A DNA stretch of 64,000 nt from Erysipelotrichaceae bacterium (GTDB lineage: Bacteria > Bacillota_I > Bacilli_A > RFN20 > CAG-826), in NCBI GenBank assembly GCA_015059105.1, contig SVBB01000004.1:5144-69143 (forward strand), given 5' to 3'. The position numbers were made by a program, and so were the translations under genes. Under the pieces are notes generated by a model that did not search any database, was not told the DNA's origin, and saw nothing but the letters and a program-made list of their open reading frames with translations. Below, piece after piece: positions 1 to 64,000 of this stretch. Numbering within the stretch: the first letter of the stretch is position 1; every line of letters starts with the position of its first letter.

Positions 1-472
1 TTTCATCGTTTTGGTCGCCAGCAAATTCTGAAGAAGGATTGCCGCAGTCATACCAATCTCCAATAACCATATCAAAGGTCTTTTTGCCATTGGATTCTGT
101 TTCATAATAGCTCTTAACAGAATTCCATCCTGTCTCTTCGCTTGTTCCAGAAAAAGCAGTAGTGACCTTGCTAAGTATCGTTTCCTTATCTTCCCCAGGA
201 TTGATGAGATTTTCAGAATCGCTGAACCACACAGGTAAGACGAGATATTTCGAATTAGTGACACTAGTTGGAATTGAACTTTCATAATAAACGCTGTTCT
301 TCACATAGTTTTCATAGATAGAAGGAAGAATAGAAGAAGGTTTTTTGGAAGTTGATTCGCCTTCACCAGAAGAACCGCTTTGGCTAGAAGTAGAAGAAAG
401 AATATCGATATATCGACAGCTCGTTAATGATAATGCAGATAAGATAAGCGTAATAAAAAGAATTTTCTTCAT
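1..472 (-). CDS. Lipoprotein, N-terminal part only; the gene continues beyond the window start
   Basis: The minus-strand ORF begins at the ATG at 470-472 and reads MKKILFITLILSALSLTSC, a signal peptide plus lipobox Cys, followed by a Ser/Gly-rich linker. The coding frame stays open to position 1. Confidence 0.5.
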   Translation of the reverse strand, partial: MKKILFITLILSALSLTSCRYIDILSSTSSQSGSSGEGESTSKKPSSILPSIYENYVKNSVYYESSIPTSVTNSKYLVLPVWFSDSENLINPGEDKETILSKVTTAFSGTSEETGWNSVKSYYETESNGKKTFDMVIGDWYDCGNPSSEFAGDQNDE

Positions 473-590
473 AAGAAAATAATACTACTTTTAATGTTAA
501 TAATCATAATTAAATGTGAAAAAAGTACAGATAATAAAAAGTTTTACTTTTTCTTAATAAGGAATAATCTTTGATTTATAATAAATACAT

Positions 591-2315
591 ATGGAACAAG
601 AAGCACCTGTTAAAAAGAAAAAACACCATGTTGGTTTATGGATTACATTGATCATCATTTTTGTATTAGTCATTTTACCTGTGGGATTAGCCTTTGCTTT
701 GTTCTTTGACCCTTCTCATAAGAGCGAAGAACAATTAGGAATTGATACAACAGGGAAAGCTCAATCGGTCAGTAAAAACCTCGTGGTTGATATGTTTGAC
801 TACACCGATAATGCGGATATGAAGAATTCGATATTGATATCTATTACCGAACAAGATGTTAATCAAGCCCTATATGATGGCATACTTTCTAAAATGGACG
901 CAAACACAAAATCGTTTATCCAAGCAGTATATTTAGAAGTTAACGAAGATGATTATACATTTACGGTCGAGCTCAATGCTTATGGCTTTTTCAAGACGCG
1001 TTTGATGCTTGTCACCGGCTTATCTTTGTCAGATAATCCTAAAGGATTAATGTTTGAAATTAAAAATATTAAAATCGCAAGACTTGGTGGAGTGCAGAGC
1101 ATTTCTATAAACATTCTTAAAAACTTCATCAACGATGCCGAATTAACAAAACAAATTCAGCAAGGAACGCATTTTGGAATTGAATCTCATTTATTTGATG
1201 ATAGTAATAAACACTATCTATTCTATCCACAAACACGCTTTATTGAAGATATGAAGAATATGATTGCTATCGATCAAAGCGTCGCGTTCTTCCAAGATTT
1301 CCTCATCGATATGATTTCTCAAAGAAAACTGACATTTGATTTCTATACTAATAAAGCAGTTAATGGACTATTATCCTTACAGGATTTTCATAACAATCCT
1401 ACTTATTGTAGTTATAACGATTATGTTATCGATTTTAATAACAAGGAATTGCTCAATCGATATCTTCCTTCGTTATTAAAAGAAGGAAAAGTCAATGAAC
1501 AAAACATCGATACTGTTTCTAAATTCTTATCTTATGGTTATACCCAATTAGATGAATCAGAAAAAACGTTTATTGATACCCAAGATTATCTTGCGGCTGC
1601 TTTAGGAAAATCATTAGCAGAATATTCTACTGATAGAGAATTAAAATTTGCTTCTAAAGGAGCAGCGTTAAAAGATGTGGAACAAATTGAGGATATCGTT
1701 TCTAAACAAGTGAGCGACTCATTGACCCCAACACGCATCGCGGAAATCATCGCTAGTAATGGTGGTAAAGTCAGCGATATCGCAATCGATGAAATACAAT
1801 TACACGATGTTTTAAAAACTAATCCAATCGTCGGGTACGGCAAAACATTCTATCGTCCAACTACTGATGGTAGTTATAAAGTTAGCTTTATCACTTTGGA
1901 CAACATCTATTTGAATATTGTTAATAACAATATCTATTACATCGTTGGTCTTAATATCAATGGTTATGAAGTGACTTTAATTCTTTCAACGATCATTCAA
2001 AGCAGTGGAAACGGCAAACTTAGTTTCAAGCTTGATAGCAATAATGTTTATTTAGGTAACTATAAATTACCTTCTACTTTATTTAATTCCCTCACGACGA
2101 TGTTAGGAGAGGCGATTGGTAATAGTGGGTGGTTCTCGTATGATGGAACAACTAATAGTTTCGTCGTCGATTTTTCTGAAGCGATTGAAAATAACAGTGA
2201 AATTAAAATATTAAAAGCAAGCGGTTTGAATATCAATATTGGAGTCTCCGCTTTAGGCAGTGCGATTTCTGATAACGGACATATCGAGATATCCGTTTCT
2301 GCATCGAAAAGTTAA
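591..2315 (+). CDS. Hypothetical membrane-anchored protein, 574 aa, with an N-terminal TM helix and a large extracytoplasmic domain
   Basis: A long ORF with a single N-terminal hydrophobic helix (LWITLIIIFVLVILPVGLAF). I recognise no catalytic motif. An A/T-rich promoter-like region lies upstream. Confidence 0.55.
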   Translation: MEQEAPVKKKKHHVGLWITLIIIFVLVILPVGLAFALFFDPSHKSEEQLGIDTTGKAQSVSKNLVVDMFDYTDNADMKNSILISITEQDVNQALYDGILSKMDANTKSFIQAVYLEVNEDDYTFTVELNAYGFFKTRLMLVTGLSLSDNPKGLMFEIKNIKIARLGGVQSISINILKNFINDAELTKQIQQGTHFGIESHLFDDSNKHYLFYPQTRFIEDMKNMIAIDQSVAFFQDFLIDMISQRKLTFDFYTNKAVNGLLSLQDFHNNPTYCSYNDYVIDFNNKELLNRYLPSLLKEGKVNEQNIDTVSKFLSYGYTQLDESEKTFIDTQDYLAAALGKSLAEYSTDRELKFASKGAALKDVEQIEDIVSKQVSDSLTPTRIAEIIASNGGKVSDIAIDEIQLHDVLKTNPIVGYGKTFYRPTTDGSYKVSFITLDNIYLNIVNNNIYYIVGLNINGYEVTLILSTIIQSSGNGKLSFKLDSNNVYLGNYKLPSTLFNSLTTMLGEAIGNSGWFSYDGTTNSFVVDFSEAIENNSEIKILKASGLNINIGVSALGSAISDNGHIEISVSASKS

Positions 2316-2371
2316 TTTGTTTGGTTATAACTCATTAAATGAGTATAATAGAAAAGAAAGAAGGTAAAATT

Positions 2372-3247
2372 ATGGCATTAGTTAGTGCAACAAAAATGAT
2401 TAATGATGCCCACGCAGGACATTATGCAATCTGTGCTTTCAACATCAACAATTTAGAATGGACAAAATCAATTCTAGAAGCTTGTGAAAAAGCAAAAGCC
2501 CCAGTCATTCTCGAAGTGAGTGAAGGAGCAAATAAATATATGTGTGGCTTCAAGACAGTCGCCAACATGGTTAAGAATATCGTTGAATTCTTAGGCATTA
2601 CTGTTCCAGTGGCCTTACACTTAGACCATGGTACTTACGAAGGTGCGAAAGCCGCGATTGAAGCGGGTTACACATCCGTCATGTTCGATGGTTCCCATTA
2701 TCCATTTGAAGAAAACTTAGAAAAATCCAAAGAAATCATCGCTTTAGCGCATTCCAAAGGTATCTCTGTTGAATGTGAAGTCGGTGGTATTGGTGGATCT
2801 GAAGACGGCGTTACATCCGCTGGTGAAAAAGCTGATCCAAAAGAATGCAAGGTTATCGCTGAATTAGGCGTTGACTTCTTAGCCGCTGGTATCGGTAACA
2901 TCCACGGTTTATATCCAGCTGATTGGCAAGGCTTAGATCTCCAAAGATTAGCGGAAATTCAAGAAGCCACTAACGGTAAACCACTCGTCTTACACGGTGG
3001 TACTGGTATTCCATTCCCAATGGTGAGAAGTGCGATTGAAAGAGGTGTTAGCAAAGTTAACATCAACACTGATCTCCAATTAGCGTTTGCTAAAGGCGAA
3101 AGAGAATATTTCGAAGCTGGCAAAGACCAAGACTTAAAAGGCAAAGGATTCGATCCACGTAAATTATTAAAACCTGGATGTGAAGCCATCAAAGCCAAAG
3201 TCGAAGAACTCTTAAAAGAATTCGGCTCCTACGGCAAAGCTGCTTAA
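2372..3247 (+). CDS. fba: Class II fructose-bisphosphate aldolase
   Basis: MALVSATKMINDAHAGHYAICAFN and LHLDHG with H-x-GGTG are class II FBA/tagatose-bisphosphate aldolase signatures. An RBS, aaagaagg, precedes the internal Met at 2372. The ORF-track start at 2339 is probably an N-terminal over-extension. Confidence 0.9.
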   Translation: MALVSATKMINDAHAGHYAICAFNINNLEWTKSILEACEKAKAPVILEVSEGANKYMCGFKTVANMVKNIVEFLGITVPVALHLDHGTYEGAKAAIEAGYTSVMFDGSHYPFEENLEKSKEIIALAHSKGISVECEVGGIGGSEDGVTSAGEKADPKECKVIAELGVDFLAAGIGNIHGLYPADWQGLDLQRLAEIQEATNGKPLVLHGGTGIPFPMVRSAIERGVSKVNINTDLQLAFAKGEREYFEAGKDQDLKGKGFDPRKLLKPGCEAIKAKVEELLKEFGSYGKAA

Positions 3248-3266
3248 TTAATTTATTAATTAGATT

Positions 3267-3296
3267 GCGGTATCTCCGGGTACCGCTTTTTATTAT
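3267..3296 (+). terminator. Intrinsic terminator after fba
   Basis: The hairpin gcggta-N8-taccgc is followed by a tttttatt run. Confidence 0.6.
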
Positions 3297-3337
3297 TAGA
3301 TGTTGCGCAAAAAATATTGCACATATATAATTAAGGT

Positions 3338-3802
3338 ATGAATGATCTCGCTAAAAAAAGAAAAGAATTAGGTTTAACACAAGAACACGTCGCCAAATTA
3401 GCGGGTGTTTCAAGACGCACTTACCAGACATATGAGGAAAATGAAATAGATAATGAAACGTATAGGATTCTTAATGCGTTAGTTGAAGAAATATCTAGTG
3501 GTCGTAATCGCATCATACCTTTAACTACTATAAAAACAGTAGTGAGACGAGTGCTGAAGAATTATCCAGAAGTAGCTGCTGCATATTTATTTGGTAGCTA
3601 CGCAAGAGGGGAAGCAACAGGAAAAAGTGACATTGATATATTGTTGGTGCTAAATGAACCAATGGGTATGAAATATTTTGGAATAGGGGCTGAGATTAAA
3701 GAGGCATTAAATAAAGAAGTAGATTTACTTACGCACAAGCAATTAATGAACGACGAATATTTATTAAGAAGGGTTTTAACAGATGCAATCAGAATTTATT
3801 GA
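3338..3802 (+). CDS. HTH (XRE-type) fused to a minimal nucleotidyltransferase (MNT) antitoxin
   Basis: The N-terminus LGLTQEHVAKLAGVSRRTYQTYE is an XRE helix-turn-helix. The C-terminal half carries the GSYARGEATGKSDIDILL MNT motif (GS-x9-11-D-x-D). It overlaps the downstream HEPN gene by 20 nt. Confidence 0.8.
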   Translation: MNDLAKKRKELGLTQEHVAKLAGVSRRTYQTYEENEIDNETYRILNALVEEISSGRNRIIPLTTIKTVVRRVLKNYPEVAAAYLFGSYARGEATGKSDIDILLVLNEPMGMKYFGIGAEIKEALNKEVDLLTHKQLMNDEYLLRRVLTDAIRIY

Positions 3803-4163
3803 TAAAGAACTATTAATACATCGATTGAAAAAAATAATTTTTATGATTGATGAAGTGTCAAATGATTTAGCAAAGATTAGCTTTGAAGACTTTAAGAAAT
3901 CAAGTGTTATTATCCGGGCGTCGTGTTTTTCACTATCCCAAATTGGAGAAACAATGAATAATATTGAAAAGAAAATCGGCAAAGCATATCCCAATATTCC
4001 TTGGAAAAACGCAAGAGATATGAGAAATCTCCTCGTCCATGATTATGACCATGTAAACGAAGAAATAGTCTATAAGACTTCAAAAGAAGATCTTCCTTTG
4101 TTAAAGAAATCACTGCTTGCATTAATAGACGATTTGGAGAAAGGTCTAGAAATCCCTTGTTAA
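3783..4163 (+). CDS. HepT-like HEPN ribonuclease toxin (DUF86)
   Basis: The R-x4-H HEPN motif RNLLVHDY lies near the C-terminus. The size (126 aa) and the translational coupling to the upstream MNT gene are typical of MNT/HepT pairs. Confidence 0.8.
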   Translation: MQSEFIDKELLIHRLKKIIFMIDEVSNDLAKISFEDFKKSSVIIRASCFSLSQIGETMNNIEKKIGKAYPNIPWKNARDMRNLLVHDYDHVNEEIVYKTSKEDLPLLKKSLLALIDDLEKGLEIPC

Positions 4164-4191
4164 AGGGATTTTTTATTACTAAAATTAAAAT

Positions 4192-4884
4192 ATGGAATTT
4201 GCAGGATTAGATAAATTATCGTTAGTGGATTTTGATGGGCATATCTCATGTATTCTTTTTACACGCGGCTGTAATTTCGCCTGTCCATTTTGTCATAATG
4301 GTCCTCTTGTAATTCCAGGCGTTGACAATCAATTTATTCCTTTTGAAGAAATATTATCTTTCTTAAAGAAGAGACAAGGGGTGTTGGACGCGGTTGTCAT
4401 CTCTGGTGGGGAACCAACCTTAATGCCAGATTTAAAAGAAAAAATTGAAGCGATTAAAGATTTAGGATATCTTATTAAACTCGATAGCAATGGAACTAGA
4501 CCAGAAGTTATCAAAGATCTCGTCGAATCTCATCTCATCGATTATATTGCGATGGATGTAAAATCTTCTTTAGAAACATATCCATTAATCACAAATGCGC
4601 GAGTGAATACCGATAAAATCGTGGAATCGATTAATTATATTAAGTCATGTGGAATCGATTATGAATTTAGAACGACATTGATCGATGAATTTCATGATGA
4701 AGAAGATATCCGTCAAATGGCGGAACTCGTCGGTAATGCGAAGAGATTTCGTCTACAAAAATATATCGATAGAGAAGGCTGCATTTCTCATGGCTTCCAT
4801 GAAGTGCCATTAGAAGTCGCAAAGAAATATATGGAGATATTAAAAAGCCACATTGATGATGTGGCTCTTAGAAGTTACGAATAA
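4192..4884 (+). CDS. nrdG: Anaerobic ribonucleoside-triphosphate reductase activating protein (radical SAM)
   Basis: CNFACPFCHN is the radical-SAM cluster motif. The size is NrdG-like, and the gene is adjacent to nrdD. Confidence 0.85.
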   Translation: MEFAGLDKLSLVDFDGHISCILFTRGCNFACPFCHNGPLVIPGVDNQFIPFEEILSFLKKRQGVLDAVVISGGEPTLMPDLKEKIEAIKDLGYLIKLDSNGTRPEVIKDLVESHLIDYIAMDVKSSLETYPLITNARVNTDKIVESINYIKSCGIDYEFRTTLIDEFHDEEDIRQMAELVGNAKRFRLQKYIDREGCISHGFHEVPLEVAKKYMEILKSHIDDVALRSYE

Positions 4885-4887
4885 TTA

Positions 4888-5799
4888 TTAATCAAGTGAA
4901 CGGAGGACGTTGAAGGCGGCTATCGCTCCATCGTTACATGCAGTTTGGACCTGACGAAGGTCTTTTTTTGTGCAGTCTCCGATGGCATATAATCCTTCAG
5001 TTTTGGTTTTCATCTTGCTGTCGACAATGATGAAGCCTCTTTCGTTTAATTCAACGAGGTTTTCAAATCTCTTATTATCGGCTTTTTGACCGATGCAGAT
5101 GAAGACACCTTTACAAGGAATAACGACTTCTTCACCCGTTTGGGTGTGCTTGAAGCGAAGTCCTTCAAGTTCGTCTTTGCCTAAGAATTCTTGTAAAGCG
5201 ATTTGCTTGATGACACTCAGCTTAGGATTAGCTTCGATGCGGTCGACAAGAATCTTATCCGCGAAGAATTTATCGAATAATAACGCCATAGTAACGTGGT
5301 TACAGTAGTTGGTGAGAAGTAAGGCGTATTGAGCAGCGGTATTCGCGTCTCCAATAACAACGACATCTTCTCCTTTAAAGAAGGCACCGTCACAAGTCGC
5401 ACAGTAGCTCACGCCTTTACCGATTAATTCTTCTTCTCTTTCTACCCCGATATGGTTATGAACAACACCAGTTGCAATGATCACTGTTTTACCTTGGTGC
5501 TCACCGTAATTGGTTTTGACCGTAAAGATATTGTTATCTTTAGAAATTGATTCAACTTCTTCAAGTTCAAATTCAACGCCTAAATCAGAGATTTGATCGA
5601 ATAAATTAGAAGAGAATTGTTCTCCGCTTATCTCCTTGATAGAAGGGATATTTTCTACGCGTGGAGAAGTAGCGATTTGTCCACCGAATGCTTCTCTTTC
5701 AATGAGAAGAACGGATTTGCCACCTCTTAATATATTAAGGGCAGCAGTCATTCCCGCCGGACCACCTCCAATGATGATACTATCGTAGATATTAGGCAT
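4888..5799 (-). CDS. trxB: Thioredoxin-disulfide reductase
   Basis: IIGGGPAGMTAA is the FAD-binding GxGxxG motif and CATCDG is the redox-active CxxC. The gene overlaps the nrdD stop by 8 nt, suggesting an operon with nrdD. Confidence 0.85.
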   Translation of the reverse strand: MPNIYDSIIIGGGPAGMTAALNILRGGKSVLLIEREAFGGQIATSPRVENIPSIKEISGEQFSSNLFDQISDLGVEFELEEVESISKDNNIFTVKTNYGEHQGKTVIIATGVVHNHIGVEREEELIGKGVSYCATCDGAFFKGEDVVVIGDANTAAQYALLLTNYCNHVTMALLFDKFFADKILVDRIEANPKLSVIKQIALQEFLGKDELEGLRFKHTQTGEEVVIPCKGVFICIGQKADNKRFENLVELNERGFIIVDSKMKTKTEGLYAIGDCTKKDLRQVQTACNDGAIAAFNVLRSLD

Positions 5800-8170
5800 C
5801 AGCTTGTCCTTCTAAATATCCTTTGATTTTGCTGACGTTGTCATAGACGTCATAGCCACCTTTACCGTTTGGGACGAATAAAGTTGGGGCTTTCTTAACG
5901 CCGAATTTATTAGTTAATTCGACATCTTCTTCGGCATCGATGATATTGACTTCGACATTGTGTTTAGCAAGAAGCATCTTTGCCATTTTGCAGTTAGGGC
6001 AAGTCTTAGTAGTGAATAAGATTAAGCCTTCTAATTGTTCAGTAGCGGCTTGGACATCAACTGGGACATTGTGTTCAACTGCTTGTTTATGCATCACAGA
6101 GTTAGCGATGTTATATGTTTGTCTGTTCTTGAATTCTTCAAGTTTACCAACGTTCCAGTTTTGAATTGGACGATAGTAACCAGTAATACGAGAATAGACT
6201 TCAGTGACTTCCCCACATTTTGGACAGCGGTAGACTTCGCCGACGATATAGCCATCATTCTTACAAACGGAATAAGTTGGGGACATCGTGTAATATGGGA
6301 GACGGTAATTCTCTGCGATTTTTCTCACAAGATTCATACAGGACTGCCAATCTGGCAATTTTTGTCCTAAGAATGCATGGAAGACAGTACCAGAAGTGTA
6401 TAAAGTTTGTAAATTGTCTTGGACATCAAGAGCAGAGAAGATATCATCTGTATAACCAACTGGTAAGTGAGAAGAGTTAGTGTAATATGGTGCTTCATCA
6501 TTATCGCTGGCAGTAATGATATCTGGGAATCTTTCTTTGTCGTGCTTCGCTAAACGATAAGCAGTGGATTCTGCTGGTGTTGCTTCAAGGTTATATAAGT
6601 CACCATATTGTTCTTGGTAATCAGAGAGTTTATTTCTCATGAAGTTGAGAACATCTTGGGTGAATTGTTGTGCAACTGGATCAGTTAAATCTTTCTTTAA
6701 CCATCTCGCATTTAAGCAAGCTTCATTCATACCGACTAAGCCAATAGTGGAGAAGTGGTTATTAAATGTGCCTAAATATCTCTTAGTATATGGATATAAA
6801 CCAGCTTCGAGGAGTTTAGTGATGACAGTACGTTTTGTCTTTAAGCTTCTCGCGGAGATATCCATTAATCTAGATAATCTTGCATAGAAATCTTTTTCAT
6901 CTGTCGCTAAATAAGCGATACGTGGCATGTTGATAGTGACAACACCAACGGAACCAGTGGATTCACCAGAGCCGAAGAAGCCACCAGATTTCTTTCTTAA
7001 TTCTCTTAAGTCAAGTCTTAAACGGCAGCACATAGAACGGACATCGCTTGGTTCCATATCAGAGTTGATATAGTTGGAGAAATATGGAGTGCCGTATTTG
7101 GCAGTCATTTCGAATAATAATTTATTATTTTCTGTTTCAGACCAGTCGAAGTCACGAGTGATGGAATAAGTTGGGATTGGGTATTGGAAACCACGGCCAT
7201 TAGCATCGCCTTCAATCATGATCTCGATAAAGGCTTTGTTGACCATATCCATTTCTTTCTTGCAGTCTTTATATTTAAATGGCATTTCTTTACCACCGAC
7301 GATCGCGTTTAATTCCGCTAAGTCGTTTGGTACAGTCCAGTCTAAAGTGACGTTAGTAAATGGTGCTTGTGTACCCCATCTAGATGGTGTGTTGACACCA
7401 TAGATGAAGGATTGAATGCATTGTTTGACTTCTTTATAAGTTAAACCGTCAGCTTTGACGAATGGTGCTAAATATGTATCGAAAGAGGAGAATGCTTGCG
7501 CGCCAGCCCATTCATTTTGCATGATACCAAGGAAGTTGACCATTTGGTTACATAATGTAGAGAGGTGGCTAGCAGGAGCAGAAGTAATTTTGCCAACAAC
7601 ACCGCCTAATCCTTCTTGGATTAATTGTTTGAGTGACCAACCAGCACAGTAGCCAGTGAGCATGCTTAAATCGTGGATGTGGATTTCCGCATTGCGGTGC
7701 GCATCTGCAATTTCTTTATCATATACTTCACTTAACCAATAGTTGGCTGTAATTGCACCGGAGTTACTGAGAATTAACCCACCGACACTGTAAGTAACAG
7801 TGGAATTCTCTTTGACACGCCAGTCAGCGATTTTTAAATAGTTATCGACAGTTTTCTTATAGTCGAGTTCAGTGGAAGCCATTTCACGAAGACTCTCGTG
7901 TTGGCGACGATAGAAGATGTAGGCCTTTGCAACATCGGTATAACCAGTCGCAACTAAAACATTTTCGACGGAATCTTGAATATCTTCGACGGAAATGAGG
8001 TCATCTCTAACTTTCTTGGAGAAATCAGCAGTAGTTCTTAAGGCTAACTTCTCAATAATCTCATCTGTGAATACTTTGTGTTCAGCAACGAATGCTTTGG
8101 TGATCGCGTTGCTTATCTTTGATAATTCGAATGGAACAATCGATCCATCTCTTTTTTTAACGTTGAGCAT
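5792..8170 (-). CDS. nrdD: Anaerobic ribonucleoside-triphosphate reductase (class III) with a C-terminal glutaredoxin/NrdH-like thioredoxin-fold extension
   Basis: The protein has an ATP-cone N-terminus. The glycyl-radical C-terminal motif RITGYYRP and a Zn-ribbon CPKCG are present. About 100 extra C-terminal residues follow, with TCPNCK and a thioredoxin fold. The start is set at the Met of MLNVKKRDG, which is preceded by the RBS gaggagg. The ORF-track start at 8239 looks over-extended. Confidence 0.9.
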   Translation of the reverse strand: MLNVKKRDGSIVPFELSKISNAITKAFVAEHKVFTDEIIEKLALRTTADFSKKVRDDLISVEDIQDSVENVLVATGYTDVAKAYIFYRRQHESLREMASTELDYKKTVDNYLKIADWRVKENSTVTYSVGGLILSNSGAITANYWLSEVYDKEIADAHRNAEIHIHDLSMLTGYCAGWSLKQLIQEGLGGVVGKITSAPASHLSTLCNQMVNFLGIMQNEWAGAQAFSSFDTYLAPFVKADGLTYKEVKQCIQSFIYGVNTPSRWGTQAPFTNVTLDWTVPNDLAELNAIVGGKEMPFKYKDCKKEMDMVNKAFIEIMIEGDANGRGFQYPIPTYSITRDFDWSETENNKLLFEMTAKYGTPYFSNYINSDMEPSDVRSMCCRLRLDLRELRKKSGGFFGSGESTGSVGVVTINMPRIAYLATDEKDFYARLSRLMDISARSLKTKRTVITKLLEAGLYPYTKRYLGTFNNHFSTIGLVGMNEACLNARWLKKDLTDPVAQQFTQDVLNFMRNKLSDYQEQYGDLYNLEATPAESTAYRLAKHDKERFPDIITASDNDEAPYYTNSSHLPVGYTDDIFSALDVQDNLQTLYTSGTVFHAFLGQKLPDWQSCMNLVRKIAENYRLPYYTMSPTYSVCKNDGYIVGEVYRCPKCGEVTEVYSRITGYYRPIQNWNVGKLEEFKNRQTYNIANSVMHKQAVEHNVPVDVQAATEQLEGLILFTTKTCPNCKMAKMLLAKHNVEVNIIDAEEDVELTNKFGVKKAPTLFVPNGKGGYDVYDNVSKIKGYLEGQADA

Positions 8171-8371
8171 AAAATTGGTCCTCCTCTTCATAGACTTACT
8201 CAAATTATAGAATGTTTGCAATGATCTAAGTGTCAGCACCCACTTATATCAAGGTAGAATTATACTAAACAAAATACCGCCTTAAATCAACTAATAAAAA
8301 CATATTTTTTTTGACACTGTCTAATTAGCAAAATCGCTAGCAAAAAAGGGATTAAACTACATTATTGAGCA

Positions 8372-8398
8372 AGAAAAAACCACAACGTTAATTGTGGC
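8372..8398 (-). terminator. Intrinsic terminator downstream of mscL (minus strand)
   Basis: The hairpin ccacaa-N6-ttgtgg is flanked by an A-run on the plus strand, which is a U-run on the minus transcript. Confidence 0.5.
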
Positions 8399-8406
8399 TA
8401 ATTCTC

Positions 8407-8949
8407 TTATTTTTCTTTCTTATTTTCTTTTGTCTCTTTTAGCAAATCGCGAATTTCATTGAGAACATCGAGTTCTGTTGGTTTTGGTTCTTCTGGAACT
8501 GGTTCAACAGGTCTTTCTTCTGGATGCTTTTGATAATATGCTTCAAGAGCTTTTGCATCAAGTTTTTCCTTCTTATCGTGAATAGCATTAAAGATTTTGA
8601 TGATGGCAAATAAAACCATTGCGATTAATAAAAAGTTAATAACTGCTTCGATAAAAGCGCCCCAATCGATGAAAATACATTTCGCATTTGCCACTTCCGC
8701 GCCATCTTGGGTGACGAATTGTGGTTCACCGTTAAGAATTGTGATCAAATTGATGCCCTTACCACCTGTTGCTGTGTGGATGATGAGGTTGATAAGAGGC
8801 ATGATGATTTTATTAGTAAGAGCAGTGACAATAGCTGAGAAGGCTCCACCAATAATCACACCAACTGCTAAATCGATGATGTTACCGCGAGTAATAAATT
8901 TCTTAAATTCGAAGAATAATCCTTTTCCTTTTTTAGGTTTTCCTAACAT
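8407..8949 (-). CDS. mscL: Large-conductance mechanosensitive channel with a charged C-terminal extension
   Basis: GNIIDLAVGVIIGGAFSAIVTAL is the hallmark MscL TM1. The protein is 180 aa against the usual ~130. The tail is a Pro/Glu-rich extension. Confidence 0.85.
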   Translation of the reverse strand: MLGKPKKGKGLFFEFKKFITRGNIIDLAVGVIIGGAFSAIVTALTNKIIMPLINLIIHTATGGKGINLITILNGEPQFVTQDGAEVANAKCIFIDWGAFIEAVINFLLIAMVLFAIIKIFNAIHDKKEKLDAKALEAYYQKHPEERPVEPVPEEPKPTELDVLNEIRDLLKETKENKKEK

Positions 8950-9032
8950 TTTGTTTCCTCCTTTTTAATTCATTTTAGTATTGAAAGAGATTTTTGTTAA
9001 CAAAAAACATATTTATAGAATAAAATATAATC

Positions 9033-10031
9033 ATGATTGATTTACAAGTACACTTAGATGGTTCATTAACCAAGGAAGATATTATTTATCTTGCTGATAT
9101 GCAAAGGAAAGAACTTCCTGAAAATTTTGAAGATTTATTATGCGCGAAAGACAAATGTAAGAACATTAGAGAATATCTCAAATATTTTGATTTCCCTCTT
9201 TCATTACTCCAAAATGTCGATGCGATTGAATATGCGATGTATTCGTTAACATCGCGTCTCGCTAAACAAGGGTTATTATATGCGGAGATTAGATTTGCTC
9301 CCGCTCTTCATATCAAAAATTATCTCACTCAAGAAAGAGTGATTAAAGCCGCTTTACGCGGATTATATAAAGGATTATATGAGAATCCAGGTTTTGATGC
9401 GAACTTGATTCTCGTCTGCATGAGAGAATTTGGCATCGAAACCAATATGATTACGTGCAAGCATGCGATTAATTATAGTAAGGATAATAAGATTGTCGGT
9501 ATTGATTTAGCAGGAAACGAAAAAGTGAAACCTTGTTCCTATTTCAAAGACGTCTTCCTTTTAGCGAAGAAACATAATCTTCCATTTGTGATTCACGCGG
9601 GAGAAACTCGCGATGAAAAAGAAGTGATTGACGCAGTGGAACTCGGTGCTTCTCGTATCAGCCATGGCTTAAGTGTCGATTTCACCCCAAAGATGAATTA
9701 TTATCTCTCATCTCATAATGTCACTTTTGAACTATGTCCTACTCAAAATATCGATACCAAGGTTCTTCCAGATTATGAATCTTGCCCAATTAGAAAGATT
9801 TCCCGCGCGGGCGTATTAGCGACCATCTGTTCTGGTAACCAAACGATTAGCAACACTAATATTAATAAGGAATATATACATATGATTAAACATCAGAACT
9901 TTAGAAAAGAAGATGTTTATGAATATTTATCAAAAGCTGTGCAAGCTTCATTCTTGCGAGTTAAAGAAAAAGGGCAACTCATCAATAAGTTAGTCGCCCA
10001 ATTTGAGTATTTTTATAATTCTATTATATAA
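9033..10031 (+). CDS. add: Adenosine deaminase
   Basis: VHLDGSL is the N-terminal Zn-ligand motif and SHG..FELCPTQN is adenosine-deaminase-family. Confidence 0.85.
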   Translation: MIDLQVHLDGSLTKEDIIYLADMQRKELPENFEDLLCAKDKCKNIREYLKYFDFPLSLLQNVDAIEYAMYSLTSRLAKQGLLYAEIRFAPALHIKNYLTQERVIKAALRGLYKGLYENPGFDANLILVCMREFGIETNMITCKHAINYSKDNKIVGIDLAGNEKVKPCSYFKDVFLLAKKHNLPFVIHAGETRDEKEVIDAVELGASRISHGLSVDFTPKMNYYLSSHNVTFELCPTQNIDTKVLPDYESCPIRKISRAGVLATICSGNQTISNTNINKEYIHMIKHQNFRKEDVYEYLSKAVQASFLRVKEKGQLINKLVAQFEYFYNSII

Positions 10032-11019
10032 AATAGAAATCGAAGAAAGCATCGACGAACGGTTCGTAATATAGGCTGTGACTCGCTTGGTCTTTCCAAT
10101 TTCCAGAAGCGTTTAATTCATATTCACTAAGACGAGTGCCGACGAGCACTTTTCTTATTAAATTGGCCGTGTAATGGATATGTTTATTTCTTTCTTCGCT
10201 ATAATATGAGTCGGTGATAACTCCATCGGTGATTTCATCGTTGAAATAAACAGCCATATCATATAATTCCCCATCTTTATAATATTGGAAAGTCGGGACA
10301 AAACCGGTTTTATAACCGAATTCTTTGTTATATTTATCGGATAAGAAGTGGTCATCTTTAAACTGTTGATATCGATCAGGCTCTTCACTTCTAATCGGAT
10401 CCATATCAAATACATAGATTTTGCTATTAGTTTGCCAATATTTAAATCTCGGCATTAAAACATTAGGAGTGCAGTAGTTGCAGTCTGGACAAGATAAGCG
10501 GGTGTAATAGATGATGCCGTCATTATCAATGACCTCACTTTTAATTTGTTCTTCATTAATGAAGTACATATATGGAAGTTCCACAGTGTTTTTGATGAGC
10601 TCTAATAATTTATTTTCATCGGTGAAGTAGGAACTATTGTCGGTATAGAATACTCTTCTGATAACTTTCCCGTTCGCGATGATATAAAAAGCAGGGTTCA
10701 CACTGTTTTTGATGCCGAAAGCATTTAATCTTTCATCGATTTCTGTATCCGATATCTTATAAGTCAAAATGTGTTGATATTTGCTTAATACATCGAGAAC
10801 AGAAGCGAAATATCCCCAACATCCACAGGAAGTATCTCCATATGTTGCTAAGAGGAAGTTTTCATTATCCTTTTTACTATATAAAGTATCGTTATCAATT
10901 TCGACAGACGTCTCATGATATAAAGTCCCATATGTGATGCGGTCTAATGTCTTAGAATCGCAGCCAATCATACTAGGAGCGGCCATTAATAATGTAAATA
11001 AAAGTCCAATTTTTTTCAT
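10024..11019 (-). CDS. Cys-rich lipoprotein of unknown function
   Basis: MKKIGLLFTLLMAAPSMIGC is a lipobox. Several CxC/CxxC pairs occur (SCGCWG, CPDCNYC). Confidence 0.5.
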   Translation of the reverse strand: MKKIGLLFTLLMAAPSMIGCDSKTLDRITYGTLYHETSVEIDNDTLYSKKDNENFLLATYGDTSCGCWGYFASVLDVLSKYQHILTYKISDTEIDERLNAFGIKNSVNPAFYIIANGKVIRRVFYTDNSSYFTDENKLLELIKNTVELPYMYFINEEQIKSEVIDNDGIIYYTRLSCPDCNYCTPNVLMPRFKYWQTNSKIYVFDMDPIRSEEPDRYQQFKDDHFLSDKYNKEFGYKTGFVPTFQYYKDGELYDMAVYFNDEITDGVITDSYYSEERNKHIHYTANLIRKVLVGTRLSEYELNASGNWKDQASHSLYYEPFVDAFFDFYFI

Positions 11020-11228
11020 ATGTGTTATCTATTCTAACAAACTATAAAAAAAGTGCATCATAATTCGTATCAAAAGTGGTGAATTTTTATAGCGGGAAAA
11101 CCACGTCGATTTTTCAAGCGATTTTTTCTTCATTTTTTTGAAAAAAATATTTTGGGGTTTTGCTAGACTGAGTCTAATAATTTTTAGTTTGAAAAACGAG
11201 TCGAAAAAAAATAGTAAAAAAAAACATT

Positions 11229-11257
11229 TGAAATCGGGGGTAATTTTTTATATATTT
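11229..11257 (+). promoter_or_regulatory. Candidate sigma-A promoter for the pot operon
   Basis: ttgaaa, a 17-nt spacer, then tatatt. It lies about 60 nt upstream of the potA ATG. Confidence 0.3.
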
Positions 11258-11313
11258 TTTCCGTTAATTTTTTTAACAAAAATAGTCCCGTTTTTAGAAA
11301 GGTTGGGTAGTAA

Positions 11314-12837
11314 ATGGAAGATAAAGTTATTATCTCACTTGAAGGCGTAAGTAAAGAATTCGGAGGAACGACAGTTGTCGATAACTTCAATTTGACGATT
11401 AACAAAGGTGAATTCGTCACTTTCCTTGGACCTTCTGGATGTGGTAAATCCACAACATTAAGGATGATCGCTGGTTTAGAGACCCCATCATCTGGTTCTA
11501 TCAAACTCAATGGAGAAGATATCGTCAAGATTCCTCCATATAAAAGACCAATTAACACGGTCTTCCAAAGATATGCTTTGTTCCCATATCTCGATGTCTA
11601 TGACAATGTAGCATTTGGTTTAAAACTTAAGAAAGTGCCGGTGCAAATCACTAAGAAAAATGGGCAAGTTGTCACTAAGATGAAACATCTCTCTCGTGAA
11701 GTGATCGACCAAAAGGTTCTAAAAGCCCTTAGAGTAGTGGACTTAGAAGAGCTCGAAAACAGAGATATCTCCACACTTTCTGGTGGTCAACAACAAAGAG
11801 TCGCGATTGCGCGTGCGATTGTTAATGAACCAGAAATCTTACTTTTAGATGAACCTTTAGGCGCGCTTGACTTAAAGATGAGAAAAGATATGCAAATCGA
11901 ACTTAAAGAAATGCATAAGAAACTCGGCATCACGTTCATCTATGTCACTCACGACCAAGAAGAAGCTTTAACGATGTCTGATAAAATCGTCGTCATGAAA
12001 GCTGGTGAAATCCAACAAATCGGTAATCCAACGGATATATATAATGAACCTCAAAACGCATTCGTCGCTTCTTTCATCGGCGAATCCAATATTTATAACG
12101 CGACAATGGTTGGCAAATTGAAGGTTAAATTCCTCAACCATACATTCGACTGTGTTGACGACTTCCCATTAAATGAAAAAGTGGAAGTGGTCGTCCGTCC
12201 TGAAGATGTGAAGATGAAAGTCGCTGATGGTAGTGAAGTCAACGAACTCTCTGGCAAAATCGTCTCCAAACTCTTCAAAGGGATGCATTATCAATACGTC
12301 ATCATGGTTGGGCGTAATGAACTCATCGCTCAAAATACAAGAGAATTCAATGTCGATGACGTTGTCTCGCTGACTTTCCGCGCGCAAGACATTCAAATTA
12401 TGAAGAAAGACCTTGTGAGCAACATCTATGGTGATGCGTGGATCAATAAGAATAACGAAGTGATGATTTCTGAAGATCCATATGAAGCTAACCTCACTCA
12501 ACTCTTACCTGGTTCATCTGTTGATGAAGAAGGATATTTAGTCTCCAAAGAAGGCAAGAAATATGACCTCAACGATGCGGATGTCATCGTCGAAGTTCCA
12601 ATTACTGAAGTCCAAATTGCTGATGGTCATGATAACGGTCAATCTAATGGGGTTGTCATCTCTACAGTTTATAAAGGCGATCACTATCAAATTATCGTCA
12701 GAACAGAAGAAGAGGAAGACTTCATCTGTGACTCCCCATATACGTTTAACGAAGGCGATTTGGTCTCTGTATCAATCCCTCGCGAAGCGATTAAATTAAC
12801 ATTGAAGGGTGATATTTCTAAATATGAAATCGCATAA
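11314..12837 (+). CDS. potA: Spermidine/putrescine ABC transporter ATPase with a duplicated C-terminal TOBE-like extension
   Basis: Walker A GPSGCGKST, signature LSGGQQQRVAIARA and Walker B LLLDEPL are present. The protein is 507 aa, Mollicutes/Erysipelotrichia-style long. Confidence 0.9.
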   Translation: MEDKVIISLEGVSKEFGGTTVVDNFNLTINKGEFVTFLGPSGCGKSTTLRMIAGLETPSSGSIKLNGEDIVKIPPYKRPINTVFQRYALFPYLDVYDNVAFGLKLKKVPVQITKKNGQVVTKMKHLSREVIDQKVLKALRVVDLEELENRDISTLSGGQQQRVAIARAIVNEPEILLLDEPLGALDLKMRKDMQIELKEMHKKLGITFIYVTHDQEEALTMSDKIVVMKAGEIQQIGNPTDIYNEPQNAFVASFIGESNIYNATMVGKLKVKFLNHTFDCVDDFPLNEKVEVVVRPEDVKMKVADGSEVNELSGKIVSKLFKGMHYQYVIMVGRNELIAQNTREFNVDDVVSLTFRAQDIQIMKKDLVSNIYGDAWINKNNEVMISEDPYEANLTQLLPGSSVDEEGYLVSKEGKKYDLNDADVIVEVPITEVQIADGHDNGQSNGVVISTVYKGDHYQIIVRTEEEEDFICDSPYTFNEGDLVSVSIPREAIKLTLKGDISKYEIA

Positions 12838-13636
12838 GAGAAAAGGCTTATATTTTCAAAGAAAATATTTGTGTATTCCATACTCACTTTTCCTCATCCT
12901 ATTTATCATTGTTCCAATTCTCATTATCGTTTGGTATGCCTTTACTGATTCTAATGGGATGCCAAGCTGGAATTCATTAGTGGATTTTTTCACTAGTTGG
13001 AGCAAAATCAATGTTTTAATTGTCTCTTTATTTGTGGCATTAATGACGACACTAATTTGCCTACTTATCGGCTATCCACTTGCTTATTTCTTAGCGGATA
13101 AAAAAGTGAATAAAAATGCTGTACTTGTCACATTGTTCGTCGCTCCAATGTGGATCAACTTCGTCTTGCGTACTGGTGCGACTAGAGACTTATTAACTTG
13201 GATGGGGATCAACGGTGGTACACATCCTTATTTAGCAACTCTTATCGGTATGGTGCAAAACTATTTACCATTTGTCATTCTTCCACTTTATACGACATTC
13301 TTAAAACTCGATAAGAGCCAAATTGAAGCAGCAACTGACTTAGGTGCTAACCCAAGACAAGTCTTCTTCAAAAACATCTTACAACAATCAGTTCCGGGCA
13401 TTGTCAGCGCGACAATGATGACATTTATGCCAACGATGTCCAGCTATGTTATCTCTGATACTCTTTCCGAAGGAAAGATTACTTTATTCGGTAACTACAT
13501 TTATCTCGACTTCACTTCTAGACTTTGGAACGACGGTTCCTTCATGGCAGTGATCATGTTACTAATCATCGGTATCTCGATGTTCTTAACGAGAAATGTC
13601 GATAAGAAAGATGCAAGAGGTGAAGGTTTATGGTAA
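12809..13636 (+). CDS. potB: Spermidine/putrescine ABC permease
   Basis: This is a multi-TM permease with the ABC TMD EAA-like loop (EAATDLGANPRQVFF). It is second in the operon. The true start may be the ATG at 12824. Confidence 0.8.
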   Translation: MIFLNMKSHKRKGLYFQRKYLCIPYSLFLILFIIVPILIIVWYAFTDSNGMPSWNSLVDFFTSWSKINVLIVSLFVALMTTLICLLIGYPLAYFLADKKVNKNAVLVTLFVAPMWINFVLRTGATRDLLTWMGINGGTHPYLATLIGMVQNYLPFVILPLYTTFLKLDKSQIEAATDLGANPRQVFFKNILQQSVPGIVSATMMTFMPTMSSYVISDTLSEGKITLFGNYIYLDFTSRLWNDGSFMAVIMLLIIGISMFLTRNVDKKDARGEGLW

Positions 13637-14478
13637 AGAAAATATTCGGCCAAACTTACATCTGGCTCATCTTAATCTTGATGTATTTACCAGTCTTAGT
13701 GCTCATCGTCTTCTCATTTACAGAAGCGACTAACGTTGGCACTTGGACCGGATTCTCCTGGAACTTATATCCACGTTTATTCCAAGACGCGCAGATTATG
13801 ACCGCGTTAGGGAATACTCTTATTCTTGCTTTTACTTCTGCAGTAGTTTCTGTTGTGCTTGGTACTTTTGGAGCAATCGGCGCTTTCTATAGCAAAAGAA
13901 GAATGAGAAAAGCGATTGATATGGTCACTCAAATCCCAATCGTCAATGCGGAAATCGTCATGGCTTTATCTTTAACAGTCATGTTCGTCTTCCTTTCTAC
14001 TTATGTCTTTAAAACACAACTTATGTCTTTCTGGACACTATTAATCGGTCATGTCGTCTTATCATTACCATTTGTTTATATCTCTGTTAAACCAAAATTA
14101 GAGCAAATGGATCCTTCTTTATATGAAGCAGCAATTGATTTAGGCGCAACTCCTCGTCAAGCGCTTGGTAAAGTCATCATCCCCGAAGTCTTACCAGGTA
14201 TCTTAAGTGGTTTCTTACTTTCCATCACTTTATCTCTTGATGACTTCATCGTCACTAGATTTACTAGAGGGGCTGGTTTATTAAGTGGAGATAGTCAAAT
14301 TGAAACTTTATCCACTTTAGTGCAAGCGAAAATTAAAAAAGGCCCAATCCCTGTGGAGATGAGAGCATTAACAACAATCATCTTCTTAGTGGTGATTCTC
14401 GTCGTTATTTTAATCTCTGTAAGAAGATATTATGTGAGCAAAAAACAACCACATGGTAGAAGGAGGTATATGCGATGA
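13630..14478 (+). CDS. potC: Spermidine/putrescine ABC permease
   Basis: This is a multi-TM permease with an EAA loop (EAAIDLGATPRQALGKV). It overlaps potB and potD. Confidence 0.85.
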   Translation: MVKKIFGQTYIWLILILMYLPVLVLIVFSFTEATNVGTWTGFSWNLYPRLFQDAQIMTALGNTLILAFTSAVVSVVLGTFGAIGAFYSKRRMRKAIDMVTQIPIVNAEIVMALSLTVMFVFLSTYVFKTQLMSFWTLLIGHVVLSLPFVYISVKPKLEQMDPSLYEAAIDLGATPRQALGKVIIPEVLPGILSGFLLSITLSLDDFIVTRFTRGAGLLSGDSQIETLSTLVQAKIKKGPIPVEMRALTTIIFLVVILVVILISVRRYYVSKKQPHGRRRYMR

Positions 14479-16331
14479 AAAAGAATATATTATTAGCCTC
14501 TTTATTCATCTTGGCTACTGGCTTAACTTCCTGTGGAAGTTCATCAAATAATAGTGGTTCCTTAACTATTAGAATCCTCAATCTTGAAGACTATATCTAT
14601 CTCAATGATCCAGATAATGGCTATGATGAAGATGATATGACTGTACAATTTGAACAGTATTATAAAGAAACATTTGGCAAAGACATTCAAGTCATCTATG
14701 AAACTAGCGATACTAACGAATCTATCTATAACGATTTATTAACTGGTCGTACTAAATATGACTTAGTTTGTACTTCTGACTACATGCTTCAAAAGTTTGT
14801 TAGAGAAGGTTTGATCACTAAACTTCATAAGAACGAAGAAGACGATTGGTTAACCAATTATCACACCTATGCTTCTCCAACTATCAAAGCGCGTTTAGAT
14901 GAAATCGATGTCGATATGCCTGATGGTAGTAAACAGTACTTAGGTGATTACTGTGTAGGTTATATGTGGGGAACATTAGGCATCCTCTTTAACCCAAATT
15001 ATAAAGATTTCTCTAGCGAAGCAAATCCATTAGAAGATATGGCTTCATGGAATGTTTTCTGGGATAAGAATTATAACAATACAATTTCTATTAAAGATAG
15101 TATGCGCGATACTTTCGCGGCTGCCTTAATGCATACTTATGATGATGAACTCGCGGAATTAAAAGAAGCTTATGAAATTAAGCTTAACCGCATCAAAACT
15201 CAATATGAAGAAGGTAGCATCAGTGAGGAAGAATATAACGAACTCATCGGAAATACTGATAAAGAATATAACGAAAAAGTCTCGATAGTGTTTAACCGCA
15301 CGGATGATGATACATTAAAATTAGTGGCTTCTTCGTTAGAAGAACTCAAAGGAAACATCTTCGGTCTTGAAGTTGATAGCGGTAAGCAAGATATCGTCAC
15401 TGGCAAAATTGGTGTTAACTTAGCTTATTCTGGTGATGCGGTTTATTCCATTGAACTCGCGGAAGCCGAATTAGAAGATAGCGAACTCCTATATTCCGTT
15501 CCTACTAATGGTTCTAACATCTGGTTTGATGGTTGGTGCATTCCAAAAGATGATTCACGTAGTGAAGAACAGTTCAAAGCGGCGCATTTATTTCTCGATT
15601 TCATCTCTGATCCAGAATATGCGGCGAAGAACATGGATTACACTGGTTATACCCCTTATATCGGTGGTGATATCATTTTAGACCAAGTCCGCGACTGGTA
15701 TGATGCCCGTACTGACCTCATCTACTTCTATGATGAAGAAGGGGAATATGAGACTGATGATGACCGTTATCTATCTCTCTTCTACACTGATCCAGAAACT
15801 GATGAAGAAGTTGAAGTTTGGTATGAAGATTGCCATTTTGAAGCCGACGCAGATGAAGCATATGACGGAGTTGGTTTATATTATTACCCAAATAATAATT
15901 TTGAAGGTGAACCAGTAGATTTCAAGATTGATAATAAACAAGTTTATTATAATGATAGACTTGTCATCGATCCAGAATGGCAAGAAGTCGATCTCACATA
16001 TTTCTTTAACGAAACATTAGAAGAATATGATGATATGACATTCTATGTCGATTATTACTGTGAAGAAAATGGGGCAGTTGGTAGTTCTTTCTTCGTTCAA
16101 TATCCTTCTGAAGAAGTGATTACGAGATGTGCGGTCATGGATGATTATGGCGATAAACAAAACATCAAAGTTCTTAAGATGTGGGAATCATTTAAATCAA
16201 ACGCTCTTCCAGTGTGGGCGGTCGTGATTCTTATCGTCACCTTAAGCTTGATGGCAGTTGGCTTAACATATTACTTATTAAGCAAACATCTTAAAAAGAA
16301 ACTTCGCATTAGAAGACAAAGTCAAAAATAA
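14475..16331 (+). CDS. potD: Polyamine-binding lipoprotein with a long acidic C-terminal region and a C-terminal TM anchor
   Basis: MKKNILLASLFILATGLTSC is a lipobox. A PotD-like periplasmic-binding-protein fold is in the first ~350 aa. It is followed by ~200 aa rich in D/E/Y and a terminal hydrophobic helix, VWAVVILIVTLSLMAVGLTYYLL. Confidence 0.8.
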   Translation: MKKNILLASLFILATGLTSCGSSSNNSGSLTIRILNLEDYIYLNDPDNGYDEDDMTVQFEQYYKETFGKDIQVIYETSDTNESIYNDLLTGRTKYDLVCTSDYMLQKFVREGLITKLHKNEEDDWLTNYHTYASPTIKARLDEIDVDMPDGSKQYLGDYCVGYMWGTLGILFNPNYKDFSSEANPLEDMASWNVFWDKNYNNTISIKDSMRDTFAAALMHTYDDELAELKEAYEIKLNRIKTQYEEGSISEEEYNELIGNTDKEYNEKVSIVFNRTDDDTLKLVASSLEELKGNIFGLEVDSGKQDIVTGKIGVNLAYSGDAVYSIELAEAELEDSELLYSVPTNGSNIWFDGWCIPKDDSRSEEQFKAAHLFLDFISDPEYAAKNMDYTGYTPYIGGDIILDQVRDWYDARTDLIYFYDEEGEYETDDDRYLSLFYTDPETDEEVEVWYEDCHFEADADEAYDGVGLYYYPNNNFEGEPVDFKIDNKQVYYNDRLVIDPEWQEVDLTYFFNETLEEYDDMTFYVDYYCEENGAVGSSFFVQYPSEEVITRCAVMDDYGDKQNIKVLKMWESFKSNALPVWAVVILIVTLSLMAVGLTYYLLSKHLKKKLRIRRQSQK

Positions 16332-16337
16332 CAATTA

Positions 16338-16362
16338 GGGCGTTATTAAACGCCTTTTTTGT
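16338..16362 (+). terminator. Intrinsic terminator after potD
   Basis: gggcgtt-atta-aacgcc followed by tttttt. Confidence 0.7.
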
Positions 16363-16408
16363 GAAAATTATTTACTTATAAATAAAATACTCGTATAGTA
16401 TTTAAGTT

Positions 16409-18235
16409 ATGAAAACTAGAAACATTGCAATTATTGCCCACGTCGATCACGGCAAAACCACATTATTAGACCAATTATTAAAAAGCTCCGGTGCTTTTAG
16501 AGAAAACGAAGAAGTTGCGAATAGAGTGATGGACTCTAATGATATCGAAAGAGAAAGAGGAATCACCATCTTAGCGAAGACTACTTCCATTATTTATAAA
16601 GACACCAAGATTAATATCTTAGACACTCCAGGCCACGCGGATTTCGGTGGAGAAGTGGAAAGAATCATGAACATGGTGGACGGCTGCCTTCTTTTAGTTG
16701 ATGCTTTTGAAGGCACGATGCCACAGACGAGATTCGTCCTTAAGAAAGCCCTACAAGCCCATGTCAAACCAATCGTTGTTATCAACAAAGTTGATAGAGC
16801 GAACATCAATATCAATCAAACATTAGATGAAGTATTAGATTTATTCATTGAGTTAGATGCCCCTGAAGAATATTTAGAATTTCCAGTCGTCTATACATCT
16901 GCTTTAAAAGGCACTAGTTCTTTATCCCCAAATCCTGCGGATCAAAATCCGGGTATGGATGCGGTTTTAGATATGATTTTAGAGCATATTCCAGAACCAG
17001 ATGTCGATATCAATCAACCATTACAACTTCAAATCGCGTTATTAGACTATAACGATTTCGTCGGTCGTATCGGTATCGGAACGATTAAAAAAGGAACGAT
17101 TAAAGTCGGTGATATGGTCACTGTTTCCCGCTTAGATGGCTCTACTAAAAACTTTAAAGTATTGAAATTATTTGGTTTCCAAGGAATTCATCGACTTGAA
17201 ATCGAATCAGCTTCTGCTGGCGATATGGTGGCAGTGGCAGGTCTTACTGATATCAACGTCGGCGAAACGATCAATTTACCAAATCATTTAGACCCATTAC
17301 CATTAATTAGACTTGATGAACCAACTTTACAGATGACATTTGCCACTAACTCATCTCCACTTTGTGGTAAAGAAGGTAAATTCTTAACTGCTCGTAAAAT
17401 TGAAGAGAGATTATTTAGAGAAGTGCAAAGAGATGTTGCTTTAAGAGTACAAAGAGTGGTCAACACTGAATCTTGGATTGTTTCTGGTAGAGGTGAACTC
17501 CATCTTTCTATTTTAATAGAAAATATGAGAAGAGAAGGTTTTGAACTCGAAGTTGGTAAACCACAAGTCATCATCAAAGAAATAAACGGCGTTAAATGTG
17601 AACCATATGAAGATGTAATCATCGATGTCCCAGATGAATATGTTGGGGATGTGATGGTACAGATGGGGGATAGAGGAGCAGAACTCGTCCATATGGATGT
17701 ACGAGAAGCGGTTACTATTCTTCGTTATGTCATCGCCTCTAGAGGTTTATTAGGCTTTGTCGGTAATTTCTTGACTTTAACTAAAGGCTTTGGAATATTA
17801 TCCCATACATATAAAGAATATCGTCCTGTTGTTTCTACTGATCTAGGAGAAAGACAAATTGGTGTTTTGGTTGCGACTGAAAGTGGTAACGCTACTCCAT
17901 ATGCGATTGAACACGTCGAAGATAGAGGAACATTATTCATCGCTCCTGGTACTGAAGTATACGAAGGGATGATCGTGGGAGAACATCGCTACAACTTCGA
18001 TTTAGCGGTCAACGTCGTTATGAAAAAGAACCTCACAAATGTGAGAAGTTCTAATAAAGATAATACAGTCGTGCTTAAGTCACCACGTAAGATGTCATTA
18101 GAAGCGTGTTTTGATTATATCAATTCTGATGAACTCGTGGAAATCACTCCATCGACATTCAGAATGAGAAAGAAAATATTAAATACTTCCGAAAGAAAGA
18201 AATATGATGCTCACCACAAAAATGGTGAAGAATAG
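16409..18235 (+). CDS. typA: Translational GTPase BipA/TypA
   Basis: AHVDHGKTTL with DTPGHADF is an EF-G-like GTPase. The overall length and domain order match BipA. Confidence 0.9.
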   Translation: MKTRNIAIIAHVDHGKTTLLDQLLKSSGAFRENEEVANRVMDSNDIERERGITILAKTTSIIYKDTKINILDTPGHADFGGEVERIMNMVDGCLLLVDAFEGTMPQTRFVLKKALQAHVKPIVVINKVDRANININQTLDEVLDLFIELDAPEEYLEFPVVYTSALKGTSSLSPNPADQNPGMDAVLDMILEHIPEPDVDINQPLQLQIALLDYNDFVGRIGIGTIKKGTIKVGDMVTVSRLDGSTKNFKVLKLFGFQGIHRLEIESASAGDMVAVAGLTDINVGETINLPNHLDPLPLIRLDEPTLQMTFATNSSPLCGKEGKFLTARKIEERLFREVQRDVALRVQRVVNTESWIVSGRGELHLSILIENMRREGFELEVGKPQVIIKEINGVKCEPYEDVIIDVPDEYVGDVMVQMGDRGAELVHMDVREAVTILRYVIASRGLLGFVGNFLTLTKGFGILSHTYKEYRPVVSTDLGERQIGVLVATESGNATPYAIEHVEDRGTLFIAPGTEVYEGMIVGEHRYNFDLAVNVVMKKNLTNVRSSNKDNTVVLKSPRKMSLEACFDYINSDELVEITPSTFRMRKKILNTSERKKYDAHHKNGEE

Positions 18236-18646
18236 CTAATATTGCTGTAAATATTCTTCGGGAGATAAGACTTTGTTATTTGCGTTAATAAAGTCTTTTT
18301 TATTTCTTGTGAGAATAAAATCAGCACCGACGTTAGTGGCGACAGCATCGATGACTGCATCTTCAAAATCGTTCATATTTGAACTAATTGCTGAATATAT
18401 GCAGTTATCATCTACTTTTGCTAATCTAACCCATTTTAGTAAATCGATAACTAATTCTTTTGCTTTTTCTTTACTATGTAAACTTTTTGATAAATTATAA
18501 TGAAAATCAGTGATTGAAGAACACGAAATATATAATCTTGCATATTGCGATATTGCAAGTTTTAATGCGTTTAAAGAATTCTCGATAAAGTCTTTTCTAT
18601 TGGCGTAGATATCGATGAGAATATTCGTATCAACTAGTACAGTCAT
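18236..18646 (-). CDS. PIN-domain (VapC-like) toxin
   Basis: VLVDTNILID, with conserved acidic residues later, is a PIN domain. The start is set at MTVLV, 1 nt after the antitoxin stop. The ORF-track start at 18691 is over-extended into the antitoxin. Confidence 0.75.
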   Translation of the reverse strand: MTVLVDTNILIDIYANRKDFIENSLNALKLAISQYARLYISCSSITDFHYNLSKSLHSKEKAKELVIDLLKWVRLAKVDDNCIYSAISSNMNDFEDAVIDAVATNVGADFILTRNKKDFINANNKVLSPEEYLQQY

Positions 18647-18647
18647 A

Positions 18648-18962
18648 TTACTTACAAATCCTTTCGTCTCGCCATTTTTTAAGATCTTCATCAGTTATTT
18701 CTTTTCCCTCTGGATTTGCTTTTCCCACAATAGAATCTAACCATGCGAGTTTGGCTGCAATATCTTCGGGTGCTTTTAATACGGCGATAGTTTTGCCGTT
18801 TTTTGTGATTAAAATGTCTTCCTTTGAAGCGAGTTCGAGATACTTTCCGAGATTCTTTTTGAATTCTGTAGCAGTAATAGTCATTGGTTTATCCTTATCT
18901 GCTTTTATTATAGGATAAAGCGTACGATTTTCCAATAAATCGTGCGAAATTGTATGTGCCAT
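18648..18962 (-). CDS. Phd/YefM-type antitoxin
   Basis: TITATEFKKNLGKYLE..ILITKNGKTIAVL is the Phd/YefM N-terminal fold. It sits directly upstream of the PIN toxin. Confidence 0.65.
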   Translation of the reverse strand: MAHTISHDLLENRTLYPIIKADKDKPMTITATEFKKNLGKYLELASKEDILITKNGKTIAVLKAPEDIAAKLAWLDSIVGKANPEGKEITDEDLKKWRDERICK

Positions 18963-19015
18963 AAAACACCTCCTATTTATATATACCCAAAAGGTCGCAT
19001 TTTTTCGGGAAACAT
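18963..19015 (-). repeat. Copy A of the recurrent promoter/RBS cassette, driving the Phd-PIN operon
   Basis: The sense strand reads ttcccgaaaaaatgcgaccttttgggtatatataaataggaggtgtttta-ATG. It is near-identical to copy B and related to copies C, D and E. Confidence 0.7.
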
Positions 19016-19017
19016 TT

Positions 19018-19335
19018 TTATATTTTTATAATTTTTTCAATATTTCCAAGTGAATAAATAATGCGACGTACTTCCATTATTAGTTCGTCTTCTTCTTTGA
19101 CGATGTAGAAAACAGTGTAGTTACCTACGTATATACGATAATAAGGGCTTTCTCTTTGCTTTTTAGATTTATATGGTTCGTAGGCTTTTGGAAAATAGCT
19201 ACGAGAAATAATTGCTTGCTCAACGTCGTCAATAAATGATTTTGCAGCAGATTCGTTTGTTAGAACATTATTGATGTAATTATATATGTCTTGAAGATCT
19301 TCAAAGAATAATGGTAGATATTGGATTTTGGTCAT
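19018..19335 (-). CDS. RelE/ParE-family toxin
   Basis: The ORF is 105 aa. YRIYVGNYTVFYIV is typical of RelE/ParE. It overlaps the upstream antitoxin with ATGA. Confidence 0.75.
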   Translation of the reverse strand: MTKIQYLPLFFEDLQDIYNYINNVLTNESAAKSFIDDVEQAIISRSYFPKAYEPYKSKKQRESPYYRIYVGNYTVFYIVKEEDELIMEVRRIIYSLGNIEKIIKI

Positions 19336-19580
19336 CTTTTATTAAAATGTCCAAAAACCTCTTCATGTGATAAACGTTTATCGGATTCGCTTGCTTGTTT
19401 TTCGGCTTCATCTAAAGCGTTTTCTATATTACTAGTAAGACGTTCATATTCTTGTATAGACATGACGACCATTGAGCCATATCCGTTTTTAGTTAAAATG
19501 ACCGGTCCTTTATTTAAAACGGCATTTTCGATATCGGTAAATTTGTTTCTTAAATCTGAAATTGGTCTGATGTCTAACAT
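19332..19580 (-). CDS. Phd/YefM-family antitoxin
   Basis: ISDLRNKFTDI...PVILTKNGYGSMVVMSIQEYERL is a Phd/YefM fold. It is translationally coupled to the RelE/ParE gene. Confidence 0.75.
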   Translation of the reverse strand: MLDIRPISDLRNKFTDIENAVLNKGPVILTKNGYGSMVVMSIQEYERLTSNIENALDEAEKQASESDKRLSHEEVFGHFNKR

Positions 19581-19654
19581 AATATTTTAATTCCTTTAAC
19601 TATCATAATATTATCATAACTATGCCAAATAACAATAAATGAAGTGGTTTTGGA

Positions 19655-19705
19655 ATCTCCTCCTATTTATATATACCCAAAAAGTCGGATTTTTTCGGGA
19701 AATAT
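19655..19705 (-). repeat. Copy B of the recurrent cassette, upstream of the Phd-RelE operon
   Basis: The sense strand reads ttcccgaaaaaatccgactttttgggtatatataaataggagg. It lies about 75 nt upstream of the antitoxin ATG. Confidence 0.7.
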
Positions 19706-19759
19706 TTTTAAAATTTTTTCGTTAAGACTAGTTTTTATCAAAGATAATTTGTATGATAT

Positions 19760-19975
19760 CTATGTTCGATAAGAGAACCCATCATCTACTGATGTAGTAG
19801 CGAGTGCCGGTTGGTGAAAAGGGCATGACTAGGTAGATGGACGCCACTCTCTTGAAGCGATTAATACCCGCCGTTAATGCTGACGAGATAGCATAATTGA
19901 GTGTCAATAATTATATTATTGGAAATAGGATGGTATCGCGGCAAATGTCGTTCCTAACAAGAACGTTTTTTATTT
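19760..19975 (+). ncRNA. T-box riboswitch leader of alaS
   Basis: The conserved T-box sequence aaataggatggtatcgcgg is at 19923-19941. A terminator hairpin cgttc-N7-gaacg plus a T-run is at 19949-19972. The stem-I region carries a candidate specifier GCC (Ala) at 19843-19845, followed by A. Confidence 0.7.
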
Positions 19976-19990
19976 TTTGGAGGAATCTTT

Positions 19991-22573
19991 ATGCGTAAGA
20001 TGACTAGTGAAGAAATCAGAAATACTTGGCTTAAGTTCTTTGAGTCTAAAGGACACCATATCGAACCAAGCGCCTCTTTGGTCCCAGTTAATGACCCAAC
20101 ATTGCTTTGGATCAATGCCGGTGTCGCCGCTCTTAAGAAATATTTTGATGGCAGTGAAATCCCAGTTTGTAGAAGAATCACAAATGCTCAGAAATCCATC
20201 AGAACTAATGATATTGAAAACGTGGGTGATGCCACTCACTTAACATTCTTTGAAATGTTAGGAAATTTCTCTATCGGTGATTATTTCCGTAAGGAAGTTA
20301 TACCTTGGGCAGTGGAAATGCTTTTCTCCCCTGAGTGGTTCAACTTTCCAAAGGAAAGAATCTATGTCACATACCACCCAGATGATTTAGAAACGAAGAA
20401 ATGTTGGATGGATGCTGGTATTGAAGAAAGTCATTTAATCACCAAAGAAGATAATTTCTGGGAAATTGGCGAAGGTCCATGTGGTCCAGATACAGAAGTC
20501 CATTTCGATAGAGGGGAAAAATATGACCCAGAACATATTGGGTTAAGACTACTTGAAGAAGATTTACCAAACTTCCGTTTCGTGGAGATATGGAATATCG
20601 TCTTCTCTCAGTTCAATAGTGAACCTGGTAAAAAGAGAAGTGAATACAAAGAACTTCCTAGCAAGAATATCGATACAGGCGCGGGCTTAGAAAGATTTGC
20701 AGTCGTCCTCCAAGAAACTGATACAGTTTATGAAACAGATTTATTCTGGCCAATCATCGAACATACCGAAAAGATATGTGGCAAGAAATATGATTATAAC
20801 AATCGTGCCTTTAGAGTCATCGCTGACCATATGAGAACATGTACATTTGCTTTAAGCGATGGAGCGAATTTCTCTAACGAAGGCAGAGGATATGTTTTAA
20901 GAAGACTTCTTAGAAGAGCTTCTCGATATGGAAAAGTATTAGGTATTAATAAGCCTTTCTTATATGAACTTGTCGATACAGTTATCGAAATCATGAAAGG
21001 ATATTATCCTTATTTATTATCTAAAGCTGATTTTGTAAAGAAATCGATTAAAGCGGAAGAAGAAAAGTTCTTAAGAACTTTAAATAATGGAGAAGAAATC
21101 CTCCTTAAAAAGATTGAAGGCAGTTCTTCTTTAAGCGGAGAAGATATGTTCCTTCTCTATGATACATTTGGATTCCCAAAAGAATTAACAATGGAAATCT
21201 GTGATGAACATCACGTGAGCTATGATATCGATAGATTCAACGAACTGATGAAAGAACAAAGACAAAGAGCAAGAGATGCTCGTGGCGATCTCCAGTCGAT
21301 GAATAAACAGTCCAAAGATTTGATGGAATTCAAACTTAATAGTGAATTCACATATGATGATAATGATATAGAGGCGAAGGTCATCGGCTTATTCCTTAAC
21401 GGCGAAAAAGTGGATGTCCTTACTGAAAGTGGAGAAATCATCTTTGATAAGACTAATTTCTATGCGGAAAGCGGTGGACAAATCGCCGATACAGGGGTCA
21501 TTGAAAACGAATCGACTTCTTTAAAAGTAAACAATGTCTTAAAAGCTCCAAATAAACAGTACCTCCATTTTGTGGATGTCAGTTATGGTGAAGTTCATCT
21601 CGGCGATACATTTACTTTAAAAATCGATAAGAAGCGTCGTCAACTCATCATGCGTAACCATTCAAGCGTGCACCTTCTCCAAGCGGCTTTAACTGAGGTA
21701 TTAGGTGATCAAATCGCCCAACACGGTAGTTATGTCTCCGATGAATATTCTCATTTCGACTTCAACCATATGGAAAAAGTCAAAGACGAACAACTTAAAG
21801 AAGTGGAAAGACTCGTCAATCAATATATCTCTGACGGTATAAAAGAAGAGACAAAAGTTCTTCCAATTGAAGAAGCGAAAAAACTCGGTGCGAAAGCCTT
21901 ATTCAATGATAAATACGGCGATGTGGTAAGAGTAGTCACATTTGGTGAAGTCAGTAAAGAATTCTGTGGTGGCACGCATGTCTCTAATACGAGAGATATC
22001 GGTTTATTCGTCATTGAAAGCGAAGAAAGTGTCGCTAGTGGAGTGAGACGTATCACGGCGAGAACCTCAATTAAAGCTTATGAACTTCTTAAGAAAAGAG
22101 AAGCCCAACTCGCTTATGCGCGTGATTTATTAGGCGCTTCATCATTATTTGAAGTGAATACGAGATTAAAAGCATTATTAAATGAAAAGAACGCTTTAAA
22201 GAAAGAGCTTGAAATCGCAAAAGATAAACTCGCGAATGCATCCGCGAATAAACTCAATGAAGCCTTTGTTAATAAAGACGGCATCTATGTCTTAGCAGAA
22301 TATATTAAAGGTGCTTCTAGAGAAGCCTTAGTTTCTATGGCCGATAAACTAAAAGTAATTCATGAAGATTACGTCATCGTTTTAATCGGTGAAAATAACC
22401 TACCAATTTTAGCGATGGTCGGCGGCAATGCGAAAGGTAAATACCACGCGGGTAAACTTGTAAAAGAAATTAGTTCCATCTTAGGCGGCTCTGGTGGTGG
22501 TAGAGATGAATTCGCCAATGGCGCTGGTAAAGATCCTAGCAAGATTGAGCAGGCTTTAAAGGCTGTTAAATAA
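19991..22573 (+). CDS. alaS: Alanine--tRNA ligase
   Basis: The protein is 860 aa. It has the class II AlaRS motifs, an editing domain HxxxH...CGGTH, and a C-terminal DHHA1-like region. Confidence 0.95.
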   Translation: MRKMTSEEIRNTWLKFFESKGHHIEPSASLVPVNDPTLLWINAGVAALKKYFDGSEIPVCRRITNAQKSIRTNDIENVGDATHLTFFEMLGNFSIGDYFRKEVIPWAVEMLFSPEWFNFPKERIYVTYHPDDLETKKCWMDAGIEESHLITKEDNFWEIGEGPCGPDTEVHFDRGEKYDPEHIGLRLLEEDLPNFRFVEIWNIVFSQFNSEPGKKRSEYKELPSKNIDTGAGLERFAVVLQETDTVYETDLFWPIIEHTEKICGKKYDYNNRAFRVIADHMRTCTFALSDGANFSNEGRGYVLRRLLRRASRYGKVLGINKPFLYELVDTVIEIMKGYYPYLLSKADFVKKSIKAEEEKFLRTLNNGEEILLKKIEGSSSLSGEDMFLLYDTFGFPKELTMEICDEHHVSYDIDRFNELMKEQRQRARDARGDLQSMNKQSKDLMEFKLNSEFTYDDNDIEAKVIGLFLNGEKVDVLTESGEIIFDKTNFYAESGGQIADTGVIENESTSLKVNNVLKAPNKQYLHFVDVSYGEVHLGDTFTLKIDKKRRQLIMRNHSSVHLLQAALTEVLGDQIAQHGSYVSDEYSHFDFNHMEKVKDEQLKEVERLVNQYISDGIKEETKVLPIEEAKKLGAKALFNDKYGDVVRVVTFGEVSKEFCGGTHVSNTRDIGLFVIESEESVASGVRRITARTSIKAYELLKKREAQLAYARDLLGASSLFEVNTRLKALLNEKNALKKELEIAKDKLANASANKLNEAFVNKDGIYVLAEYIKGASREALVSMADKLKVIHEDYVIVLIGENNLPILAMVGGNAKGKYHAGKLVKEISSILGGSGGGRDEFANGAGKDPSKIEQALKAVK

Positions 22574-22574
22574 T

Positions 22575-23000
22575 ATGGAAAAAGCGATTGGATTAGATTT
22601 AGGAAAAAAGACTTTGGGCATCGCGACAAGTGACGCTTTGGGCTTTGCCCATCCTTTAGAAACATTCCGTTTTCCCGCCTTTCAATTTGAACTCGCGGTT
22701 AATAGAGTTAATGAAGTGAGTAAAGAAAAAGGAATTACTAACATCGCTTTGGGGTATCCTCTTCACCTTAACGGCAAACCTTCTGAGATGAGTGAAAACG
22801 TTCTTAATTTCAAAAAGATGCTCGAGGAATCTAACCCTAACTTTAAGATAGAATTAATCGATGAAAGATTAACCTCTGTCCAGGCGAATAACACATTGTC
22901 ATTTTTAGATGTCAGCCATCAAAAAAGAAAAGATAATGTCGATGCTTTAGCGGCCCAAGAAATCTTAGAATCATATATCCGTAGTAAACAGTATAAATAA
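22575..23000 (+). CDS. ruvX: Holliday-junction resolvase-like YqgF/RuvX
   Basis: IGLDLGKKTLGIATSD is the RNase H-like YqgF motif. The conserved position after alaS supports the call. Confidence 0.85.
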   Translation: MEKAIGLDLGKKTLGIATSDALGFAHPLETFRFPAFQFELAVNRVNEVSKEKGITNIALGYPLHLNGKPSEMSENVLNFKKMLEESNPNFKIELIDERLTSVQANNTLSFLDVSHQKRKDNVDALAAQEILESYIRSKQYK

Positions 23001-23013
23001 GGAGGTAATAATT

Positions 23014-23289
23014 ATGGCAGAAATCAAAGAAAATCAAATCGTCATCACCGATGATAACGGTGAAGAGCTCGTCATGGAAATCTTATTCACTTACGAAAAC
23101 GAAGAAAGAAATAAAAAATACGTCTTCTTCTATGACCCAAATGATGAAGAAAACGTTTTAGCGATGTCTTATGACGAAGAGACTGGTGAACTTTTTGAAA
23201 TTGAAGATGATGAAGAATATGAAGAAGTAGAAGAAGTCTTCAACGCATATAATGAAGATCCAGAAATTCAGAATCTAAAAGAAAATTAA
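23014..23289 (+). CDS. DUF1292-family small acidic protein
   Basis: The pattern ITDDNGEE...FTYENEERNKKYVFFY and the conserved alaS-ruvX-DUF1292 synteny of Firmicutes support the call. Confidence 0.7.
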   Translation: MAEIKENQIVITDDNGEELVMEILFTYENEERNKKYVFFYDPNDEENVLAMSYDEETGELFEIEDDEEYEEVEEVFNAYNEDPEIQNLKEN

Positions 23290-23858
23290 TAATATATTAA
23301 TAAACCAAATATCGCGGCGATCACAATTAATAAGATGGGATTGACCGCTTTTTTGTTGACCTTTTTATAGATGAACATCCCACTTCCTAATATTAGGAAT
23401 AAGGCGAAGGCTTTTCTATCGAAGTTAAATTCACTAGTAAGGGAGTTGCCGTTAAAGAACATCAATTTGATGAACAGCATAATAGTTGTAGACAATATCA
23501 AAGATATCGCTACTGGGATAATGCCGTTAAGACCGCCTTTTACATATTTGTTTTTAAGAAGTTTATTTAAAATCATCGCGACGATGATAATGATGATTAA
23601 ACTTGGGAGAATCACTCCGATAGTCGCGCATATCGAACCGAATATTCCCCCGACATGACTACCGATAAAAGTAGAGATGTTAATGGCAAATGGACCAGGA
23701 GTAGATTCGCTTATGGCGATGAAATTAGTTAAAGCGTCTTCAGTTATCCATCCTTTAGAGATGACCATATTTTGGATGAGAGGGATCATCGCATATCCGC
23801 CCCCAAAAGTGAATAATCCGATTAAGAAGAAAGTGTAGAAGAGTTCAAAGAATATCAT
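23286..23858 (-). CDS. chrA: Short-chain chromate-ion-transporter (CHR) half protein
   Basis: LFTFGGGYAMIPL is the CHR family motif. It is a ~190 aa half-size protein paired with its neighbour. Confidence 0.75.
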   Translation of the reverse strand: MIFFELFYTFFLIGLFTFGGGYAMIPLIQNMVISKGWITEDALTNFIAISESTPGPFAINISTFIGSHVGGIFGSICATIGVILPSLIIIIIVAMILNKLLKNKYVKGGLNGIIPVAISLILSTTIMLFIKLMFFNGNSLTSEFNFDRKAFALFLILGSGMFIYKKVNKKAVNPILLIVIAAIFGLLIYY

Positions 23859-24463
23859 TGTTTCTCTCCTTTCACTTTGACGGTGATAACACCTACTAAC
23901 GCGCCGATTAAAATGAGACCGATGCTGATAAATGGAATAGAGATATTAAATATCGATAAAGTGACCATCGTAATTAATGAAATGATAAAAACGATTAATG
24001 AAATAGGGGTTTTATCGACATTTTTAAATAATTTAATAACAGCGTTTAATAAAAGTAAAATAACTGCAACTTTTATGCCTTTAAACATCGCAATTACCCA
24101 TGACCAGGTCATAAATTGGTCATAGATTAACGAAATTAAATAGATGACGACAAAGCTTGGGATCGCTAATCCAAGAGTCGCGAGTATCGCTCCCCAGATG
24201 CCAGCTTGTTTATATCCAACATATGTGGCAGTGTTCACCGCGACAGGACCAGGAGTAGATTCAGCGATGCCAATGATTTCTAGCATTTCGGTATCGCTGA
24301 CCCATTTTCTTTTTTCAACAGCCTCTTTATGGATGAGAGGAATCATCGCATAACCGCCTCCAAAAGTAAATAAACCAATCTTCGCGAAAGTGAGCATTAA
24401 TAATAGGCAGCTTTTTAATTCATTCATCCTTGTTATTTTACATAATATATGGTGTTTTGTCAT
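23855..24463 (-). CDS. chrA: Short-chain chromate-ion-transporter (CHR) half protein
   Basis: The same GLFTFGGGYAMIPL motif is present. It overlaps the partner gene by 4 nt. The start may instead be the Met of MNELKS at 24427. Confidence 0.7.
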   Translation of the reverse strand: MTKHHILCKITRMNELKSCLLLMLTFAKIGLFTFGGGYAMIPLIHKEAVEKRKWVSDTEMLEIIGIAESTPGPVAVNTATYVGYKQAGIWGAILATLGLAIPSFVVIYLISLIYDQFMTWSWVIAMFKGIKVAVILLLLNAVIKLFKNVDKTPISLIVFIISLITMVTLSIFNISIPFISIGLILIGALVGVITVKVKGEKQ

Positions 24464-24503
24464 ATCATATATGATAAAGTTACTTTATTAATGGAGCAAA
24501 AAT

Positions 24504-26000
24504 ATGGAAAAGAAGATCGATATTTTAAAAGAAAAACTGAAATTAATCAGAAAATATAACCACGCTATTGGAATCATGTATTTTGATTTTGAAACAATTG
24601 TCCCTGTTAAAGCAAGGGAAGAAGAAGCCGATGTTTTAGATTATTTCTCTAATGAATTATTCAAATTATCTCATAACAAAGAAATGGATGAACTCGTCAT
24701 TGATCTATATAACCACAAAGAAAAGCTTGATGATGAACTCGATAAAAAGCTTGTTGAATACCTTTATGAATCATATGAAAAGAACAAGAATATCACTCCT
24801 GAATTCGATTTGAAGATGTCGAATATCTTTTCCCGTTCTTATAACACTTGGCTAGAAGCGAAAGAAAAGAAAGATTATAAAATCTTTATGCCAGTCTTTA
24901 AAGACGTTATTGATATTTCTAAACAAGCGATTGAACTTAGAGATAACCGCTTACCAAACATCTACGATGAAATGCTAAGCGACTGTGAAAAAGGTCTTAT
25001 TCAAGAAGATTTAGATCCATTCTTCAACGAACTTAAGGAAGGATTATTAGAACTACTTTCTAAAATCAAAGCTTCTAAACATGTCATTAGAGATGATTTC
25101 CTCTCTAGAAATGTTCCGATTTATAAGCAAGAAGCATTTTCTAAATATTTATTAGAACTAAATGGTTATGATTTTTCTAAAGGTGTGCTTTCTACTACAG
25201 AGCATCCATTTACTTCTAACGTTGCCCGTAATGATGCGAGAGTGACCACTCATTATTATGAAGATATGTTTTTATCTAATATCTTCTCTATCATTCATGA
25301 AGGTGGTCACGCGATATTCATGCAAAATGAAAGAGATATCGACCATGACCATTTCATCAACGATCACATCACTAACGGGATGCATGAATCGGTTTCCCGT
25401 TTCTATGAGAATATTGTTGGAAGAAGTAAAGAATATATTCATCTCATCTATCCAAAACTCATTGAAACATTTGAAGAATTCAAAGATGTCAGTGAAGAAG
25501 AATTATATGAAGCTGTCAATATTGTTAAACCTTCCTTAATAAGAACAGAAGCAGATGAGGTGACATACGGCTTACATATCATCGTTAGATATGAAATGGA
25601 AAAGCTCATCGTTAATAATAAGATATCAATCGAAGAGATTCCTCATAAATGGAATGAACTTTATAAACAGTATTTAGGGGTTGATGTTCCTAATGATAGT
25701 GAAGGTGTTCTTCAAGATGTGCACTGGACAAGTGGGTTTGGCTATTTCCCGAGTTATGCGATTGGAAATTGCTACAACGCAATGTATCTAAATAGGTTAA
25801 AAAATGAACTCAATTTTGAAGAGTTAATTTTAAGAGGAGATTTCGCTTCTATCAATAAATGGATGAAGGAAAATGTCTTCGTTCATGCAAATGTATTAAC
25901 CCCAAAAGAGTGGATTAAAGAACTGACTGGTGAGTCGCTTTCTCCAAAAGCATTTTTAGCGTATTTAAACGAGAAATATTCCAAGATTTATCGCTTTTAA
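24504..26000 (+). CDS. M32 carboxypeptidase (Taq-type)
   Basis: IHEGGHAIF is an HExxH-like zinc site. LQDVHWTSGFGYFPSYAIG is the M32 signature. Confidence 0.85.
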   Translation: MEKKIDILKEKLKLIRKYNHAIGIMYFDFETIVPVKAREEEADVLDYFSNELFKLSHNKEMDELVIDLYNHKEKLDDELDKKLVEYLYESYEKNKNITPEFDLKMSNIFSRSYNTWLEAKEKKDYKIFMPVFKDVIDISKQAIELRDNRLPNIYDEMLSDCEKGLIQEDLDPFFNELKEGLLELLSKIKASKHVIRDDFLSRNVPIYKQEAFSKYLLELNGYDFSKGVLSTTEHPFTSNVARNDARVTTHYYEDMFLSNIFSIIHEGGHAIFMQNERDIDHDHFINDHITNGMHESVSRFYENIVGRSKEYIHLIYPKLIETFEEFKDVSEEELYEAVNIVKPSLIRTEADEVTYGLHIIVRYEMEKLIVNNKISIEEIPHKWNELYKQYLGVDVPNDSEGVLQDVHWTSGFGYFPSYAIGNCYNAMYLNRLKNELNFEELILRGDFASINKWMKENVFVHANVLTPKEWIKELTGESLSPKAFLAYLNEKYSKIYRF

Positions 26001-26086
26001 GTTTCTTTTTTACTAAAAAAAGAGAAATCATTAGGCAATAGGAAATAATATTGTTATAATAACAATCGCAAAAAGAGGTATTAACC

Positions 26087-26557
26087 ATGGCAGATAAAAC
26101 TAAATTAACAAAAGAAGGTAAAGCAAAACTTGAAGCTGAACTCCGTCATTTAATCGATATCGATAGAGAAGAAGTCAAAGCTCAATTAAAAGAAGCACGT
26201 GCGCAAGGCGACTTATCTGAAAACGCTGACTACGATGCTGCAAGAGCAAGACAAGCAGAAGTTGAAGGCCGCATTACTGAGATTGAAAATATCTTAGCGA
26301 ACGCGGAAATCATCGAAGAAAAGAAAGGTGATTCCAAGAAAGTCGGTTTAGGTTCCACAGTGGAAGTTGAATATCTTGAAATCGGCAAGAAAGGAACATA
26401 CACAATTGTCGGTTCCGTTGAGTCTGATCCATTCCAAGGTAAGATCTCTAATGACTGTCCCCTCGGATCAGCCTTAATTGGCAAAAAAGAAGGTGACATC
26501 ATAGATGTCAAAGGCAATAAGCCATATCAAGTGAAGATTATAAAATTAACAAAATAA
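26087..26557 (+). CDS. greA: Transcription elongation factor GreA
   Basis: The protein is 156 aa with a coiled-coil N-terminus and an FKBP-like C-terminus, a canonical GreA. Confidence 0.9.
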   Translation: MADKTKLTKEGKAKLEAELRHLIDIDREEVKAQLKEARAQGDLSENADYDAARARQAEVEGRITEIENILANAEIIEEKKGDSKKVGLGSTVEVEYLEIGKKGTYTIVGSVESDPFQGKISNDCPLGSALIGKKEGDIIDVKGNKPYQVKIIKLTK

Positions 26558-26618
26558 AAAATTTTTTCCCGAAAATTTCCGATTTTTGCCCTCTTATATA
26601 TTAGGAGGGTTTTATTTT
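26551..26618 (+). repeat. Copy C of the recurrent cassette, immediately upstream of the comEA ATG
   Basis: It reads aaaataaaaaattttttcccgaaaatttccgatttttgccctcttatatattaggagggttttatttt-ATG. It aligns with copy D over ~55 nt. Confidence 0.7.
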
Positions 26619-27191
26619 ATGTTTAAAATCATCATCGGTGTAGTCGTGGTGGCAGTCATCGCGATTACCGTCTTCATGGTCATCGATCCAAACATCAATT
26701 TGGTGAGGACTAATGATACGTCAAATACCACAAGTATGGACATAATGAACGATGCGAGCAATTCATTATCGACAGCCTCTTTTGTGGTAAGCATTGAGGG
26801 AGAAGTCTCTAAAGAAGGAAGCTATGGATTCGATGAACTTCCAACGATGGGAGAGCTCATTGAAGCCGCAGGAGGATTAACAACTGCCGCGGATGAACGT
26901 TGCTATTTTGAAGATGTGGAATTAGAAAATGGTAAGACATATTTCATCTCATCAAAATATGAATCCGGCAATATCTGTTCTTTAGTGGAACTTAAAAAGG
27001 TCAATATCAATACCAGTAACTCCGAACAGCTTTTAGCCGTCAGCGGTTTTACTACAAGCGTCGCTAATAGCATCATCTCTTATCGCGGAGAGAAAGGTCA
27101 ATTCAACACGATTGAAGATTTGCTTAACGTATACGGCATTGGTAATGCGACATACCGCAAAGTAAGAAGTTACGTCTATCTTCACGAGTGA
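26619..27191 (+). CDS. comEA: Competence protein ComEA (DNA receptor; TM plus tandem helix-hairpin-helix)
   Basis: An N-terminal TM helix is present. The C-terminal HhH is LLAVSGFTTSVANSIISYR...LLNVYGIGNATYRKV. The start is set at the ATG at 26619, right after the aggagg in the cassette. Confidence 0.8.
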   Translation: MFKIIIGVVVVAVIAITVFMVIDPNINLVRTNDTSNTTSMDIMNDASNSLSTASFVVSIEGEVSKEGSYGFDELPTMGELIEAAGGLTTAADERCYFEDVELENGKTYFISSKYESGNICSLVELKKVNINTSNSEQLLAVSGFTTSVANSIISYRGEKGQFNTIEDLLNVYGIGNATYRKVRSYVYLHE

Positions 27192-29206
27192 TCTATCTAT
27201 TTGCCTTCATCGCTTTAATAATCGGATTATATTTCCGTTATCACCTCATCATATGTATTGTCCTATCAATATCTATTCTTTTGCTCGCTTTATTTAAAAA
27301 TAGAAAGAAAATACATCTATTAATATGCATATCTTCTTTAGGATTAGGAATTGGGATGAGCTATATCTCTTTTAACTATGACCAAAATGCTTATGATGGG
27401 GTGGTGATGGAGGTAAAAGATAATTATTATATTCTTTCTAGTAAATTTGAAAGGCTATATATCTATCAGAAGAATCACCATAAAGAAGTGGGGGATATCA
27501 TCCATATTGAAGGAAAGAAAGAAGAACTATATTTCTATAAATTAGAAAGCGGATTTGATTTTAAAGATTATCTAAATAAAAAAGGCGTTAACTACGAATT
27601 TAAGGTTAGTAAAGAACAATATATCTTCTCTAATCCGTTAAGGTTTAAAGCATATCAAGACAAGGTATTATCATATTTTAATGAAGACACTAGAGGGATA
27701 GTGGGCTCAATATTATTCGCGAGAAATGAAGATTTTACTAGCAAAGATAACCTCGATAGTTTGCATTTAAATAGGTTAATCAATGCGAGTGGAATATATT
27801 ATGCGATGTATCTCTCATTCTTCACTTTCTTATTTTCATTTTTCTTTAAGAAGCGGTGGGCGAAATTATTAGGTTTAGTCTTACTAACTCCATATGTCAT
27901 CTCTTTATTCCCAAGATTTTCAATATTGAGATTTTATGTACTCGCTATATTTAGATATATCAATGATAATCATTTGAAAAAGAAGGTTAGTTTTCTTACT
28001 TACTATCCTCTATTTGGTATCGCTTTTATATTAATAGATTATCACCTCGTTTATAGCGATTCATTTATCTTAGGATTTTCTATACCAATATTAGTACAGT
28101 TTATCTCGCATTCTTTTTCTATTAATCACTTCATTAAGAAGAGAATATTGGTCTATATTTTAGTTTTGATATTCTTCATTCCTTTTGATATCAAATTCCA
28201 TCATGAATTATATCCTTTATCATATCCAATGCAGATATTATTAACTCCTTTATTTACGTTATTTGGAATAAACGGAATACTCGCTAGTTATGGGTTACCG
28301 ATATACCCATTTATTGAACTGATTGCAAGAATAATAACAAGCATTTCTTCAATATTAGTGAAAATGAAATTTGCGATTTATTTACCAGCGATGAATGAAT
28401 ATATCTCACTAATTTATTACAGTTTATATTTTATTAGTTGTTACTACGTTTCAATCCATTATCGCTTGATCTATAAGTATCTAATACTAATGATATCAAC
28501 ATTTTCCTTATGTTATATTGCCCCGATTAATAACGGATTAAGCGATAGTGTCACTTTCATAAATGTAGGTCAAGGAGACTGCTGTTTGATTACCCATAAA
28601 TATACGAGTGTTCTCATCGATACAGGTGGCTCTATATATACCGATATTGGTAAAGAATGTTTGATCCCTTATTTTAAGTCGCGAAGAATATATGATATCG
28701 ATTTAGTGATAACTACCCACGATGATTATGACCATATGGGTGCATTAGCCTCATTAAAAGAGAACTTTGTCGTGAAAGATTATATTAAAGAGGCGAGCAA
28801 GTTCCCTTTTAACTATAACGGAATTAGTTTTACTAATTATAATAATTATTATTCTTCTACGAATGATGACAATGATAAGTCATTAGTAATCGGCTTCAAT
28901 TTATTTAACACTGACTTTTTAATAATGGGAGACGCGCCAATTAAAGTAGAAAAGGAAATGATTAAGAATTATAAATCTATTCCCTGTGACATTCTAAAAG
29001 CCGGACATCACGGCAGCAACACATCAACATGTGATGAATTCGTGAAATTTGTTTCTCCTAAAGAGGCAATTATCTCCGTCGGGAGAAATTATTACGGTCA
29101 TCCACATAAATCGGTTTTGGATATTTTAAAAAAGAATAATGTGAAAATTAGATCAACTTTGTTAGAAGGAAGCATTACATATTCTTCATTAGCTTTTCCT
29201 AACTAA
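27188..29206 (+). CDS. comEC: Competence protein ComEC/Rec2 (DNA internalisation channel with a metallo-beta-lactamase domain)
   Basis: A polytopic membrane N-terminus is followed by a C-terminal MBL domain (VTFINVGQGDCCLI ... HHGS). A GTG start overlaps the comEA stop. Confidence 0.85.
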   Translation: MIYLFAFIALIIGLYFRYHLIICIVLSISILLLALFKNRKKIHLLICISSLGLGIGMSYISFNYDQNAYDGVVMEVKDNYYILSSKFERLYIYQKNHHKEVGDIIHIEGKKEELYFYKLESGFDFKDYLNKKGVNYEFKVSKEQYIFSNPLRFKAYQDKVLSYFNEDTRGIVGSILFARNEDFTSKDNLDSLHLNRLINASGIYYAMYLSFFTFLFSFFFKKRWAKLLGLVLLTPYVISLFPRFSILRFYVLAIFRYINDNHLKKKVSFLTYYPLFGIAFILIDYHLVYSDSFILGFSIPILVQFISHSFSINHFIKKRILVYILVLIFFIPFDIKFHHELYPLSYPMQILLTPLFTLFGINGILASYGLPIYPFIELIARIITSISSILVKMKFAIYLPAMNEYISLIYYSLYFISCYYVSIHYRLIYKYLILMISTFSLCYIAPINNGLSDSVTFINVGQGDCCLITHKYTSVLIDTGGSIYTDIGKECLIPYFKSRRIYDIDLVITTHDDYDHMGALASLKENFVVKDYIKEASKFPFNYNGISFTNYNNYYSSTNDDNDKSLVIGFNLFNTDFLIMGDAPIKVEKEMIKNYKSIPCDILKAGHHGSNTSTCDEFVKFVSPKEAIISVGRNYYGHPHKSVLDILKKNNVKIRSTLLEGSITYSSLAFPN

Positions 29207-29302
29207 CAATCATATAGATTGACTGTTATGTTGTTTATGCTACAATTTAGATAAACCTATGCAAAACACAGAGAAATGCATAGAAAAGTTAAAATATAAA
29301 TT

Positions 29303-29845
29303 ATGCTAAAAACAAGAGAACAATGCATCAAAGAATATGGAAGCGATTATCTAATTAATCAAAAAATCGCTAAAGGAGAGCTTTATCGAATTGATAGAGG
29401 AGTATTTTCGGACGATATAAATGTTCCTGAAGTTGCATTGCTTTCTTTTAAATATCAAAATGCAGTCATTACTTTAGAAACCGCTTTATATATTTATGGT
29501 CTTTCTGATGAGATACCAGATTATTGCTATATGGCAACAAAAAGAGAGAGCGCTCCGATTATCGATAAGCGTATTAAACAAATATTTGTGCCTAAAAACA
29601 TTCTCGATTTAGGCAAAGTAGAACATATGTATAAAGGCTATAAGATTTTCATCTATTCAAAAGAAAGATTGTTAATTGAATTAATCAGATATAAAAACAA
29701 ATTGCCTTTTAATTACTATAAAGAGAATATTAGAAATTATCGTAAAATATTGCCGCAGTTAAACATTGAACTAATAAATCAATACGCAGAGGCTGTGCCA
29801 AAAAGCGATAGAATTATCAACACTCTGCGTATGGAGGTTTTTTAA
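29303..29845 (+). CDS. AbiEi-family antitoxin / transcriptional regulator (type IV TA)
   Basis: It is ~180 aa with an N-terminal wHTH-like region. The size and the ATGA overlap with the downstream nucleotidyltransferase are typical of AbiEi. Confidence 0.7.
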   Translation: MLKTREQCIKEYGSDYLINQKIAKGELYRIDRGVFSDDINVPEVALLSFKYQNAVITLETALYIYGLSDEIPDYCYMATKRESAPIIDKRIKQIFVPKNILDLGKVEHMYKGYKIFIYSKERLLIELIRYKNKLPFNYYKENIRNYRKILPQLNIELINQYAEAVPKSDRIINTLRMEVF

Positions 29846-30654
29846 TGACAAATATTCAAGCGATGATATCGCAATATACAAAAATAGGATATAGCGAGTT
29901 ATTAGCGGAATCGAAAGTTTGTCAAGATATTATATTGAAAGCAATATCAAAAAGCGTTTTTAGCAAAAATGTTACTATCAAAGGTGGTGTTGTAATGCAA
30001 AGTATTACAAACGACGTTCGTCGTGCTACTAGAGATATTGATTTTGATTTTATCAAATACCCTATAAACCATGAATCCATTAGAGATTTCTTTGAAAAAC
30101 TCAACTGTCTTGATGGAATTACAATCCGAATAGTGGGAGACATAGAAGAGTTATCTGAGCAAGAATATCGTGGAAAAAGAGCATGGGTTATCGTTAAAGA
30201 TAACACAGGGAATAGCATAAAAACCAAAGTTGATATTGGGGTACATAAAAATATTCAAATTGAGCAACAAGAATATTGCTTTAATATATATCATGATGAA
30301 GAGAAGATTTCCTTATTCGCTAATACCAAGGAACAAATATTTACTGAGAAACTAAGAGCACTATTAAAATTTGGTATTTTTTCAGGTCGATTAAAAGATG
30401 TTTTTGATATGTATTACTTATCAAACGATATCAGTCTTTCAAAACTTAATATATGTATAAAAACATATATTCTTGAAGATGAAACAATGTTGGAAAATGA
30501 TATTGGTGACATTCTGCTTAGATTATCAAAAATATTCCATAACCCCTTCTTTTTAAAGAATATTAAAAAAGACACAAAATCTAATTGGAATGATGTAGAT
30601 CCTAAAGAAGCATTTGATGCAATTACTAAGTGTATTAGTAGATTGAAGCAGTAA
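29845..30654 (+). CDS. AbiEii/AbiGii-family nucleotidyltransferase toxin (DUF1814)
   Basis: KGGVVMQSI..RATRDIDFDF is the AbiEii nucleotidyltransferase core. It is translationally coupled to the upstream AbiEi. Confidence 0.8.
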   Translation: MTNIQAMISQYTKIGYSELLAESKVCQDIILKAISKSVFSKNVTIKGGVVMQSITNDVRRATRDIDFDFIKYPINHESIRDFFEKLNCLDGITIRIVGDIEELSEQEYRGKRAWVIVKDNTGNSIKTKVDIGVHKNIQIEQQEYCFNIYHDEEKISLFANTKEQIFTEKLRALLKFGIFSGRLKDVFDMYYLSNDISLSKLNICIKTYILEDETMLENDIGDILLRLSKIFHNPFFLKNIKKDTKSNWNDVDPKEAFDAITKCISRLKQ

Positions 30655-30692
30655 TTCTTATAAACATTATCCTTTTGCTCTATAATTTATTC

Positions 30693-31139
30693 ATGAGCAA
30701 AGAAAAGATTATATTCATCTGCCACGGCAGTATTTGCCGTTCTCCAATGGCGCATTTCATATTTTTAAATGAGATTAATAAAAGGGGATTAGCTGATAAA
30801 TATGATGTCTCTTCTTTTGCAGTGTCTTATGAAGAAGAAGGTAATGATATCGATTACCGCGCGAAAGCACAGCTTGATAAGAATCATATTCCATACGCCT
30901 ATCATCCCGCGAAAAGAATACAGCTAAAAGATTATAAAGAGGCTAGTCGCATCTATGTGATGGATAATAGCAATATCTATATTCTTAAAAGAATATTTCC
31001 TAATGAGGACCATAATAAGATTCATTTATTAAATGAGCCATATGAAATTTCAGATCCATGGTACACGCATGATTTCGATTTAGCATTTAAAGAAATTAAA
31101 GAAAGCATTGTTAAATTAATAGAAGGTAATAAATTATGA
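30693..31139 (+). CDS. Low-molecular-weight protein-tyrosine phosphatase
   Basis: IFICHGSICRSPMA is the CX5R P-loop and DPWY is present near the C-terminus. The start is set at the ATG at 30693. The ORF-track start is a TTG. A tataat box lies 7 nt upstream, so the mRNA is possibly leaderless. Confidence 0.8.
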   Translation: MSKEKIIFICHGSICRSPMAHFIFLNEINKRGLADKYDVSSFAVSYEEEGNDIDYRAKAQLDKNHIPYAYHPAKRIQLKDYKEASRIYVMDNSNIYILKRIFPNEDHNKIHLLNEPYEISDPWYTHDFDLAFKEIKESIVKLIEGNKL

Positions 31140-31747
31140 ACGAGAAAGACAAGATGTTAAAAGGTATGCTTTATGATAGTTCTGATCCAGAACTTGTCGC
31201 TTTGAGAAATAAGTGCCATAAATTATGCCAAGAATATAACTGCTTAGAGGAAACTAATAAAAGAAGAAAAGAGATTTTAAAAGAATTTGGTTTTGATGAA
31301 AGCATTTATCTTCAAGGCCCAATCTATTTCGATTATGGGTGTTTTACAAAGATTGGGAAAAATACATATGCTAATTTCAATTTGACAATACTCGATGTCT
31401 GCCCAGTTAATATCGGTCATGATGTCTTTATTGGAACAGGAGTGAGCTTAGTTACCCCTCTTCATCCAATGCGTTACAAAGAGAGAAATATCTATTTCGA
31501 TAAAGAGAAAAATCGCTTATTAAACAAAGAATACGGCGCGCCTATCACCATTGGTGATAACTGCTGGATTTGCTCTAATGTTACTGTTGTTGGAGGAGTA
31601 AAAATCGGTTCTGGTTCCGTAATTGGGGCAGGTTCAGTTGTCACTCACGATATCCCATCTAATGTCCTCGCTGCTGGAAATCCCTGTAAGGTAATTAGAG
31701 AAATCGATAACGAAGAAAGAGAAATAATTAAAGAAATGAACAATTAG
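31136..31747 (+). CDS. Maltose/galactoside O-acetyltransferase (left-handed beta-helix)
   Basis: Hexapeptide-repeat region (IGDNCWICSNVTVVGGVKIGSGSVIGAGSVV). It overlaps the PTP stop with ATGA. Confidence 0.8.
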   Translation: MNEKDKMLKGMLYDSSDPELVALRNKCHKLCQEYNCLEETNKRRKEILKEFGFDESIYLQGPIYFDYGCFTKIGKNTYANFNLTILDVCPVNIGHDVFIGTGVSLVTPLHPMRYKERNIYFDKEKNRLLNKEYGAPITIGDNCWICSNVTVVGGVKIGSGSVIGAGSVVTHDIPSNVLAAGNPCKVIREIDNEEREIIKEMNN

Positions 31748-31768
31748 TTTATTTATAATAATAAAGAT

Positions 31769-32740
31769 ATGTTATACCTCGCTTATGGAAGTCAGTCGGC
31801 TACTCTTCGTAACCGCATCAAGAAAATCTGTAAAGAAGCAATAGGGGAAATCGATGACATGAATTACGTCCGTTTCACCTATAATGATACTGGTATTTTT
31901 GAAGTGCTTGATGAATGTAGTTATATTCCATTAGGGTATGAGAAAAAAGTCGTGGTCTATGAAGATTTTTCCTTATTAGGAAAAGTGGATAAGAAAGCCA
32001 AAGATTCCGACGCTTATAAAGCGCTTATCAATTATTTAAAATCACCAAATGAAGATACGATTCTCATCCTCGCTTTATATGAAGATAAAATCGATGAAAA
32101 AGGCGAGATATTTAAGATCATCAAAGATTATAGCGATAAAAGCATTATCACTTACCCAATTCCAAATGAAATTGAATGGAAAGATATCGTCGCTAGATAT
32201 TTTAAAGAGAAACTCAATGTTGTTATCGATAGAGATGCGTTAATCGAATTTGCTAACCGCACATATAGAGATGTTGGTCTACTTCAAAATAACGCGAAGA
32301 AATTAGCCTTATATACCGACCATATCACTCATCAAGATGTTATAAAAATGGTGGAACGTCCTCTTGAAGAAAACGTTTTCCAAATCTTTAACGCTTTATT
32401 AGAAGGAAAAAATGGAGCAGCTTTACGCATCTACCGCGATTTAAGAGTGAAAGCGATTGAACCAGTTAGTTTAATTACCACCCTAGCAAATCAGCTTCGC
32501 ACCTTCTCTATGGTTTCTTATCTAGTGAGAAATAATTACACGGTTAAAGCGATAAGTGAAGAACTTAATATCAATGAAATACGCGCGAAAATTCTTTCTC
32601 GACAAGTCTATAATATGAAAGAAAACGCGATTAAAAGAACTTTTGACGAATTATATAATTTAGATTTCCAAATCAAAAGCGGCCAAGTAGACCGCTTCTA
32701 TGCTTTTGAATTATTCTTAGCAAATTTTAAAGTACGATAA
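31769..32740 (+). CDS. holA: DNA polymerase III delta subunit
   Basis: The size and the conserved comEC-holA-rpsT neighbourhood of Firmicutes support the call. Confidence 0.75.
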   Translation: MLYLAYGSQSATLRNRIKKICKEAIGEIDDMNYVRFTYNDTGIFEVLDECSYIPLGYEKKVVVYEDFSLLGKVDKKAKDSDAYKALINYLKSPNEDTILILALYEDKIDEKGEIFKIIKDYSDKSIITYPIPNEIEWKDIVARYFKEKLNVVIDRDALIEFANRTYRDVGLLQNNAKKLALYTDHITHQDVIKMVERPLEENVFQIFNALLEGKNGAALRIYRDLRVKAIEPVSLITTLANQLRTFSMVSYLVRNNYTVKAISEELNINEIRAKILSRQVYNMKENAIKRTFDELYNLDFQIKSGQVDRFYAFELFLANFKVR

Positions 32741-32743
32741 TAA

Positions 32744-33007
32744 TTATTCTAATGAGTTAAGCAATTTCGCAACTGTGCTCTTTTGTCTGGCGGCAGTATT
32801 CGCGTGTTGAATACCATCGGAAACACTCTTGTCGATTAAAGAATAAGCTTTGAGAGAAGCTTCTTTTGCTTTAGCGGCATCTTTCGCTTCGACTGCTAAT
32901 CTGACCTTTTTGATTTCGGATCTGATAGCACTCTTGGCGGATTTGTTTCTAAGACGTGCTTTTTCGTTTGTTTTGTTGCGTTTGATTTGACTTTTAATAT
33001 TTGCCAT
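32744..33007 (-). CDS. rpsT: 30S ribosomal protein S20
   Basis: MANIKSQIKRNKTNEKARLRNKS is a canonical S20. Confidence 0.9.
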   Translation of the reverse strand: MANIKSQIKRNKTNEKARLRNKSAKSAIRSEIKKVRLAVEAKDAAKAKEASLKAYSLIDKSVSDGIQHANTAARQKSTVAKLLNSLE

Positions 33008-33078
33008 TTTTCTACCTCTTTTTTAAGCGTCGCTTGTTATATTACCATAAATGAAACATAATGCAAATAATATTTACA

Positions 33079-35097
33079 TTAGTCTTTATGCTTTTTGCTC
33101 TTTAAAGCATCAATTTCTTCAACGAAGTCGAGAACACAAGTGAGTTTGCCATATTTATTTTCTGGAATATTCACTTTGAATTTCTCATTAACTTTTTGAA
33201 TGAGTTCGACATAGTTCATCGAATCGCCACCTAAGTCGTTGATCCAATGCGCGTCGTTTTCAATTTTAAATAATGGAAGAATGAGGACTTCGGAGAAAAT
33301 CGCTCTTACGTCGTCGAGATATTTATCTAAAACTTCTTGTGGAATCTTTTTAGAAATCTTCTTTTGCATGTTACCATCTAATGAGATGTAGTCTTTACTA
33401 CCCGCTTCAATGGCTTTCTTGACTTGATAACGTTTAACTTTCATAGAGTTAGCAAGTGGAAGTTTGTTACGCGCGAAATATAGTTCATCGATCTTGACAC
33501 CGTGCGGTAAATCTTCTTCGATTTTCTTAACCTTTTCTTTTAAGGCTTTAATCTCATCTTCTTTGATGTGATTATCAACTTCTAAAACGAGGACAATCGC
33601 TTCATCAGTGGAACCTTCTTTTTGTTTACCAAAGATACAAATCTTATTGACTCTATCGAGGTTTTGGAAATAAATTTCCAATTCATCAGGGAAGATGTTT
33701 TCCCCATTCGCATTGACGATGACGTCTTTCATACGACCTCTGATATAGTATCTACCAGCGGCGTCAACTTCCGCGATATCGCCGGTATGGAAATAACCTT
33801 CACTATCGATAGAAGATTTAGACTCTTTACCGCCGATAATTTCTCTGATATGAACAGCTTTACTTCTCACAAGAAGTTCACCTTTACCAGTGCCAGAATC
33901 ATCAGGATTAATCTTATATTCCACTCCGTGAAGTGGTTTACCAATAGAGCATTTTAATCTTTCGTCGACGTTTGGTGAAAGTTCAACGGAAGTAACACCG
34001 ATTTCAGTCATGCCATATCCGTTATATAGGTTATAGCCTAAGCCATTGATGATGGTGGCTGTATGGTTATTGAGATAACCGCCTCCAGAAATGCAGTATC
34101 TAACATGGCTACCAAGCAAATTCTTTTGGACTTTCTTCATAGCGATTCTGCTCGCTGCAAACCCCGCTTCATCTTTAGATAATTTACCAGTATGGAAACC
34201 GATCATCTTATCCATGAGCTGTTGTTTCTTTGGATCCATCATCGCTTTCTTTCTTTCTAAAGCAGTGGTGATGCCATCCCAGAAAAGTGGGACAGAGAAG
34301 ACGTGAGTCACTTTGCTCTTCGCGCATAAGGATAATAAATCTTTGCTGCTATTAGAGGCTGGGAAGACTAAAGTCTTGCCATAGAATGTAAACCATAAGA
34401 AGACAGCGACGAAACCAAAGATGTGATGAAGTGGAATCATCGCGAGGATTTTGAGCTTACCGAGTTTCTTTGGATACATCAAATCGATAGTGGAATCACC
34501 CATTTCTAATGATTCAGCGATTTGGTTGACGAGGTTTTCCCCGTTATAGACCATGAGCTTAACGTCTCCAGTCGTACCACTGGAACAGAAGATCACTTCA
34601 TTCTCCCAAGTTGGAGTGAAGGAATAGTTATGATTTTCTTCGACGATATCATAGATTGAAAGTTTCGTCGTGTTATATAAATACATATCGTCTGTTACGA
34701 TAGCGATAGCATTAGTTTGTTTTAAAAGGTTTTCCGTGCCTTCTTTACTAGTTTTGGCATCGATTAATAGTGGTTTATATCCTGACATGAGGATTGCCCA
34801 GAACATTTCACACCATCTTGGGCAGTTGGCCACTTTTAAAGCGATGACGCGATTTTTTGGCTGTTGATATAATAAGGAAGAAATCGCACTGGCGAATTCA
34901 TAGCAGTGCTTACGATATTTAGAATAACGATAATGTCTGATTTTACCGTTATCATTAGTGTATTCCATCGCGACAGAGTGCAAATTCTTTTTCATCGAAT
35001 AGTTAAAAATATCTTCCATCTTTAAAGATGTTTTTAATAAATCGTTCGCACTTGAGAGATATTCTTTCGCGAGTTTATGTTTTTTCTCGATATTCAT
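33079..35097 (-). CDS. AMP-dependent acyl-CoA/acyl-carrier synthetase fused to a C-terminal phosphopantetheine-binding (ACP-like) domain
   Basis: The AMP-binding core is present (SSGTTGDVKLM, YGMTE, GDIAEVDAAGRYYIRGR). The C-terminal LGGDSMNYVELIQ matches the ACP/PCP serine attachment motif. Confidence 0.75.
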   Translation of the reverse strand: MNIEKKHKLAKEYLSSANDLLKTSLKMEDIFNYSMKKNLHSVAMEYTNDNGKIRHYRYSKYRKHCYEFASAISSLLYQQPKNRVIALKVANCPRWCEMFWAILMSGYKPLLIDAKTSKEGTENLLKQTNAIAIVTDDMYLYNTTKLSIYDIVEENHNYSFTPTWENEVIFCSSGTTGDVKLMVYNGENLVNQIAESLEMGDSTIDLMYPKKLGKLKILAMIPLHHIFGFVAVFLWFTFYGKTLVFPASNSSKDLLSLCAKSKVTHVFSVPLFWDGITTALERKKAMMDPKKQQLMDKMIGFHTGKLSKDEAGFAASRIAMKKVQKNLLGSHVRYCISGGGYLNNHTATIINGLGYNLYNGYGMTEIGVTSVELSPNVDERLKCSIGKPLHGVEYKINPDDSGTGKGELLVRSKAVHIREIIGGKESKSSIDSEGYFHTGDIAEVDAAGRYYIRGRMKDVIVNANGENIFPDELEIYFQNLDRVNKICIFGKQKEGSTDEAIVLVLEVDNHIKEDEIKALKEKVKKIEEDLPHGVKIDELYFARNKLPLANSMKVKRYQVKKAIEAGSKDYISLDGNMQKKISKKIPQEVLDKYLDDVRAIFSEVLILPLFKIENDAHWINDLGGDSMNYVELIQKVNEKFKVNIPENKYGKLTCVLDFVEEIDALKSKKHKD

Positions 35098-35696
35098 TTT
35101 TTCTTCTTGCTCCTTATTTCCGTTAATTCTTGTTCGATGACCGCAAGCTGTCTTTCGAGCTCCTCAACCTCGTCTTTCGGTGGGATTTCTTGATCTTTTT
35201 CTTGCTCTTCTTTTTGAGCTTCTACTAACGAGACGCGATATCGCTTTAGAATTTTGTCGTTTTCTAAACTATATAATTTGACGTCGATGACATTTTTGCC
35301 TAGGTCGAGAACCATATAAGTTGAACCAAATTCACTACGTGGATAAGAGATAGAACCAGGATTGATAAAAGCAACCCCTTTTCTTTTCACGCATTCAGGA
35401 ACGTGGGTATGACCATATATGAACACTTTGACAGCGAAGTCATCAAGTTTCTTTGTTGATACTTCTTTTTTATGACGCATAAGAATATTACCAAATGGAG
35501 TAGGAATTAATAATTCCTCTTGCATATCAAAAGAATAGTCACAGTTACCTCTCACACTGCGGAAAGGATAAATGCCTCTTGGATGAGATTCTGAATCTCC
35601 CGCGTGGAGATATAAATCGATATTTGGCCACTTGGCGATTAATTCATCAAGGGCTTCATTATTACCATGGCTATCAGATACTAGTAAAATTCTCAT
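35094..35696 (-). CDS. YfcE-like metallophosphoesterase with an acidic coiled-coil tail
   Basis: Calcineurin-like motifs are present (LLVSDSHGN, GDSE, GNCD, GHTH). The start is set at MRILLV. The ORF-track start at 35735 is possible but adds an odd hydrophobic leader. Confidence 0.7.
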   Translation of the reverse strand: MRILLVSDSHGNNEALDELIAKWPNIDLYLHAGDSESHPRGIYPFRSVRGNCDYSFDMQEELLIPTPFGNILMRHKKEVSTKKLDDFAVKVFIYGHTHVPECVKRKGVAFINPGSISYPRSEFGSTYMVLDLGKNVIDVKLYSLENDKILKRYRVSLVEAQKEEQEKDQEIPPKDEVEELERQLAVIEQELTEIRSKKKK

Positions 35697-35789
35697 ATCA
35701 TAATAATGATAAAAGAAAAAAGTACATATTTTCAATTATTGATTTAAATAGTGATGATTTTTTATGCTTATTTTTGTAAAATAACTACG

Positions 35790-36731
35790 ATGAATGACGT
35801 TAAACAAATAAAAATCTTATTTATGGGCACTCCTATAATCGCTGCTTCCGTACTTGAGAAGCTCATTTTATGTGGTTATAACATCGTGGGAGTTATCTCT
35901 CAACCTGATCGTCCTGTGGGAAGAAAGAAGTTATTGCTTCCAACACCTACTAAAGAAGTTGCCCTTAAATATAATATCCCTTGCTATCAAGTGGAAAAGA
36001 TTAGAAAAGACTACGATTTTATTAAAGAAATTAATCCTGATTTGATATTGACTCTCGCATATGGTCAAATCGTTCCAAAAGGAGTGTTAGATATCCCTAA
36101 ATATGGTTGTTTGAACCTTCATGGTTCACTTTTACCTAAATATCGCGGGGCCGCGCCTATTCAATATGCGCTCATTAATAACGATCAAATCACTGGCATG
36201 TCCTTAATGGAAATGAATGAAAGAATGGATGAAGGAAAGGTCTATGCCTCTAATATCATCGATATTTTAGAAGAAGATAACTCTACATCTTTGTTTATTA
36301 AGATGGGGGAAGCAGCCTTTGAACTCGTCAACGATTGTTTAGCTAAATATATTAACGGCGAACTTCCTGGAGAAGAGCAAGACCCTGCTCTAGTGAGTTA
36401 TGCTCCTCCAATCAGTAAAGAAGAAGAGAAACTGAATCTTAATGATTCAATCGATAGAATATACGGTTATATTCGCGCGTTAAGCGATGAACCAGGTGGT
36501 TATCTATATTTAGATAATGAACCGATTAAGATTTTTAAAGCTAAGATTTATTCTCGCGAAGTAAAAGCGGAAGTGGGAAAGATTATCCAAATCGATAAAA
36601 ACGGCATCCTTCTTCAGTGTAAAGACGGCATCCTTTTCTTAGAAGAACTGCAAAGACAAGGGAAAAAGAAAATGGGCTATAAAGATTTTGCAAATGGCAA
36701 TATGGCCCTTAAAGATAGAATTCTCCGATGA
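35790..36731 (+). CDS. fmt: Methionyl-tRNA formyltransferase
   Basis: KILFMGTP and HGSLLPKYRGAAPIQ are formyltransferase motifs. The start is set at MNDVKQ. Confidence 0.85.
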   Translation: MNDVKQIKILFMGTPIIAASVLEKLILCGYNIVGVISQPDRPVGRKKLLLPTPTKEVALKYNIPCYQVEKIRKDYDFIKEINPDLILTLAYGQIVPKGVLDIPKYGCLNLHGSLLPKYRGAAPIQYALINNDQITGMSLMEMNERMDEGKVYASNIIDILEEDNSTSLFIKMGEAAFELVNDCLAKYINGELPGEEQDPALVSYAPPISKEEEKLNLNDSIDRIYGYIRALSDEPGGYLYLDNEPIKIFKAKIYSREVKAEVGKIIQIDKNGILLQCKDGILFLEELQRQGKKKMGYKDFANGNMALKDRILR

Positions 36732-39067
36732 AATTATCCCTCAGCGTTCATCAATTAGTGGATTTCTTATTACGAGAAGGCGATATCGATTCTCGTATTT
36801 TTTCTCGTGCGACGATGAGTGAGGGAACAGAAGTTCATTCTCGTTATCAAGCCGCTCAATCAAGCGCGTATCTTTCAGAATATCCTTTAAAAACCACACT
36901 AGTGGTTGAAGATGTGGAAGTCACTATTGAAGGACGCGCTGATGGCATTATTAAAAATGGACCAGAAGATTATACTATCGATGAAATCAAATCTACTGTT
37001 ATTCCTTTAGAAGAATTTTATGAAGGGAATAAGGGATGGCATTTAGGACAGGCGAAAGTCTATGGATATATGTTTTTAAAAGAACAGCATTTTTCTTCTA
37101 TTGGGATTCGCCTAACATATATCAAACAAGGGGAAGAAAGCGAAAAGAAAATTTATGATTTCTCCTATTCCTACTTAGAACTTGAACAATTCGTCATCGA
37201 TTTAGTCAGTGAATATTTAGAATTTAATAGATTAATTGTCTCTTTAAGAGAGAGAAGAAATGCTTATTTAAAAGATTTATCTTTTCCATTTGAAAAAACG
37301 CGAAAAGGACAACAAAGATTATCAAAATATAGTTATGGAATCGCGATTAAAGGTGGGAAATTGTTCGTGGAAGCTCCAACGGGGATTGGGAAAACGGTTT
37401 CAACATTATTCCCATATGTCAAAGCTCTTAATGTCGATGATGAAGGAAAAATATTCTATTTAACCGCGAAGAATTCTGGTAAAGAAGCAGCAATGAAATG
37501 CATGGATATTATCAATGATAATAAAGGGAATATATCCTATTTAAACATCACCGCGAAAGAAAAGATTTGTTTATGCAAAGGTAAAGCCTGTAATCCCGAT
37601 GAATGTCCATATACGAAAGGGTATTATTCTAAGATTGCTAACGTCATCAAATATTCTTTAATTACTTATCATAAATTCGATTATCGGACGATATTAAATA
37701 TCGCAGAAGAATTCGTCGTTTGTCCTTTTGAACTCGAACTCGACTTATCCAACTATATCGATGTTATCATCTGTGACTATAACTATATCTTTGACCCTAT
37801 ATCCTATTTAAAAAGATATATGGATGAAGAAAGAAGTCATTATCTATTATTAATCGATGAAGCGCATAACTTAGTCGATAGATCGCGTAGCATGTATAGC
37901 GAATCGTTAAAAGAAGAAGATTTTAACAAAGTTAAAAAATCGCTTAGAAAGAAACCTTTGAAGCGATTAAAAGCTAATTTTGCAAAACTTTCTAAGCGTT
38001 TCAACACATTGAAAAGCGAATATAAAAATGAATATAACATCATCGACGAGATTGATGATATGACTTACCGCATCTTAAATCGCTTTTTAGATATCATGAA
38101 CGAAATCAATAAGGCGGAGAGTAAAGAGATTACTCCGGAACTACAAGATTTCTTCTTTAATGTTTCACGTTTTTTAAAAATCTATGATCTAGCAAATGAT
38201 GCTTTCCTTTTCTATATAGAAAATATCAACGATAAACTGACGATTAACATCTCTTGTTTAGATGCTTCTAAATTCTTAAAAGGTATTGCTAATTCAGTAA
38301 AAGCGGTGACATATTTCTCTGCGACTTTATCTCCAATTGATTATTATGTACAAACTTTAGGAGGAGAAAGACATTTAGAACCAGTCTTATTCCTTCCTTC
38401 CCCGTTCCCAAAAGAGAATCTTAAGATTTATATCTGTCCAAAAGTCTCAGTGAAATATAAAAATAGAGAACAAACATATCAATCTGTCAGCGATTATTTA
38501 AAAACTTTTATCGATGGAAAAGTTGGCAACTACTTGATTTATTTACCGAGCTATGAATATCTTGATAACCTTAAAAAGGTTATGAATATGCCTCTTAACT
38601 ATGATTGTTATTATCAAAGTAGAGAGATGAATGAGCTTGAAAAAGAAGAATTTTTGTCCCATTTCGTCGATAATCCTAGTAAGACAACTGTGGGCTTTGC
38701 TGTTTTAGGGGGAGCATTTGGAGAAGGTATTGACTTAGTGAGCGATAGATTAATTGGCGTGGGAATAGTGGGTATCGGCATGCCGCGTATCAACTTCTTA
38801 TCCGATAATATTAAAGAATATTATAGTAAAAACGATTTAGATGGATATAACTATGCATATGTTTATCCAGGAATGAATAAAGTGATGCAGGCGATTGGTA
38901 GAGTTATCAGAGATGAAAAAGACCGTGGAGCGGTCATCCTCATCGATGAAAGATACGGCTTAAATGAATATCGCGATTTGTTCAGAAAAGAGTGGAATGA
39001 ATACGAGATGATTTTCTCTTCTAATGAATTAAAACAATCTTTACAAGATTTCTATGAAGAAAAATGA
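36728..39067 (+). CDS. Rad3/XPD(DinG)-family Fe-S DNA helicase with an N-terminal PD-(D/E)xK nuclease-like domain
   Basis: The N-terminal ~180 aa have the D...D-x-E-I-K pattern (EGRADGII..YTIDEIKST). The helicase part has a Walker A-like APTGIGKT, a 4-Cys cluster (CLCKGKACNPDECPY) and the DEAH box LLLIDEAHNL. Confidence 0.7.
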   Translation: MKLSLSVHQLVDFLLREGDIDSRIFSRATMSEGTEVHSRYQAAQSSAYLSEYPLKTTLVVEDVEVTIEGRADGIIKNGPEDYTIDEIKSTVIPLEEFYEGNKGWHLGQAKVYGYMFLKEQHFSSIGIRLTYIKQGEESEKKIYDFSYSYLELEQFVIDLVSEYLEFNRLIVSLRERRNAYLKDLSFPFEKTRKGQQRLSKYSYGIAIKGGKLFVEAPTGIGKTVSTLFPYVKALNVDDEGKIFYLTAKNSGKEAAMKCMDIINDNKGNISYLNITAKEKICLCKGKACNPDECPYTKGYYSKIANVIKYSLITYHKFDYRTILNIAEEFVVCPFELELDLSNYIDVIICDYNYIFDPISYLKRYMDEERSHYLLLIDEAHNLVDRSRSMYSESLKEEDFNKVKKSLRKKPLKRLKANFAKLSKRFNTLKSEYKNEYNIIDEIDDMTYRILNRFLDIMNEINKAESKEITPELQDFFFNVSRFLKIYDLANDAFLFYIENINDKLTINISCLDASKFLKGIANSVKAVTYFSATLSPIDYYVQTLGGERHLEPVLFLPSPFPKENLKIYICPKVSVKYKNREQTYQSVSDYLKTFIDGKVGNYLIYLPSYEYLDNLKKVMNMPLNYDCYYQSREMNELEKEEFLSHFVDNPSKTTVGFAVLGGAFGEGIDLVSDRLIGVGIVGIGMPRINFLSDNIKEYYSKNDLDGYNYAYVYPGMNKVMQAIGRVIRDEKDRGAVILIDERYGLNEYRDLFRKEWNEYEMIFSSNELKQSLQDFYEEK

Positions 39068-39086
39068 TATAAAATAATAGTTAATT

Positions 39087-40901
39087 ATGGAAATCAAACA
39101 AAATAAAATACGAAATTTCTCCATCATTGCCCATATCGATCACGGCAAATCTACTTTAGCTGACCGCATTTTAGAAAGAACAGGAGTAGTGACCGCTAGA
39201 GAGATGAAAGACCAAATTCTCGACTCTATGGAACTAGAGAGAGAAAGAGGAATTACCATCAAACTCAACTCGGTAACATTATCCTACAAGGCTAAAGATG
39301 GTGAAGAGTATATTTTCAATTTGATAGACACTCCTGGGCACGTCGACTTCTCTTATGAAGTATCGCGTTCATTAGCGGCATGCGAAGGAGCGATTTTAGT
39401 AGTGGATGCTTCTCAAGGTGTGGAAGCCCAAACTTTAGCAAACTGCTATTTAGCTGTCGATAACGACTTAGAGATTCTCCCAGTTATCAACAAAGTTGAT
39501 TTACCAAGTGCAGAGCCAGAAAGAGTGAAAGCGGAAATCGAAAAGCGTATCGGTGTTCCCGCGGATAATTCCTTACTAGTCTCTGCAAAGACTGGCTTAG
39601 GGATTGATGAACTATTAGAAGCAATCGTGAAATATATTCCTGCGCCAAGTGGAGATGTTAATGCCCCTTTAAAGGCTTTAATCTTTGATTCATATTACGA
39701 TTCATATCGTGGAGTAGTGATGCTCGTTCGTATCAAAGAAGGTAAAATCAACGTTGGCGATAAAATCTCTTTGATGCAAGCGAATAAACAGTACGTCGTT
39801 ACTGAACTCGGCATTAGAACGATACAAGAAATCCCTGTTAAAGAATTAACAACTGGACAAGTTGGTTATATATGCGCACAGATAAAGGACATCAAAGATG
39901 TGCGTCCTGGTGATACGGTGACTCACACCGATGAGCCATGCAAAGAAGCTCTTCCTGGATATCGATTGATAAACCCGATGGTCTACTGTGGGCTTTATCC
40001 CGTTGATAGCGATGATTATAACGATTTAAAAGATGCGTTAGAAAAACTATGTTTAAACGACGCTTCCCTTCAATACCAAGCTGAGACTAGCCAAGCCCTT
40101 GGTTTTGGCTTTAGATGCGGCTTTTTGGGCCTTTTACATATGGATATCATCCAAGAAAGAATTGAAAGAGAGTTTGGACTTGGATTAATTCTTACCGCCC
40201 CAAGCGTCATCTATCATGTCAATTTAACAGATGGGACGACTGTCAATATCGATAACCCATCTAAACTTCCAGATGCGACGCGTATTTCTTCTATTGAAGA
40301 ACCGTATGTGAAAGCGGAGATTATGACTCCTAAAGAATATGTCGGCGCGATCATGCAGCTATGCCAAGAAAGAAGAGGCATTTATCTCGATTTAGAATAT
40401 TTTGATGATACGAGAATGATTCTTCGTTATGAACTGCCGTTAAGCGAAATTGTTTATAATTTCTTTGATAGACTAAAGAGCTGCACGAAAGGTTATGCTT
40501 CTTTCGATTATGACTTCTCTGATTATAAGGTTAGCCAACTTCAAAAACTTGATATCCTTTTAAACGGACAAGTCGTGGATGCCCTTAGTTCAATTGTTTA
40601 TAAACCAGATGCATACCACAGAGGATTAGGAATAATTCGTAGAATTAAAGAAGTGATACCACGTCAACAATTCGAAATCCCAATTCAAGCCGCGATTGGT
40701 AACAAAGTCATCGCGAGAGTAGATGTTAAAGCCGTTCGTAAAGATGTCTTAGCGAAGTGCTATGGCGGTGATATCTCTCGTAAGAAAAAGCTCTTAGAGA
40801 AGCAAAAGGAAGGCAAGAAGCGTATGAAGAAAGTCGGATCAGTAGAAGTTCCACAAGAAGCATTCATGTCAGTCCTCTCTATAGAAGATACAGAAGATTA
40901 G
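39087..40901 (+). CDS. lepA: Elongation factor 4
   Basis: [11 protein letters not shown] with DTPGHVDF is present. The LepA-specific C-terminal domain is present. The protein is 604 aa. Confidence 0.95.
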
Positions 40902-40976
40902 TATAAAATTAGTAATTTTTTAGTAAATAATTGTTTTAAACAATCTTTTGATATAAACTGAAAAAGAGGTGATTAT

Positions 40977-51467: not shown

Positions 51468-51563
51468 GACCCTCAAGGGTCTTTTCTTTTATTTGTAAAA
51501 ATTGCGGAAAATAAAATCCGAAAATTTTCACTTTTTCCCCTCTTATATATTAGGAGGGTTTTT
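51466..51563 (+). repeat. Copy D of the recurrent cassette (dnaJ terminator hairpin plus conserved core plus tatata plus aggagg), running into the ATG at 51564
   Basis: agaccc-tcaa-gggtct-tttcttttatTTGTAAAAATTGCGGAAAATAAAATCCGAAAAttttcactttttcccctcttatatattaggagggttttt-ATG. It is identical to copy E over the capitalised 33 nt and both copies begin with the same 7-nt-stem hairpin. The 3' part is near-identical to copy C. Confidence 0.75.
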
Positions 51564-52742
51564 ATGTTTTATGTCTTACAAGATGATAATTACGACTGTG
51601 GTTTTGCCTGTCTTAAGAGCCTTTTAGCGAGCTTAAATCACGACCATAATTATCTATATCTACCAAATCCGAAGGTAGAAAAAGAAGCGTATTCCTTTTA
51701 TGAACTTATGGAATATGCGGAGAAACTTGGATTCACTTTGTCTTCCTATTTCGTCAAAGATAAAGAGAATCTATCTTTAGCTAAAAATGAACCGATCATG
51801 GTCAGCGCATTTAAAGAAGGGAAAGTTCATATGCTTCTTCTATATAAGGTGAATAAGAAGTATGTCTATTATCTCGATCCCGCAGTTGGCAAAAAGAAGA
51901 TGAAGAAAGATATATTCATTTCTTTATGGGATGGGAAGGTTTTAAAAATTGATGATTTTAAAAAGAAAAAATGCCCATTTAAAAAGAAGAATTTATTAAC
52001 AAATTTTGAAGAATTTATGATGGATTTTTTAGAGATTATTGCCTGTCTATCTTTGACCGCGGGATTATTCTTCATCAACGAGAAATATCCATTTTATCTA
52101 TCGATCATTTTGTTTGCCTGTTTTGGAATACTTGAGATTCTTCTTCGCAGTTACTGCTTAAGAGTTTATAAGAAGATTGATGACCGCATCTATAATTCTT
52201 CCTCTTTAAAGGTAAAAGAGGGGAAGATGAAAGAATTTTATACGACTTTAGAAAACAATAAGCGTTATGAAGTGGGGATTAATCTCGATAGCATCTATGC
52301 GGTGATGTCGATTATCGTCGTGAGCATCTTCATCTATATCACTGGTGGTTATTCCTTATATTATTTATTATTCGGATTATTATTTGCCTTTATTGAAGTA
52401 GTGTTCATCAATCCATATTTAAAAAGGAAGAATATCGAGATTATGGAACTCGAATCGCGCATCGGGGAAGATGATTTAGGCTTGATTAGATTAGCCCATG
52501 TAAAAGCATATAAATATGGAAGAATAACTTTGTTATATCGTTATACGTGTTTCGGGATGACATTATTAGGTATCGTTCTCATCATGGCTCTATCGGGGGT
52601 GATATCAATTCCATATATCATCTTCTATTTATGCATCAATCTCTTCTTTTATAAGAATATGGTCTCTTTGTTATCGATTGATGAAAAGATTAAGAAACAT
52701 CGACAAAGCATCGTTCATCAAATTAATTTAGTCGACATGTAG
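51564..52742 (+). CDS. Peptidase-C39-like domain fused to a polytopic membrane domain, with no ABC ATPase
   Basis: The N-terminus LQDDNYDCGFACLKSLLASL matches the C39 bacteriocin-processing peptidase catalytic Cys region (Q...DCGxACL). A His follows later (VHMLLLY). About 6 TM helices come next. There is no Walker motif. Confidence 0.6.
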   Translation: MFYVLQDDNYDCGFACLKSLLASLNHDHNYLYLPNPKVEKEAYSFYELMEYAEKLGFTLSSYFVKDKENLSLAKNEPIMVSAFKEGKVHMLLLYKVNKKYVYYLDPAVGKKKMKKDIFISLWDGKVLKIDDFKKKKCPFKKKNLLTNFEEFMMDFLEIIACLSLTAGLFFINEKYPFYLSIILFACFGILEILLRSYCLRVYKKIDDRIYNSSSLKVKEGKMKEFYTTLENNKRYEVGINLDSIYAVMSIIVVSIFIYITGGYSLYYLLFGLLFAFIEVVFINPYLKRKNIEIMELESRIGEDDLGLIRLAHVKAYKYGRITLLYRYTCFGMTLLGIVLIMALSGVISIPYIIFYLCINLFFYKNMVSLLSIDEKIKKHRQSIVHQINLVDM

Positions 52743-52768
52743 GCTTTATCTATGATAAAATTTCTTTT

Positions 52769-53212
52769 ATGGAAATCGACTTCAATAGTGAATATCAAGA
52801 ACTAACTAATTATGAAGAAATCTATACAGATATCGCTAATAAAGCAATAAAGCATTTATCTTTAGATTTTGATCCGATTATTTCTGTCTCTATTGTCGAT
52901 GAAGAAATGATTCATCAAATCAATAATGAATATCGTCATATCGATAGAGTAACAGACGTCATCAGCTTTGCTTTTAACGATGGGGAAGACCGCGAGAAGC
53001 TCTATCATAGCCATCAAATGGTCGTCTTAGGTGATATTTATATCTGCTTTCCCCAAGCGGAAAGACAAGCATCAGAATATGGGCACGGGATTGATCGAGA
53101 GATGAAATTCTTATTCGTTCACGGCTTACTTCACTTGCTCGGTTATGACCATATGAAAAAGGAAGATGAGGAAATCATGTTTCCTCTTCAAGAGGAGATT
53201 TTAGCGTTATGA
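52769..53212 (+). CDS. ybeY: rRNA maturation endoribonuclease YbeY
   Basis: HGLLHLLGYDH is the zinc-binding motif. Confidence 0.85.
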   Translation: MEIDFNSEYQELTNYEEIYTDIANKAIKHLSLDFDPIISVSIVDEEMIHQINNEYRHIDRVTDVISFAFNDGEDREKLYHSHQMVVLGDIYICFPQAERQASEYGHGIDREMKFLFVHGLLHLLGYDHMKKEDEEIMFPLQEEILAL

Positions 53213-54093
53213 AATCAGGCTTTGTTTCAATATTAGGGAAATCAAACGTCGGTAAATCGACATTATTAAATGCGATTCTTCATCAAAAAATCTCAATCGT
53301 CACTGATAAACAACAAACGACCCGTAATGCGATTAAGGGAATATATAACGACGACGATAGCCAAATCGTCTTTATAGACACGCCTGGCATTCATAAAGCG
53401 AGACAAAAACTCGGTGAAGAGATGAATAATATGGCGCTTAATAGCATCAATGATTCCGAAGTAGTGGTCATCGTCATCGATGCCTCACACGATATTGATG
53501 ATGAAGTTAAAAAGATTTATCAAAGAGTCAACAAGAAACATATTCCGATTGTTACAGTTATCAATAAAATTGATTTGATTAAAATTGATAGGTCGCTCAA
53601 ACTCAAAGAAGAGATTGCTTCTATTAACGACGGACCAATTATTGAAATGGTCGCGAAAGAAGGATTTAATGTCGAGGAACTAATCAAAACGATTAAAGGT
53701 ATCCTTCCCGAAGGACCACAGTATTATGACAAGGATACGGTGAGCGATATCGATGTCATCTTCCAAATCAAAGAAATCATCAGAGAAAAAGCACTTAATA
53801 TATTAAAAGATGAAGTCCCACATTCTTTAGCAATCTATATGAAAGAGATCAATTGGGATGAAAATCCTTTACCGATTTATGCGGATATCATCGTTGAAAA
53901 AGATTCTCAAAAAGGGATTGTTATCGGTAAAAACGGTCAACGGCTTAAGAATATCGGTCAAAAAGCCCGTCAACCTATTGAAGCTTTGCTTCATAAGCAC
54001 GTTTTCCTCTCTTTAACGGTGAAAGTGAACGAGGATTGGCGAAACAAAGACTCCTTATTATCAACTTTAGGATATAAAACTAAAAAAGAATAA
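53209..54093 (+). CDS. era: GTPase Era
   Basis: GKSNVGKSTLLN, DTPG and a C-terminal KH domain are present. Confidence 0.9.
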   Translation: MKSGFVSILGKSNVGKSTLLNAILHQKISIVTDKQQTTRNAIKGIYNDDDSQIVFIDTPGIHKARQKLGEEMNNMALNSINDSEVVVIVIDASHDIDDEVKKIYQRVNKKHIPIVTVINKIDLIKIDRSLKLKEEIASINDGPIIEMVAKEGFNVEELIKTIKGILPEGPQYYDKDTVSDIDVIFQIKEIIREKALNILKDEVPHSLAIYMKEINWDENPLPIYADIIVEKDSQKGIVIGKNGQRLKNIGQKARQPIEALLHKHVFLSLTVKVNEDWRNKDSLLSTLGYKTKKE

Positions 54094-54095
54094 AA

Positions 54096-54803
54096 ATGAA
54101 ATTAATCATTACAAGTATCGTTGCATACAAAGAAAAAGATGCCCTAGTAAGCGGCATCAGTGAAGATGGATTATATACTTTTCGCGTCCCAGGATTATAT
54201 TCCCCGAAGAGTAAATTTGCTTCCATCAATAATCCACTTACAGTCATCGAACCGGTTTTAAGCGAGAGCAAGACCACTAAGCATTACACCCTTAGTGAAG
54301 CTAGTCTACTTTTCTCCCCGATGTCGGGACAACTCGATTTCAATTACGTGAGCGGCATCTCCATATTGTTACAAGCCACTAATAAACTCATCGAGGATGA
54401 AGAGAGATATCTTCTCTATCATGATTTATTCAATGCTTTATTAGCTTTAAAGAATAAAATCAATCCATATTTAATCGCTTTAAAATATTTAATCGCCTTA
54501 ATGAATCTCACTGGATACGAACTCAACGTTAATAGTTGCATTAGGTGTGGTGGGAAAAAAGATATCGTCGCTTTCTCCTTTTTAGAAGGGGGATTCATCT
54601 GTAAGAACTGCTTTACTAATGAAGATAAAAATGACCTCGAAGTTAGCGAGATGAAATTATTAAGAAACGTCTATATTCACGACGGATATGATTTTAATAA
54701 CGACAAATACGATCAAAAAGTCATCATCTCTTTACTTAAAAAGATTAATATCTTTATCTATGATGCATTAGGATATCAAATCAAAGATATAAATAATTTA
54801 TAA
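54096..54803 (+). CDS. recO: DNA repair protein RecO
   Basis: An OB-fold N-terminus and a CxxC...CxxC zinc motif (CIRCGGKK...CKNCF) are present. The conserved era-recO order supports the call. Confidence 0.75.
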   Translation: MKLIITSIVAYKEKDALVSGISEDGLYTFRVPGLYSPKSKFASINNPLTVIEPVLSESKTTKHYTLSEASLLFSPMSGQLDFNYVSGISILLQATNKLIEDEERYLLYHDLFNALLALKNKINPYLIALKYLIALMNLTGYELNVNSCIRCGGKKDIVAFSFLEGGFICKNCFTNEDKNDLEVSEMKLLRNVYIHDGYDFNNDKYDQKVIISLLKKINIFIYDALGYQIKDINNL

Positions 54804-54876
54804 TAACACTGATAATAGGTTGACACGCATTGTTCTTTAATATATTTTATATTAGAACGTTTTTTGAGGTACACTT

Positions 54877-56250
54877 ATGAAAGAATTTACATACGAACAA
54901 ATTACAACGCATTTAATAACCTCTGGTTATTATTACCAAGGCAGCGAAATATATGGTGGTTTATCTAATACCTGGGACTACGGTCCTCTTGGTAGTGAAA
55001 TCAAGATGAACATCAGAAAATTATGGTGGCAAAAATTCGTCCAAGAATCTCCTACTAATGTTGGTATTGATGCGGCGATATTGATGAACCCAAAAGTGTG
55101 GGAAGCTACCGGTCACGTCAAAACATTTAATGATCCACTTATCGACTGCAAACACTGTCATCAACGCTTTAGAGCGGATCAACTCATCGAAAGCGAATTC
55201 CCAGATGTCAATGTCAATAAGATGACTAACGCCGAAATGATGGACTTCATCAAAGAGCATCAAGTCAAATGTCCAAACTGTGGGCAAACAAATTTCACTG
55301 ATATCCGTCAATTCAATATGATGTTTAAAACTCATATCGGTGTCACTGAAGATAGCAAATCTGAAGTCTATCTTAGACCAGAAACCGCTCAAGGTGTCTT
55401 CGTGAACTTTAAAAACGTCATGAGAACGACTAGACACAAACTTCCAATCGGTATTTGTAATGTTGGTAAAGCCTTCCGTAATGAAATCACTCCTGGCAAT
55501 ATGACATTTAGAACTAGAGAATTCGAACAAATGGAAATGGAATTCTTCTGTAAACCAGGCGAAGACCTCAAATGGCATTCTTATTGGAAACAGTACTGTT
55601 TAGATTTCATCAAACTATTAGGAATCACTCCAAATAAACTTAGATATAGAGACCATGAAAAAGAAGAATTAGCATTCTATTCTAATGCGACTACTGATAT
55701 CGAATATCTCTTCCCATTTGGTTGGGGTGAAATCTGGGGTATCGCGGATAGAACTGATTATGACCTCAAACGTCATATGGAACATTCTTTCCAATCCTTA
55801 GAATATTTAGATCCAGAAACTAATGAAAAATACGTCCCATACTGCATTGAACCTTCTGTTGGTTTAGATAGATTAGTGCTAATGACATTATGCGATGCTT
55901 ATGATGAAGAAGTGGTCAATGAGAACGATACTCGTATCGTTATGCATTTAGCGAAATCCATCGCTCCATATAAGGCTGCGATTTTCCCACTTAGCAAGAA
56001 GTTAGAAGAAAAAGCTAAAGAAGTATTTGCTTTATTAAGCAAAGAGATGATGGTGGTCTATGACGACACAGGCTCCATCGGTAAAAGATATCGTCGTCAA
56101 GATGCGATTGGTACTCCTTTCTGTGTCACCATTGATTTCGACACGGAAAACGATGAGTCCGTCACCATTAGAGAAAGAGATTCGATGCAGCAAGTGCGTC
56201 TTCCAATCTCTGAACTCGTCAATTATTTAAAACAACAAATTAAAGGATAA
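54877..56250 (+). CDS. glyQS: Glycine--tRNA ligase (alpha2, class II)
   Basis: The protein is 457 aa with a class II core and an anticodon-binding C-terminus. The conserved recO-glyQS-dnaG order supports the call. Confidence 0.9.
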
Positions 56251-56251
56251 T

Positions 56252-58033
56252 ATGGCAGTAGATCCAGATTTACTCGAACAAGTCAAAAAACACGCGGATA
56301 TTGTAAAGGTCATCTCTTCATATCAAGCGTTAGAAGGAAAAGGCAAAGACTTCGTTGGTCTATGTCCTTTTCATGACGACTCTCATCCTTCAATGTCGGT
56401 ATCACCTTCTCGTCGCATTTTTAAATGCTTCGTCTGTGGAACTGGCGGAGATGCGGTTTCTTATGTTAGAAAAAGAGAAAATATCTCTTTATTTGAAGCG
56501 ATGAAGAAAGTCTCTGACTTATCTGGATATTCTGACCCAAGATTAGAAGAAAAACAATTTGTTAAACCTGTCGATGAATTAAAAGCGAAAAGATTGAAAT
56601 GCTTAGCGGATTTAACTTTATATTACCAATATGCTTTAACTAGCGTTGAAGGTAAAGTTGGCTATGAATATCTCTCTAATCAAAGACATCTCGATGATGC
56701 GATGATTAAGAAATATCAACTAGGGTACGCTCTTAAAGAGGGCAAAAATACAATTGCTTATCTCCAGTCTAAAGGTCACTCATTAAAAACGATTGAAGAA
56801 GTGGGGATTGCAACTATCTCTAACGGTACATATTACGATAAAAATAGCGGTAGAGTGATTTTCCCGTTATGCGATAAAGACGGGAATGTCATCGCTTATT
56901 CTGCTCGTGCATTAGGAGAAAGCGACGCGAAATATATCAACACTCAAGAGACAGTCTTATTCCATAAGAGCAATGTTTTATATAACTATCATATCGCTAA
57001 GCAAAAAGCCCATATCGATGGTTTCGTCTATGTCTTAGAAGGATTTATGGATGTCTTTGCTTTAGCAAGAATCGGAATTGATTCAGCAGTCGCGATTATG
57101 GGAACGGCTTTAACAGAAGAACATATCAAATTATTAAGACAGCTCAATGTCGAAGTGAGATTATGTTTAGACGGTGATGTTCCAGGACAAATGAATGCGA
57201 TGAAAGCTTCGAAATCATTAGAACAAGCTGGTATCAATTTCTCGATTGTCGATAATCAAAATAATCCCCGTGACCCTGATGAAATACTAAATGAAGATGG
57301 ACCGAATGCTTTAAGAAGTTATTTAAATAATCTCATCTCCCGTAATGATTTTGCTTTAAATTATTTCTTGAACACTAATCCCCTTAAAAATAGTCAGCAA
57401 AAGCGTTCCTTAGTCCAACAGTTCATCCCCATTTTAGCGAAGATGAATAATGTCCTTGAATACGATACATATTGTCGTAAGTTATCGACGATTACTGGTT
57501 ATGATGTTGAATCGATTAAAAAGCTCGTCGGTGAATATCGTCGTGGGGGAACGATGACTTCTAAAAAGGTGGTCGAATATTCTCCAGAGAAAAGAATACT
57601 CAAGAAACTAGAACTCGCTGAAAGAGAAGTTTTATATCAAATGACGGGAAATAAAAACGCAATTATTTTCTATGAAAATAATATAGATGGATTCTTCGAT
57701 GATACATATCGACAAATCGCTAACTACATCGTTGAATTTGCGAAAACTCATGACGAGATCAATGTCGCGGATATCATCTTTGAGATTGAGATGAATGATG
57801 CCCCTAATGCTGAAGAACTCATCAATGAATTAACCGCGATTGCTAGTGAGACCTTACATCCAGATGTCTGCGATGATAAGTTGCTCAATTCATTACTCGA
57901 ATCCATCAATTCTGAAAAAGAAAAAATCAATGAACAAGATATTATAAATCAGCTTTTAAAAGGGAAGAGTCCACATGAACAAGCGCGTATCCTTGCGGAC
58001 TACAATGCCCGTAAAGCCAAAAAGGTTTCTTAA
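56252..58033 (+). CDS. dnaG: DNA primase
   Basis: A zinc ribbon ([13 protein letters not shown]...CFVCG) and a TOPRIM domain (EGFMDV, LDGD) are present. Confidence 0.9.
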
Positions 58034-58046
58034 AGGAGGGAAAACA

Positions 58047-59255
58047 ATGGCCAAATTAGCAAGCAAAAAGAAAGAGGACTTCGCTGGAGAATTACCAACC
58101 ATCGAACAGAAGAAAAAAGAACTCTTAAAAAGAGCGAAAGCTTCTGAAGAAGGCAAGTTAGAGGAAAGTGAAATCTACGACGAATTCGAAGAATACGAAC
58201 TCGATGATGAAACACTTGAATCCTTAATGACTTATTTTAAAGATAATGGTGTATTAGTCACTGATGAAGAAAGTGAAACTGATATCGATTTAGATGAACT
58301 CGATGATTCCGATATCGATTTAAGTGAAAACCCAGATGATTTCGATGATAATGACGGTGAAGGACTTGATGAAGAAATCGATTTAGATAAACTCGAAGCA
58401 ACATTAGGTGGCGAAGTCAAAATCAACGACTCTGTTAAGATTTATCTTAAAGAAATCGGTAAATATCCTTTATTAAAACCTGAAGAAGAACCAATCCTCG
58501 CGAAAAAGATTGAAGAAGGTGATGAAGAAGCCAAGCAAAAACTCATCAACGCGAACCTTCGTTTAGTCGTCAATATCGCCAAACACTATGTCGGTAGAGG
58601 CATGCTTTTCCTCGATTTAATCCAAGAAGGTAACCTTGGCTTAATGAAAGCGGTGGAAAAATTCGATTACACAAAAGGATTTAAATTCTCCACATATGCG
58701 ACTTGGTGGATTCGTCAAGCGATCACTAGAGCAATCGCTGACCAAGCCCGTACTATTCGTATTCCAGTCCATATGGTGGAAACAATCAATAAGATGACGC
58801 GCACCCAAAGACAACTCATTCAAGAACTCGGTAGAGAACCAACAGCGGAAGAAATCTCTGAAGTGATGGGCGGAGAGCTCACTCCAAAAAGAATTAGAGA
58901 AATTCAACGCATCGCTTTAGAACCAGTTTCTCTTGAAACTCCAATCGGTGAAGAAGATGATTCCCATCTCGGTGATTTTATCGAAGATAAAGAATCTCTT
59001 TCTCCAAGCGAATATACTTCTAAAGAATTGCTTAAAGAACAGCTTTCAGCCATCCTCGCGGATTTAAATGAAAGAGAAGAAAAAGTCATTCGTATGAGAT
59101 ACGGACTCGATGATAACCATCCACGTACTTTAGAAGAAGTGGGACAATATTTTGGTGTTACTAGAGAAAGAATTCGTCAAATCGAAGCAAAAGCTCTTCA
59201 AAAATTAAAACATCCAAATAGACTTAAGAAATTAGGAGACTACTACTATAAATAA
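58047..59255 (+). CDS. sigA: RNA polymerase sigma factor SigA/RpoD
   Basis: Regions 2-4 are conserved ([29 protein letters not shown]). An acidic N-terminal region is present. The start is set at MAKLAS after the RBS aaaggaggg. The track start at 57975 overlaps dnaG. Confidence 0.9.
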
Positions 59256-59295
59256 GAAGGTTAATTTATCTAAGAGACTGCTCGCCATATACGAT

Positions 59296-59919
59296 ATGGT
59301 TCCTTTCTCCGTGGCTGCTGATATCGGCGCGGACCATGGAAAGCTTATCATCTCCTTATTTGAGAACAATAAAATCTCTCATGGCTATGCAGTTGAAAAT
59401 AAAAAAGGACCTTATAATCGCTTATTAAAAGCTCTTCAAGATCGCAATTTAGAAGAAGATATCATTCCTCTATTTAGTAACGGTATATCTGATATTCCAA
59501 ACACAGTATCTACCCTTATTATTGCGGGTATGGGTGGTGGACTTATCATCGATATCTTAAAAGCGCATCCTGAAAAGCTTAAATATGTCGATACCATTAT
59601 CGTCGATCCCCATAATCAAATCCCAGAAGTGAGAGAATATATCACCTCGATTGGTTTTGTGATTGCCGAAGAGAAGATGGTAAAAGAAGATGATATCTAT
59701 TATGAAATCATCAAATTCATCAAAGGTGATGTCGCTTATCTATCTGATAAAGATATTGAATTTGGCCCGCTTCTCAGAAGTGAAAAATGCGCGGCTTTCA
59801 AAGAAAAATACTCTTCTCGTATTGATCAAATCAATCATTTATTAGAAAATAAGTCTCTACCTAAAGAAAAAGTTACCTCTTTAATCAATGAAAGAACACG
59901 AATCGAAAACGTCTTATGA
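59296..59919 (+). CDS. trmK: tRNA (adenine22-N1)-methyltransferase TrmK
   Basis: VADIGADHGKL is the SAM-binding motif. The position after sigA matches Bacillus yqfN. Confidence 0.8.
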   Translation: MVPFSVAADIGADHGKLIISLFENNKISHGYAVENKKGPYNRLLKALQDRNLEEDIIPLFSNGISDIPNTVSTLIIAGMGGGLIIDILKAHPEKLKYVDTIIVDPHNQIPEVREYITSIGFVIAEEKMVKEDDIYYEIIKFIKGDVAYLSDKDIEFGPLLRSEKCAAFKEKYSSRIDQINHLLENKSLPKEKVTSLINERTRIENVL

Positions 59920-60683
59920 ATGGTTATAAATTAATATCGATATTAGGGAAGAAGTTCCCAAAAAGAATCGCTATAAAATATCATGACTATGTCGGATTAA
60001 TGACCGGCAAGATTCCTGGTGAAGTCAATAAGATTTTGCTTTGTCTAGATTACGATGAAGAAGTTCATGAAATCGCGAAGAAATATAAACCCGATTTAGT
60101 GCTCACCCATCATCCATATTTCTATGGAGATAAAAAGTGGGTACTAGAAAATTATTCTTTTAAAAAAGATTTATATGAAGAGATTAATAAAGAAGGTATA
60201 AATATCTTTTCTATGCATACGAATTTTGATGAATGCAAAGACGGGATGAATGATGCGTTAGTAGAGGCTTTAAATCTAAAAGATGTCTACTGTGCCTCTA
60301 ACTATCCTATGATGCGAGTGGGCTATTTATCTAGCGAGATGGATATCGAAGATTTTGTTAGATACGCGAAGAAGTGTTTGAAGGTTAACTACGGACTATT
60401 AGTTAACGCTGGAAAAAGAAACATTAGAAAAGTCGCTATTATCGGTGGAGGTGGGGCTAATGAATATCCTCACGCGATAGAAGAAAATGCCGATATCTAT
60501 GTTTCTGGAGATATGTCTCATCACGTCAGAAGAGAGATAATCTCTTTAAAATTCAATTATTTAGATTTACCGCATGAAATAGAAAAAATCTTCATCTATC
60601 AAATGAAGAAAATCCTCTTATCTATCGAGCCAAATCTCGATATATTATGCGTTGATCACGAAAAAGAGCCTACTGTTCTTTAA
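59916..60683 (+). CDS. Nif3-family dinuclear-metal-centre protein (YqfO/YbgI-like), short form
   Basis: The protein is Nif3 family and sits at the conserved position after trmK. Confidence 0.75.
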   Translation: MNGYKLISILGKKFPKRIAIKYHDYVGLMTGKIPGEVNKILLCLDYDEEVHEIAKKYKPDLVLTHHPYFYGDKKWVLENYSFKKDLYEEINKEGINIFSMHTNFDECKDGMNDALVEALNLKDVYCASNYPMMRVGYLSSEMDIEDFVRYAKKCLKVNYGLLVNAGKRNIRKVAIIGGGGANEYPHAIEENADIYVSGDMSHHVRREIISLKFNYLDLPHEIEKIFIYQMKKILLSIEPNLDILCVDHEKEPTVL

Positions 60684-61548
60684 TTCGGTGTAAATAATTA
60701 ACAATTTCTTCAATCGCGAATATCGGAGTGGACGCTCCTGAAGCTATCGCGATATGTTTTTTGTCTTTTAACATTTCAAAATTGAGTTCATGAAGTTCAG
60801 AGACCATCACTGATAATGTGTCGGGATGGCTCATCGTCGCGATTTCATGAAGTCTTTTTGTATTAGAAGAATAGATGTCACCGACGACGATGATTAAATC
60901 GACATCATCAGGTAAAGCGATGACCGCTTCTTGACGTAATCTTGTCGTATTGCATATCTCTTCTATAATACGCGCATTAGGAACATGAGTTTTAATATCT
61001 TCAAAATTATTTTGTATATCGATGATATTAAGAGTGGTTTGGTTGATGACAAGTGGAGAATCGTCAGTCACTTTGGAATAATTGATGCCAAACTTGACAT
61101 CATAGAGAATGACATTATCTCCCAAAGATAAAGCCGCTTCTGTTTCCGGATGTGATTTATGACCGATATAGATGACTTGATGACCATTTCGGAGTTCTTG
61201 TTCTATTAAATCTAAATTATGTTTAACCTTTGGACAAGTGGTATCAAGGATCATGATAGAACGTTGAAGCGCATATTCTTCAAGCTTCTTATCGTGTCCG
61301 TGAGCAGTAAATATTAATATCGATTGTGATGGAACGGTATTGATTAATTGCTCATATGTCTTTTGTGGTTGATATAAAGTTTTAATCCCGTGTTCATTTA
61401 AAAAGTTGATGACGAGTTGATTATGAACGAGTTTACCTAAAACGAAAATATCACGATTTGGGTAATCTTCTTTCGCTTTTAAAGCAATGTTGATCGCATT
61501 AGTCACACCAGCACAGTAGGATTTTGGTTCGATAACTGTGATTTCCAT
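60670..61548 (-). CDS. ispH: 4-hydroxy-3-methylbut-2-enyl diphosphate reductase
   Basis: MEITVIEPKSYCAGV is the first cluster Cys. TAHGH and a conserved C-terminal Cys are present. The start is set at MEITV. Confidence 0.85.
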   Translation of the reverse strand: MEITVIEPKSYCAGVTNAINIALKAKEDYPNRDIFVLGKLVHNQLVINFLNEHGIKTLYQPQKTYEQLINTVPSQSILIFTAHGHDKKLEEYALQRSIMILDTTCPKVKHNLDLIEQELRNGHQVIYIGHKSHPETEAALSLGDNVILYDVKFGINYSKVTDDSPLVINQTTLNIIDIQNNFEDIKTHVPNARIIEEICNTTRLRQEAVIALPDDVDLIIVVGDIYSSNTKRLHEIATMSHPDTLSVMVSELHELNFEMLKDKKHIAIASGASTPIFAIEEIVNYLHRIKEQ

Positions 61549-61609
61549 AACTATTATTATTTTACATATCACTTAAAATAAATGGAATAATAATATAAAA
61601 TATTAAAGT

Positions 61610-64000: not shown

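Follow-up and report, generated by a model that had tools for sequence, protein, structure and literature searches.

An oxygen-sensitive class III ribonucleoside-triphosphate reductase (NrdD) with a C-terminal glutaredoxin-like domain (NrdD-Grx) and, from the next gene, a thioredoxin reductase (TrxR)-like flavoprotein are encoded in the window (the whole stretch of DNA analysed, 64,000 nucleotides). Together they probably form a self-contained dithiol relay, running from an electron donor through the flavoprotein and the tethered redoxin to the active-site disulfide of NrdD. The analysis showed the domain architecture, catalytic residues, fold and operon coupling, and that all of these are conserved across hundreds of species. 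Beyond the handful of enzymes studied, which reductant class III ribonucleotide reductases (RNRs) use is an unsettled question, and the natural fusion of a redoxin to an enzyme with the finger-loop motif MCCR, together with a co-encoded reductase, is strong genomic evidence for a thiol route.

Organization of the nrdD::grx locus

The longest open reading frame of nrdD (5792..8239, minus strand) begins with GTG and encodes 815 amino acids. The ATG at 8170 was taken as the real start because the position of the ribosome-binding site (GAGGAGGA, 8 nt upstream), the profile alignments (ATP-cone and NF006126 begin at residue 2-3 of this protein) and the length of the relatives (787-793 amino acids) agree; these three grounds also spoke against a start at GTG 8239 or ATG 8191. 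The curated NrdD models all scored above their cut-offs (NF006126, 1134 bits against 548; TIGR02487, 515 against 326; PF13597, about 632-633 against 26), with Pfam NRDD covering residues 121-686. The 792-amino-acid protein comprises, in order, the ATP-cone, the NrdD core, the glycyl-radical domain with RITGYY at residues 661-666, a linker of about 25 amino acids and the glutaredoxin-like domain with TCPNCK at residues 723-728. Residue 639 of the zinc ribbon is Asp in the window protein and His in its relatives.

The nrdD stop overlaps the ATG of the flavoprotein gene by 8 nt (ATGCCTAA), and nrdG is convergent with the flavoprotein gene, the two gene ends being 3 nt apart. The sequence-only reading had given nrdD the extent adopted here and had described RITGYY and a zinc ribbon followed by a thioredoxin-fold tail with TCPNCK, the 8-nt overlap and a convergent nrdG next door. 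All of these were borne out, the tail by Pfam, sequence and model, and nrdG by TIGR02495 at a position beyond the flavoprotein gene. Upstream of nrdD, no match to the NrdR box consensus ACACWATATATWGTGT was found with up to 3 mismatches allowed, and the scan called no sigma-70 promoter; candidates picked by eye were rejected for wrong spacing.

Table 1. Features of the nrdD::grx locus (positions are those of the window).
Feature	Position	Strand	Description or basis
nrdG, radical-SAM activase of NrdD	4192..4884	+	TIGR02495, 205.6 bits (cut-off 131)
Low-Mr thioredoxin-reductase-like flavoprotein, 303 aa	4888..5799	-	Profile scores, motifs, model
Flavoprotein LLFDKFFA 173-180, replacing HRRxxxR	5260-5283	-	Alignment
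Flavoprotein GDANTA 150-155, replacing GxGxxA	5335-5352	-	Alignment
Flavoprotein C133-A-T-C136	5392-5403	-	Redox-active CxxC
nrdD::grx CDS	5792..8170	-	792 aa + stop; class III ribonucleoside-triphosphate reductase with C-terminal redoxin domain; NF006126, PF13597
Glutaredoxin-like thioredoxin-fold domain, residues 714-792	5795..6031	-	PF00462; AlphaFold2; Foldseek
cis-Pro motif KAPTL, residues 760-764	5879-5893	-	Sequence
C724-P-N-C727 of redoxin domain	5990-6001	-	Sequence
Linker, residues about 689-713	6032..6106	-	Variable in relatives; model pLDDT below 50-77
Zinc ribbon C636/C649/C652 and glycyl-radical motif RITG664YY	6173..6265	-	Conserved in 66 relatives
Glu529 (E495 in T. maritima), put forward as proton donor in thiol-dependent NrdD2	6584..6586	-	Alignment
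Finger-loop motif M380-C381-C382-R383, double cysteine	7022..7033	-	Aligns with T. maritima SCCR 328-331
Cys175, beta-A active-site cysteine	7646..7648	-	Equivalent to T. maritima C125 (alignment to 4coi); invariant in 66 relatives
ATP-cone, residues 3-92	7895..8164	-	PF03477, 84 bits
Region upstream of nrdD	8171..8399	-	mscL terminator (8399-8378) and ribosome-binding site GAGGAGGA

The C-terminal domain is a thioredoxin-fold redoxin

The domain search and structure prediction that the sequence-only reading had called for both supported its view of the tail. Glutaredoxin (PF00462) matched residues 717-769 with 37.1 bits in the whole protein and 40.8 bits in the isolated tail, above the gathering score of 22.9. 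The AlphaFold2 model of the tail (pLDDT 86.6) has a beta-alpha-beta-alpha-beta-beta-alpha topology in which the CxxC (residues 25-28 in domain numbering) sits where helix 1 (H26-37) begins, and P762 (P63 in domain numbering) precedes strand 3 (E64-68). The Foldseek matches were solely thioredoxin-fold redoxins, namely thioredoxins, PDI domains and glutaredoxins. By profile, the nearest solved relatives were Grx-like/PDO proteins at a weak 39 bits, which serve as substrates of TrxR in thermophiles.

The CPNC and KAPTL motifs and the fusion itself were invariant across 66 full-length relatives, and the fusion is therefore not a product of chance; the linker varies in sequence and in length (23-51 amino acids) among the relatives. 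A true glutaredoxin was ruled out by the scores of TIGR02181 (29.5 bits, cut-off 90) and TIGR02180 (17.8 bits, cut-off 87). Glutaredoxins bind glutathione through TVP and GG-x-DD motifs; the tail, read directly, has KAPT and no GGxDD. An NrdH-redoxin was likewise ruled out (TIGR02194, 24.4 bits against a cut-off of 85.75). NrdH-redoxins carry CVQC and WSGFRP; the tail carries CPNC and no WSGFRP.

The active site of NrdD

Judged by its residues, the active site is of the double-cysteine type, as in thioredoxin-dependent enzymes. The active-site alignment, also suggested in the earlier reading, matched C175, MCCR 380-383 and E529 to their counterparts in Thermotoga maritima (Table 1), and all of them were invariant among the 66 full-length fused relatives. 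The NrdD2 group is defined by an additional finger-loop cysteine and an active-site Glu (PMC4493059, PMC9669993), and the window NrdD has both (xCCR and Glu). In the literature, where the finger-loop motif classes of NrdD have been set out, the finger-loop Met is tied to formate chemistry (PMC9669993). According to Burnim et al., MCCR, found in 83% of double-cysteine NrdDs, leaves the enzyme equipped for formate or thioredoxin, either reductant being possible in principle (PMC9669993). Since Met380 is kept (MCCR, not SCCR), the use of formate is compatible with the sequence alone.

The downstream flavoprotein

The flavoprotein keeps the FAD motif GGGPAG (residues 11-16), the CAxC, which was invariant among the relatives examined, and the CDGAF[FY] loop. 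Its model (pLDDT 89.6) has the low-Mr TrxR fold with an intact Rossmann-like second domain and a TM-score of 0.82-0.84 to TrxR structures in the FR state, and the top Foldseek matches were all TrxRs. Compared with the sequences of solved structures, it scored about 200 bits with NADPH-type TrxRs, 103-132 bits with FFTR/DTR enzymes (6gna/6gnc/6gnd, 103-125; 5j60, 132) and 83 bits with YumC-type enzymes. The last score and the retained CxxC ruled out a YumC-type ferredoxin/flavodoxin reductase.

The TIGR01292 score, 299.9, is below the TrxB cut-off of 343.45. In LLFDKFFA, Leu/Phe take the place of all four basic residues of HRRxxxR, and GD[AG]NTA and LFD[KR]FF stood in place of GxGxxA and HRRxxxR in 76 of 76 loci, the central Gly (GDGNTA) being retained in 11 of the 76 relatives; HRR occurred in 0 of the 120 closest clusters. 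The replacements QY, C166 and LFDKFF are specific to the subfamily. The protein ends in ...NVLRSLD without a C-terminal extension or Trp; it does not cluster with FFTR/DTR sequences or carry the C-terminal aromatic tail that stacks on FAD in DTR. Non-NTR enzymes are recognised, by a published criterion, from their lack of GxGxxA/HRRxxxR (PMC10880999). By its motifs, the flavoprotein is not a canonical NADPH thioredoxin reductase. The relatives, which form a TrxR-like subfamily whose remodelled nucleotide site is conserved, are named only 'FAD-dependent oxidoreductase' by NCBI and are labelled 'thioredoxin reductase (NADPH)' in some other databases; JGI annotates the flavoprotein itself as an ordinary thioredoxin reductase. 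Because the NADPH motifs were lost in every relative examined, an NADPH/TrxB assay may fail for the wrong reason.

Distribution and gene linkage

Relatives of the TCPNCKM-type domain are encoded in at least 554 of the species representatives of GTDB, most of them metagenome-assembled genomes (MAGs) from the gut and the rumen. Among the best 80 loci from these species, the domain belonged to NrdD in all 80, and the next gene on the same strand encoded the same flavoprotein in all 79 that reach past nrdD. The two genes overlapped or were separated by at most 9 nt in 29 of 57 measured loci, and the linked loci came from MAGs labelled Bacilli and Clostridia. In a search that began with the flavoprotein, all 3 relatives sampled (58-62% identity) lay directly after NrdD-Grx. 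In Bacilli-type loci, nrdG is the immediate convergent neighbour; in many Clostridia-type loci it is not nearby and the flavoprotein gene still follows nrdD-grx. No TrxR-like gene was present within 4 kb of 9 more distant NrdD-Grx fusions on IMG/VR contigs, and the flavoprotein is therefore not an obligatory neighbour.

Separate nrdD and grx genes were considered as Rosetta-stone evidence and set aside. The 'stand-alone' matches of 72-92 amino acids are mostly fragments; a 1-nt frameshift in an A7 run accounts for the separation in L004, the single locus inspected, and L005 and L006 lie in assemblies full of frameshifts. A 950-amino-acid protein (P0002) was also rejected as a triple fusion, as its contig shows read-through into an N-terminal TrxB fragment, probably by frameshift.

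Proposed mechanism and alternatives

In the proposed relay, NrdG would set the glycyl radical at G664, from which it would move on to a finger-loop cysteine, C381 or C382. Substrate reduction would oxidise C175 and the remaining finger-loop cysteine, with E529 as the putative proton donor, as proposed for NrdD2 enzymes. The resulting disulfide would be re-reduced by C724/C727 of the glutaredoxin-like domain, which is tethered right behind the glycyl-radical domain by a presumably flexible linker of 23-51 residues, and the oxidised redoxin would be recycled through the FAD and the C133/C136 disulfide of the flavoprotein, the product of the overlapping gene downstream. Having lost the NAD(P)H-binding residues, the flavoprotein would most likely be fed not by NADPH but by a carrier of low potential, for example ferredoxin or flavodoxin; this motif loss is the basis for such a donor. 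We infer each electron-transfer step and, above all, what the ultimate donor is.

An ordinary NAD(P)H-dependent TrxR that tolerates the motif changes, in a chain of NAD(P)H, TrxR, Grx and NrdD, would agree with NADPH TrxRs being the best sequence and structure matches, with the intact Rossmann-like domain, with the central Gly kept in a minority of relatives and with the label given by some sources. We consider it unlikely, since the HRRxxxR residues are replaced throughout the loci and clusters examined, the TIGR01292 score and the NCBI naming fall short of a TrxB, and, as we read the alignment, no acidic residue occupies the NADH-selecting position of AhpF-type enzymes. The missing motifs are, moreover, those of the published non-NTR criterion (PMC10880999). 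It is rather improbable that formate is the catalytic reductant, acting as in E. coli NrdD through thiosulfuranyl chemistry at Met380/C175, and that the redoxin and the flavoprotein are confined to repair or regulation of the enzyme, for instance restoring cysteines oxidised on contact with oxygen or tying activity to the redox state of the cell. Thioredoxin has been reported as activating in E. coli class III RNR (PMC4390871), and the fusions on viral contigs lack the reductase; however, E529 and the second finger-loop cysteine are invariant and formate chemistry has no need of either, and the unbroken linkage with frequent stop/start overlaps implies that the two proteins are made in stoichiometric amounts, as fits a turnover partner more than an occasional repair factor.

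Incidental adjacency, with the flavoprotein as the general disulfide reductase of the cell and the fused domain as a neutral accretion, is very unlikely. A single TrxB is usual in Bacilli (PMC10880999) and no other Trx or TrxR was found within the 64-kb window, but the linkage holds across Bacilli- and Clostridia-labelled MAGs and from the flavoprotein side, start and stop codons overlap or nearly abut in half of the measured loci, the flavoprotein domain is remodelled specifically in this subfamily and CPNC is strictly conserved. We give hardly any credence to a supply of electrons by the flavoprotein, alone or together with the Grx domain, to the [4Fe-4S] cluster of NrdG in the manner of the TrxR-like YumC-family reductases, although nrdG is the convergent neighbour in Bacilli-type loci and a TrxB-annotated YumC-type reductase is involved in Lactococcus ribonucleotide reduction (PMC4626851). 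The YumC-type score is far below that of TrxRs (83 against about 200 bits), and the flavoprotein remains after nrdD-grx in the many Clostridia-type loci without a nearby nrdG. The redox-active CAxC, invariant in the flavoprotein family, is to our knowledge lacking in YumC-type reductases, and dithiols are too weakly reducing for radical-SAM clusters.

The dithiol relay is accordingly the reading we prefer. The sequence-only reading had proposed a thiol-based module with a dedicated TrxB. The NrdD2 residues, the fold of the tail and the flavoprotein in 79 of 79 loci speak for the module, whereas MCCR retains the formate-linked Met; the same linkage upholds a dedicated partner, but a canonical TrxB it is not, given its score and the lost HRRxxxR/GxGxxA. 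More tentatively, and with some doubt, the flavoprotein may represent a third lineage of flavin disulfide reductases that work without pyridine nucleotides, one that evolved independently, from Firmicute NADPH-TrxRs and not from FFTR/DTR, and whose one client is the redoxin welded to NrdD. If so, hundreds of Bacilli and Clostridia species of the gut and rumen would have dNTP synthesis wired directly to the reduced ferredoxin/flavodoxin pool, independent of formate and NADPH, and by extension thiols would drive the MCCR enzymes, to which most double-cysteine class III RNRs belong, in vivo. Present in at least 554 species-level genomes, largely of uncultured gut and rumen bacteria, the module bears on how DNA synthesis is coupled to redox metabolism in such anaerobes. 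NrdD-Grx, the flavoprotein and NrdG offer a self-contained three-protein system for a direct test of the reductant question.

Comparison with known systems

The nearest solved relatives of the single parts have no RNR link. For the redoxin domain these are thermophile Grx-like/PDO proteins (PDB 2ywm, 1j08, 1a8l), the PDOs being two-domain proteins; for the flavoprotein it is Thermosipho africanus TrxR (PDB 7jyp), which also lacks HRRxxxR in the aligned region but keeps GGGDSA. Clostridial FFTR and cyanobacterial DTR/FFTR (PMC8154056, PMC10880999) share with the flavoprotein the low-Mr TrxR fold, FAD, the CxxC and the absence of GxGxxA/HRRxxxR; unlike them, it is closer to NADPH TrxRs, has no C-terminal Trp tail and carries invariant replacements of its own (GDANTA, QY, C166, LFDKFF).

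In Facklamia ignava, the glutaredoxin-fold domain of Grx::NrdB, fused to a class I RNR subunit, has been shown to be its reductant (PMC6187632); in that fusion, which depends on glutathione, the domain stands at the N-terminus of the radical-generating subunit, and the enzyme is aerobic. The same paper tabulates one RefSeq 'Glutaredoxin:NrdD', an NrdDd of Lachnospiraceae bacterium TWA4, and does not report a partner reductase.

Methanosarcina barkeri NrdD3 (Wei et al. 2015, through Table 1 of PMC9176816) is reported to be served, as here, by a dedicated redoxin and reductase encoded in the operon. The redoxin is NrdH-like, the reductase is a ferredoxin:disulfide reductase, and the electrons reportedly come from ferredoxin and not from NADPH, which may hold for the window system too. 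Its reductase is of the Fe-S (FTR-like) type, its redoxin is separate and its NrdD3 has no Glu, whereas the window system has a low-Mr TrxR-fold flavoprotein, a fused redoxin and the Glu. The thioredoxin-dependent NrdD2 enzymes of Neisseria bacilliformis and T. maritima (Wei et al. 2014, through PMC4493059, PMC9669993 and PMC4390871), share the double-Cys finger loop, the beta-A Cys and the Glu, and their disulfide is re-reduced by a thioredoxin-fold protein and not by formate, the route that would operate here. They rely on a separate general thioredoxin, SCCR and NADPH-TrxR, whereas the window system combines MCCR, a redoxin fused behind the glycyl-radical domain and a co-encoded TrxR-like enzyme without NADPH motifs.

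Gene structure and neighbourhood of nrdD-grx

A ribosome-binding site (GAGGAGGA) was located 8 nt 5' of the ATG at 8170, the ATP-cone and NF006126 profiles aligned from residue 2-3 counted from this codon, and more than 120 NrdD homologue clusters had lengths of 787-793 aa. These results indicate that ATG 8170 is the real start within the longer ORF and that the product, NrdD-Grx, a class III RNR with a C-terminal redoxin domain, comprises 792 amino acids, exactly as the sequence-only reading had placed it. The NrdD equivalog NF006126 (NCBIfam) scored 1134 bits (cut-off, 548). Pfam analysis revealed an ATP-cone, an NRDD domain and, as the TCPNCK segment had suggested, a C-terminal Glutaredoxin domain (PF00462), which scored 37.1 bits in the whole protein and 40.8 bits in the isolated tail (gathering score, 22.9). 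The glycyl-radical motif and the zinc ribbon were likewise located.

Features of the nrdD-grx region and other genes in the window
Feature	Window position (strand)	Residues or motif
nrdD-grx ORF	5792..8239 (-)	
nrdD-grx from ATG	5792..8170 (-)	792 aa
ATP-cone		3-92
NRDD domain		121-686
Glutaredoxin domain (PF00462)		717-769
Finger loop		M380-C381-C382-R383
Zinc ribbon		C636/C649/C652
Zinc-ribbon neighbour	6254-6256 (-)	residue 639
Glycyl-radical motif		RITG664YY
Redoxin active site		T-C724-P-N-C727-K
Flavoprotein gene	4888..5799 (-)	303 aa
FAD motif of flavoprotein		GGGPAG 11-16
CxxC of flavoprotein		C133-A-T-C136
Extra cysteine of flavoprotein	5302-5304 (-)	C166
nrdG	4192-4884 (+)	
MNT/HepT-like pair	3338-3802 (+) and 3783-4163 (+)	
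Type II toxin-antitoxin cluster	18236-19335 (-)	
Sizeable ORF	10024-11019 (-)	SCGCWGY, SCPDCNYC
Sizeable ORF	591-2315 (+)	

The nrdD stop codon overlaps the ATG of the next gene by 8 nt (GCTGATGCCTAATATC). The nrdG gene (TIGR02495, 205.6 bits; cut-off, 131) is convergent to the flavoprotein gene, the ends of the two lying 3 nt apart. Both arrangements had been recognized in the sequence-only reading, whose observations were all borne out. Beside the zinc-ribbon cysteines, residue 639 is Asp in this protein (CKNDGY) and His in almost all relatives (C-x2-H-G-Y), and this position may be a fourth metal ligand.

The genes for fructose-bisphosphate aldolase and NrdG flank a toxin-antitoxin pair of a nucleotidyltransferase (MNT, N-terminal HTH) and a HepT-like RNase, and the type II cluster encodes a PIN-domain protein, a Phd/YefM antitoxin and a ParE toxin. 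Pfam gave no match for the two sizeable ORFs, of which the one on the reverse strand encodes a lipoprotein-like product (signal peptide and Cys) with two cysteine motifs.

Active site and redoxin domain

In the alignment with T. maritima NrdD (PDB 4coi), C175, the finger loop and E529 aligned with C125, SCCR 328-331 and E495, respectively; the loop starts with Met instead of Ser. The formate-type Prevotella copri NrdD has MGCR where the present protein has MCCR. The thiol-dependent subtype NrdD2 is defined by a third cysteine and an active-site Glu, and N. bacilliformis NrdD2 uses thioredoxin (PMC4493059; PMC9669993). C175, the double-Cys loop and E529 supply every residue that thiol chemistry requires, and apart from Met380 they match thioredoxin-type positions, in agreement with the thiol-based reducing module that had been proposed. 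Judged from the loop, which begins with Met380, the enzyme may also use formate.

The redoxin domain of ~79 residues follows a linker of ~25 residues after the glycyl-radical domain. It passed only the general Pfam Glutaredoxin model, and the Grx3, NrdH, YruB, Mj0307-type thioredoxin and mycoredoxin models all scored far below their cut-offs. Built on 33 homologous domains, the AlphaFold2 model (pLDDT 86.6; linker of low confidence) has a beta-alpha-beta-alpha-beta-beta-alpha topology in which the CxxC lies at the N-terminal end of helix 1 and P762 (KAPTL) directly precedes strand 3. The predicted structure is a thioredoxin fold carrying a CxxC, on which the earlier proposal depended. Foldseek against the PDB returned thioredoxin-fold redoxins only (TM about 0.6-0.7). 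The nearest solved relatives in a profile search were thermophile Grx-like/PDO proteins (39 bits), with small archaeal thioredoxins, B. subtilis TrxA and NrdH scoring lower. True glutaredoxins carry the signatures TVP and GGxDD for glutathione binding; on reading the sequence, neither was evident in this domain, which has KAPT in place of TVP. The accurate label is "glutaredoxin-like redoxin".

The downstream flavoprotein

The partner had been taken for a thioredoxin reductase (TrxR), and this held for its architecture. The protein is of the low-Mr TrxR type (PF07992, FAD motif, CxxC and CDGAFF loop), and its AlphaFold2 model (pLDDT 89.6) matches TrxR structures, with TM 0.82-0.84 for structures in the flavin-reducing state, among them 3cty, 5mh4 and 1f6m. 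It is, however, not a canonical TrxB, because the TIGR01292 score of 299.9 falls below the cut-off of 343.45 and the NADPH motifs are gone. In the HMMER alignment with B. cereus TrxR, the flavoprotein has GDANTA where that enzyme has GGGDSA, and LLFDKFFA where it has HRRDTLRA, all four basic residues being changed to Leu or Phe; in published work (PMC10880999), non-NADPH TrxRs are recognized by their lack of GxGxxA and HRRxxxR.

GD[AG]NTA and LFD[KR]FF[GA]D were kept in all 76 nrdD-linked homologues from GTDB genomes, a comparison in which E. coli TrxB was a visual reference and the motifs rest independently on the HMMER alignments. HRR occurred in none of the 120 closest flavoprotein clusters. 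Further invariants of the subfamily are D151, N153, Q157, Y158, C166, L174, F175 and F179. The extra cysteine C166 (NYC context) lies in the remodelled nucleotide-binding domain, where canonical TrxRs carry Phe-Ala or Ile-Ala.

Bit scores were about 200 with NADPH TrxRs, 132 with DTR and 103-125 with clostridial FFTR, so that the flavoprotein is nearer to the first than to the other two; from its sequence, the nucleotide site looks to have been lost independently. HRRxxxR is likewise missing from the aligned part of the best PDB match, Thermosipho africanus TrxR (7jyp), in which, however, GGGDSA is retained. Relatives are named "FAD-dependent oxidoreductase" by NCBI and "thioredoxin reductase (NADPH)" by JGI, and the analysis brings out a mis-annotated flavoprotein subfamily.

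Conservation and linkage of the module

The closest NrdD clusters (n=120, 78-96% identity) were all ~790 aa, with PF00462 in 117. An exhaustive search with the glycyl-radical and Grx segment yielded 21 clusters (50% identity level) below 1e-30 and 316 below 1e-10, among which were short proteins as well as intein-containing ones of 1041-1608 aa. When the domain alignment was scanned against one genome per GTDB species, at least 554 species encoded a relative of the redoxin domain. Nearly all matched species listed were gut or rumen MAGs labelled, as deposited, Erysipelotrichaceae, Bacilli, Clostridia, Christensenella or Mollicutes; the best domain match among them was from Erysipelotrichaceae bacterium SIG220 (98% identity).

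Across 66 full-length fusions, C175, MCCR, E529, the glycyl motif, CPNC and KAPTL were invariant. Identity was 77-98% in the core and 57-99% in the Grx domain, and linker length varied from 23 to 51 residues, which fits two functional domains on a flexible tether. In loci L007-L086, the NrdD core was 77-82% identical between Bacilli/Erysipelotrichaceae-labelled and Clostridia/Christensenella-labelled MAGs, unusually high across classes, which suggests that the module was transferred horizontally or that the taxonomy labels are unreliable. Four relatives of up to 1608 aa (P0190, P0207, P0208 and P0224) contain apparent inteins with boundaries set by eye, one exactly between the finger-loop catalytic cysteines (SMC / P...HN / CRLRL), where splicing would restore MCCR.

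Of at least 554 genome loci, the 80 best were examined; the redoxin domain was part of NrdD in all 80, a few being cut by contig ends or frameshifts, and a TrxR-like gene was next on the same strand in all 79 that reach past nrdD. Of 57 junctions measured, 29 overlapped or were <=9 nt, 26 were 42-103 nt and 2 exceeded 250 nt. In Bacilli-type loci, nrdG came directly after and was convergent; in those of the Clostridia type, it was co-directional or lay elsewhere. Searching from the flavoprotein side, 3/3 relatives (58-62% identity) directly followed NrdD-Grx. The linkage is near-absolute in the close clade and not universal beyond it, as no TrxR-like gene was found within 4 kb at nine more distant fusions (L087-L094, L098) on IMG/VR contigs classed as viral.

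At L001 5256-9507, the gene call for P0002, a 950-aa "NrdD-Grx-TrxB N-terminus", precedes a TrxB fragment, a further full TrxR-like gene and an [FeFe]-hydrogenase-like gene; it probably reflects a frameshift or read-through rather than a genuine triple fusion. A seemingly separate 74-aa redoxin gene behind nrdD (L004 1380-1480) was traced to a 1-nt frameshift in an A7 run. Short "stand-alone" matches to the domain should be checked for frameshifts before split genes are called.

Proposed electron relay

We infer each functional step of the relay. NrdG would generate the G664 radical, which would move to a finger-loop cysteine, and nucleotide reduction would turn C175 and the second finger-loop cysteine into a disulfide, with E529 as putative proton donor, as proposed for NrdD2. 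The tethered redoxin (C724/C727) would reduce the C175 disulfide within its own chain or in the other subunit of the dimer, and the flavoprotein, from the same mRNA, would re-reduce the redoxin via C133/C136 and FAD, being reduced in turn by a donor other than NADPH.

This donor is the weakest link of the model. Ferredoxin or flavodoxin is favoured by analogy with FFTR/DTR and with an M. barkeri chain. That chain of ferredoxin:disulfide reductase, NrdH and NrdD3 was reportedly described by Wei et al. in 2015. The chain is cited here from Table 1 of PMC9176816. The hosts of the module are fermentative anaerobes, and hydrogenase or NuoEF-like genes are close to it in L001 and L100.

Formate might stay the reductant, with the thiol module only repairing or regulating the enzyme. 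The retained Met380 and the loci on contigs classed as viral speak for this, whereas the invariance of E529 and the second finger-loop Cys and the tight operon coupling argue against it. Overall similarity to NTRs would agree with a flavoprotein still dependent on NAD(P)H, but every phosphate- and pyrophosphate-binding signature is lost, and the loss is conserved. The invariant CxxC of the flavoprotein and the existence of loci with a distant nrdG argue against its feeding NrdG, and the 79/79 linkage against incidental adjacency.

Comparison with known systems

Already known are class III RNRs that depend on thiols, RNR subunits fused to Grx, a redoxin and reductase encoded in an operon for NrdD3, and TrxR-like flavoenzymes independent of NADPH. 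The Grx::NrdB fusion of F. ignava has been characterised, and one "Glutaredoxin:NrdD" entry, from Lachnospiraceae bacterium TWA4, was tabulated without further study (PMC6187632). In the literature searched, no description was found of a large family of NrdD proteins with a redoxin fused at the C-terminus, of a TrxR-like protein invariably paired with them, or of the remodelled nucleotide site of the latter. The module is a compact system to test what reduces MCCR-type class III RNRs. RNRs of classes I and II have an external pair of cysteines at the C-terminus that class III enzymes lack (Lundin et al., PMC4390871), and the fused redoxin would fill the functional role of that pair.
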